DNA of 63,127 nucleotides, counting the filler, from Hyphochytrium catenoides (lineage: Eukaryota; Protista; Hyphochytriomycota): assembly GCA_900088475.1 (NCBI GenBank). It is 8 parts of 8 records of this genome, joined end to end, with 100 filler letters (N's around TTAATTAATTAA, not from the genome) between each part and the next. Parts side by side here need not be neighbours in the genome. Positions count along the whole stretch, not along the records: positions 1 to 22,437 come from FLMG01000243.1; 7 more parts are not named here. The stretch is one strand, 5' to 3'. This document shows, piece by piece, positions 1-63,127 of this stretch. How positions within the stretch are numbered: position 1 is the first letter of the stretch; each line of letters begins with the position of its first letter. A program made the translations under genes and the position numbers. The notes beneath the pieces are model-generated. The model was not told the origin of the DNA and searched no databases. It was given only the letters and a program-made list of their open reading frames with translations.

Positions 1-33
<33 letters not shown>

Positions 34-296
34 GTCTCTCTCTCTTTCTTTCTCATGATTCTTATGTGAGCTTCCCTCTCTCGTCTCTTCATTCAGTGCA
101 GTAACAGCCAAGGAGGTAGCCGTTGGATTGGCCGTTTTTATTATTCTCGGCACAATGGGCTATGGTTTTAGGCATTATGAGCCAGTAAAATGAGAGTTTC
201 TTATTAGTTTCGGCAAAATGAGCGGAAAGATGGGCTCCCAGCTGTTCTTCTTTCTGCAATCTTTTATCATCATCACCATCATCAAGAGTCTCACAC

Positions 297-349
<53 letters not shown>

Positions 350-1710
350 AGAGAAAGAGTGAGAGAGAGAAAATGTAGCCGCCACAAGTTCTAAGTTTTG
401 CCTCGCTCGTGCGTTGTTATCATCATAGTAGTCATCACCCTTCCGGCGGATCAACAACGAAGAAGAGAAGAAGTAGTAGTCAGAAGAAGAGAGAAGACGG
501 CCCAAGAAGAAGAGAGGGGAAACTGAAGAGAAAGACACGTACTCGTGCTTGTCCCTCCTTCTTCTTCACTAATAATGAGGATGGATGAGAAACGTGGAAG
601 AAAAAGGAAGAAGAACGAAGGAACTAGGATGCCTTATTCTCTACCACGAAGAAGAAGAAGAAGAATCGAGAAGAAGGGGAGAAGGAGTGCAACAGGTCAG
701 GCATGCAGCAGAAGAAAGAATGACAGAAAGAAGAATAATCAATAACAAGGGTACCGGGCGGAGGACGACTCCAACGCATCCTTCCACTCCTCGGTGTTTG
801 CTGGTGGTGCTAATGCCGCTACTGCTGCTCGCTGTTGGTGTCATCGCTGGTGCTGCTGCTGTGCCTTGCTCTTTCTTCTTCCTCCGCCTGTTCTCGCATC
901 GCCACCATCGGCCATCATAATAACCATCATCTCTGTTAATTGAGGCCTTTTACCGTCATTCTTCTTCATTCATCGTCATCATTTATCAGCTCCAAGCTCT
1001 TACTTCTTCATTGTCTCTTCTTCTTTTTTGTTTCTTCTCCTCCGCATCATCTCGTTCCGATCCTCTCTTCTGAAGTCCTGTTGTCTTCTCTCTATTTCTC
1101 ACACTCTCTTCAACTTTTTCTCTCCCTTTTTCTTCCCCTCTGTTTGAGCTGCTTCTTCTTCATTATTCCTCTCCCTTCCTCCCGCTCTTCTCCTCCTTCT
1201 TCTTTACTTCTCTCCCTCTCTCTCTTCTGTTGTTATTCCTTCTTCTCTCCTCTTCTCCTGTCTCAGCTCCGTCCTCCCTCCTTCCCTTCTCCCTCTTGCT
1301 CTTCCATCCTTTTCCTTCTTCGTTTCTTCTCTTCTCTCTCTTTCTCTCTCCTTTTCCTCTTCGTCCTCTTCGTCTTTTTGAGCTTGTTGCGGCTTTTATT
1401 CTTTCTCTTCCAGCACTGCTATAAAGAATCATCTCTACTATCTCCTGAGCGACTAAATCAGGACCACGCTGTATTTACTGGGGGTGTTTATTTCAGAAAA
1501 GAGTGTAAGAGGTAAAAAGCATAGATAAGATCTACGAAGAACTTTGGCCTCATTTGACTAATTGGGAAAGTTCACCGGAATAATGCGATAAAGACGGGAA
1601 GCTGTTCTTAGACTATCAGCCTCTTTCTCTCTCTCTTTCTCTCTCTCTTTCTCGCTCTTTCTCTCGTTCTCTCTGCTCTCTCTCTCTCTTTCTCTCTCTC
1701 GTTCTCTCCT

Positions 1711-1838
1711 TCTCTCTGTTCTCTCTCTCTCTTTCTCCCTTGCATCGCTGTTTCTCTCTTTCTCTCTGTCTCCTGATCTGTCTCTCGTTCTCTCTGTTCT
1801 CTCTCTCTCTTTCTCCCTTGCATCGCTGTTTCTCTCTT
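1711..1838. repeat. ~50-bp direct repeat (2 copies) inside a (CT)n tract
   Basis: TCTCTCTGTTCTCTCTCTCTCTTTCTCCCTTGCATCGCTGTTTCTCTCTTT at ~1711-1761 and ~1789-1838. Confidence 0.85.
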
Positions 1839-2701
1839 TTCTGTGGTCTTTCTCTCGCTCTCATGTCTCTTTTAAATAAACTCATCTTGACCAGTTCTTC
1901 TTTGCCTCTCCCTTCCTCTCTTGACTCCTTTTACTCTCTCTCTCTCTCTCTCTCCTTCGCTCTCTCTTGTTTCCTCTAGCCAGGTTCTGATGACACAGAT
2001 ACTGTCAACAGGATTTTACTTCTTTCTTCGTTTGTTGTCTCTTTCTGCCCTAGTGGTCTCTTCAGTACAACTGCCCTACTCTTTTTTCATCACTTCTTTC
2101 TCCGTGTTTCCCCGCATTGTCTTCATCTATTTTCTTCGTGTGCGTCTCTCACTCTCTCTCTCTCTCACTGTCTGTCTCTTGCATATTGTCTCTCTTGCTT
2201 CTCTCTCTCTCTTTGTGGCTGCACTCTCTCTCCGTCTCTTTTGGTTCCTCTTCTTCCTCTTTCAATCTCCTGCTCTTCTTCTCTCCTTTTTGCTTTTGGG
2301 GAGGCTATGCCAAGTGAGAAAGCAAACGAGAGGAGGTCGCTGAGAACTGAGAAGAGAGAGAGAGAGAAGAGCAAGAGAGAGAGCAAGAGAGAGAGCAAGA
2401 GAGAGAGAGAGAGAGGGAGAAAGGAGAGACTTTAGGTAGAGGATGACGGCGCGGCCCCGGCCCCATTTCATCTTGCCGGCGGCCTGTAGACCTCCTTACT
2501 TTCCAATAAACTCAATCTTGCTCTTTCATGCATGCAGCAGACCCTTCTTCCCTTTCTCCCGACAGGACTCTCAGTCTCTATTCTTTCAATCTCTCTCTCT
2601 CTCTCTCTCTCCTCCCGTTTTTGCTTTTCTCTCTCTCTCTTTCGTAGGTCAAAGCACTTGGGGAGAAGAGAGAGCAGGCGCTAAAACCTTCAGAAGCAAC
2701 A

Positions 2702-4434
2702 ATGGGCGAAGAGCCAGCCGGTGGTGCAGGAGCAGAAGGAGAGAGAAACCTAGCGGATGACGTCTCCTCTCCCTGCAAAAGTAGCGCAACAGCTTCGCGC
2801 GTTGTCTCCGGCGGAGTGGGAACGTCTCTCTTCTCTTCTTCTTTTTCCTCTTCTCTCTCTCCCGCTGAACGCCAGCAAGGAGAGAGAGGAAAAGAGGGAA
2901 GGGAGAAAGAAGAAGGAGAACGTAGGGAGGAGACGGTGTTTGACACGTCTCTCGGGAGAGAGGAGGAGTTCCCTTCTTCTTCTCTCTTTCTTCAGCTAGT
3001 CGACTTCAGACTGACATCTCTCTCTCCTTCACGAGAGAGAGAGACAGCTTCCAAGAAGACGCTGCAGATAGAGGCTGTTTTGAGACTTAAGGCGAGGCAG
3101 GGGAAGAGAGAAGAGACTGAAGAAACCACGGAGAACAAGAGGGAAAGAGAGAGAAGAGAAGAAATAGAATGGAAGATTGTCTCTTCTCTTTCGGACCTTG
3201 TCCGTCACGTTGATTCTGTCCGCTCTGTCTTCACAGTGGACCAAGGAAAGGGACTCTTATCTCAGCGCTACTGCCAGCGATGCTTCCTTCTCTCTCGACT
3301 CTTCGAGTACGTCAATCTCTCCAAGAGAGGCGTGAAAAAGGAGAGAGAAGAGGAGAAGAAGAGACAACTTCTTCTCTTCTTCTATGGAAGGCTCACGGAT
3401 CTCTTCAATCTGATGCACAGCATCCCTCTCTCTCCTCCCTGTTCCTGCACTGTTTGCGACTCTTTCCTCTTTGAGACTCTTCCCTTGACTTTCTTGCAGA
3501 TGCCTGAAGGCACAATAGAGAGAGTTCTCTCTTTTTCTCTTTCTTCTTCTTCTTCTTCTGGAATCTCTCCTCCTGGCTTACGTCTCTCTCCTCCTGCTCC
3601 TCCGCCCTCTTCTTCTTCTCTCTCCGCCTACCGCTCAGCCCCTTCTTTCGCTAACAAATTCTTAAAGAAGATGGGCATGGCGGGAGAAGGAGAGAAAATG
3701 AACTTCCGTCCTCAGGTTCTTCTCTCTTCTCTCTCTCTCCTTGCAAAGAGGAGGAAAGGGTTGAGGTTGGAAGTAAAGGAGGTAACGGTAGAGAGAGAGA
3801 CAAGAAAGGTGAGCTTCATTGTCTCTCAGACTGAGGTCATAACGCTGGAAAAGACAGACGAAGAGGAGGAGAGAACCGAACTGACGAGAGAAGAGAAGAA
3901 AGAGTGGAAGATACGCACGGACATGGAAGACATTCGAGGTTTGGCTCTTGGGGTTCGCGGTTACTTTGAAGACTATGAGAGAAACAGGAGACTCTTCTCC
4001 TGCACGCACTGCGACCAACTTCTCTCTCTCTGGGAGCAGGTCCGCTCTTTGAGACTCTTTCTGGATAAGATTCAGGGGAAGGGAAGAGAAGAGAGTCTGA
4101 CCAGCTTTCTTTCTTCTCTTTGTGGAGCTATCGCGCGGCATACGAGAGAGACGAGGAACCTCAGCTCCTTCTGCTCGGGTGCTATGTCCTCCATAGGCAA
4201 TTCTCTGCCAAGCTCTTAGGCCTCTCCTTCTGCCTGCATGGCTTTGAGCAGGAGAAGAAGGCGGAGGCGGCGGGAGAGAGAGAGGAGACAAAAGAAGACC
4301 CGTCCCCGTGCTCGCGTGACGGCTGTCTCCTCTGTCAGATCATGAACAAGAGCCATCCTGCGGCCAGGCGGTTGTGCAGTTTGAGAGATGGGGCCGCCTT
4401 CTTCTTGAAAAGGACGTGGCTTATGGGAGGCTAA
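2702..4434 (+). CDS. Hypothetical protein with two internally repeated, possibly PX-like, Cys-containing units; probable 2-nt frameshift at ~4118
   Basis: The 505-aa ORF has two similar units: EWKIVSSLSDL...YCQRCFLL...CSCTVC and EWKIRTDMEDI...FSCTHCDQLL. Removing one CT at 4118-4119 joins it to ORF 4120-4434 (SFLSSLWSYRAAY...GCYVLH...CSRDGCLLC), which completes the second unit. The PX-like call rests only on the W-x-I/V...helix pattern. Confidence 0.6.
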
Positions 4435-4436
4435 CA

Positions 4437-4479
<43 letters not shown>

Positions 4480-5399
4480 CTCTTTCTCTTTTCCTCCATC
4501 TCTACCTGAAAACGGGGCCACATCGCCTTCTCTTCCTGCTTAACATCGACTACCAAGAGCGAGGCAGCAAGATTTTTGCCCCTTTCTCTTCTCTAGAAGA
4601 TCCCACCTTCTACTCGCCCTGCGTTCAACATCCACCTCGGTCTCTCCTTTCCCTTCGTGACCATTCTATCTTTTATCGTTCTCTTCTTCTTTCTTGGCAA
4701 TTCTTTCGTCTTGTTCTCCACGCTTCTCTCTGATATTCCTCTCTTTTCGTCTATCTCTTTCCTCTCTGGCCGCTCGCCTCTCTGCTCGATAGACTAACAA
4801 GAATGGAAGTCAATAACAAAGGGATCTTCATTGTCGGGGTACGACCTCTGTCTTCTAGATGCCACGGACGGTCGGCCGCCTCGTGTCCTTTGCCTTTCCC
4901 TTTAGTGAGGGGAAAGTGGAGCCCGACGGCATCATTATTCTTCCTCCGAAAGAGAGACAGAGAGAGAGAGAGAATGAGAGAAAGAAAGAGAGAGAGAAGG
5001 AGAGAGAGAGAGAGAGTAGGAACAGAAGACACACATTCCTGCTAGACGAAGGCACTATCCTCCTTATTAATATTCTCCTTCTTGCTTGCCCTTGCCCATT
5101 ACGTCGATCCAGGACAGAACAGCTGGGACGACAGAAGTCACCATCTTCCTCCTAGAGCCTATCGTCTTTCTCTCTCTCTCTCCCCGTCCCGCATGAAAGG
5201 ATCTACGTAATGGGCAAAGGCAAGGGCGAGCCCAAGCAGGGAACAAAGCAGTGAGTTGGCTTATTAACTTATCAGGGCATGCTTGACCATCCGCTGCAAG
5301 GTTTCCTTAAGCTTATCGTCTCTCTTTTCTGTCTTTGGCACTCCGCCCTACCATCAGCTTCTTCTCTTCTTTCCTATCATCATCATGATATCTCTGACA

Positions 5400-7350
5400 T
5401 ACGACTCCCTCCTCCCTGATCCTGGGAGACTCACGACAGACTGGCGACAAGCATGCTGCCATGGTAGAAAGAGGACTAAACGCAAGTGTCTGTTGTCTCC
5501 TCAAACTTTCTTCTCCCTCTCTCTTAATATTAGCAGCCCTCGTCCTGCCCGTCCTTGCAGATGCTCTCGTCCACCAGCTAGGCTCAGCAATGCATGAGCC
5601 CTGCGTCCATGATGGAGCTATAGCTCTGACTCTCTCCCTTTGGGCGGAATATGTCTGCCACTTTCTCCCCTCAAATATCGTCAAAGTCTATCTTTTTCAT
5701 CAGCGTTGCCACATGCTCAGGAAGACAACGACGCTACCTTTCTCAGGGCCGATCATCATTCATTGCTTGGCCCAATCATTCACTCGCTGCGGACTCAACA
5801 AGGAAAATTATCGTAGGATGATCGGAGGACAAAGCGCGCTACTTCCTCTTCCGTTATCATCTTTCTGTTATCATACGTCGATAGGATGCTGAAGATCTGG
5901 ACAGCTTTGTCATCTTTCTGCACGTTGCAGCACTGAGAATGTAGACTGCTGCCGCAACCGCCAGATGTCGTTCTGCTGCTATACCGCCTCACCCGGTTCA
6001 CTCCATCCGCACCGTTGTCCCGGCTAAGGACGGTCATCATCTGCATCAGCTGGGCCGATGGCGGCACGACCTATTGTCAAATAGAGCGCTGAGGGGAGAG
6101 ATCAACAGCAAAGCCCGTGCGTAGCTCCTTCTTCGAGAAACGGAGCGTTATCAGCACACATTCTCTCTCAGCATCTAGAGCTCTTCGCAAGATCTCTCCT
6201 TCAATCTCTATCCACCTCTCTGTGGTCTCGCTCAGCAGGAAGTAAGCAAGCCTCTTTCCTTCCTCTTCTAATACTACTTTTCTTCTGCTCTAGGACGACC
6301 GATGGGACGATGAAGGTCTGCATTGATGATGACCTTTGCTGGCTGCTGATCATAGTGAGACAGAGGCAAGAGCAAACAGGTTGCTCGAGTAACCCCTTCC
6401 AAGCACAAAGACTTATATCTCAGCAAGCAGCGAAGGTGGTTCAGCAGCAGGAGAGAAGAGACGAGGGCTAGTCAGCCTCGCAGCAGGATGATTGAGGGAA
6501 GAAGAAACAGCCAAATGTCTTAAGACGTCGCCCTCTCATCTCAATCGTCAGCAGCCTCCTGCTAGTGAAACAATCTTCTTCTCCCATCATCCATGAGAGA
6601 AGGATCATGATGGTGATTGAGATCTGTACGACGGGATCGATGCAGTTGTCGCCGAAGAAGAGCGGTGAGGAAAGAGAAGCAGATCATCACTAAGTAACGC
6701 GCTATGTGACATGCGGGCCGGAGAAGATGTGCTCAGCCTTAACAACGGACAATCACCGGTTGATAGAGTCGAGGCTTTGCAGAAGGGAAGGAGACAGCAG
6801 GAGGCATAAGAACAACTAGACTACTTCTCTTTTGCAGCCGCAGAGCCCCTTGCAACTGCTCTTATTGCAGTGGCGCTTGTCAGGCAAATCTGTGCAGCAG
6901 GAACATGATGCTGATGATGATCTGCCCATATTCTTCTTATAACACTATCATCGCTGGTCTGAGACTCCAGGTGCTGATGATGTCTCGACCTGTCTGCAGC
7001 AGGAAGCACGAAGTGCTCGAGAGGACGGTCAGTGTCTAGAGCCTTCCAACGGTCGAGTATCTTCATCTTCTTATCCAATCTAGCGATGTGATCCCTCCTT
7101 CTTATCATGATGTGACGTCTATCTACGACTGAGAGAAAGAGAGAGATCACCGGCCTTGGAGCCGACGGATGGACTGTTACTCATCCTCCTATCTCCTTCC
7201 CTCCCGTTTGCCCGCCCTTATTCGTCTCTGGCTTAGGAACTAGGGTCGCCCGGTTACGTCGGATGATGGAAGCCGTGCTAAGGATCCGAACGACGAAGAG
7301 AAACCCATGAGAGAAGGAATCATCGAGAGTAAGATGCGCTGCTCCTCCTG
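5400..7350 (-). mobile_element. Decayed DIRS/PAT-like retrotransposon pol (RT, RNase H, MT-like domain)
   Basis: Minus-strand motifs occur in the canonical order across stops and frameshifts. RT: PVISLFLSVV...KKMKILD.WKALD...EHFVLP (7155-7000), YASCCLLPF (6809-6783), YL[gt]DDLLLF (6696-6671). RNase H: DADD..GW (~6047-6000), LH.SVLQRA (5944-5919), YDN (5875-5867), *VRSE/VNDWA (5797-5769). MT-like: I*GEKVADIF (5676-5647), AFSPLS (5483-5466). Confidence 0.65.
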
Positions 7351-9499
7351 GCAAAGGGAAGAGAAGATAGGACCATAATGTCATCTCTGGCGGTGGGCGG
7401 TGGGCCTCAAATGATAGGATAGACCCTGAATATTATGCACATCCTCATCCTCATGCTGCTGCTTACTAACTAACCGAGTGTGATGACGTACTGAGACAAC
7501 CGTATGAAGATCCATCAGGATGGCAGGGCGACGGGGATATAACGCTTGCCCTACCTGCTTCGTCAAGTGCTTCCACTCTCCCTCTGCTGGTGCCTAGCTG
7601 ACAGGCAGGGTGCAGATCTTCTTGCATAACTTGCTTGATATGAGTGGATAGTTGGCGGCAAGAGTAAGTGAGAAGAGACTACACTCCCTGCTGAGAAGCA
7701 CATGCTTCGTCGTGCCTCTCTCTCTTATCATCTCAGCATTAACAGTAGAGAAGACTTCTCACGTCTGTCCATGACCATTACGTTCAAGGGCTTGTCTTCG
7801 CCATCCCGTATTATGATGTGCTTGTTCATGGAAGATGAGGTCAAGGCTTAAGACGGGCGGAGAGGATGGAATAGAGACAGACAGACAAGTAACGCCTTGA
7901 AGTCTCATACCGTCTGAGAGGCCTCTCCCGGTAGGCTAGCCTTCTTCTGGAGACAAACGCTACGCTTCCGACCATTGCAGACCATGAAAGGGAACACCTG
8001 CAGCACATCTAAGCTTGGCTCTTGCGGGCTAACGGTGATGACGAAAAATAAAAATAGAAGCAAAGGGTTATATGCTAGAATAAAGGTGTCCTTTAACCGC
8101 CGAACGTCACGTCAATCCTTCCCGGCGCCCAGGAGCTCATCATCAACTGTCTGACTGACCGAGAGAGTCCTTTTATGTCCATGTGGGAAGAATAGGTGAA
8201 GTATGTGAATCCAGGAGAGAGAGGCACAAGAGACCTTCGCTTCCTGGAAGAAAGACGCGTCTCTTCTCGTCTCACGATAGAGCTCATGATCGTGATCTAA
8301 ACGAAAGCGAGTGCCTGCTGCTGCTGATGGACAGCTGGTGGCTAATAGATGATGATGGGATATCATGATGAGCCTGTAGATAGCCTGGTGACCGACATAG
8401 AGCACCGCTGGTCACCAGCCCTTGTCCAGCAGGACAAACCAACGCCGGAACGGCATACCGTTTCTTCCTTTGAGGCACGTGGCGCATCCGCCTCAGTATC
8501 GTTACTAAGTGTCTTGGTCCTGACGTCACAGGTCTACGATTGGAGTCAACGATGTGAGGCATATCTATCTATTACCTCTTATCGCCCTCCCTCGCTCTCC
8601 GAGTAAGTTCACATCTCCCCCTTAAATCTGCTGCAGCAGCGTCCGAAGAAAGACAAAGGCACTGACGCTTTACACTGCCATTAAAGATCAACATTCCTGG
8701 CCCCTTTGTGCGCCAGCAGCTTAGTTAGCCAAGCGGAGTACGGGATGGATGGCTGGAGACAGCAAGCTGTCCAACTTTCCAAGACTTTACACTGGCGCCT
8801 AGAGTCTTCTTCTCTAAAGGTAACGAGACTCAACCAGTTCCAAAAAACAAAGCCACTAATCGGCGCTGGTCAACTTCAATCATCATGCGTTTCCATGAGA
8901 AAGAGGCACGTGCCCGTGTTTGATACTTTTTGCTCTTTGCCTCCATGTACGACTTCCACGCAGGAACCGCTGCAGAGGAAAGTCTGTGGCTCTGCCCCGC
9001 TCTCTATCATAATTGAGAGCCTTCACTGACTACTGGCGACGAGAGGAATAGAGCTGAAAAAGGCCAATGTAAAGATAGTAGGCAGGAGGAAGCTGAGTGC
9101 CGTACAATGAGGACTCTATCTCAATCGTCCCAGCAAGGAAAAGCAAACCCTTCCCGCACGGTGATCGTCAGGCAATCAGCATCATTGTGCAGAAAGACCT
9201 CGGGGTTTGAGGAAGTGTGCTTTTCTTTTGCACATCTGCTACGATGAAAAGGTTGAGAGAGATCGACACTCTCTCTTGCTTCCCCAGATCTGCTTACTGT
9301 GCATGAAACTGACCTCTGAGAACAGAGAACTATGTCAACAATAACTTCAGGATTGTCACCTAGAGAGAGCAAAAGCGTACTCTCAGGAATCTCTCCTACG
9401 CTTCCGTCATCCTCTGGGTTGAAGAGGTCGTCAAGGGACAGGACAAACGAGGTCATATTGCTGTTGCTAACATCAGGATAGAAGTAGCTGGAGAAGAAG

Positions 9500-9760
9500 G
9501 AGGGATAAGCCCGGTCGCTCTCATGATAACAGGAAGCTTATGTGCATAACGGATGCCGCAACGGGCAACCTAGAGATAGTGCTTCTGCTGCTTGGCTATT
9601 GTGCTTCATGCCGTCTCTCCGGCCCGCTTTTTCTCGCTTGTCCCATAAGGGGCGAAGGAACGCATTGCACGGGTGATGCGCTGAGCACCTCCTACCTCAT
9701 CAGATGTATGAGGAGCAGGTAGGCACCTTTATTTTATTTGGCCAGAGAACTGAGCTCCTG
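9500..9760 (+). pseudogene. Ankyrin-repeat relic
   Basis: AATGNLEIVLLLLGYCAS (~9556-9609) matches the ankyrin consensus AA..GNLEIV.LLL.YGA. Frame-shifted GRRNALH and APLFYLA follow. Confidence 0.45.
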
Positions 9761-10619
9761 CAGGGCCTGACTCACTCGGTCGAAGGATCAGTGCTATAAA
9801 TATAAACAGTGAAGCGAGGGGACAATCACCATCCCTACCGTTATACGGTAGGTTATCAACAGATCCACAGGCGGAAGGGCGTTAGAGGCACGCGCACGGC
9901 GGGGCGGTTACTGTTTCATCGGCAACACAAAAGCTCTCTGTTCACTGATCAGGGCTGATCACCATCCTGCCGACTGGTTGTTGGTCGTGGTGAGCACAAG
10001 GACAAAGATCAAACGGGAACAGAATAGACCACAAGCCGATACGACGAGCCGAGTGATCATAACGGTCTAGAATCCTTAGAACGCAGTGGATGATGTTAAG
10101 CTCACTCACACGTGCTCATCAGCATATAGCAGAAAGCACCTTCAGAGATAGAGGCAGATAGATGACCTAGCTCCGGATGGCTAGCAGGCTGAGCTAGCTT
10201 GGGAAATCTTAGGTAGGATAATGAGACAGTACGATCAACAAGAGAGGAGTCGACCGACCGCCGAGGACCGTCATCAACTTTTCAGCAGATGGCCAGGTCA
10301 TGCATGGCCCTTGTAAGAGAAGAACCCGCTATTTCCACTTAAGTGAGACTAGCTGACTACTCTTTTTAGAGGAGAGAGAAGAAGGTACAGAGAAGAAAAA
10401 GGAGAAGAGAAGGACGACGAAGCAGCAGCAGAAGAAGAGACACCAAGAGCTATGAAGCCTTGATCTCTTCGTCAACTCTACCTTGTCCACGTTCGGTATA
10501 GTTCTATAAACAATAGAGAAAAAAGTTGCTCTTCCTCTATAAGAACAATGGGAGGAGAAGGACGACAAAGAGACAACAAGGCGCTGCTAGGAATATAAAC
10601 ACAACGATAAAAGAAATAG

Positions 10620-11000
10620 TTCTACCTTAGCCACGAGCCACGACTCATCTTTCTACATTGGAACCACTGTCCTGGTCGAACTCCCTAGTTCTCTAGCCTG
10701 ACAAGCAACTCACCGTCTACTTTCTGCAAGCATTAGTTTTGCTCACGAAGCTATGGAAGGACAGAAGTCCGTCGATTGAACTTGGCGACCAGGCTGTGCA
10801 TACAACCTCATAAATGTTTTATAGATGATGATAAAAGTAGAAGAGTTGTTCTACGACTGCTCAAGCAGGGTGTTTGGCCTCTGAGGGCGTAGGGCTTTGA
10901 TAAAATTCTTGCAGTGCTTTCCCATAGAAGCACTAACAAATTTAAAGCACTGCAGAGCCAGGTAGAGTTCATCATCGACCAGCGGACCTAGGATCTGGGT
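10620..11000 (-). pseudogene. Possible Ulp1/C48 SUMO-protease-like relic
   Basis: Degenerate motifs in Ulp1 order: LVDDEL, FVS/CFYGKAL, a His-containing strand, IDGL, then DQDSG..C.R*VV. Several indels and stops are needed to read them. Confidence 0.3.
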
Positions 11001-11579
11001 GGAACATGTTCATGACTTCAGTCTGACTGAGTGAGAGTGTCCAGCCCACGGCCAAGCCCAAGATAGAAGGTCGTGCCGAGAAAAATGCACCTCTTCTAGT
11101 AAATTCTATAACCGTTTGCCTAGTGTACCATCTGCTGCTTCCTTCCTTACTTTCTGACTTTTCTCTACTATTCACCTTCCTCCTTTTACCTCATCTTCTT
11201 TCTTTCTTCATCTTTTACTTCTTCTTAGTAGACATTAGTAGTAGTACTTCTTCTTAGCAGCAAATGTATAGAAAAAAAAAGATCACCACGCTGATAGTGA
11301 TGATGTTTGGTGCGTGCTCCTTTCCTTTGCTTTTCTCTTAGATTATGATTTCTGAGAAACCCCTAATGATTATGCTACTTGCTTTTCTGATAGTAATGAT
11401 CAAGGGACGTGGGCTGAAGAAGCCAAGAGTTGGTAGCTTTTACCTTTCTCGTTCTCCTCCTTCTCTTCTCTTCTTCTTCTTCTTTATTTCTTCTCCTTCT
11501 TTTTCTTCTTCTTCTTCGTTTTCTTCCCCTTCTTCTTGTTCTCTAGTTTCTTCTTCTCAATTCTCTTGTTCTTCTGCCC

Positions 11580-12150
11580 ACTAGCTACTAGTTTACATCC
11601 GTGATTGATAATGTGTCTTGTGCTTGTTCTTCCCTTCTGGCTAAAGGATAAGCTCCTAGAATAGCTCATTGAGTAAGGTGACGGATTCAGCCCAATCAAT
11701 GCACACAGGCTCACTGCCGTTCTCCTTAGTGGTTTATGTATTGAAGAAGTCGTGCTCCTGTACCAAAAAAAAAGGGTCGTACAGTCCTATGTGTAGGCAC
11801 ATAAAGAAGGGTGAAAACGACCATAAGCGGAAACCTCTTGGCTTTGTTATACATATTCAGCTGCTAGGAAACAATCTAGAAGTATATCTTAGATAGGCGA
11901 TTCTGACAAGCTACACCACACCTCCTTGGCTAATAATACTCATAATCCACACATCCACTTGACTTACAGCAGATGGCTATGTTGGGCGTCCTCTCACTGC
12001 TCCAAGGCTGGTGTTGAACAGCATGAAGGAGAGATCCCTGGCTAACAATGACTTCTTCTTCTTTTTCTTCTTTTACTTCTTCTAGTAGTGAGCTATAGTA
12101 GTACTCTCTCTTATTCCTCTGTAAACATATACGGCAGGGCTTTGTAGCTC
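11580..12150 (-). pseudogene. SET-domain (AWS/pre-SET + SET) histone methyltransferase relic
   Basis: Cys cluster CCKSSGCVDYEYY*PRRCGVACQNR (11972-11897), then GFRLWS, then YSMSY...QKGRTSTRHIINHGC (11615-11595), which resembles KGN.ARFINHSC. Interrupted by stops and frameshifts. Confidence 0.55.
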
Positions 12151-12169
12151 TGGTATCCTCTTCACTGCT

Positions 12170-12398
12170 CTTCTTCTTGTCCTTCTTCTTCTTCTCCTTC
12201 TTCTTCACCTTCTTCTTCACCTTCTTCTTCACCTTCTTCGTCTTATATTTCTTCGTCTCCTCCTCCCCCTTCTTCTTCTTCTTCTTCTTCTTCTCCTTCT
12301 TCATTCTTCTCCTTTTCCTCCTCCTTCTTCTTCTTCTCCTTCTTCTTCTCCTTCTTCTTCTCCTTCTTCTTCTCCTTCTTCTTCACTTCCTTCTTCTT
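12170..12398. repeat. (CTT)n/(CTC)n trinucleotide low-complexity tract
   Basis: Runs of CTTCTTCTT and a CTTCTTCTTCAC unit repeated 3 times. On the minus strand it reads as a K/E-rich stretch upstream of the SET relic. Confidence 0.9.
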
Positions 12399-12673
12399 AG
12401 TTAGTTAGAGCAGCGATAAAAGATATAATAAAAGAAAAAACAATGACTATAGACCCAAAACCCTGCTTTGTCAGCTGAGGGTAAAACAGTAATAATAGTG
12501 CATCTTGTATGGAGCTACTACATGTACTACTACACTTGCCGTTTTATCAGCTGACGATAAAACAGTAGTATATAAATTAGCAAAAAGTGACAAGTGTTGG
12601 CTAAGACGGCCGGACCGGCTAGGACGGCTATTTATCCCTCAGTGGTACCACAAAGAGAAACCAGGGTACACGG

Positions 12674-12808
12674 CACTACGATTGTTTTATAAAACGGCCT
12701 GTCTGGAGTCACCAAAATATCATAATAATAGGGCTTTTTTGCTGTTTTTTGTGATAACTAGCCAAACGTGAAGTGAGGGATCCTGTTTTTATAAAATGAT
12801 TACTAGTG
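12674..12808. mobile_element. 135-bp segment bounded by imperfect inverted repeats with CACTA...TAGTG ends
   Basis: Left end is CACTACGATTGTTTTATAAAAC. The reverse complement of the right end is CACTAGTAATCATTTTATAAAAAC. No 3-bp TSD is visible (CGG vs AGC). Confidence 0.35.
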
Positions 12809-15108
12809 AGCAAGGATCCTGAGAGCACCCGCTTTCCCCTGCCCCATCAGTGAGAAAAGTCCCTGAAGGGCTGTCCGGGAAGTTCGAGTCATCATCTACT
12901 GACCTGAGAGTACTGACGTCAGGCCTTGCCGATCTTGTCTGCCCGTTCAGTTCGGCTTGGCCCGGTCTGCCAATCCTAAGCAGGAGGACTACCACCTAGA
13001 ACTACTGCCCATGGCCATTCCCTCATATTAACAATCACCTACCTAGGTACAGGGATCAATCAGGAACTACGGCGGTTCACCATGACATCAGTCTAGAAGT
13101 CGGCCGGATAAGAACATTTTCTTCTAAAGTTAGGGCTTGCAGTACCAGTTATACATAAAGATAACAGAACTTTATGCTCGAAAGCTCCCAGCAATCATAG
13201 CTTGCCCTCCTGTAGAACAACTTCAAACCCATCATAACCTCAATCAGCTCCTCAATCAGTGCCTCATCTCAATGGTAGAGTAGCAGGCAGTCAATCTCAC
13301 ACACCGTTTTTGCGGCACTTCTTGAGGTAGTGCTAGGAATCTCGTCGGATTGTGGGAGAAACCGGTACAGGTCTATGTACCTCGCTCACTTTGACAGAAG
13401 GTGTGAAATGTGACGTCAGTTATTTCTCTACCTTCTCATAAGAAGCTCGCAACTTTGGCCGCCGGTGCTTTATCAGTCATCTCTTGGGCCCGCTTTGCAT
13501 ATTTAGCAAGGGCTTATTATATACCACTATCACTGCTCATCCGTTATGCTATCCAGTGCCATAATAGATGATGTCTTGAAGCGCCAATAGAGCACTTGTC
13601 CTGATCGTCTCAAGAGACCATTAACGTGTCGCCAACATTGGTAGCCATTAACCTCGTGACTTTAGAAGTGCACCAGTTGCCGTTCGTTACGCCAGACGGC
13701 ACGCGCCCGGAAACTCCCAGTGATCGGTTTATAAGACGACGAGCTCCATTAGCAGGTTGATACAATCACACGCCACCACGAGAGTTTTGCTGTTGATGGT
13801 TACAAGCCCCTCATCCCCATAGAAGGTGCTCTGCGTTGACCAAGCAAGATTTAACCTGTAAGAGTATTCTCTCCTTCGTCTAGATCTCTTAGGTATGACC
13901 TCTATGCAGATTATTCTATGGACATCATGCGTTTGGCTACCGTGGCGGTATTTGCACTGTGAGGCTGGCTACGTTGTTAAAAGGACGCTTAATGATATAA
14001 AGAAGACAGCAATGGGCAGATCGACTAGCCAGCGTCGTGTGGAGCGAGCAGAGAAGAGAGAGATAGAGAAGGTGGGAAAAGGAGTGAAAGAGAACGACAG
14101 AGACACAGTTTGTTGGACACCTATGTATGGCAATGTTGCTGTTAGTAGAGATGGGGAATCTTTCGGTCCTTTTCTCCCTAACTTTTCTCCATCATTATGA
14201 TCGATCTTGACCACCTATGACCATGGGATTAGTGAGCCAAAGAGAAGAGCTTCCCGCTCTTTCTTCCCCTTAACAGATAGCAAGGGCCCTCACCTCCATC
14301 CGCTGTAGCAGCAGCTATCAAGGAAAGAGTAGTTAAGATCTGTTTCAGAGTAGTACCCGCCAATGATCGGCCTTCTCCTCCGCATATCCTCCTTTGTTCA
14401 GAGTCTTGCACATCGCTGTTTTCCTTTTCTCTCTCTCAGTCAGTTGCCCCTCACCTCCCTACCCGTTCCTCACGTCGGCATCTCAGTCATGTTGCCGCAC
14501 CGTTAGTGACAAATCTTCCCATCACCCTGATATATCTCGTTCCCATCTTCTTATGACTCCTCTGAGAAGAAACAGCACAAGAAACTGAAGATAGAGAGGG
14601 GCAATAACCGGTGGAGCGATCAGTCAAGGCTCACATATTCAAAGACTGCCGAGTTATTTTTGATGACCCGACCACGAGGTGCACACAGCCACTCATTAAG
14701 GCTTGCCTTTTTGTTGAGAGTCCTATAATCCTATGAAGAAAAGGGCTATGAATGGATGGCTAGGCAGTCGTCGGCTGCCTCTCCTCTGATGGATGAAGTC
14801 CACTCTATGCCATCTTTGAGAGGTCAAATGATGAGGCAGCTCTGGCTCCTTTCGCCATACTTCTTCATAGTAGAACGGGGCAGAGCCGTGCCAAAAATAT
14901 GAGCCCCACACATCAGACGCTCACTTTCCATCATCCTCTGGAGCCCGCACTTCCTCGCAGGGTGAGGTAGTAGGAGCAGCCAACAGCGAAGCGCCTAACG
15001 AGAGTCAAAGCAGCTGAGCAGTTTAGTCTCTCCGTCCGCGGTCTGAGGGGAGGCATCTGTGCTCTGTCGTCCTCTTGGGCTCTTTAGTAAGAGTCCAGCC
15101 TTGTTGAG

Positions 15109-18100
15109 ATGACAAAGATGTCGCTTCGCGGGCTGGAGATCGTCAGAAGAAAAGGTGGAAGAGGGTCCTTCTCCACGACCACTTTGCTTCTCTTTTCTGC
15201 GGCGGCCTCAGTTCTCTGCAGTATGCCGGCTTTCTTCCAGCTGTCTGAGGGCCTAGCCCAGGAGCTTCAGGCTGCGAACAACGATCATATTCCCATCCAA
15301 GGCGCTGGGGCTCCGCTTGGTATCTACCTTATGAGTCTCGCGGTGATGCATTACAATTGGGAGGTACCGCCGGAGTATGCCATCAAAGCGCCTTACTACT
15401 ATATTCCATACAACGACATGTACCCGACCTTCACTGCAGACAAGTCCAAGCTGGAGTTCATCATCGACGCCAGTGCCCCTCCTGATGCAACCTTCGTTGA
15501 TCCAGTCACCAACACCCCGACGTCCTTCGACACATATCCAGTGACTGCCTTTGGCTTTGCCCTTGGTTACAATCTTAAAGGCGATGATGGTCAAGACATC
15601 CCTAATCTCGTCGTGCCACAGGAAGCGATTCCGCTCATTCTATGGGGTGAGATCACCCATTGGGATGACCCAGCTCTCAAGCAAGTCAACCCAGGGGTCA
15701 GCCTTCCCAACAGGCCCATCAAGGTGGTGCATCGCGCCGATAACAGCCAGTGCGCTGTGCAGCTCTCCAAGATCTTGGTTAACTTCAACAGCTCGTTTGC
15801 AGAAAGGATTGGCAGCAACACAGCTCAACACAACTACTGCTCAAATACATCTCTAGTTAACGGAGTGTTTCCTGACGTTGAGTTCGTCAGTGGAAGTAAC
15901 GTGAAGAAGTATGTGCGGTGTAAGACTACGGGCTTCAGGTACATCGAGGTGCCAACTCTTGAGATGCAAATATCCGTCCTATCTACTGAGAAGGATTCCG
16001 TCGGTATCATCCCGCTCACAGCCAGCACCAAGCACATTCCTCTCACCGCAATCCGTACCACCTTGTCTAAGCAAGTCCTGACAGCCAATCTAACGACCAT
16101 GACCTACGCCCAGATGGAGAAAGGTGTCAACAAGGATAAATATCTACGCACCGAGCTCTTGGGCTCTCAGTATGGATGGCCGATGACCGGCTTTCTCTAC
16201 TTTATCATTCGCAAGGACTCTCACTCCACCATTGGATGTCGCGAGCGGAGTAACCTGTACAGATTCTTAAAGTGGTGGCTGCGAAGTGACCAAGCGAAAG
16301 AGTTCTTGATAAACAACCGCTTCTCTCCCTTGGTCGAGACCTTTGCCCTTGAAGTGGTTACCAAGCTTGAGGAAGGGTTCCTGGTATGCGGCTGTGACAG
16401 CCAGAACGAAGGACAAGCTGGGAAAGGTACTTGTGAGCGCGTTTCTGACCTCGTCGATCCTACCTTGTACAAGTTCCAAGGCCCACAACTCTACCGAGAC
16501 ATCTTGAGTGTCACCCTCGAGTCCTATTGGAACACCAGGCGCATTGACAACGCCAAGCTGCAGTACGCGTCAACGTCAGCAAAGTACGGCAGTGCGGTGG
16601 CAGTAGCAGAAGGAACGACTGCTGCCATTGTCAACGTGGATAATTATGAAGGAGAGGACGGGTCGGACAGGCTACGCGTACCTTTCCTTGAGATCCCTGT
16701 GGGTATCCTCTACTGCTTGCCAGGCACAACGGCAAGCCTCAACGTAACTGAAGAGATCTTTACAAAGATACTGAAGGGTGAGATCACGCAGTGGAATGAC
16801 CGCGCTTTACTGGCAATCAACCCTCTTGCGGCAGCGACTAACCAGCTTCCCAACAAGAAGATCATCGTCGTGGACAGGCTAGGACAGACTGAGATAGGGA
16901 ACTTCATGGCAGATCGAGGATATGAAGCAACAGCTGCAGATCTCAAGGAGTATGGAGTCAGCTCTGAGCTGGACGTTCTGAACATGGTGATGCAGACTCC
17001 CTACTCCATCGCGTACTGGGTGCCGGTTATGTATGTTCCTGACAACCCCGTAAAGTTTGCCAAGATTATTGACAAGAACAACCAAGTCATCGATCGCTCA
17101 ATGATAGACGAGTGGCCTTTGGTCATCCGGAGCATGCTAGAGCTTAGTCCTAAGATCTCAGGCAACTGCAAGAAGGAAGGCCCTCTCTTTGACACACTGC
17201 GGTTTATTGGGTGGATCTATGAGCATACTGACACTGCCAACATCGCCTTCCGAAGCGTAGGAGCGTACCTGGCGGGCCAGAGAACCGATCTCGACTCGTT
17301 GCTGCAAGTGCGGTGCAATGGGCAGTCTATATTGGCCGCTTCTCGTGGCTGTGGACGTCATGATATGAGCATCGCGACCACCTCTTGCAACCCACGCACC
17401 CAGTCTCACACAGCAATCTTCTCATGGACTGAGGGAGACCGGCGAACGTGCTATGGGGGCGACGATCTCTACGAAAACACCGACTATCCATGCGACCATG
17501 TCGCCCTTGGAGGCGGCGCACTCCCCGCACTGGTTATCGCGATTGCAGCGCTTGGAATCGTGACGTGCTTGGTACTGATGGGTTGGACCTATATCCACAG
17601 GCACACGGCGATCATCGTAATGGCTCAGCGGCCATTCTGCTACTCCTTCCTACTTGCGGCCATACTCCTTAATGTCTCCTCTCTAACCTTTATTGGTGCG
17701 AACACGGATTCTAGCTGCCTGCTTCGACCATGGGCCTTCCACCTAAGCTCCACGCTGATGTACGGCACACTCTTCATGAAGCTCTTGAGGGTCCAGCAGC
17801 TCTTCAACAACCCACAGCTGAAGAGGAAGGCGATCACCAACGCGACTATCGCTGTCAGAATCATCTCTGTCATCTCCGTTGACATCTTGCTACTCGTGCT
17901 CTGGTCCGCCATTAGCACTCCCGAGGCTGTTGATACGGATGTGATTGTCAACACGTTCCACGTCACGATGAAGACATGCGGCTCCAAATACCATGGAGCC
18001 TTTACCGTCTTGATGGCTGCTTGGAAAGCCAGCCTTGTAGGGTCAGGATGCTACTTTGCGAAGAAGTCCTGGGACATCGACGCCAACTACTCTGAAGCTA

Positions 18101-18474
18101 AGCACATGGCGATTGCTCTGTATAACTCCATCCTACTAGGAGCTATCACTTTTGCCATGCAATACTCGGCTCTTACTGCTCCAAGCTATGTGGTGCTCCA
18201 GACCATGGCCATCATGATAGCTGCGACAGGATCAGCCATCATGGTAATGGGCCCGAAGCTGTACTACCTGTACAAGAACCCCAGCGCAAGGATGACCCGG
18301 AAGACGGGAAGTGGAGGAGGTGCAACTGGCCAAGCATCAGGTACCCAGCAAGGAGGAGGAAGCAGCCATCATGCAGGTGGCGGCAGCAGTCACGGAGGAG
18401 GCAGCGTGAGCTTGAAAGCGAAGGCCACCGAGGTTGTTCCCGCTCCAGTACCAGTGAAGCCTACTCCAAAATAG
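15109..18474 (+). CDS. Class C (GABA-B-like, 7tm_3) GPCR with two tandem PstS-like periplasmic-binding-protein domains and a Cys-rich linker; intronless, 1121 aa
   Basis: N-terminal hydrophobic signal-like segment. PBP1 (~15289-16335): IQGAGA...GYNL...GEITHWDDPALKQVNPGVSLPNRPIKVVHRADNS...WPMTGFLY...FLKWWL...FSPL. PBP2 (~16465-17315): GEITQWNDRALLAINP...LPNKKIIVVDR...TPYSIAY...WPLV...FIGWIY. Four-Cys linker at 17350-17500. Seven hydrophobic helices (~17520-18270) with class C signatures AQRPFC, C..RPW...LMYGTLFMKLLRV..LF, VD..LL.LW, EAKHMAIALYN and GPKL. G/S/H-rich tail. Confidence 0.93.
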   Translation: MTKMSLRGLEIVRRKGGRGSFSTTTLLLFSAAASVLCSMPAFFQLSEGLAQELQAANNDHIPIQGAGAPLGIYLMSLAVMHYNWEVPPEYAIKAPYYYIPYNDMYPTFTADKSKLEFIIDASAPPDATFVDPVTNTPTSFDTYPVTAFGFALGYNLKGDDGQDIPNLVVPQEAIPLILWGEITHWDDPALKQVNPGVSLPNRPIKVVHRADNSQCAVQLSKILVNFNSSFAERIGSNTAQHNYCSNTSLVNGVFPDVEFVSGSNVKKYVRCKTTGFRYIEVPTLEMQISVLSTEKDSVGIIPLTASTKHIPLTAIRTTLSKQVLTANLTTMTYAQMEKGVNKDKYLRTELLGSQYGWPMTGFLYFIIRKDSHSTIGCRERSNLYRFLKWWLRSDQAKEFLINNRFSPLVETFALEVVTKLEEGFLVCGCDSQNEGQAGKGTCERVSDLVDPTLYKFQGPQLYRDILSVTLESYWNTRRIDNAKLQYASTSAKYGSAVAVAEGTTAAIVNVDNYEGEDGSDRLRVPFLEIPVGILYCLPGTTASLNVTEEIFTKILKGEITQWNDRALLAINPLAAATNQLPNKKIIVVDRLGQTEIGNFMADRGYEATAADLKEYGVSSELDVLNMVMQTPYSIAYWVPVMYVPDNPVKFAKIIDKNNQVIDRSMIDEWPLVIRSMLELSPKISGNCKKEGPLFDTLRFIGWIYEHTDTANIAFRSVGAYLAGQRTDLDSLLQVRCNGQSILAASRGCGRHDMSIATTSCNPRTQSHTAIFSWTEGDRRTCYGGDDLYENTDYPCDHVALGGGALPALVIAIAALGIVTCLVLMGWTYIHRHTAIIVMAQRPFCYSFLLAAILLNVSSLTFIGANTDSSCLLRPWAFHLSSTLMYGTLFMKLLRVQQLFNNPQLKRKAITNATIAVRIISVISVDILLLVLWSAISTPEAVDTDVIVNTFHVTMKTCGSKYHGAFTVLMAAWKASLVGSGCYFAKKSWDIDANYSEAKHMAIALYNSILLGAITFAMQYSALTAPSYVVLQTMAIMIAATGSAIMVMGPKLYYLYKNPSARMTRKTGSGGGATGQASGTQQGGGSSHHAGGGSSHGGGSVSLKAKATEVVPAPVPVKPTPK

Positions 18475-20094
18475 TTCATTAGGGCTGGCCTGGAGCGCAC
18501 TCCTGCCATAAATCTGTACCTCTGCGCCTCTATAGCCCTGCGTTTCCTTTGATGATAGATGAGAAGTAGTAGAGACTTCATAAGACATAAATGACATCGT
18601 GAGTAACCTCTAAACTTGGAGAAACAATTCAAGCAACCACCACATGCCGTGCAAGCGGTGGGAGGAGCGCTATATGCAACCATCAAGCTCCTCTTCCCTC
18701 ATACTTCAAGAACTCTCTTATTATGCCACACCACCATGATGTTCTGCATGACAAGAACTTCCAGGAACTAGCATGCAGGCAGCAGCATGCATTAGGATAA
18801 CCCTATCTGTAGGTGGAGAGGTACCCGATCAACCTGGGCTCTAGGCATGAAGGGCAATAAGGATGATAGTAGTGTTAGTGGTTTTTTGCTACGTAGTACG
18901 GACAAGGGATGAGAGCCTTGAAGCTTCTACCACCAACACTAACTATCACGTCTCTCTTTCTGTTGCTGCACTCTACGGTCAACTCCTAGCTAACACCGCT
19001 ATTATGGGTATGAAGAGTATGAGAGCTCATCCGTATGCTGTTGAGAGGCGTCTTGAAGGCAAAGCTCAGGAGTACTAACTACCCGTCTCTCGCTACTTAT
19101 CAGAAAAAACGGCCCCAAAAATAATCCTAACTGATGCATATATTCAGCGTTAAATCTCTCCTTCGTCATTGCAACATTGCAACTATGAGTCTTGACGAAG
19201 CAAAGCGAAGCGATGATCCAAGTTCGTGACTACTACCTACCTTCCCTGTAATGCAGAGGAAGTAGAGCTTGAGAACATGCTTCTACCAACTTTCCAATTC
19301 TGTATCCTCCCAAGCAACTTCATCTTTCGTTCTTTCCAAAAAGAAGAACTTCCAGGCCCCCGTCCGCTCTTTTGTGCTCGACAACTTGTCAGAAGAGATT
19401 AATTAGAGTGACCACGGACAGGTTACGCCCGACGTGATCATCACTGCGGAGGTAGTAGAGATCTTTAGTAACAGTGCCCGGACCATGATTAATGATCCGG
19501 AAGAACCGCGATAGTATCATCCGTCTTCAGACGGCCTGAAGACATAGCCGCCATCGGCAAAGGCGAATGGCGATCGACAGACTCCTCCGGATCCGGCCAC
19601 AGAAAACTCTACGCTAACGACACTACTTTAGAAGATGATAAACAGTAGTGCACTGGGGGCTGCATGTATCCATGCCCAACTCCAGTCCATGACCTTTCAC
19701 TTGATGGAAACATTTCATTAGCATTGATTCAAAAGAAAATACTTCAACAAAAGTCAGCTTTATAATTAGCCCTGGGAAGGTATATTTCCCAGGAAACTTA
19801 CTAGTCATAGCAGAAACGATATCCATGTGTGATGTGGGTATTGAAGGAGATCATCATTCTACTAATAACATACAAGCCTGAGGCGGAGAGAAGAAGGTCT
19901 ATTAAAAGCCTCGGCTGGTTCTTCCAAGAGTATCAGCAGACAACATCGTCCGCAGGAGGATGAAGGCCAGTGATACCTGCCATCAAGCTTGGCAACTAGA
20001 TTCTTGAGCTGGATTCCTCCTTTGCCAAGCATAATGGAATTCTAAAAGTGCCCCAGAGGTCCCTCTCTACAAGTACTCGCTGATGTCGTCCCAA

Positions 20095-20262
20095 GTTCTC
20101 GCTGATGTCGTCCCTCTACCCTGCTGCTGCTATCCTTGTCCCGGCCGTTCTTTCTATGTTGTCTTGTCTTCTCTCGCCCGTCTAGTTCCAGGTGGTGGCT
20201 GATCTCGCTCTGTATAGGGCGAAGTAGGTTTGGCTCAGTATCTCCGCTCTTCCGTAACAGCA
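20095..20262. repeat. Direct repeat, copy 1 (~150-170 bp; copy 2 at 21021-21219)
   Basis: Core 20117-20262 vs 21071-21219 differs by 6 substitutions and one 3-nt indel. Confidence 0.92.
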
Positions 20263-21020
20263 AACAAACGGATGCGAAGGCCACCAGCAGCAGCACTAGT
20301 GCAGCAGAAGAGGATGAAGCAAGGTTCACATCCGTTTGTTTGAGCCCAAGTAATAAAATAATCATCTGTCTTCTCCGCGATCTGGAGGAGCTGCGAGTCT
20401 AACCCTAGGGTGTTGCTTTTCCTACTTGCATCACTGTTCTCCTCCTAACTCTTTGTTCTAGACAGTCCTGAAAATGTCCTACCAGTAGATCTCCTGCTGG
20501 CCGGAACCGCCTTCTCCCGTCAGCAACCGCAGGTAGCAGAAACAGACAAATAGGGAACGTAGAGCTTCACCTTGCAGCACCAACAAAAAGTTCTGTAACG
20601 CATTGTGGTTAGCCGCCCTTGTGAAAGCTTCTTCCAACTTCCCCATGCCTCCCATCCGCTTCTCCTTCCCAACGCTTCCTGGTCCTCGGCTGCAGCGCCT
20701 TCTCGCTCTGGAATTGAAGGGGATTACTTTCCTGCGCGTCTTCCCTTTGGCCTGGGATCTTGTGCGTTGTTGTGTGCTGCTGCTGATATTTCCTTCTTGC
20801 CCTGTGGCATAAAAGGAAGGTGCGCGACAGAGGATGTTATCTCCCGCGCGATTTCTCTTTCCTTTGGGCTTTTTCTCTAGTCACCAGCACTCTGCTTTGA
20901 TGTTGTTAGCTTCTTCCCTTCTTGTTCGGGCGGCATACGTATTGCCCGTACTAGGTAAGGAGTTAAGTCTGTGCAGCCCTCTTGGTCGCCCACTAAGAGT
21001 TGGGCGGGCAGAGGCACGAG

Positions 21021-21219
21021 TTCTCGTCGCTGATGTCGTCCCTCCATATTATAATATTCTTTTGATGTTATACCTTGCTGCTGGTATCCTTGTCCCGGCC
21101 GTTCTTTTTATGTTGTCTTGTCTTCTTCTCTCGCCCGTCCAGTTCCAGGTGGTGGCTGATCTCGCTCTATATAGGGCGAAGTAGGTTTGGCTCAGTATCT
21201 CCACTCTTCCGTAACAGCA
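21021..21219. repeat. Direct repeat, copy 2
   Basis: Matches 20095-20262 and carries an extra ~25-nt AT-rich insert near its 5' end. Confidence 0.92.
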
Positions 21220-22437
21220 GACAACGCCAACTCGAGAGAGGTCATCAGGTAGAGGAGGAAACGAACGAGCTAACTATAGTCAGACAAGGCCAAGGTCGAT
21301 CGAGAAATAAAATATCAGATAGAGGCAAACATAGAGCCCAAAGGAGTGAATGAAGGTGGACGACACGGAGCCGAGGACTGGGGGAAACAGAGTGAGCGAA
21401 GGAAGAGGAGGCAAAGACGGCTAGCTATTATATACAAAAAATACTAGAGAAACTGGGGAGGAGGTGAACAGGAGGAATGGACCGGGAAGAGAGCGGGAGT
21501 GAGAGAAGACAATAATAATATATATCAAGCAAAAAAGAAGAAACGCGTTGCGTAGTATGAGTAGTGCTTATAAGCTTACTCATATCTTCTTAGTAGTACT
21601 GCACCGCCGCCGCCTCCTATCATCATTCGACGATGACGGATGTAATATAATAAGGAGAAAGATAGGGAAGCAAGAAGCTAAGAACAGACTGGACAACAAA
21701 AGAAGAAGAAGAAGAAGAAGAGGCAGATGACGAGCAAAGAGAATGATGAAGAGGACGGAGGAGTGAAGATACTGCTGCTGCTGAAGATTCAATCAGCTCA
21801 GCTTGTTCCCCATAATAATAACTTAGTCTTCGGTACTCATCACTCATCACGAATCATGGACCTCCTGCTCCCTCCTCTACAAATTTCCTAATAGTTGTAC
21901 TTTATTTAGTTCTTTAGTAGGGGAAACTAATAGGTTGGAGGAGTAACTAACTAAACTACTACTAGCCTTTATGCAGCTAACATAGACTCAGCACTTCTGT
22001 CTACTAGAGAGAGGACCTCCAGCAACAGCTCCAGGAAGCTGACCCAGGACCGCATTCTCGATCTGCGCAGCAGGCGGCAGGGAGGCAGGGGCATCTGATG
22101 GAAGACCATCATCTCTGCGTTACGAGTAGTACAATTGCAACGTTTCAAGAGGACAGAGATTCGTCAGCTGATTTGTTTGTACAAGTAGGACAGCAGGACA
22201 GCCACAGTCCTGGAGGATATCATTGTAGCTTCAGTTTTAGTAATCACCTAAATATATCTGACGGTGATAACTGATAGATTATCGTTCCCTATCAGGCATA
22301 CCAGTACTTCCTGGGGGTGCCGATCCTCGATGCGCCAGGGCGGTGCAAATTGTGCCACGGGGATTTTGACGTGTTTGGGGACTATGCGATGGTCTGCCGT
22401 TTAGCCCGTCGATGTATGACGGTACGTCATGACGGCT

Positions 22438-22537
22438 NNNNNNNNNNNNNNNNNNNNNNNNNNNNNNNNNNNNNNNNNNNNTTAATTAATTAANNNNNNN
22501 NNNNNNNNNNNNNNNNNNNNNNNNNNNNNNNNNNNNN
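22438..22537. other. Artificial scaffold-joining spacer (N44-TTAATTAATTAA-N44)
   Basis: Exactly 100 bp. The 12-mer puts stop codons in all six frames. The same structure recurs seven times. Confidence 0.97.
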
Positions 22538-23120
22538 CAGGAGGACGAGGCCGAAGGCGCTCACCGCCACCGCCCTGGCCGAGCGGACGGTTGTGACGTT
22601 GCTGAAGATAAGAGAGAGAACATTCTTCTCCTGGGTTCCACCGTCATCATTGAGGTTGAGGTCGACCTACCGAGTCGGGAAGTTCCCACAAGGAGAGAGG
22701 GAGAGATAAGAAGAGAGAGAGAGATAAGAAGAGAGAGAGAGAGAGAGAGATAAGAAGAGAGGGAGAGGAGGAGGGGAAGTGAATGAGGGGCCACAGAGAG
22801 CGAGAGAGAGAAGGAGGGAGAGAGAGAGAGAGAGACAGAGAGAGACAGGGAGACAGAGACACGGAGAGCCAGTAGGGAAGAGAAGAAGGAGAGGCATCGG
22901 AGAGATAAGGAAACATCAAATGTAGTAAGAAATTGTGGGGAGAAATGAGAACATTTATACAGAGAAAGGAAGCGGGAGGAACAGAATCGCGCCTTTCACA
23001 CCTTGAAGGAGAGAGCGGGCTGCAGACTGGCGCGCAGATCTTTCTGCTGCCGAGACATCTTTTGCTTTGTCAGCAAGAAGCCTTCTTTCTTCTTTGGCAA
23101 GCTCTCTCTCTGCCCAGTCA
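22538..23120 (-). CDS. Fragment of an unknown multi-exon gene
   Basis: Exon 22666-22538 (VDLNLNDDGGTQEKNVLSLIFSNVTTVRSARAVAVSAFGLVLL) follows a TAG acceptor. An upstream exon ends at a GT donor near 23002. The intervening intron is CT-rich on the minus strand. Confidence 0.4.
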
Positions 23121-23686
23121 GGGCCAAGGAAAAGAAGACCGTCAGAAAAGATAGGGAGAGAAAGGTAGCTTGACAGGTGAGTTATATCATCAGCACCGCG
23201 CTTTGTCGCTCTTCCGGTCTTTGATGGTCACTCTCCTCTCTCTCAGTGACGGCCATCGACAAGGCCAGACGGTCTGTCTCTCGCTGAAGGTAAGCTCTCT
23301 CTCTCTCTCTTTCTCTCTTCCTCCACAGTGAAGCCTTCCTCCCTTACAACGGCTTGTGAGAGCCTGAGAGTTATGCGTCTCTTCTTAGCTCCATGGCCCA
23401 CCTTACTCCGCTCTTCCAGTTATCTGTCTATCCCTGCTGTCTTGCTCTGCCTCCACCCTCGCATCTCACTCTCATTCTTCTCTCTTTCTCTTTCTCTCTC
23501 TGTCTCTCCCTGCTGGCTACCTGTCACCCGCTCTCCTTATTCTTGCCTTGTCCCTCTCTCTCTCCCTCTCGCGCGCGTCTCTCTTCTCTCTCTCTCTCTG
23601 TCTTTCTCTCTTCTCTCTTTCTCTCTCTGTCTTTCTCTCTTCCCTCTTACTCTCTCTGTCTCTCTCTGTCTCTGTCGCTGTCGCTG

Positions 23687-23722
<36 letters not shown>

Positions 23723-24336
23723 CCTTGTTGAAGAAAGCTGCTGGCCGGTGCGATAAGAATCCAACTTCCTCCCTCTCTCACACTGACACCCGCATCGCTC
23801 CATATTCTGAACCTTAATAGAGCTATTATAGGAAAGAATAACTTTTAGCGCAATATATCCCGCATAGCACTCAAACGAAACGACCTACGCTCAAAATAAC
23901 CAGAGTACATCTATTTTGATAACCATATCACAACGACACAGTATGGTTATCACATCATGAGCTTTCGTTTGAGGACAAATGAAAGACTCGAGTCTATTTA
24001 GTCCCGAACCACTTTAACTGAAGAGGTCGATAGTAAACTATTATGAGCCCGAAGCCTAACCCGGGTTATTCCGCCTGCAGACAGAGCTTTTCGCATTTTT
24101 AGAGATTATTGAAGAATTTAGAAAACAAAGCAGAGCTTTTCGCATTATTTATGAAGATTATTCAGGATTTACCGGGAGATCTCTATACGCGTGTAAGCGT
24201 CTTCCACGGCTGATGGTAACATTGCCATTATCAGAGTTCAGTGCCATCTTCTTTCAGCAGACGACTTAAATAGTAGAATTGCTTGGTACAGTCAAAGACT
24301 TAGGGAGCTCAAGATAGAAGGACTCTTTCTGAAGCA

Positions 24337-26261
<1,925 letters not shown>

Positions 26262-26361
26262 NNNNNNNNNNNNNNNNNNNNNNNNNNNNNNNNNNNNNNN
26301 NNNNNTTAATTAATTAANNNNNNNNNNNNNNNNNNNNNNNNNNNNNNNNNNNNNNNNNNNN
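26262..26361. other. Artificial scaffold-joining spacer
   Basis: N44-TTAATTAATTAA-N44. It truncates the MYST gene mid-exon. Confidence 0.97.
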
Positions 26362-26726
26362 GAGAGAGAGAGAGAGAGAGTTAGAGAGAGAGAGAGAGTC
26401 CTCAGTTAGATGAATGACTGTTTCCTCTGGGATGGGAGAGGAAAAGCGAGAAAAGGAAGGAATCAAGAAATGGAGAGAGAAAGAGTGCAGGATGGTAAAA
26501 AGAGAGAGAGAGAGAGAGGCGAGACAAACAAGAGCGAGAGAAGACCAGAGTGTACTTGAACTGAGAAGAGGTGGCTCTTTTCTCAGCGAGAGAAAGAAAG
26601 AGAAGAGGGGCCAGCGGAGGAGAGAGGTAGTAAGAAAGAGAGAAGGATACTTTGAGAGCTGTCTCTCTCCCTTCTCTGCTACTTTCCCGGTTACATCTCT
26701 TTCCATTTCTTTCTCTCTATTTTCAG

Positions 26727-26785
<59 letters not shown>

Positions 26786-26799
26786 TTTCTCTCTCNNNN

Positions 26800-27390
26800 T
26801 GTCCCAGCTCTGTCATAGCAAAGCAGCCGAGGAGATCGCAGGAGCTAACAGCGCGGAGATACTTCTGGTGATGGTACGACGTCCCTTTGTGAGAAGAGAG
26901 AGAGAGAGAGGTTGGGAGAGAGAGAGAGAGAGAGAAGGAGCACAACAAACGACAGAGATTGTAAAAAGTGAGAGTTATGGGGAGATAGCGACGAGGACGG
27001 GGAGAGCGAAAGAGAGAGAGCGAGAGAGAGACGCAGAGAGAGAAAAAGGGGAGCGGGAGAGAGAGGGAGAGAGGTAAGACGGGAAAGAGAGAGAGAGAGA
27101 AAAAGAGACAGATAAAAGATAGATAGAGAAGAAGCCCAACGCATGACAGAAAATGTGGAAGTTGCGAGATAGAGGAGGTAGAAAAGAAGGAGTCTATGGG
27201 GGTCGTGGTGGAAGGGAAAGAGGGAAAAAAGAGAGGTAGAGAAAGAGTGAGAAAAGAGAGAGAGAGAAAGAGAGAGAGAGAGAAAGAAGGAAAGGGACCC
27301 TACCGAGAGACTTGATACATCCCATCACGAGGATCAGCTGCACGCCAACTCGAGCCCAGTTGGCCCCCAAGCATCCCACGCACTCAGAAC

Positions 27391-27434
<44 letters not shown>

Positions 27435-27640
27435 AGAGGGANNNNNNNNNNNNNNNNNNNNNNNNNNNNNNNNNNNNNNNNNNNNNNNNNNNNNNNNNNN
27501 NNNNNNNNNNNNNNNNNNNNNNNNNNNNNNNNNNNNNNCGATTCTCTCCGGCGGGAGATAAGTTTTCAGTCTCCTCAGCAGCGCCACAGAGAAGTCTCTC
27601 AGAGAGCGAGCAGAAGGAAGTTCCCCGTTGCTGGGCTGAG
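26800..27640 (-). CDS. Acyl-CoA oxidase (peroxisomal ACX type), internal fragment
   Basis: Exon 27389-27304 (…ARVGVQLILVMGCIKSLG) splices in phase to exon 26884-26800 (TSYHHQKYLRAVSSCDLLGCFAMTELG), the ACX GT..H...GCFAMTELGHGSN motif. A probable further exon lies at ~27636-27539. Confidence 0.85.
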
Positions 27641-27954
27641 GAAGAGAGAGAGAGAGAGAAAGATCGGAAGAGAGAGAAGAGAGAACAGAAGCACGCAGGT
27701 CTCTCTCTCCCTCTACTCTCTCCAGCCACCGAGAGAGAGACGCAGTAGTTTCTCTCTTCTCAGGAGAGACGTTATCCCACACACGACGCCCAGGAACTGT
27801 CCCAGGAAGAGAGAGAAGAGCGCGAAAGATGGTGGCGTCTCTCTCTTTCTCTCTCTCCTCATTCTGACGCTCCTTCTCCTTTGTTATCGCTGTCATTGTG
27901 CCCGCGACAGAGGAGATTGTAGAGTCCGCACAAGCAGAGGGAGCAGCAGAGAAT

Positions 27955-27994
<40 letters not shown>

Positions 27995-28283
27995 AAGAGA
28001 GAGAGAAAGAGAGAGAATCAGTAAGAAAGCTTCACAGCCGCACCAGTTGGGCTGCCCCGCCGTGCAGAGACAGATCGCACGCCTCTTTTGACTTCAAGTT
28101 GAACAGTCTTGCACTTGCTCTCTTCGCTCTGTCTTTCTCTCTTTCGCCCTCTCTCTCTCTCTCTGCCTCTCCGTCTCTCTTCCTCTCTCTCGGCCATAGA
28201 CATTACTCGTCTTTCTTTTATATCTCTATCGCTCTGTCTATCAAGCAGAAAGATATTTGCTGTCGGAAGAAAGATACTGTCGT

Positions 28284-28340
<57 letters not shown>

Positions 28341-28977
28341 AGCTTCAATCTAGGCGTTACCGGCTTAGCTTTACCGCCTTAGCTTCATATAGCTGTTAGC
28401 GGTACCATTTGTTTGTCTCTTCCTCTCCCTACTATTCTCTCTCTCTCTTTTTCTCTCTCTCTTCTCTCTGGTTCTCTCTCTCGTTTTTTTTCTCCTCTCT
28501 CTCTTTGTCCTCTCTCTTTGTCCTCTCTCTTTGTTTCCCTCTGTTCCCCTCTCTTCCCTCTTCCCTCTTCCCTCTGTTCCACTCTCTCTCTCACCTTGTC
28601 CCTTACTCCTTTGCCTTCGACATGTTGCTTCTCTTCTCCCCGATTTTCTCTTCTTTCCCATCTTCTCCTCCAGAAGACGATCGCCGTGGCATCAACAGAA
28701 GAAGAAAGAAAAGAGAGAAAGAGGAAGAGAGAGAGAGAGTAAATCGCTAAGCAGCCTCAGAAATACGTCCTTTTAAGGGAAATTAGAGGAGCTGCGCGCA
28801 AGAAGGGAAGTCAAAGGACCGAAGGAGGAAGCTCAAAGAGAGAGAGAGAGAGAGAGAGACAAAGAGAGACAGGAGAGAGAGAAGAGGGAAAGCGCACATG
28901 TTCCTTGAGGTATCTGCATGATAGGAAGGAGAGGAGACGGTCCTTCAAGAAAGTCAGAAATATCTGACCGACAACTC

Positions 28978-29043
<66 letters not shown>

Positions 29044-29045
29044 GG

Positions 29046-29361
29046 ATGATGAGTACCAAGCGTATTGTCTCTCGTTTTCTCGTTCTCTCTTCTCTTCTTC
29101 ATCAAACCTTCAGCAGCAGCCCGTCACTCCAACTCTCTCTCTCTCTTTCTCTCTCTCTTCTTCTTCTACCTCCGGCACAGACACAGGCGCAGGTATGCGA
29201 ATCTACCTCTCTCTCTCGGGAAGAGAGAGAGGGTGACAGCGCAAAAAGAGAGGGAGAACTCTGCGGCTGCGGCTGTCCTGATCCTCTCTGCTGCGTGCAG
29301 GATCGTGTCTCTTNNNNNNNNNNNNNNNNNNNNNNNNNNNNNNNNNNNNNNNNNNNNNNNN

Positions 29362-29406
<45 letters not shown>

Positions 29407-29819
29407 TTCTCTCTTTTCCTTCCCTTGCTCTTTCCATTTTTCTCTTGGCCGCACTCTTTCTTTCTATCTGTCTCTCTTACGTCACTCTTTCTCTCCCTTT
29501 TCTCTTTTTTGACCCCCCTTCCTCTCTCTCTGTCTCTCCTTTTTTGGCCCCTCACATTGACTGCATCTGCCCTTGAATTCTTTTCTGCTCTTATCACTCT
29601 CTCTTCTCTTCATTTACCGTTCTGTCCCCATTCGCTATCTGCCCACAAGTCTCTCTGTCACTGTCTGTCTCTGTTCTCTCTCTCTCTCTCTTTTTCTCTC
29701 TTCTTTCTCTCTCTCTCGTGACGGCTCTAATCATGTCTTTTTGTCCCTCTGTCTCACTGCTGTTCCTCCATCTCTCTGTCTTTCTCACCCCTTCCCCTCC
29801 CGGTTTCTCTCCATCCCTT

Positions 29820-29884
<65 letters not shown>

Positions 29885-29991
29885 GCTGAGTTCTTCCCTC
29901 GCTTCTGTAATGGCTCTGCTAAGGTAAATCAGCCCAAAGAAGAGCCACGCATCGCCCAGTACCTCGCATATCTCTCCAAATATGGGACCAG
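29046..29991 (+). CDS. Putative secreted Cys-containing protein, fragment
   Basis: Signal-like start (MMSTKRIVSRFLVLSSLL...AQTQAQ) and Cys cluster LCGCGCPDPLCC. Clean AG/GT-bounded exon 29886-29991 (EFFPRFCNGSAKVNQPKEEPRIAQYLAYLSKYG). Confidence 0.4.
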
Positions 29992-30240
29992 GTTAGTGCT
30001 CTCTCCCTGAGTCTCTCTCTCTTCCTTCTCTTTTTCTCTTCTTCTCCTTTTCTCCCTCTAATTTCTCCCTCTCTCTACCATCTCTCACTCTCTCTACCAT
30101 CTCTCTCTCTCTCTTTCTTATTACTATCTCCCCTTTTATCTCCCTTATGTCTGTCTCTTAGTTTTGTGCCTGCTCTCTTTTGTATGTGTCTTCTCTCTCT
30201 CTCTGTGTCTCTCTCTGTGTCTCTCTCTCTCTCTCCCCCG

Positions 30241-30272
<32 letters not shown>

Positions 30273-30402
30273 GTCTGTCTATATCGTGTTCCAATTCAAT
30301 CTTCTTTTCTCGCCTGCTCTTTGTTATTAGGATATAATGAAAAGATAAAGCGTCATATGACAGCACTAACTTCTCTCTCTCTCTCTCTGTCTCTCTCTCT
30401 CT

Positions 30403-30502
30403 NNNNNNNNNNNNNNNNNNNNNNNNNNNNNNNNNNNNNNNNNNNNTTAATTAATTAANNNNNNNNNNNNNNNNNNNNNNNNNNNNNNNNNNNNNNNNNN
30501 NN
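30403..30502. other. Artificial scaffold-joining spacer
   Basis: N44-TTAATTAATTAA-N44. Confidence 0.97.
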
Positions 30503-30754
30503 AGAGAGAGAGAGAGAGAGAGAGGGAGTCAGAGAGAAGAGAACATCAATAACTTTGCATGTTTTTCCTGAGAAAAGAGAGCAAAGAAAAAGAAAACGCC
30601 GTCTCCCGATGCCGGGCAGGGTAAGAAGATGGAGAAAGAGAGCAGAAGACAAGAGGGCATCAAAGAGAGAGAGAGAGAGAAGGAAGAGAGAGAGAGAGAG
30701 GTCTAGCGGCAGAACACGAACTAAATGACAGTGCCTTGCTTTTCTCTCTCTCAC

Positions 30755-30889
30755 CTTGAACTTGAGAGGAAGCCTCAGGTCCGCTGACGCCTGGTTCCTC
30801 TGTCTCATACAATAGTAAAGCGTCCACGCCAGCACCGCCACAAAGGTTAACGCCAAGACGATGGCGACCAAGAGACTGAGAGTCTGCAT
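30755..30889 (-). CDS. First exon of a protein with an N-terminal transmembrane helix (truncated)
   Basis: MQTLSLLVAIVLALTFVAVLAWTLYYCMRQRNQASADLRLPLKFK followed by a GTGAG donor. Confidence 0.5.
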
Positions 30890-30894
30890 CTTTC

Positions 30895-30925
<31 letters not shown>

Positions 30926-31280
30926 AGTCTCTCTTCAGACAAAGTGCTTTCCTCCCAAGGAATGAAGGAAAAAAGAGAAAGGGAAGAGAGAGAAGAACTT
31001 CGGATGTCTTCCGTTCTCAATGACAGAGCTCCTTAGACTAACACCTGAGGCTCAAAGATGCAGATCATCTGCAGAGGAAAGGAGAGAAAAGACAATGCTG
31101 AAAAGAAAGGAGAGAGAGACCTCAAAAAAAGAAGAATGACAGAGAAAGAGACAACAGACAGAAGGATGAAAGAAGAAAGAGACACGATCCCGCAAGCTCG
31201 ATGATTGTCCACTGCCAGTCCAAGGTCACACACACCGCTCGCTGACAAAGTTCAGCAGGCAAGACTGAAAAGAGATCACA

Positions 31281-31319
<39 letters not shown>

Positions 31320-31607
31320 CTCCAGACTAGTGTCCCATCAGCGAAGAGAGCAGATGACCCAGCCCTCGCGCTAGAAACAAGACAGAGCCAAAGAGAGAGA
31401 AGTGGGAAGGGCTGCTCCCATGACCAAAAGGCATTGTTGAGAGAAGTGAGAGCAAGAGAGAAGAGACACAGAGAGAGCGAGAGAGAGAGAGAGACCGCCA
31501 AAACAGCAGAGCTAACAACAGAGCCAGGAAAACATGCAGACAGAGAACAAGAAAAGAGAAAGAGAGAACAAGAAAAGAGAAAGAGAGAAAGAGAGAAAGA
31601 GAGAAAG

Positions 31608-31689
<82 letters not shown>

Positions 31690-33060
31690 GAGGGAGAGAA
31701 CCTCCATCAGGGTTGCAACGTAGAGCACAACACTTCAAGGAAGGACGGAAGGGGGAGGGAGGCCAGAGGAGGTGGGACGATGAGGTCGAAAGGGTCGACC
31801 CTTCCTCTCCTTCCTTGGCACTTTTTGGACCACTTTGACGCTTCTTGACAGCACGTCAGACCCACTTTATGTCAAATAAGCCTATACTTGACAGAGACTG
31901 ATCCTCTTAGGAGCTTATTTTATGCGTAATAGGGTCTACGATGTAAATTCACTTATGAACACGCCACTATAATTCACATTTTACAACGATCAAATGTCAA
32001 AGGCCTGTGAAATATCTTGTGGATGGTCCCACCAGGACCCCTTTCTCAGACGTTTCCAGTGCTCCCCCTGGCTCAGATCTGATCCCGTGAAGTTCCTGGA
32101 TCGAGAAAGACTTATCGGGAAGAAGCTCTACGGTTATCCAGAAGAAAGAGAAGGTTAAATCCCTACTGTACAAAGAGAGTGGAGATTTACAAGAAGTGGG
32201 AAGGATGGGCGTGGTGACAAAAAGGCGGGTAGGCCTTTGTTGACACAGTTTGACAAAGAATGATACGATTTCGTATTCGTAATTTGTTGAGATTTCTGTG
32301 TTTCAGCTGTTCCTCTTCATGAACGCTCCTGGGTTTGAAGCTGCATTGAGTTTGATGAGATACAAAGGAGCTTAAAAATGGTGTAAGCCAAACGAGAAGT
32401 AATAGTGTGTTTGAGAAAAAGCTTGTGTTTGGAGGATAGCTTCGTGGAGTTGGTTGATGTTTTGGATCTTTTGGCGGAGGGAGGGGAGAGGCAGAGAGTG
32501 GGGGAGAGAAAGAGAGAGAGAGAGAGAGAGNNNNNNNNNNNNNNNNNNNNNNNNNNNNNNNNNNNNNNNNNNNNNNNNNNNNNNNNNNNNNNGAGAGAGA
32601 GGGAGAGAGAGAGAGAGAAGAAGAGAAAGAGAGAGAGAGAGAGAGTGTGAGAGTGAGAGGGAGAGAGAGAAGAAGAGAAAGAGAGAGAAGAAGTGAATGA
32701 GAGACAGAGAGAGAGAAAGAGAGAAGAAGAGAGAGAGAGAGAGGATAAAGTGAGAGAGAGACACAGAGAGACACAGAGAGACAGAGAGAGACAGAAAGAG
32801 AGAGAGAGAGAAAAAGGAGAGAGAGATGGAGAGAAAGTATGATGGCTGGTTGGTACAGTAGGAAAGAAGACCAGTGAGTGAGCACAAATAGTGCAGTACA
32901 AGTAGCAGTTTCTGATCTTTGACAAGCGCAAATCTTCCGCGACTCTTTCAGCAAAAGCTCCACGGATCTTTGGCAGCCTGATAAGCAGAGCTCAACAACG
33001 TGCACAGCAGACGCACAACGAAGGCACAGAAAGTGAGAGAGACAGAGGGGGAAAGACATA

Positions 33061-33092
<32 letters not shown>

Positions 33093-33103
33093 AAGAGAGA
33101 GAA

Positions 33104-33730
33104 ATGGCGGATTCACGTAAGGACACGTCAACTCTCTGCAACTCAGAGGATGCAGTCGTCAGGCATCTGAAGCTCGACCTTGACGTTGACTTCAAGGCTA
33201 AAGTGCTCTCTGGCACTGCAGAGTGGGACTGCGAGGTAAGCCTGTCTTTGAGGGGAGAGAGAGAGAGAGAGAAAGAGAAAGAGAGAGAGAGTCTTCTTCC
33301 TACAGCTGACTCTCTTCTCGTCGTAGGTTTTGATTGATGGCACTCAGAAGATTGTCTTCGACACCCTGGCCTTGGACATCGCCAACATCAAAGTGAATGG
33401 TAAGATTTCCCTCTCTTCTTTCCATCATACCTCTTTCTCTCTCTATTTGCAGCTGAGCTTCTCTCTCCCTTTCTCTCTCTGTCTTTCTCTCTGTCTCTCT
33501 TATGGGTTCAGCTGCTAAGTTACTCTTTCTTAACCCGATCTCGTCTTTATGTTGAGATCCTTTTATCTATCAATTTTGACTTTTTCTCACGTCTCTGTTC
33601 TCTTCTCTCTCCTTCTCTCTATCGCCCTCTTTCTCTCGCTTTTTCTGTCTTCACTGTTACCCTCTTTCCCTTGTTTGTTCGCTCTCTCTCCCTCTGCTCT
33701 TCGCCCTCACTTCCTCCGCTCTTCTCTCTT

Positions 33731-33763
<33 letters not shown>

Positions 33764-33787
33764 GGTCTGCCCCTGTCTCTCCGCTCT

Positions 33788-33818
<31 letters not shown>

Positions 33819-33842
33819 CTCTCTCTCTCTCTCCTTCACTCT

Positions 33843-33895
<53 letters not shown>

Positions 33896-34160
33896 CTTTG
33901 TTACGGTCCGCAGGGGAAAACACCACGTGGAACTATGGACAAAAGAGTCCTCTTCTCGGCACACCGCTCGAAGTCTCTCTCCCTCTCTCTCTCCAAAGCA
34001 AAGGCAGCCACTTCTCTCTCAAGATTCAGTACAAGACCTCGAAGGATACATCGGCAGCGCAGTGGCTGGAGAAGGAGCAGACCGCAGAGAAGAAGTATCC
34101 TTATCTCTTCACCCAGTGCCAAGCTATACACTGCAGATCCTTGGGTAAGGCTTCTCTTTT

Positions 34161-34192
<32 letters not shown>

Positions 34193-35970
34193 CCTCTCTA
34201 ATTGTCTATCTGTCTCTATCCCTCACTGTTTTCCCACCTCTTCCACTCAGTCTCTCTCTCTCTCTCTGTCTCTCTCTTACTTCTTGTCGCATTTGTTTTT
34301 GTTTTTACTTACTCTCTCTCTCTCTCTTCTTTCTCTCTCTCTGTGCATCTCTCTCTGAGTCTTTGCGCATATATCTCCCCATCTTTTCCCTCTTTTCTCT
34401 CTTCTAGCGAAATGATGCCGTTCTTGACATGAACTTCTCCTTCGTAGTCTCTCTCGTCCAAGTTCTTCCCTTTGGCCTGTTCTTTTCTGCGGACATCTTG
34501 TGTTACTGCGAGTTCCGTTCTTTTGGGTCTTTCTCTCTCTCTCACTCTCTCATGTTCTCTCTCCCTCTCTCTTTCTCTTTCTCTTGTTCGTTCTTTCTCT
34601 CCCTCTCTTCTCTTTTCTGACCATGCATTTCATGACTTAAACTGCTCTTCTTCCCACCTCCTCTTTCTCTCTCTCTCTGTCTCTCTCTCTCTTTGTTTTT
34701 CTTCTCTCTCGCTCTGTTTTTCTTCTCTCTCTCTGTCTGTCTTCAGTACCCACGCAGGATGAACCAGGAGTAAAGTTCACTTACGAGGCGAAGCTGACCA
34801 CGCCAGACTGGGCCGTCGCCCTTATGAGCGCTGTTTCCAAAGAAAGCGCCGAGGGAGAGAGAGAGAGAAAAGGAGGAAAGAGAGTCTTCCACTTCGAACA
34901 GAAGAACCCCATCTCTTCCTATCTCATCGCTATCGTTGTGGGACACCTAGAGTCCAGAAGTGTCGGCCCTCGTAGTAGCGTAAGTGAAAGGCAGAGATAG
35001 AAAGGATTGGGAGAGGGAGAGAAAGAGAGAGAGAGAGAGGGGGAGGGAGAGAGAGAGGGAGATGAAGAGGATGAAGAAGGGAGCAGGTGCGGAAAGGGGA
35101 AGAGTGAGATAAGAAGAGAAAACATGTCTTTGAGTGCCCTCTCTGGCAAAGATAAGAAGGTCTGAGCCGAAAGAGAGAAAGGGAAGGAAGAGTAAAGAAG
35201 CGGTAGGAAAGAGAAAAAGGAGGACAGAGACAGACGCAGAGAGAAAGAGAGAGAGAGAAAAAAGGAGAGAGATAGAGAGGGAATTAGAGTTGAAGAAAGG
35301 GAAGAGAAATGCAACCTAGCTTTTCGTCCGCCTCTTTTGACTCTCTCGTCTCTGTTCTCTCCCATTAACTTACATCTCTCTCTCTCCCTTATCTCTTCAT
35401 GCCCACAGGTGTGGTGCGAGCCTAGCTTGGTTGACGCGGTTGCCTATGAGTTTGGAGAGACGGAGACTTTTCTTTCCCATGCGGAAGCTGTCTCTGGACA
35501 AGAATATGTTTGGGGCACTTACGACGTAAGACTCTCTCTCTCTCTCTCTGTTTGTCTCTTCTATTCGNNNNNNNNNNNNNNNNNNNNNNNNNNNNNNNNN
35601 NNNNNNNNNNNNNNNNNCTCTCTCTCTCTCTCATGGCAAGAACCCTGGCTCGCTCTGTCTCTCTCCTTCCGCATTGACAGCAGTGTCTCTTGTCTGTCTT
35701 CTTTACAGTAGATGAGCGAAAGGCTGACTCTTTTTTCTCACTTTCTCCTGTCCTCTTTACCCTCTAGATCGTCTGCCTTCCACCCTCTTTCCCATGTAAG
35801 TGACTGCCCCTCTTTCTCCCCTCTTAATGTAGATTCGTTCTCTTCTCCCGTTCTCCTCTCTCTCTCTCTCTCTACATATAGCTTTCTCTCCTTAATCTCT
35901 TTCTCTGTTTTCCTGTCTTTCCACTACCTCTTTTTTTCTCTCTCTCTTTATCTCGATCCTTATCTCTCTA

Positions 35971-36007
<37 letters not shown>

Positions 36008-36675
36008 GCCCTGCTCTCCTTCTCTCTTCTCTCTTTCTTTCTCCTTATCGCTCTGGCTGTAAACGAACATCCGACCCATGTTTTCATCTCGATCTCTTTC
36101 TTTCCTTCTGCTCTCGATTCTCTCTCTTATTGTCTCTCTTTCTCCCTTTCTCTCTCCTTGGCCTGGCCGATAATCGTTCTTCTCTTGTCACGTCGCTATT
36201 TCGGTCTGCAATACTCTATGAATCCAGTCGGTGGAATGGAGAATGTAAGTTCCTCTTGTTCGGGGTAGAGATGGGAGGGAGGAGGAAAGAAGGGAAGAGC
36301 GAGGGTGGGATGGAGGAGAGAGAGAGAGAGAGAGGGTGGAAGAAGAGCGTAATTGTCCTACCTCTAATTTCCTTCTCTGTTCAAGTGTCTCGTCTGTGCC
36401 TGTCCTGGTCTTCTTTCCCACTGGATTTACATTCCGAGGTGCTCCGTGACAGGGAGAAATTAACTCTCTTCCCCCTCACTTTCTCTCTCTTTCTTGCTCT
36501 TTCTTTCCTTCTTTCTTTCTCTTCTTTCTCAGCCTTGCCTGACCTTCGTGACCCCGACACTGATCGCTGGTGATCGGTCTTTGGCGGACGTGGTGGCTCA
36601 TGAAATTGCCCATAGTTGGACTGGAAACCTCATCACCAACCAGACTTGGGACCATTTCTGGTGCTATACACCTCT

Positions 36676-36726
<51 letters not shown>

Positions 36727-36973
36727 TCTCTTTCCCTCATTTCTTTCCTTTCTCAATCTCTGGTTCCCCACAGACTTCGTTCTGCCTGATTGCTCCCTAG
36801 CTTTCTCCTCCTTCAGAGTCTCTCTCCTCCCTGCGTTAGTCCCCTTCTGTCTAACTTATTGTTTGGTGGCTTTGGTCTCTCTCTTTTTCTGTTTCGTGTC
36901 ATATTTCTTTCTCCTCATGTCAATCTAAGGCTCAATGAGGGTTGGACCATGTGGCTGCAGAGGAAAATCATGG
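33104..36973 (+). CDS. LTA4H: M1 zinc aminopeptidase, leukotriene A4 hydrolase-like, 3' truncated
   Basis: Nine in-frame exons: 33104-33235, 33327-33399, 33914-34144, 34747-34979, 35409-35525, 35768-35795, 36228-36244, 36533-36660, 36930-36973. Motifs: [13 protein letters not shown]...[51 protein letters not shown]-x18-E (WLNEG). Confidence 0.96.
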
Positions 36974-37228
36974 GTAAGAGGAGAGATAGCCTTTCTGTTG
37001 GCTGAGAGTGCCATTCTTTGCCTCTCTGACAGGCTCTGTGGCCACTATCATCCTTTCTCTCTCCATTTCTGCTTATGTATTTCGCCTCTCTTTCTCTCTC
37101 TCTCTCTCTCTTGTACTTGCTCTCTTATACACTCTCTCTCCCATAACGTAGCTTACCGTCTCTCTTTTTATACGCTTCATCTCCGCCTGTCCCTGGGCTT
37201 GTCTCTCTTTCTTTCTCTCTCTCTCTCT

Positions 37229-37328
37229 NNNNNNNNNNNNNNNNNNNNNNNNNNNNNNNNNNNNNNNNNNNNTTAATTAATTAANNNNNNNNNNNNNNNN
37301 NNNNNNNNNNNNNNNNNNNNNNNNNNNN
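37229..37328. other. Artificial scaffold-joining spacer
   Basis: N44-TTAATTAATTAA-N44. It truncates the aminopeptidase gene. Confidence 0.97.
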
Positions 37329-37338
37329 TTTCTTTCTC

Positions 37339-37371
<33 letters not shown>

Positions 37372-37406
37372 TCGCTAGTTGTGCATTGCATTTTCCATGC
37401 TCGATC

Positions 37407-39438
<2,032 letters not shown>

Positions 39439-39924
39439 AGAGAAGAGAGAGAGAGGAGAAGGGAGAGGCATGGAAGACAGAGAGAACAGAAGAGACACTG
39501 GACTCCCTCAAGCACTTTCCAGACGTGAGACAGATGTAAGACCGCCCGACCGACTTTGCAGACAGAGCATCTCAGAGCGTCCTCTCAGCATAGACTGAGT
39601 CAGACCTTTCCATAACGAGGAAGGCAAGCAGGGTCGGCTCGCTTTGTCAATGACATTGACCACAAAGAGAGACAGAGAGAGAGAGAATGAAAGAAAAGAG
39701 AAGAAGAGAACAGCCTGGCGGCGCGTGAGATCTTTTTAAACAGCATTCTTTGTTGATAAAATGTTACAGCGAGTCTAGCGAAAAGAGGATAAATATGGCA
39801 GGCTACAGCGCTAATCTGCATAGATAATGTGACATCTAGAAGACACAGCAGCGGAAACGTTCAAATTATACAGCGCAAACAAGAGAGAGAGAGAGAGAGA
39901 CGCATCTTCCTTGGTCATCCCTTT

Positions 39925-41310
39925 CTACTCTTCTCCTCGGTCCGTGGTCGTGGAAGCAGTCTCTGTGGCGTCGTCACCAGTGGTGGAGCACGTCTCTTCA
40001 GCTGGCCTCTCTGCAGTCTCTTTCTGCTGAGAGGCTTCTGAAGTTTTTCTCCCTGCAATCTGTCTCTTCAGCGTAGAGTTCCATCGGTTCTTGATGGCGT
40101 TATCCGTTCTTCCAGGAAGCAGGCGAGCGATGTCGGCCCACTTGTTTCCTAGTTCTCCGTGGCTCTTGATGATAAGAGCGTCTTCCTCTTCCGTCCAGGG
40201 ATCTTTCCTGATGCCTGGGCAGAGATGATGGCACCAGCGCTCACGGCACTGCTTGGCGATGCGGTTTGGCAGAGCCGCAGCAATGACCTTCCACTTCTTG
40301 GCGCCGTGCTTGTTAACTAAATCTATGAGGATCTGGTCCTCCTGGGGCGTCCATGGGCCTTTGATAATGTATGACGCCTCTTGACTGCCCTCAGAGCCGC
40401 TGTCTTGGCTCTCAGGCCGGGCCATGTGAGGCTGGTAAGCTCCGTAAGAGTCTGAAGAAGCTCTAGCGTCGTAATAGTATCCGAATGGGTAAGGACGGTA
40501 GCTCTCTGGTCGCTCATAGCCCGAAGCAGAAGGGTAGAACTCAGAACCATGTCTCTCCGGTACTCCTCTCTCTCCGTAATGAGCTTTAGCTCTGCCGTAG
40601 GGCTGTCTACCTGAGAACATGCCATAGCGCTGCGAGTCTCGCTCCTGCCTAAGTTCTAAGGGATAGGACGCAGTCTGAGGCGCTGCATGCGAGTATCTCT
40701 CTTCCAATGCGGGCTGATAGTCTCCTCTTTGCCCGAGAGAATGCCTAGAAGCAAGATGTTCCTGAGAGAGAGAAGCATCGTACCGATCAAACGCTGAAGG
40801 CGCAGGATAGTGTCTCTCGTAGGGTCCCTCGCCTCTGTTCCATTGAGTTCTACCTGGTGCCTCATAGGGCTGGTATCTAACGCGCGGCTGAAAACGTTGA
40901 GAAGAGCTCTCTCCGTCAAAAGTAGAGCGGGATCTGCGGCCTAGCAAGCTATGAAAGGTGGGCATCTGGGGACGCTGTGCAACAGTCGCCACGCGGGAGA
41001 CTGGGGTGCTCTGAGGACCATCATGTACATCGGCAACACCGGCAGGGCTCGCAGCGCCATGTGCAGTGTATCTCTCGTCTTTCACGGCGCTGGTGGCTCC
41101 TTCTGAGTAAGCACTGGTGACGCTTTGAGCTCTACTGTCCGTTACTCTATGAAGAGAGGCACAAAGCGATGAGAGACAGCGGGACGATGGCAGAGGTTGA
41201 CTATATCGTGGCGCGTAGCTCTGTTCATCGCTATACCGCGGCCCATACTCTGGGCAAGATGAGTGGCTGTACGCTGAGGGCTGATGGGGATGCATGTAAG
41301 CGATCTGCAT
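39925..41310 (-). CDS. Two-repeat (R2R3-type) MYB transcription factor, intronless CDS, 461 aa
   Basis: [12 protein letters not shown]...KKWKVIA...[24 protein letters not shown]...[29 protein letters not shown] near the C-terminus. Long Y/R/S/P/Q-rich N-terminus. Confidence 0.96.
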
Positions 41311-41725
41311 GGCTTTCTGGAGTCAAGGAAGTTAGAAGAAGATACGGCAGCTCCAGGACTAGAATGGATACGGACGCAACCCGGAAGTACGAGTAGCAAG
41401 TAGCAGCGGCGCTGGCTTTAGCAGCGCGCAGGGCGTTCGTTTGAGGAGAGAAAGAAGAGTTGTGAGGCCTCCTGGCTCTATGTCCGCTCAGCGGTCAGCG
41501 GCAGAGGAAACGTCAGGAAGGAGCGCGCTGAGAGACTAACTGTGGAGCGCCGAGCACCGGTTGAGGCCAGTGGCGGTAGGGAAGGGAAGAGGCGACCGTG
41601 GTGCCGTGGTGTTTGAGGGGTGAGAGGAGTGAGGAAGAAGAGTTGTGGGCCTTCCTCGTTGATGCAGCTGGGTATGGAGAACAGAGAGCAGGTGCTCCGC
41701 CGCATAGCCTACCAGAGGGACAGAA

Positions 41726-41761
<36 letters not shown>

Positions 41762-41920
41762 GAGCACAGGGAGGACTGTCAGGGGGCAGGAGACAGTTGA
41801 GCTGACGCTTGGCTGGTCTCTTTGTCCTCCTCTCTTTTGCAAGCTCAAGCTACCGCTCGTCAACTGTCTGGAGGTTCTTCCCTCTGGATCCAGTGAGATG
41901 ATGTCGCACAAGAACCACCA

Positions 41921-41973
<53 letters not shown>

Positions 41974-42361
41974 TTTCTATTCTACTGTCGCTTCGTCAGC
42001 GGCATCAGTGTGTCTGCCCCCTCTTAACAACCTATAACGCTCGTGCTACGAGGGCCGTTGGGGGCGACCTCGACTGGAGACACTGCACTGTCCGCTCACT
42101 TTCAGTTCTTGCCTGCCCTTTCTGCTCCTTCAGCCCACCGCGTAGGACAGCAAGACTAGTAAACAGAGAGAGAGAGAGAGAGGATGATGCTCAGAATGGG
42201 ATGGGGACGAACGTGGAAGAGCTTTGAATTACAAGGGGAGAGAAGAGGGAGAGAAGAGGAAAGAGAGAGAGGAGAGAGAGAGAGAGAGAAAAGAACAAGG
42301 ACGAAAGAACAGGATCTTTCTCTTCTCTCTCTCTCATAACCGCTAATAAAAACCCTTCGAG

Positions 42362-42461
42362 NNNNNNNNNNNNNNNNNNNNNNNNNNNNNNNNNNNNNNN
42401 NNNNNTTAATTAATTAANNNNNNNNNNNNNNNNNNNNNNNNNNNNNNNNNNNNNNNNNNNN
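42362..42461. other. Artificial scaffold-joining spacer
   Basis: N44-TTAATTAATTAA-N44. Confidence 0.97.
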
Positions 42462-43074
42462 CTTTTCCCTCTAAGTCTAGAACTCTACCTTTCCTAAAAG
42501 CCTAGATAAGACCAAAGTAAAAGAACAACCACAAAGAGTCAGATGAAGGAGCGTGAGAGAAAAGTTTGATCCTCAACATAGTGTACTATTATATCAAAGG
42601 TCACATAGCTCATAATGCCATGGGATATGGTATCATGAATAACTGTTTTACTACTACCTAAGTAACAGACGCACAGTCAGACGCACAGACACACAATATA
42701 TTAATCACCATTTCGATATTTTAAGCCTAACGACTAATGATGGACTGTTCCCAGGTAGATTGCAAGCTTTTAGTTTTGAGGAGTGAGGTCTCTGGCTACG
42801 AAAGGAGAGAAATAGTGTTTAGGTTTTTATGCTCGTCGAAAGCTGTTCCTGTTCTCCTTTTATTCCATTACCTTGATGTACGAATTCCATTATTGCAAGG
42901 GTTTCTGTCTATTGACTTCCACTCCAAGGCTGTGTATAACCCTGATTTTGTTTGTTTCGTCGTATAGATCCCTTGTATTGTTGCTTTTTTGTTATGTTAT
43001 TTTTTGGGTCTGTAAAACCCCTACCCTTTGGGAGGCACAAACGCTACGCTTTTCGTCTAACGACTCAAGCGAAG

Positions 43075-43164
43075 CGAACAGACACACAGACACACGAAAA
43101 AGTCCATTTGTGCTGAAGCCCCTGTGGGTTAAAATTGAGGTTCGCCCTTCCGGCTCGCAGTAAA
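43075..43164 (-). mobile_element. 5' end of a HINE/Helentron-like element, inverted copy
   Basis: The reverse complement TTTACTGCGAGCCGGAAGGGCGAACCTCAATTTTAACCCACAGGGGCTTCAGCACAAATGGACTTTTTCGTGTGTCTGTGTGTCTG matches 45338-45430, then diverges after the GTCT-like microsatellite. Confidence 0.75.
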
Positions 43165-43799
43165 ATCTGGGAGGATAAACACCCTGACTTGAGTTATGTG
43201 CTTGTCTTCGGTTGTCAAGCTTATCGTCTCATCCCTGACCAGGAACGGACTAAGATGGAAGCTAAGACTAAGTAGTACTACGTGTTCGTAGTTCATGGAG
43301 ATCATTTATAAGAAGCGTTATTTGACCCAGAGACAAAGAGTATCATTGAACGGCGCGACGTCGCCTTCCACGGGACCAGACCGAATACGTCGAAACCGTT
43401 CCCCCACGGCAGGATGTCGAGAGATACTCTCTGAAATACTTAAATGAAGACCACGACGCTCCCGGCGAAGATTTTAAGACGGCGATGGATCTGTTAGTTT
43501 TTATCATTTGGTGGTGAGCATTTTTAATTATCAATACAGGGCGCCCTTTTAGATAGGGGTAATCCAGCCTTGACCGGCAGGATTATTTATCTAGGAGTGC
43601 TTCACTTGCACAAGTAGAATTAGACCATAGTACTCAGTTATTGGAACATCTATAACATTAGAACAAGAGACTATTATTTCAGCAATTGAGACTTTGATGA
43701 AATAAATAACCGAGTATCTTGTCCCTTGCAATATCCAACTGACACAAAGCAGCAGTCCACAATGCAAGTGTCGTCTTCAGCAAGAAGTGCCGTCAAAAA

Positions 43800-44420
43800 C
43801 ATCTCTCTGCAGCAGCTTAGGACTACTGTCCCCCCTGCTGTTGACGAGGCCCCATTCCTGAGAATTGTTCTGCTTGCGTTCTCAACTGGAGAGGTAGCTG
43901 CTGCAGCCACAATATCATCCAAATCACGGTTTTGCTGGGCCCCCCTCCGGGCGAGTCGACGCTTCTTAGCTCCTGGTGTCTCTGGGCCACCCGGCGTATC
44001 CGTAGGCAACCGTGGTGCCTCGCCGCCGTTGATGATGATGAGTGCGGATGTTTCGTTGGAGGACAGAAGTGTCGCATTGACCACCCACTAATGAGCCACG
44101 CCTCCTCCTTGTTAATCTATTCGGACTCAGGACTGGCAAAAAAGAAGGATGCGCCACCGAGAAGGAGGATGCAGAACCGCATGTCGAATAAAACATCCTT
44201 GCGCTGCTTACTGCCGTCGCTAGTATTACTGTTGTCGCCGGAGTTATCTCTTCTATTAGAGTTTGGTGCTGCAGTAGCACTTCACGTTCCCGTTCGGTTG
44301 TAGGCTTTATTCGCCGTGAACGACGAGAAACTGCTCTTAATCCTTGCCATTTTCTCAAAAAAGAAGGCCAAGCTATGGTAGCGGCAGCACGAAGAATTTT
44401 TCGCGGGCTTTGTGCTGGTG
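43800..44420 (-). mobile_element. Possible decayed hAT transposase (BED finger + DUF659-like)
   Basis: Across frameshifts: CCRYHS...KMARIKS (BED-like), ARMFYSTCG..FSVAHPSF...P (cf. ARFFY..GIPF..V.HP.F), YAGW..D (cf. DGW.D), ELRSVDSPG..SKT (cf. FLKSVD.SG..KT). Confidence 0.4.
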
Positions 44421-44602
44421 GCGCTGTTCAGGCCCTCCATCTTCTTGCCCTTCTTCAAAAGTCTTTGAAGAAAAGGAGAAGCTGCTACTAACCCATGCCA
44501 TTTCCTCATCATCAAAATAGGAGGCCACCGTGGTGTGGTAGCAGCGGCAGCACGAGGGCAGCTCGCGAGGTGTTCTTCTGGTCCTCCATGTTCTGGCCCT
44601 TT

Positions 44603-45280
44603 AATTGCGAGCCCGAAGGGCGAGCCTCAATTTCNNNNNNNNNNNNNNNNNNNNNNNNNNNNNNNNNNNNNNNNNNNNNNNNNTTTTTACTAATCACTGT
44701 TTGGGCTTTTTCTTTGGGTTTGAATCATTGTTTGTGTACTTTGGAGATAGAAAAGTGGTCAGAGGAGGAGCGAAATGGTTTCTATGAACATAAATCGAAT
44801 TTGTAACGCGAGACATATCACTATAAACCGAGACACATCGCGTGAGTCCAGGCTAATTTGTGTTGTAACCTCATACTACCTGGGACGCATCACCTACAAT
44901 CGTGTATTTTTAGCTGTAGGAGCTGAGGGTGAAGGTGACATGTCACGCGACTCTTGCAGCATTCGAGAGTTGAGAAAGTTTCGCTGAATGTTTCGCCACT
45001 CACTCACTCAGTCACACTCACTCACTACTCTGCTGTAGGAAGCGTGGGTGAAGGACTAGAGAGATCCCTTATAAAAAGTGTGCCTACCTCCTCTAGGAAA
45101 TAGTACTGATAGAACTAGTTCTCGAGTTGTGAAACAATGTAGAAGGAATGGAGAGCTCCTGGTGTTACAGGTACAACTAAATCAGTGATCCAAGCATCTT
45201 CCACTAATAATGCAGCCGAAGGCTGGATTACGTACTCGTAACGTCGGGCGAGCCCTAGGCGCAGCCTAAACCTATTGATA
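44603..45280 (+). mobile_element. Non-autonomous Helentron/HINE-like element, copy A (contains an N gap)
   Basis: Starts ATTGCGAGCCCGAAGGGCGA and aligns along its length with 45338-46037. Has a (CACT)n tract. 3' hairpins CAGCC-GAA-GGCTG, GGGC-GA-GCCC and TAGGC-GCA-GCCTA. No coding capacity. Confidence 0.7.
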
Positions 45281-45337
45281 GACTTGAGTCTTCTTTCTTT
45301 ATTACAATCAACGATCAAGTCTCAAGGGCAGGAGTTC

Positions 45338-46037
45338 TTATTGCGAGCCCGAAGGGCGACCCTCAATTTCAACCCACAGGGGCTTCAGCACAAATGGACT
45401 TTTTCGTGTTATTGTCTGTGTGTCTGTCTGTCTGCCTGTCTGTCTGTGAGCAAAATTTCACTATTTGGTTATTCACTAATCACTGTTTGGGCTTTTCCCT
45501 TTGGTTAGGGTCTGGATGTAATTTGGGTACATATAAAGGGGTTACAGTATAAGCGAAAGGGGGAATATGAAACTAACTCGAATTTGTAACGCGAGACGTA
45601 TCACTATAAACCGAGACACATCGCGTGCTTCCACGCGAATTTGTGTTGAATCCTCATTCTACCTGAGACGCATCACCTCCTATCCGGTATATTTAGCTTT
45701 AGGAGCTGATTGTAGAGGTGACACGTCACGCGACTCCTGCAGCAGTCGCGAGTTGAAAAAGTTTCACCCTTCACTCACTCAGTCACTCACTCACGACTCT
45801 TCTGAAGAAAGCGTGGGTGAGCGAGTAGAGAGATCCTTTAGAGTGTGCCTACCTAGAGGAAATAAATGATAGAACTACACATATGATGTAGGAGGAATGA
45901 AGAGCTCCTGCTGTTACTTGTAGTTCTACAACGAGGAAATCAGTGAGCCAAGCATCTTCGCTAATAATGCAGCCGAAGGCTGGATTACGCACTATTAACG
46001 TCGGGCGAGCCCTAGAAGAAGCCTAAAGCTATTGATA
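45338..46037 (+). mobile_element. Non-autonomous Helentron/HINE-like element, copy B (head-to-tail with copy A)
   Basis: Starts TTATTGCGAGCCCGAAGGGCGA. (GTCT)n microsatellite at ~45415-45447 and (CACT)n at ~45772-45794. Shares the 3' hairpin region and CTATTGATA end with copy A. Confidence 0.7.
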
Positions 46038-46239
46038 TTAATTGCGCCGCCGAAATAATATTAGGGGTTCGTTTTCTGTAGATTGTCCCTTTCCTTGCTT
46101 ATTTAGAAAATAGTGGCCGTACGGACACAATAGGGTGGTCCTTGTCGCTCTTTCTCTTCTTCTGCCATTGTCAAGAAGAGCTTGTGAAGTCGCGACGATA
46201 AGTTCTCTAAGGAACCAAAGAGACGGAGAGGAGTGGACG

Positions 46240-46927
46240 ACGACGAGTATTATCTATAGCAAGACTTTTGACGCATGAAGAAACCGCGAAACTCGAGAGA
46301 CACCCCAGATAGAAGGCAGAGGAGGGAGGACGACGCAGCAAATGCAGTTTGAGACATATGCCGGAAAAAGGGACATAACAGCGCAGACTGCTTCGAGCTT
46401 CCAGAGAATGCTGCGCGCAGGCCATCAGGCTGGAAGCCTCGCTTCCACTTGGACAAGCTGCCGGCGTCACAACTGTCAACAGTAGGCCATGAGCAACTTA
46501 GTGCCTTGTTAGCTGCTCTCCTATCCTCCTCCTCTTCTTCTCCCGGAGGAGCTCAAACTAATGAATTGGGATTAGCCAATCAGTATACAAAGTCTTCCGT
46601 GGACTCCGGTGAATCCCTTACCCTAGCTTCTATCCAGCAGGCTGCAGAGAAGGCGAAAGCCGTCCAGAGTAGCCACAAATGGCCGCTAGACAGCGGATGC
46701 TCCAGTCACATTACTGGCTCTTTCTCTCTTTCACTTCTATTGACCCTCTTCCTCTCTTTACCGCTGACAATCGGCCAGTCTTTGCCGTGGGAAAGGGAAG
46801 CATACTTATCCCTGCTGCCAATAGAGCTACTGCCCCTCTCTACCTGCCGAATGTGCTTTATGCAGCAGGCTTTCCATAGCATCTTCTCTCTATTGGACAA
46901 TACATCCAAGACTCCTCTGGTGAAGCA
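46240..46927 (+). mobile_element. Ty1/Copia LTR retrotransposon gag-protease fragment (decayed, truncated)
   Basis: ARLLTHEE. CCHC knuckle *DICRKKGHNSADC (46350-46391, first Cys now TGA). Protease KWPLDSGCSSHITG (~46677-46718), then a frameshift to TADNRPVFAVGKGSI...LPNVLYAAGFP*HLLSIGQ. Confidence 0.85.
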
Positions 46928-47027
46928 NNNNNNNNNNNNNNNNNNNNNNNNNNNNNNNNNNNNNNNNNNNNTTAATTAATTAANNNNNNNNNNNNNNNNN
47001 NNNNNNNNNNNNNNNNNNNNNNNNNNN
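46928..47027. other. Artificial scaffold-joining spacer
   Basis: N44-TTAATTAATTAA-N44. It truncates the Copia fragment. Confidence 0.97.
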
Positions 47028-48492
47028 CCGAGACGGAGAAGAGCGCCGAGAGTACGACTTGTACCTGTAGGAGCAAGAGGTAAGACATTACTAGTCTGTC
47101 CTGTGTGTCTCTCTTTCTCTTCTTCCTTCTCTCACTTTTTCTTCTGTCTCCTCCCTCACGGTCTCTATCTCTCTCTGTGTTGTGAGAGAGTGTGCGTGTC
47201 TCTCTCTCTCTCTTCTTCTCTCTCTCTTTCGCTGTAGCTCTCTCTCTTTCAAAAATGGTGCTTACCTCTCCTGGTAAGCTTCTGAAATCCGCGTCCAGAA
47301 CCTCGACCTGAAAGCCCCAGGGAGCACGGCCCAGAGCTGGACGGACAAGGAGCTCAGGAGAGGAAACTGAGCGAGAGGAAAGAGAGGCAGACTTCAGCCT
47401 CTCTCTCGCTCTCTCCAGACCTAGGAGAAACATCTGATTCTCTCTTTCTCCTGAGAGATAGCTGTTCAGCTCAGCTAACTTGCTGTTGAACTTATGAATC
47501 AGGACACTCAGGTCGTCTCGCTCTTTCTCTTCCTCTGCCTCTTCTGGCCTTTCTTCTTGGGCTTTTTGGGGCATTTGCTTCAAAGTTAGCACATTGTATC
47601 GCGCTTCCAGCTGCGGAGAAGGACGTGACGTCCGCGTGTGCGTGTAAGAGAAAGAGAGAGAGAGAGTGTGTGTGAGACATCGAATGAGAGAGAGAGAGAG
47701 AAAGAGATATAGATGGATATACGAGTAAGCGAAAGAGAATGAGGAACGGTGAAATATGAGTTCCATCCTAGGGCTCTTTGCGGTCCAGGGAAGAATGAGG
47801 TCGTCCAACGTCGGGAAGGGAAAGAAAAGAGAAAGGAGAGATTGAGAGACAGGAGAAGGAAAGCCCTGCTAAGAGAAAGAAGGAGGACAAGGAGGAGGGA
47901 AAGCAGTGATGCCGTTCTCACCTCTTCAGGGGCAGACTCCTTCGCTTTGACTAACTCTTCAATGCGATCGGAAAGATGTCTTAGTTCTGACAGCTTCTCT
48001 CTCTCCCGCTCTCCTATCTTTTCCAAAATATCGCTCTCTTCGCTCTCTCTTCCTCTCTCTCCTCCCCTCTCCTCTGTCTCTCGCCCACCCTGGGCCTTTA
48101 GCCTTGCAAAGGGCATCTTCCTCAGGTTCAGACTGATCACTCTCTCAGATGCGTCATAACAAAGATAGACCTTGCACCCATAGGCTAATGAGCGTATCCC
48201 ATTCAACAGCAGAGAGACGAGAGAGAGAGAGAGAGAAGGACACAGGGGGGGGGGGAGAGAGAGACGCAGAGCGCGAGAGAGAAAAGAGAAGGAAGGTAAG
48301 AAAAAGAAGGGAAAGTCGGTAGAGGAAGGCAGAAAGAAGGAGAAGCAAAAAAGAGAAGAGAGGGTAGGAGGAGCAGTTAGTCACGTGTCCCAGCTTCATG
48401 TGGAGGATCTCTCTGCTCAATCCAACTAATTCTTTCCTCTTCCTTCTTTATCAGGACCCTTACACCCCATCCAAGTCGCATCCAAGTCTATG

Positions 48493-48523
<31 letters not shown>

Positions 48524-49572
48524 CCCCTCACCTCTCTCTCTCTCTCTCTCCGTTTCGCCTCAACTGGTCGTCCTCCTCTATATCTTCTCATTCTCATCTC
48601 TCTCTCTCTCTCTCTCTCACTCTCGTCTCGTGTCTTCAACTCACCGCTCCAGACGCTGCAGGCTGCTTTCAGCTCTTGGACGGCTCGGAAGATTCTCTCT
48701 CTCAGTTCCTTCACTTCTCCTCTCAGTTTGCTGGAGCACTCGAAAGAGTGACGAGCCTACGATAAAATGACGGCGTTAAACTCTAATCTAAGCGTCAGAA
48801 GTGGGAACCAGGGCCAGACAGAGAAGAGAGAAAGGGTGATGGAGCGACAACAGACAGAGGGCAAGACTGAAACGAGACAGAGTGGAATATGGGGGAGTGA
48901 ACTAGTGGGAGTGCAGGATTGAGAGACATGGCAGGAGAACCATAAGAGAGAGAGAGAGAGGAATCGATAGAGAAGAATAGAGAGCAAAAAGAGAGAGATC
49001 CATGTATATATTTATATATAGGTAGCTAGATAGAAAGAATGAGAGGAGAGAGACACAGACAGGAGAAAAGGAAGGATAAAGAGAGAGAGAGCGAGGAGAG
49101 AGGGATAGATTGAAGAGAGAGAGAGATTGAGGAGAGAGAGAGAGATTAAGGAGAGAGAGAGAGGAAGGGGAGATAGATGGGGAAGAGAGCAGCGAAAGAG
49201 CGAGGAAGATAAAGATAGATAGAGGTAGAGAGAGAGAGAGAGAGATACGTAGAGAGAGAGCGAGAGCGAGATGAAGAGAAAGGACAAAAGGGCGAGAGAG
49301 AGAAGAGCCGCGCAAGGATCTTCTATAGAGTACACGTTAAGGTCGCACCTCTTCCAGGTCCAGTCTCTGTATGGAGCCCCACAGGACGTCTACCGGCGGA
49401 TTGCCGCGGGAGATTCGGAAGTAAGCCTTTCTTCTCTCTCTCTCTTCACTCCCCAACACTGCTACTTCTCCTGCGCTGCCCCTCATCCTCTGCCGAGAGA
49501 GAGCGACAGCCTCTCTACTCCTTCTTCCTTCCGCTCTAACGCTATCAGAGGCGCTTAGCCACATGGCCGTGC

Positions 49573-49610
<38 letters not shown>

Positions 49611-49790
49611 TTCTCTCTCTCTCTGTGTCTCTTCCGTGCTTGGGAAGGGGAGCGCAATTTGCTGGGTTGATCTTGATGAGTGATGCACCAGATGAAGAGA
49701 GAAGAGGAGAGAAACAGGAGAGGAGATCCAAATACGTTGCCAGACGTTTGGAAGGTGAACTTCTATGCGGAGACTGAGAGAGGATCTTCA
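47028..49790 (-). CDS. Unknown multi-exon gene (3' truncated)
   Basis: Splice-site-bounded coding islands between GA-rich (plus-strand) introns: 47610-47266 (LEARYNVLTLKQ...PWGFQVEVLDADFRSLPGE), ~48210-47922, ~48745-48400, ~49560-49335, ~49790-49640. No family recognised. Confidence 0.55.
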
Positions 49791-50357
49791 CTGAGGGAGA
49801 GAGAGAGAGTGAAAGGAGAGGGCAGGACCGAAGAAGAGAGAGGAAAGTTTGGTGATGATACGCCTAAGAAGGGGAAAGACGGGAAGACAGAACTGAGGGG
49901 CAGGTGTAGAGAGAGAGAGACAGAGACAGGAAGAGAGGGAGAGAAAGCGAGAGAGGGAACTGATGAAAGGCGATGAAGAGAGAGAGAGAGAGAGGGAGAG
50001 GAAGGTTGCTTACACTGCCCGTCTAAGAGACAAGAGACAAGACTGGTCTGGTGATGAAAGGACAGAGCAAGGCAATCAAGACAAAGAAGAGGGTACGTTA
50101 GTGAAACCAAGAGCGGGAGAGCGAACTAGCAAGGGGCAAGCTAGAGAGACGAAGCCACAGAGGAGTGAGGTAAAAGGGCCCACAGAGAGAGACAGAGAAA
50201 GAGAAAAAGAGAGGGTGTGATAGAGAGCGAGCAAGAGAGAGCGAAGAAATAGATAGGCGAGAGCACGAAAAAGGAAAGAAAAGAGAGGAGAGAGAGAGGA
50301 GAGAGAGAGAGAGAAGAGAGAGAGAGGAAGAGAGAGAGAGTGGAGAGAGAGAGAGTG

Positions 50358-50389
<32 letters not shown>

Positions 50390-50610
50390 AGGAGCAACAG
50401 CAGAACAAAACGGAAAGATGAAGATCATGTTCTCCTGTTCCCACTACGGCGGCATAGGTTTAGGGGCTTTTCAGCCAAAGAACTTACTGATCACTGAATA
50501 AGCGGCTTAGTTAGAGGTAGTCCTGGGGGAGCTCAGACCGGATGAACCTTTCAACCAGGAAAACGGCTGTTTGGCGCAATATTAGCCGGTAGCGTATTTT
50601 TACTAGCCGT

Positions 50611-50854
50611 TATCCGTCTGTGCAGGAAAGAATCTGCAGATCTGCAGACTGGAGCTTCCAATCTTCATTCAGCCTGCAGTGCAGTAAGCTTGCTCTAGCG
50701 CTGGACGCGGCGCTTAATGGAGCTTAGCCCTATCCCGTCTGTGCTGGGAAGAATCTGCAGATCTGCAGACTGGAGCTTCCAATCTTCATTCAGCCTGCAG
50801 TGCAGTAATAAGCTTGCTCTACCTCTGGCCGCGGCGCTTAGTGGAGCTTAGCCC
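50611..50854. repeat. Tandem duplication of a ~120-bp unit, each copy with a perfect 16-bp palindrome
   Basis: Units 50611-50730 and 50731-50854. TCTGCAGATCTGCAGA at 50633-50648 and 50754-50769. Confidence 0.93.
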
Positions 50855-51573
50855 TGTCAGCAGTTCTGCCTCTAGACCAGGAGCTCATTGGAGCTTTGCG
50901 CTGGCTGAATTTGGACGATGGCCCTATCCGTCACACTTTAATATTGGGGCTCTTGTATGACTTTCCGTGCGGGTTGCAAGAATTTTTTTTGGCCAAGGGA
51001 CTCTGGATAATCTATAAGGAGTATATCTTCAAGTGGCGCTGTTTCTGAACTTGTATGTAGATGACAACTTTTAGGAGAGGACGATAGTATGAAATATTAC
51101 AGGCTGAATTTATCCAGGTTCCCACCTCCGTCCAATTCCATAGAGAGAGGAAGTTGACTCGCGTGACATCATTACTTCAGCAGAACGGACAACCCATCAA
51201 CAGGGATACTGCACATTGAGGTACTCAGGTTCTTGTTAGACAAAATTGAGAAGTGCAAAGAGGCAAGCGCCCAGAGGAAGAGGCAGCTTCCCATTCTCTT
51301 CTTGACACAAGCTTCTGTGATTGATTAAATCTTCATTTCTCAATATTAGGACAGGGAGAGACACGATGAGAGACGTGCAGCCAGCCCTGATCTCTGTGCA
51401 TGGCATCCTTACCTCAATCTCTTCCATTCCGATTGTTCATCTCTCTCCCAGCGCTTCTTTCGAACTTGGGAACCTCCTCTCTTCCTTCCTCCCTGCACTA
51501 GTTTTCTTTTCTCTCTCTCGCTGTGTGTCTCTCTCTTTTCCTCCCGTGTCCCTATCCTCCCATTTTCTCCTCC

Positions 51574-52402
51574 TTACAAGCAATAAACTAGAGAGTCTCC
51601 GGCCACCTGTCCATACGTTGTTCCCATCCCTGGCAGAATTGCCGTTCCTATCGCTGCACCGACGCCTGAAGCCAACACTGCCGCCGTCATTTTGACCAGA
51701 TTCATGACTGTGACCTGGAAGAAAGACTTGTTGTCTTCCGCAAGAAGCAAGAGCGCGTCCTCGTCGATGCTTCTTGCTCTCCTCTTTCTCCTTCTGTATA
51801 GTCTGACGAGAAAGAGAGCCTCTTCTACGATGAAGACAGACATGTGAGACAGAAGAGAGCTCTTCATCCCCGTCGTGAGGATCATTCGTGCTGCCACCAA
51901 TTTGTTTCCTGTCCGATAGGACTTCCGAAGGGCAGACTTGGCGGTGTCTACAGAAAAGGAGAGGAGAAAGAGAAAGAGAGAGCAAAAACACAAGGGCAGA
52001 GAGAGAGAGAGAGAGAGAAAGAGAGGAGAGTGAGTGCAAGGCCAAGGACCGGAAAGAAGAAGTCAAAGAGAAAGATCTACGAAGACGTCTACCATGACGA
52101 CAGACAGAACATTATAGGTAAGACAAGAGAGAGAGAAAAGAGTCATGGAGAGGACAGTGAGAGAGAGAGAGAGAGAGGGACAGGAAGAAGAGAGAAAGAG
52201 CTAGGTCTGCAAGAGGCCTCTTGCGTGTTAGCTTGAGAAAGAAGAGAGAAAGACAAGGATAATCGAGTTACCTTTCACAAGCTTCCCAGCGACCTCAACT
52301 CTGAGATATCTAATCGCAAGCTCTTCCAGGCTCCGAGTGATCGTGATCGTAGTCAACGCACGAGTGGCCGCGAAAGCAACTCTAGAAAGCAAAAGTCAAA
52401 AG

Positions 52403-52438
<36 letters not shown>

Positions 52439-53312
52439 AGGAACGAGTTAAGCAATGTGAAGAAGGTAGAGGAGCATAAATGGCGCAGGGGGTCAATGTA
52501 TAATAGAGAGAGAGGACAAAAGAGAAAAGGNNNNNNNNNNNNNNNNNNNNNNNNNNNNNNNNNNNNNNNNNNNNNNNNNNNNNNNNNNNNNNNNNNNNNN
52601 NNNNNNNNNNNNNNNNNACGAAAGAGAGGGAAGTCCACACGTGAGCGAGCGCAAATGGCTTGCCAAGGGGAGAGAGAGAGAGGAAGAGAAAGAACAAAGA
52701 AGAGGGAGGGAACATATATTGAGGGACATTTATCCAGGTAGATAAAGACGGAGAGAGAGAGAGAATAAAGACAAAAAGTAGAAAGATGACAAAGCACAGA
52801 GAGACAATAGGAGAAAGAAGGCAGGTGGGATGGATAGTGACTGTCTCTCTCTCCTGGAATGCCGACTACTGACCTCCTGCCAAATTCCTTGGGAGAAGGG
52901 AGAGAGTCAAAAGGCTTCTCATCCTCTTCTTCGTCTTCTTCTTCATCCAGCGACTCCGCCCATTCGGTCCCTACCTCGGCCAGTACGAGGATCCCTTGGA
53001 CTATCCCAGCTTTCGCTGTAGAGCCGAGAAAAAGAGAGAAAGAGAGAGAGGGCGAACGGTTTAAGAGAGAGAGAGAGCGAATGGAGAGAGAGAGTGAGCG
53101 AGGGTGGGGACAGAGAGGAGCGTAAAGGAAAAGAGAAAGAGGTAATGGAGAGGGAGGACAATAGATAGGCGAGGGGCATTGTGACGACGCAAAAACAAAA
53201 AAGAAGAGAGAGAGTGCATGCCAACGACAGAGTCCGACATATGTTAGACAGCCCAATGACGGCTTAGAGGAGTAGGATGCTGGTGATGCCGAGTAAGATA
53301 GACAGAGAGAGC

Positions 53313-53346
<34 letters not shown>

Positions 53347-53642
53347 GAGAGAGAGAAAGAGAACAAATAGGAGAAGAGGGACAAAGAGACCACAGAGAGA
53401 GAAGGGAGAGAGAGAGAGAGAAAAGAGTGAGAAGAGAAGAAAGCGACTCGATGGAGAACCTCACAAATAAAAAAGGTAGAAAGAGAGAGAAAAGAGAGAG
53501 GGAGAGAGAGAGTGTGTGTACCTAGTCCAATGGCCAGTCCCCTGGGAGTGAGATGTGCATAGAAAAGCTTCTTATCCGCCAGATAATCCTTTCCACCGCG
53601 AGAGAGGTAGAGAGTCGTACCATTGCTAGCAACAATCGACAT
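51574..53642 (-). CDS. Multi-exon protein of unknown function with a C-terminal glycine-zipper membrane segment
   Basis: Exon ~52370-52272 (TRSLEELAIRYLRVEVAGKLVK) splices in phase to 51947-51574 (DTAKSALRK...AAVLASGVGAAIGTAILPGMGTTYGQVAGDSLVYCL*). Upstream exons ~53017-52850 and 53642-53523 are less certain. Confidence 0.65.
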
Positions 53643-54131
53643 CCTGAACTATAGGAAACGACCACGGTGTCTTCTCTGTGTCGCCTCTCTTCTTTCTCTC
53701 TCTCTCTCTTTCTTTCCTACACCTTCCACCTTTCACCTCTCTCTCTTTCTCTCTCTTCCACTCTCCCTCCCCTGTAGAGAAGAGAAAGACCAGAAGATAT
53801 CTGACTTCTGGAGCTGCACTGATCTCCGCCGCCGGTGGAGCTCACGGAGAGAAAAGGGAAGAGAAGCAAAAGGAAGAGAGACAGATGAAGAAGGAAAGAA
53901 GAGACAACTCAGCCAAATGATCGGATAAGCCCATTGCCTGACTCACAGTCGTTCCTCGTTCCTCCCCAGTCAAGGCTTTTTCCTCATCCCCTCCTTTCTC
54001 TCTCACTTATACCCTCTCTCTCTCTCTGTTTCTCTCTCTCCTCTCTCTCTCTCTGTCTCTTTCGTGTCTCTCAATTTTCTCTCTCCTTATCTCTCTCTCC
54101 CTCTCTCTCTCTCTCTCTTTACTCACTCTCT

Positions 54132-54167
<36 letters not shown>

Positions 54168-55467
54168 TACTCTCTCTCTCTCTCTCTCTTTCTCACTCTC
54201 TCGCTTTATGGTCCACCACTTCAAAAGGAGAGATCCATTCTGGCCACCTTGGGCATCCCGATACGGAATAGATCTTGCCAATATCAGCTATCAGAGGTGG
54301 AATCAAAAGCTTATTCCCGATAGGAATGATGCAAGATGCAAGTGCTTTCACTTCATTGAGATGACTGAGTCTGGTNNNNNNNNNNNNNNNNNNNNNNNNN
54401 NNNNNNNNNNNNNNNNNNNNNNNNNNNNNNNNNNNNNNNNNNNNNNNNNNNNNNNNNNNNNNNNNNNNNNNNNNNNNNNNNNGGGGGGGAGAGAGAGAGA
54501 GAGCTGAGAGAGAGAGGCAGACAGATAGACAGACAGGAAAAGGAAGAAAGAAGTAGCTGAAAAGGGAGAGACATTAGAGAGAAAGGGAGCAAGACAAGAC
54601 AAGATCAAGGGATCAAGGGAGAGAGACAAAAAGTAAGAAGGGGCGTACGTAGAGCTTACAGACCACGCTTCTTGACAGAGAAACAGATGTCATCACCACA
54701 GAGGGGAGAGACACTGAGAGAGAGAGGGAGAGAGAGAGAGGACAGAAAGACATCCAGGAGAGAGGTGTGCCGGCGCCTATCTGCCCATTGACAGAGAGAA
54801 AGAGAGAAAGAGAGAAGGAAGAAAGTGGGCAAAGTAGAGACGGAACAGTGAGAAAGAGACAGAGGAAGAAAGACAAAGACTAGAGAAGAAAGATGGGACA
54901 AGACGAAAGGACAGGCCTAGAATGCACTGTCAGAATAGAAAGAGAGAGAGAGAGAGAGAGTCAGAGAGAGGCGACATAAGGTTTGGGCAGGAGGAGAAAG
55001 GGAAAGAGATGGAGAAGGGAGAAGGAAGAACAAGGGAACTAGAGAAAGAGATGCTCAGCCTTTGCTCGAGTTATTGCGGAGCTAGAGATGGATTCGGAGA
55101 ACTGTCGTGTATGAGACTGCATGCTAGCCCATGGGAGAGAGAGAGAGAGAAAGAAAGAGAGAAAGAGGTGTAAAAAAAAAGAAGAGTTATGAATTAAAGG
55201 GTTAAGCTCTTAGGCAAAGAGGAGGCTGGACGTAAGCCTTTACGCGCATTTTTGGCTCTCTTCTCCAGGTCAACATGGCTCCTTTGCTTTCTCTCCTTCT
55301 AGGTTTTTCTTCCCCAGAGTCTAGTACTTCCCAGGATGAAGTATCTCTCTCTCTCCCTCTCTTTCTCTCTCTCGTGAGTTATGTGTCCGGGAAGTACAGC
55401 GGAGGCGTGCGGACAGGGCAGAGAACAGAGAGAGAGAGAGAGAGAGAGATTTGGGCGGCTAGCTGCC

Positions 55468-55784
55468 TTACAGGGCCACAGTCGGGAGAGAGACAACTTC
55501 CCAGTCACAGCGAAAGGAGAGAGCCCCAACCGGCAGAGAGAGAGAAGGAGAAACTGTCTTCCGGACTCGATCCCTAATGTCAGATAGCCAGCGACTCTGA
55601 AGGGAATGTTTGGCCCTCTCTTCTTCGTCGACCTCTTCCTCTGCTCTCTCTCCTTGTACCTTCTCTCTCTCCCTCTCCTGCTCCGTGCCTCCGACAAGGA
55701 TTTTGCTAAGACAGGAGACAGGGAGAGAGAACTTCAATGTTTCTCTTGCGCAACACGAAGAGAGACTTGGGTCTCTGGTAAACC

Positions 55785-55820
<36 letters not shown>

Positions 55821-56693
55821 AAGAAAGTGATGAACAAGGCGGTCAAATATAGCAGACAGAAAAGAAGCAGACTCCAAGAGAGAGAGAGAGAAAGTTACTA
55901 GGGCATGATCGGAGATCACTTCTTACGTTCCGGTCGTGCTTACGACAGAGAGAGAGCCAGAAAGAACGAATTGATTGGAGAGACAGTGATGGCGTCTTCA
56001 AAGCACTGAGCTCATAAAAGAAGGGAAGAGAGGGAAGGAGAGAGAGAAAAGAGAGAGAGAAGAGAGAGAGAGAGACAACAGCGCCGCTTACCTGCTCTCC
56101 AGGTAAATCGAGCAGAGCAAGAGAGGGAGATTGGCAAGACAATTACCTCCTTCAATAGTGGGGAGAGATTGAGAGAGAGAGGGTTCTTTTGGGAGAGTGT
56201 AGAGGATAGGGTAGCCAATAAGGAAGCCTGCCGCTCCGGGAAGAGAGAGAGAGAAAGGGATTTGGAGAGAGACTTCTTCCTCCTCTCCCTTTTCACTCTG
56301 TGTAAAGAAACAGAGCCTGTCGCAGGCAGTCAACTCTTGATGAGGAATGGAGAGAGAAGAAGAAGAATGGTTCCTTTCTAAGACAGCCAATACGTCCTTG
56401 AAAAACTTCAGGAGCTCGGAGCCTAATGGTTCGACCTACGTTAGGAAAAGAGAGTGAGAGAGAGAAGAAGAAAAGGGAAGAGAGAAGAGATTAAAGGAGA
56501 GAGACCAACTAGGGAGAAGGCACATTGAGACTATGTCAAGCGAAAGACAGATGCCAGAAAATGCCGAAGAGGTCAATGTGGAATCGACAGGACCAAAAGG
56601 AAGAGACACAAGAAATGGTGCCCGCAGACACACCCACAGAAAGAGAGAGAGAGAAAGGGAGAGAGAAGGAGAGAGAGAGCGGAGAGAGAGAGG

Positions 56694-56724
<31 letters not shown>

Positions 56725-56926
56725 GACAAAAATCAGCTATAAAGAGGTCCTGTCACCTGCGGGCTGGACAATTTTGAGGATACATTCACCAGCAGCAGCC
56801 GCTCTCTTTCTTGGCTCTGCAGCCTAAGCGCTAAGGCCTTGCGGTTGATGATCATCACATCTTCGGAGGAGAAGAGAGAAAACGGATCATGTCTTCCAAG
56901 GGTGACCACCTCAAAAACGTTAAACA
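55468..56926 (-). CDS. UPF0739/DUF4504 (C1orf74-like) protein, 5' part not resolved
   Basis: Exons 56926-56757, 56435-56092 and 55774-55468 splice in phase. Motifs GFLIGYPILY, NCLANLPL, LKFSLPVSCL and C-terminal EVVSLPTVAL* resemble the family pattern GYPV.Y / NCL..PL / FSVP / VTLP.VAL. Confidence 0.7.
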
Positions 56927-57501
56927 CTTGTGTGGCATTTGCCTAGGGAGGGAGGGAGGGAGGGAGAGGGACAGAGAGAGAGAAGAGAGAGAGAGAGAGA
57001 AGAGAGAGAAGAGAGGAGAGAGAGGGAGGAGAGAGAAAGAGTGACAGAGAGAGAAAGAAAGGGAGAGAGAGAGATAAGACAGTTAGCGAAAAGATCCAAA
57101 CAAGGAAGTAAGAGCTTTACCAAGTTGAAAGAGAGTGAGAACATGCGAGAGGAGAAGAGAGCCGCTGATGGAGATCAACCGCGAGAAAGAATAGGGAGAG
57201 AAAGGTGCAAGAAATGACAAGACATGCGTTAGAGAGATAATGCAAAGAGAGGAATGCATGAAAGAGAAAGATGAGGAGGTAGGAGGGTTAGGCATAGACT
57301 GACAGACCGGGGGAAGAGAGAGAAAGAGAGACAGACAGGGGCACAGAAAGAGAAAGAATGAGACAAAAAGTAAAGGACGTAGACACAGAACGAGATGGAG
57401 GAAAATTGAGGGGAGTCGAGAAGACAGAGTGGGAGCGAGAGAGAAAGGAAGTTGAGGAGACACGGCGTGCGAAAGGGAGAGGGAGACAGAGAGAGTCAGA
57501 A

Positions 57502-57534
<33 letters not shown>

Positions 57535-57570
57535 GAGAGAGAGAGAGACAAAGAGAGAGAGAGAGAGAGA

Positions 57571-57670
57571 NNNNNNNNNNNNNNNNNNNNNNNNNNNNNN
57601 NNNNNNNNNNNNNNTTAATTAATTAANNNNNNNNNNNNNNNNNNNNNNNNNNNNNNNNNNNNNNNNNNNN
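57571..57670. other. Artificial scaffold-joining spacer
   Basis: N44-TTAATTAATTAA-N44. Confidence 0.97.
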
Positions 57671-58112
57671 AAATCTTCTCTCTCTTGCCAGGTGGAAGAG
57701 AGGAAAGGAGAGACTATCTCTTTTCGCTCTTCTCTCTTTTCTCCCTCTTCCTCGGGGGCCTTTCCTCCTTCCTCGGGAACGGTCACTGGCTGGGGAAGAG
57801 ATGATGCCTTTTCTTTGAAGGCCTCAGGCAGCGCTCCGGTGCCTCCAACGACAGCAATTAACGGTCTTGAGCTTGGAAATTGGATTTCTTGGAGAATCTG
57901 CAGATTTTTCCGGAGATCTGGACCCGCAATCCGGAGATTTGAACGGAGATTTATTGGATTTTTCTTGGTCAGAAGATCTGCGGCGTCTTCGACGGAAATC
58001 TCTATCAGTTGGTCCATGGCGGACTGGAACGTTGGAGGCTGGATGGGCGGCTCTGAAGAGAGAAACAAGGAGTAAGAGACGAGAGAAAAGAATTGAGGGA
58101 GAGACGGTTTAT

Positions 58113-58151
<39 letters not shown>

Positions 58152-58182
58152 AGGCAGAGATCAAGAGAAAGAGCGGAGAGGG

Positions 58183-58223
<41 letters not shown>

Positions 58224-58586
58224 AAGAGAAACAGAAAGAGGATAGGCGGGCGAGAAAAGAGAGTGAGTGGGAGAGACAGAGGGAAAGAAGACGAGGAAAA
58301 TGGGAAGGATGCATTGAAAGAGACAGCGAGAAATGACTAACGGGAAAGGGTGACGGAGAGAGAGAGAGAGAGAGAGCAAGAAAAGGAAGAAAACGAAAGA
58401 GACAGTTAAAAGGGGAAATAGAGAGGGAGAGACAGGAGAAAGAAGGGAAGAGAGAGAGACTTTATAGACATTACCCGCGGCCTCAGCATTTGCCATCTCT
58501 GCCGCCTTTTCTGCCTTCTTCTTCGCTGCAGCTCCCTTGGCGCCTGACAACAGAGAGACAGAGGTCAACATAGAGAGAGAGAAGGG

Positions 58587-58633
<47 letters not shown>

Positions 58634-58788
58634 CGCAAAGACAGAAAAAGAAACTTTATAAACCGCTTGAGAGAGAAGAGAACGTAAGAGAGAGAGAGAG
58701 AGAGAAAGCGACGCAGAGAAAAAGAGAGAGAGAGACAGCGCAAAGACAGAAAAAGAAACTTTATAAACCGCTTGAGAGAGAAGAGAAC

Positions 58789-58831
<43 letters not shown>

Positions 58832-59756
58832 GCAGAGAAAAAGAGAGAGAGAGACCATCAGTCAATGATAAAGAGCGGCATAAGGCGGACTAACCCTTTC
58901 CAGCTGGTTTCACGTCTTCCTCTCCCTTTCCTGCACTTTTCAGGAGGGAGAGAGAGAGAGACTCTTCCTGTTCTCCCCAGCTCTCGCTCCCCTTTACTAT
59001 GCAAATCAGTGGCGTGGGAGGGGAAGGAGAGGGAGAGAGAAAAGGAGGAAGACTTTCTGAGGCGTGACTGCGTGCAGTCGTGTTCTCTCCTAGAGCTGTT
59101 CCTCCCGTTGATTCTTTCTCTCCCTCTTTCTCTCCGTTTGCTCTTTCTCTCTCTCTCTCTGGCTTGATGCTGCTGCTCTCCTGGACCTTTGCCGCTAGAT
59201 ATTCCATCAGCTTTGGCCTGGAAGATAAGTCTACAAAGAGAGAGAAAGAGAGAGAGAGAAAGAGAGAGAGAGACAGAGAGAGAGACAGAGAGGGAGGAAA
59301 TGGGAAACAGACATTAGGAAACGGACGAGGCGGAGGTTTATATTAAAGAGAGAAGTCAAAGGGAGAAAGAGTAAGGGAGAGGGACTGCAGAGAGTGAGAA
59401 CTGAGAAGAGAGAGAAACTTACAAGAGAGAGACGGAGAAAGAGAGAAGGGAGAGAGAACCTAGTACTAGCAAATAGAGACATAAACACAGATTAAGTGAG
59501 AGAGAGAAACAGAGACAGAGAGAGAGAAGGAAAGGAAAGAGAGAGAGAGAGAGAGAGCAAGAGAGAGACAGCTGGAAGGAGAAAGAGCGAGAGAAACGAG
59601 AGAGAGAGAGATAAAGCAAGAAGGAGAAAGAGAGGAGCTTTTGCGGAGATAGACTAGAGGAAAGTAGAAGAGACGAGAGGGAGGCAGAGTGGAGAGAATG
59701 AGAGGAGTAAAGAGAGCTAAGAGGAAGACATATAACTATAAACAGAGCTATATGAA

Positions 59757-59795
<39 letters not shown>

Positions 59796-60273
59796 GCCAC
59801 TACCTGGAGGAAGTGCCTGAAAGCGGTAGAGAAGCTCCAGAGAGGAGGAGATGACTGGAACTTCCTCTTCTCCTCTTCCTCTCTCCCTCAAAAAAGTCTG
59901 TACAGCTAGAATCAAACGAGAGAGAGAGGGAGAGAGAGAAAGAGGAGAAGGATCCTTTCTCTCTTCTCCTTCCTTTTCAGTTTGTACAGGTGCTGCGGAA
60001 GGAGGAGAAGGAGGAATTGTCTTCTTCCCTGTTCCTCCCTTTCCTGCCTTGGCAATCGTAGGAGGGGAAGGAGAGGGGGTGGGAGGAGAAGAGGAAGAGA
60101 GAGAGAGAGACGCTGGGGAGAGAGTCTCTCCTGCAGGAGAGAGAGAAGGAGAGACAAACAGATTGTTCATCCTGAGATCCAGGAAGAGATTCTTCACGCC
60201 AGAATCCAGGAGCTCTCTCACAGCCTCCAAGATAAATGCCCTTGAGACTGAGGACAAGATTGGGAGAGATAAA

Positions 60274-60306
<33 letters not shown>

Positions 60307-60605
60307 AAAGAGACAAAGAGAGAGGAAAGGGAAAGAGGGAAGAAGCGGGATGAAAGTCAGATCAAGAGGATCAAGAGAGAGACAGAGAAAGAGACAGTGG
60401 GGCAGGTAACGTAAGAGAAAGAGTGAGAGTGGAGGAGAGAGAGAGACACAAAGAGAGAGAGAGAAGTGAGAACCAAAGAGAGAGAAGAAGACAAACAGGG
60501 TCACAGGCTAAGGGAAGAGTTGAGAGAAGGGCAATGAAGCAAAGAAGAGACACCAGGGGAAAGAGATCTTACACTCTTTTTTTTCATGATAGCGGATATG
60601 ATAGG

Positions 60606-60675
<70 letters not shown>

Positions 60676-61021
60676 AGGAATAGAGAGATGGAGCAGAGAA
60701 GAGAAACAAGAGGCAGAAAGACAGAGAGGGGGCACAAGGAACAGAGAAGACAAAGAAAAGGGGAAAAAATGGAGCGAGAAAGAGAACAAAAGGGGAAAGA
60801 GAGAGAGAAACAGAAGAGAGAGAGAGAGAGCTAAGGTTTTTACCCTCTTCCTCTTTCTCTTTGAACTCCGTTTGTAAAAGTACGATTTTCCCATCCAGCA
60901 GCTCTCGAGAGGGAGAGAGAAAAGAGAAAGAAGGACCCAGACATTGACGCTGAAGCCTCTCCATACGATCCTAAGCCCCACAGAGAAGCGAGAGAGAGAC
61001 AGAAGGGTGAGAGAAAAAGTC

Positions 61022-61060
<39 letters not shown>

Positions 61061-62559
61061 GAGAGAGACAGAGAGGGGGGGCGAGAGAGAGAGAGAGAGA
61101 GAGAGGAAAGGTTATGTGAAAGAAGCTTAGAGTGACGCTCGAAAGAGGTCCATGACAGACAGAGCAAGAATGAAAGGCTATGAAGAGAGAGAGAGAGAGA
61201 GAGAGAGAATAAGAAAGAGAACTCCGCGTAGGCTAACCTTCTCCCTCTTGTGGAAAGAGATATCCAGAAACTGCTGCAACGAAACGCTAAGCTCGCGAGA
61301 CAGAGTCTCGTGAAGAGATCTATGGTACTTGACACTCGGCGCTTAAAGGATGGAGAAGAGAGAGAGAGAGAAAAGGAGAGAAAGAGAGAGAGAGAGAAAA
61401 GGAGAGAAAGAGAGAGAGAGAAAGAGAGAGAGAGAAAGCAGGAAAAAAGGATATGAGTTAGAAGGAAAAAAGAGAAAGAGAGACAAGAATGTGAGGAAAA
61501 GGGAGAGAATGGGTGAAAAGAGAGAGAGAGGAGTCTGAACAAAGAGAGAAAGTCAGAAAGATGGTTTCTGAGACAGGGAGGAAGGTGAGGAAGACAAAGA
61601 AAGAGAGAGGGAACTGCGAAGAGAGAGAGAGAAGAAGAGAGAGAGAGAAAGGCAGAGAGAGAGAGAGGAATAGAGAGAGAGAGGGAACGAGAAGGGAAGG
61701 GAGCCTTACTTTGAGAGTCAGAAGGCGGCTCTCTTGTTCTGTCCACAGCTCCTGCCAGCTCCTCAGCCACGGATGGGCGGGGAGTGAGAGGGAGAGAGAG
61801 GGGAAGAGAGAGACCGTGACGGGCTTCCTGGGACTGGATAGGAGAGACAGAGAGAGAGAGAGAGAGAGGTAAGTGAGACACAGCAGAAAAAACCGAGTCC
61901 GGGATGACTAAGGTCAATAACATCTCTGTGTGCCTTCTCTCTCTCTCTCTCTTTCCTTTCTCTCTGTCTCTTTCTCTCTCTCTCTTTTCTTAAATATTTA
62001 TCTACAAGTAGCGCTCTCTGTCCTTGTAGGAAAGCTCTTTCCTCAGCAGCTTCTTTCTTGGTTCTCGTTTTCCATTTCCACATCTCTCTATCCTCTTCTC
62101 TTTCTTCCTGTCTCTCCCTCCGTCTCTTTATTTTGAGCTAACCCTTTCTCGCATTCTCTCCTTTCTCCCCTTTCTTGCCCGCTCGCTCTCTCTCCCTCTC
62201 TCTCTCCCCGCTCGCTCTCTATCCCTCTCTCTCTCCCCTCTCTCTCTCTTTCCCTCTCTCTCTCCCCTCTCTCTCTCTTTCTCTCTGTCTCTCTCTCTGT
62301 CTCTCTCTCTCTGTCTCTCTCTCGCTGTCTCTCTCTTTCTCTCCCTCTCTCTTTCTCTCTCTCTCTCACCATAAGCGGTATCTCCGCTGCGAGATCAAGG
62401 AGAATTTCTCTTAGAGCCTCCTCCAGACTTCCCTCTGGACCTTCTCTCCCTGTGTAGGAAGGCGGAGGACGGAGGGCAGAGAGAGAGAGAAGAGAGAGAA
62501 AAGACTCTTCCCATTCTGAGAGGATCGTGGTCACCTGTGAGTTATAATAGGAGAGAAAC

Positions 62560-62595
<36 letters not shown>

Positions 62596-62749
62596 AGTTA
62601 AATAGTTGAGGGAGCATCAAAGAGAAAGAGAGAGAGAGATCCAAGAGACACAGAGCAATCGAGAAAGAGAGAGGGGCATTCTTTTAGATGAGTCTATATA
62701 GAGGAACACTATAGCGCCAGAGAAAGAGAGAGAGAGAGAGAGAGAGAAC

Positions 62750-62782
<33 letters not shown>

Positions 62783-62870
62783 CTCGAGGTAAGGCCCTTT
62801 ATCAATAGCTGATTCATGGAAAGAGAAGCTTACCATCTCATGAGGAAGTGGTTCGAACTCATCTCCACCT
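57671..62870 (-). CDS. Internal part of a large multi-exon protein of unknown function
   Basis: Coding islands at ~58050-57671, 58543-58473, 59217-58893, 60250-59803, 60975-60830, 61342-61237, 61830-61710, 62090-61905, 62535-62375 and 62870-62833. Several have clear AG/GT borders. Helical segments alternate with AKGGKK-like linkers. Confidence 0.55.
58631..58855. repeat. Intronic tandem duplication (~105-120 bp x2)
   Basis: CAGCGCAAAGACAGAAAAAGAAACTTTATAAACCGCTTGAGAGAGAAGAGAACGTAAG(AG)nAAAGCGACGCAGAG at 58631 and 58736. The copies differ only in (GA)n length. Confidence 0.9.
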
Positions 62871-63127
62871 GGAGAGAGAGAGAGAGAGAGGTTGTGAGTG
62901 AGAGGGCAGAGAGAGAGAGAAGGAAGATGGAAAATGGAAGAAAGAGAACAGCGACCGATGGCCCACTCCAAGACGAGCACAGAGTGAGAAAGAGGAAAGA
63001 GAGAAAGCAAGAGAAGAGAGAGAGAAAGAACGAGAGTGAAAGAGAGAGAAAGAGAGAGAAAGAGAGAAAGAGGCGTGCGTAGAAATCTCCCTCTTCTACT
63101 CCTTACCTGGTGAGCCTTCAGGCTGCT

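Follow-up and report, generated by a model that had tools for sequence, protein, structure and literature searches.

The way in which eukaryotic cells sense external phosphate at their surface is still poorly understood. In E. coli, the phosphate-binding protein PstS coordinates its ligand through T10, F11, S38, D56, R135, D137, S139, G140 and T141 (mature numbering), D56 being the residue that tells phosphate from sulfate. This type II fold (E. coli 1ixh and 2abh, Y. pestis 2z22; NCBIfam TIGR00975) is the best understood phosphate-binding fold, and in bacteria it occurs as a soluble partner of PstCAB. Animal class C G-protein-coupled receptors (GABA-B2, mGlu2 and CaSR; PDB 7ca3, 8wg9 and 8wpu) are built differently: a 7tm_3 core is joined by a Cys-containing stalk, of the NCD3G type, to a large extracellular clamshell, which is a single type I flytrap (ANF_receptor).

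Outside animals, the recruitment of bacterial-type solute-binding domains onto the 7tm_3 core has been described in several class C receptors (PMC3971589, PMC3251606). Receptors carrying OpuAC, BMP, SBP_bac_1 or LysR_substrate domains, as well as the Grl proteins of Dictyostelium, follow this same principle with other binding-protein families, and as described they possess a single domain. The combination of PBP_like_2 with 7tm_3 was already catalogued in 2012 in Spizellomyces (SPPG_06488; PMC3251606), while in 2016 the 7tm3 fusions of Plasmodiophora were read as a 'novel transporter' (PMC4815078). No functional study of PBP_like_2 and 7tm_3 proteins was found in the literature, and the papers found on them hold no description of a tandem structure or of an asymmetry between two binding domains.

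The gene described here, from Hyphochytrium catenoides, lies in a window of 63,127 nucleotides and encodes two tandem type II PstS folds fused to a class C receptor core. A receptor family with such a fold directly on a GPCR core would make eukaryotic phosphate sensing testable.

The gene and its reading frame

A complete single-exon ORF, from its ATG to and including the stop, occupies 15109..18474 on the plus strand, the strand of all features given below, and encodes a tandem-PstS class C receptor of 1121 aa (translation, Pfam, NCBIfam), exactly as the reading made from the bare sequence (hereafter the sequence-only reading) had described it. It is the only ORF longer than 505 aa in the 22 kb piece of the window that contains it, and two in-frame stops lie 6-7 codons 5' of the ATG. 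A chance origin is ruled out, since the stop-free frame extends over 3.4 kb and holds four ordered, independently recognisable modules.

The receptor's exact protein was not found among 15 billion proteins, which could point to an assembly chimera of a bacterial pstS with a eukaryotic GPCR, or to a pseudogene. Against both stands the coverage of the locus by contigs from three runs (two samples), together with the recurrence of the same ordered architecture in dozens of independent sequences and a frame that stays open for 1121 codons. A separately assembled contig of 2019 nt bridges 15608-17626, from the distal domain (D1) to TM1-2, and a second independent contig bridges 17074-17663, from the proximal domain (D2) to TM2. 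As the stretch from D1 to the 7TM domain, with D2 and the stalk in between, is thus connected by separate contigs, there is no assembly chimera, one of the outcomes that would have undone the sequence-only reading. Moreover, 14 synonymous and 6 non-synonymous differences (pN/pS ~0.13) indicate purifying selection on the ORF, which contains no indels other than two 1-nt calls, at a depth of ~3, in run X3, a run of low coverage. We hold an artefact or a dead gene to be extremely improbable, and both the chimera and the pseudogene were rejected on the bridging contigs and the pN/pS. The predicted gene is real, selectively constrained, single-exon and eukaryotic.

Domain layout and the class C membrane core

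The protein begins with a signal peptide or membrane anchor (residues 1-43; 15109..15237), whose hydrophobic core at residues 21-43 was located by a hydropathy scan and appears in the model as a low-confidence helix, in keeping with the signal-like N-terminus that had been claimed. Downstream, profile searches gave the order expected beforehand, two PstS-type domains followed by 7tm_3: Pfam PBP_like_2 (E 2.6e-12) and NCBIfam TIGR00975 (PstS; E 2.6e-30) matched in two stretches each, and 7tm_3 matched residues 807-1050 at E 2.8e-41, its 142.3 bits exceeding the cut-off of 33.5. NCBIfam TIGR02136 also matched, at residues 546-658. Neither ANF_receptor nor NCD3G had a Pfam match in the receptor, and the proposal that a type II PstS fold stands in place of the animal type I flytrap is borne out. 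A model of the full-length protein matched PstS structures, with a target-normalised TM-score (TMt) of up to 0.80, as well as class C 7TM structures; its pTM of 0.48 makes the geometry between domains unreliable.

The seven-helix domain (residues 801-1064; 17509..18300) was recognised by 7tm_3, PDB matches, model helices, Foldseek and column conservation. In the model its seven helices fall within residues 804-1056, and its PDB matches are GABA-B2, mGlu2 and CaSR at E ~1e-13. The TM3-ECL2 cysteines, C870 and C957, do not vary among 40 sequences, and K891 (K3.50), E996-A-K998 (the "EAK" ionic lock, E6.35) and P1049-K-L-Y1052 (PKxY) align with the motifs of mGlu2 and GABA-B2. Conservation of these switches across the family is high for the Lys (39/40) and lower for the Glu (32/40) and the Pro (30/40). 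The receptor thus has the core, the Cys pair and the switches of the animal receptors, with only ~20% identity to them over the transmembrane part. The core is followed by a Gly/Ser-rich cytoplasmic tail of low complexity (residues 1065-1121; 18301..18471; translation, pLDDT <50).

As in animal class C receptors, the ectodomain is joined to the core by a Cys-containing stalk (residues 746-800; 17344..17508), which forms short beta strands in the model. The linker that had been noted contains C748, C760, C781 and C795, each present in 36 of the 40 aligned relatives, the remainder being gapped there; these four conserved cysteines do not make up an NCD3G domain.

The membrane part also bears on the question of solute uptake, that is, on whether the PstS domains might hand phosphate to a pore formed by the seven helices, which is how the Plasmodiophora homologues were interpreted (PMC4815078). 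No transporter family was matched by the receptor, whose membrane part has the usual build of a class C core, with receptor micro-switches and with structure matches to GPCRs only. Furthermore, we know of no 7tm_3 protein that carries out transport. Uptake is, in consequence of that GPCR-type core, a rejected reading to which we give hardly any weight, and the 'transporter' label is unlikely for the Plasmodiophora homologues too, a revision of the papers found.

The two PstS-like domains and their sites

D1, the membrane-distal type II binding domain (residues 55-451; 15271..16461), matches E. coli and Yersinia PstS in a phmmer search of the PDB, and its profile-profile alignment with PstS covers all 321 PstS positions at a probability of 100%; the tree described below gives it the same identity. 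D2, the membrane-proximal and degenerate domain (residues 452-745; 16462..17343), is weak by sequence alone (PstS3 in the PDB, E 1e-3). It was assigned by motif comparison, by the tree and by an AlphaFold model of this domain only (pTM 0.74): D2 has a PstS fold, because the 49 best PDB matches of that model are all phosphate-binding proteins, with E down to 1e-12. Both domains thus share the bacterial fold, as had been claimed, and the receptor keeps two sequence features of PstS, a hinge motif ('G-x-I-x-x-W-[DN]-D') and a strand ('V-V-x-R').

The pockets of D1 and D2 were judged from alignments, and the N-lobe of D1 is modelled at pLDDT <50 over residues 88-136. The D1 residues at the site are P69, L70, possibly D103, D126, R209, D211, S213, Q214 and C215. 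Four PstS positions are kept in the alignment, D56 (D126), R135 (R209), D137 (D211) and S139 (S213), and the D56 equivalent is Asp in all 12 family D1 sequences compared. T10 is replaced by Pro69, G140 by Gln214 and T141 by Cys215, and the receptor is the only aligned sequence with these three residues at those positions. There is no Ser-Gly loop at S38, whose equivalent is ambiguous, Y101 or D103, owing to a two-residue shift between methods. In all, 4-5 of the 9 PstS site positions are lost in D1.

D2 departs further from PstS. Its motif R590-L-G-Q-T594-E595-I596 places R590 at R135, G592 at D137, E595 at G140 and I596 at T141; no PstS site is recognisable in its N-lobe, which does not align, and with R135 and the acidic residue of the family kept, about 8 of the 9 positions are lost. 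At this G140 equivalent, 35 of 40 sequences have an acidic residue, Asp or Glu. The D2 of relatives carries in addition a C-lobe Cys pair ('AC..D ... CYP/CWP'), two near-invariant columns of which the receptor retains neither, each being missing or substituted ('EWPLV'); deletion of the intervening segment leaves it with a shortened D2. According to the alignments, D1 and D2 are not equivalent, and across the whole family the site of D2 is non-canonical and conserved as such. The idea of a duplicated PstS serving as the flytrap therefore holds as regards the fold of both copies, but not as regards two like binding sites.

These residue states are also what weighs on the simplest functional reading, a canonical high-affinity orthophosphate sensor in which D1, D2 or both would bind phosphate as PstS does and report it through a G protein. 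The PstS fold and the best family matches are in its favour, as are the retention of D126, R209, D211 and S213 in D1 and the preservation of the whole site in relatives. They are opposed by the unique Pro, Gln and Cys of D1 and its missing S38 loop, by a D2 with Gly, Glu and Ile at D137, G140 and T141 and an unrecognisable N-lobe site, and by a TIGR00975 score (105.6 bits) well under the equivalog cut-off of 205. Since D1 has lost T10, S38, G140 and T141, and D2 nearly everything, a plain orthophosphate sensor is not the best reading of this protein and we regard it as unlikely. The suggestion of a phosphate or oxyanion sensor accordingly fares differently across the family: orthophosphate sensing is plausible for relatives with a full D1 site, as it is for the family at large, but it is doubtful in the present receptor, which is a poorer candidate than its relatives, yet a natural example of site drift.

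Family history and proposed function

The sequence-only reading had expected uncharacterised homologues, and these exist: besides the Spizellomyces and Plasmodiophora proteins (PMC3251606, PMC4815078), PstS-like domains occur with a 7TM domain in 37 of the top 150 cluster representatives, and at least 26 of the best 150 have the same tandem layout. Atlas clusters combining PBP_like_2 with 7tm_3 come from Chlorophyta, Discosea and Chytridiomycota. In the tandem relatives P0002, P0012, P0019, P0026 and P0057, D1, D2, stalk and 7TM follow in the same order, with domains orthologous to those of the receptor. The best homologue in an exhaustive search is only 30% identical, no catalogued relative exceeds that value and there is no close orthologue; a word-indexed search for homologues, run with the full-length protein, returned no match, and no relative was confirmed when metagenome contigs were scanned for such loci.

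In the tree, all D1 domains form one clade (support 95) and all D2 domains another (99), with the receptor's domains inside each, D1 falling also within a sub-clade (96). Because D1s and D2s each make up one clade, the duplication that gave rise to them is old and predates the diversification of the family. The receptor is not, as had been proposed, a separately assembled one-off: by sequence and phylogeny it is a divergent member of an old family, widespread among protists, fungi and algae, and the longest-branched one in the tree (branches of 1.97 and 2.37). Two further points go beyond the papers found. The ectodomain copies make up an invariant tandem with a single origin, set against the single domain described for the other non-animal receptors, and whereas the PstS site is often complete in the distal copy, the proximal one shows the same alteration in every case. 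The table of ligand residues shows the full canonical site in D1 of P0002, P0026, P0057, P0089, P0121, P0123 and P0124, and a D2 that is never canonical. Against this background, the receptor is set apart from its catalogued relatives by its uniquely altered D1 site and by a shortened D2 without the Cys pair.

Since the D1 of many relatives keeps the full phosphate site, the ancestral ligand of the family was probably orthophosphate. As the D1 site of the present receptor is remodelled, its own ligand is probably altered, perhaps a phosphoryl or oxyanion compound, or else orthophosphate bound with changed affinity. The flytrap of GABA-B2 is known to be non-ligand-binding, and D2 might likewise act as a relay that binds nothing, or binds differently. 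In the mechanism we propose, a small solute would close the two lobes of D1, the movement would travel by way of the non-canonical D2 and of the stalk, stiffened by disulfides, to the 7TM domain, and the latter, with its class C activation switches, would signal inward, most likely via a heterotrimeric G protein. We consider it reasonably likely, on balance, that the gene product works as a receptor at the cell surface and belongs to this old family, with a remodelled D1 site, an altered ligand, relay through D2 and signalling by the 7TM domain.

The divergence of the protein could also be taken to mean that it is a 7TM protein working without G proteins, its tandem domains serving adhesion, scaffolding or some other effector, or that it is ligand-independent, both sites having decayed. 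The deviation of both sites from PstS, the longest branches of the tree and the loss of the family's D2 Cys pair would fit, but the strong purifying selection on the ORF and the intact K3.50, E6.35, PKxY and stalk cysteines argue the other way, and we hold it improbable. A wider extension of the preferred receptor reading, offered tentatively and as less likely than that reading itself, is that the family might constitute the first eukaryotic GPCR class for extracellular phosphate. D1 would sense phosphate, D2 would be a pseudo-site, with its pocket filled or neutralised by the Asp or Glu, relaying as in GABA-B heterodimers, and the Hyphochytrium receptor would be a neofunctionalised offshoot whose Pro69/Gln214/Cys215 pocket accepts a different ligand.

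The depth is elevated at 17473-18300, from which one or more paralogues of the receptor are predicted. As for the remainder of the 22 kb piece, tblastn detected no second copy of the receptor in it, Rfam no RNA family, and the 505-aa ORF, a 191-aa ORF and 10 other stop-to-stop frames had no Pfam match. The 505-aa ORF gave weak and unnamed matches only in an Atlas search, and probably owes its open frame to low-complexity DNA rich in GA/CT.

The receptor gene and its integrity

The candidate receptor is encoded by an ORF at 15109..18474 on the plus strand (1121 aa, ATG start), exactly where the sequence-only reading had placed it, and this is the sole long frame in an ORF scan of the 22.4 kb piece. 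The ATG is preceded at a short distance by two in-frame stops, which fix the N-terminus, barring an upstream exon. The signal-like start claimed earlier corresponds to a hydrophobic signal or anchor stretch at residues 21-43. The expected Pfam profiles were both recovered, 7tm_3 at residues 807-1050 (E 2.8e-41; 142 bits, cut-off 33.5) and PBP_like_2, whose match falls into two stretches. In NCBIfam, the PstS model TIGR00975 also matched two stretches (E 2.6e-30, under its equivalog cut-off), and a further PstS-family match was found at residues 546-658. Moreover, a search of solved structures aligned residues 126-239 to E. coli and Yersinia PstS, and the C-terminal part to GABA-B2, mGlu2 and CaSR (E ~1e-13), the latter agreeing with the class C membrane region described before. 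The earlier observation of the ORF and its architecture is confirmed.

The locus was also checked in Logan contigs from three DNA runs, representing two samples of one organism. A 2019-nt contig (15608-17626) runs from the membrane-distal PstS-like domain (D1) into TM1-2, and a second one (17074-17663) from the membrane-proximal domain (D2) into TM2. These runs are not simply the same assembly as the window, since about 1% of sites differ. Twenty differences are listed inside the ORF, 14 synonymous and 6 non-synonymous, giving a pN/pS of ~0.13 (789 synonymous and 2574 non-synonymous sites), while well-supported indels are found outside the ORF only. The receptor gene is real, and it is not the chimeric assembly contemplated earlier, given contigs that bridge its parts.

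In the DNA runs, contig depth rises about 2- to 3-fold over 17473-18300, in the 7TM-coding part, where several contigs end in unrelated "loose" sequence (17597, 17786, 17906-17969). This suggests at least one paralogue elsewhere in the genome with a near-identical TM segment.

Ectodomain, ligand sites and membrane core

D1 (residues 55-451), aligned to a PstS profile together with the sequences closest to it, covers all 321 PstS positions with a probability of 100%. D2 (residues 452-745) matches PstS weakly by pairwise sequence; the best 49 PDB matches of a D2-only AlphaFold model (pLDDT 74.8, pTM 0.74) are all phosphate-binding proteins (PstS, PhoX, DING), with E down to 1e-12. The two PstS-like domains claimed at the outset are thus both PstS folds, D1 as judged by profile alignment and D2 as predicted by modelling. 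The full-length model (pLDDT 73.9) matches PstS at a target-normalised TM-score of up to 0.80, as well as class C receptor cores, and its D1 N-lobe (residues 88-136) is modelled poorly (pLDDT <50).

The ligand sites were compared with E. coli PstS from NC_000913.3 (mature numbering in brackets), whose classical ligand set we take from PstS crystal structures to be T10, F11, S38, D56, R135, D137, S139, G140 and T141. The D1 of seven cluster representatives among the relatives (P0002, P0026, P0057, P0089, P0121, P0123 and P0124) is canonical at all positions save a family-wide change of F11 to Leu; F11 contacts phosphate through its backbone. No D2 in the family is canonical: of 40 sequences, 35 have Asp or Glu in place of G140, and wherever the D56 equivalent can be aligned it is a hydrophobic residue. 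The window's D1 retains D126 (D56), R209, D211 and S213, lacks the Gly-Ser loop at S38, and is alone among the aligned sequences in carrying Pro69 (T10), Gln214 (G140) and Cys215 (T141). Its D2 reads R590-L-G-Q-T594-E595-I596, in line with the acidic pattern of the family, and lacks the family's D2 Cys pair and intervening segment.

Between D2 and TM1 lies a short, beta-rich stalk (residues 746-800). The Cys linker noticed before is recognisable in C748, C760, C781 and C795, near-invariant among aligned relatives; Pfam detected no NCD3G domain in the protein. The AlphaFold model shows seven helices in the membrane part, and the TM3-ECL2 pair C870 and C957 is invariant in 40 sequences. In alignments with mGlu2 and GABA-B2, K891 occupies the K3.50 position, E996 of "SEAK" the E6.35 position of "NEAK", and P1049-K-L-Y the TM7 PKxY motif, all conserved across the receptor family. 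From structural work on mGlu1, mGlu5 and GABA-B, we take E6.35/K3.50 to be the class C ionic lock and PKxY the TM7 switch. These residues and the model suggest a functional membrane core.

As the most likely mechanism, solute-induced closure of D1 would be passed on through D2 and the stalk to the class C core, and D2 would serve as a conserved non-canonical relay. The ancestral ligand was probably orthophosphate, and that of this member is uncertain and probably altered.

Family, origin and literature

The exact protein is absent from a collection of 15 billion proteins, and its best relative shares 30% identity. Despite this low identity, the architecture is common: a 7TM is present in 146 of the best 150 cluster representatives, and 37 of them combine it with PstS-like domains. 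Fifteen of these 37 have two PstS cores, and a further eleven are 5'-truncated copies in which D2 comes after the remaining end of D1. 7tm_3 and PBP_like_2 are combined in Atlas clusters of Chlorophyta, Discosea and Chytridiomycota. Uncharacterised homologues had been anticipated, and these catalogued proteins bear that out.

In a maximum-likelihood tree of the family's binding domains, every D1 groups in a single clade (support 95) and every D2 in a second (support 99), each including the corresponding domain of the window's protein. It follows that the tandem pair originated a single time and predates the diversification of the family, and the proposal of a separately assembled receptor does not stand. 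Both domains of the window's protein sit on the longest branches of the tree, which marks the gene as a fast-evolving member. It adds a new, divergent member to a receptor family that is catalogued but functionally unexplored, and the earlier interpretation as a whole is partly supported. At the family level, what stands out is the idea of a phosphate-sensing GPCR in which one chain carries both sensor and relay, which is still a proposal.

In five relatives of 1290-1540 aa (P0004, P0005, P0017, P0018, P0100), the PstS profile hits to D1 are split by ~300 residues, suggesting that D1 carries a large insert there, between profile positions ~205 and 217. Furthermore, related tandem PstS modules lacking a 7TM were seen in P0029 (2386 aa), P0097 and P0132. 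Across these three representatives and the AlphaFold DB entries A0A0L0DEK3 and L8GR71, the eukaryote-type PstS module takes the form of arrays of at least four copies, with no 7TM, or of a tandem pair on an AlphaFold DB protein that bears the name TKL protein kinase. The module therefore seems to have been joined to several kinds of signalling output.

Spizellomyces SPPG_06488 has been recorded as a 7tm_3 receptor bearing PBP_like_2 (PMC3251606), and configurations with ANF_receptor, OpuAC and Bmp appear in a survey of GPCR architectures (PMC3971589). Seven proteins of Plasmodiophora that join 7tm3 to SBP or PBP domains were termed novel transporters, with the label "phosphate transporters" given to four, and the fusions were claimed to be unique to Plasmodiophora (PMC4815078). 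The searches here recovered the architecture from many eukaryotic lineages besides Plasmodiophora, and its receptor core is a standard one. Literature searches pairing class C or seven-transmembrane receptors with PstS or phosphate sensing turned up no functional study.

Flanking DNA

Searches of the flanks of the gene within the 22.4 kb piece found no recognisable protein domain or RNA family; CT/GA and TCT microsatellites abound there. Low-complexity DNA, CT-rich and GA-rich and with strong strand asymmetry, occupies positions 1-5100, where (CT)n and (GA)n arrays are numerous (GC skew -0.5 and AT skew -0.6 at 1001-2000). A 505-aa ORF at 2702-4219, Ser/Glu/Arg/Leu-rich and lacking a Pfam match, probably reflects nothing more than this composition. 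Nearer the gene lie a (TTC) array of ~31 copies (11452-11542) and a (TCT) array of ~76 copies (12169-12398).
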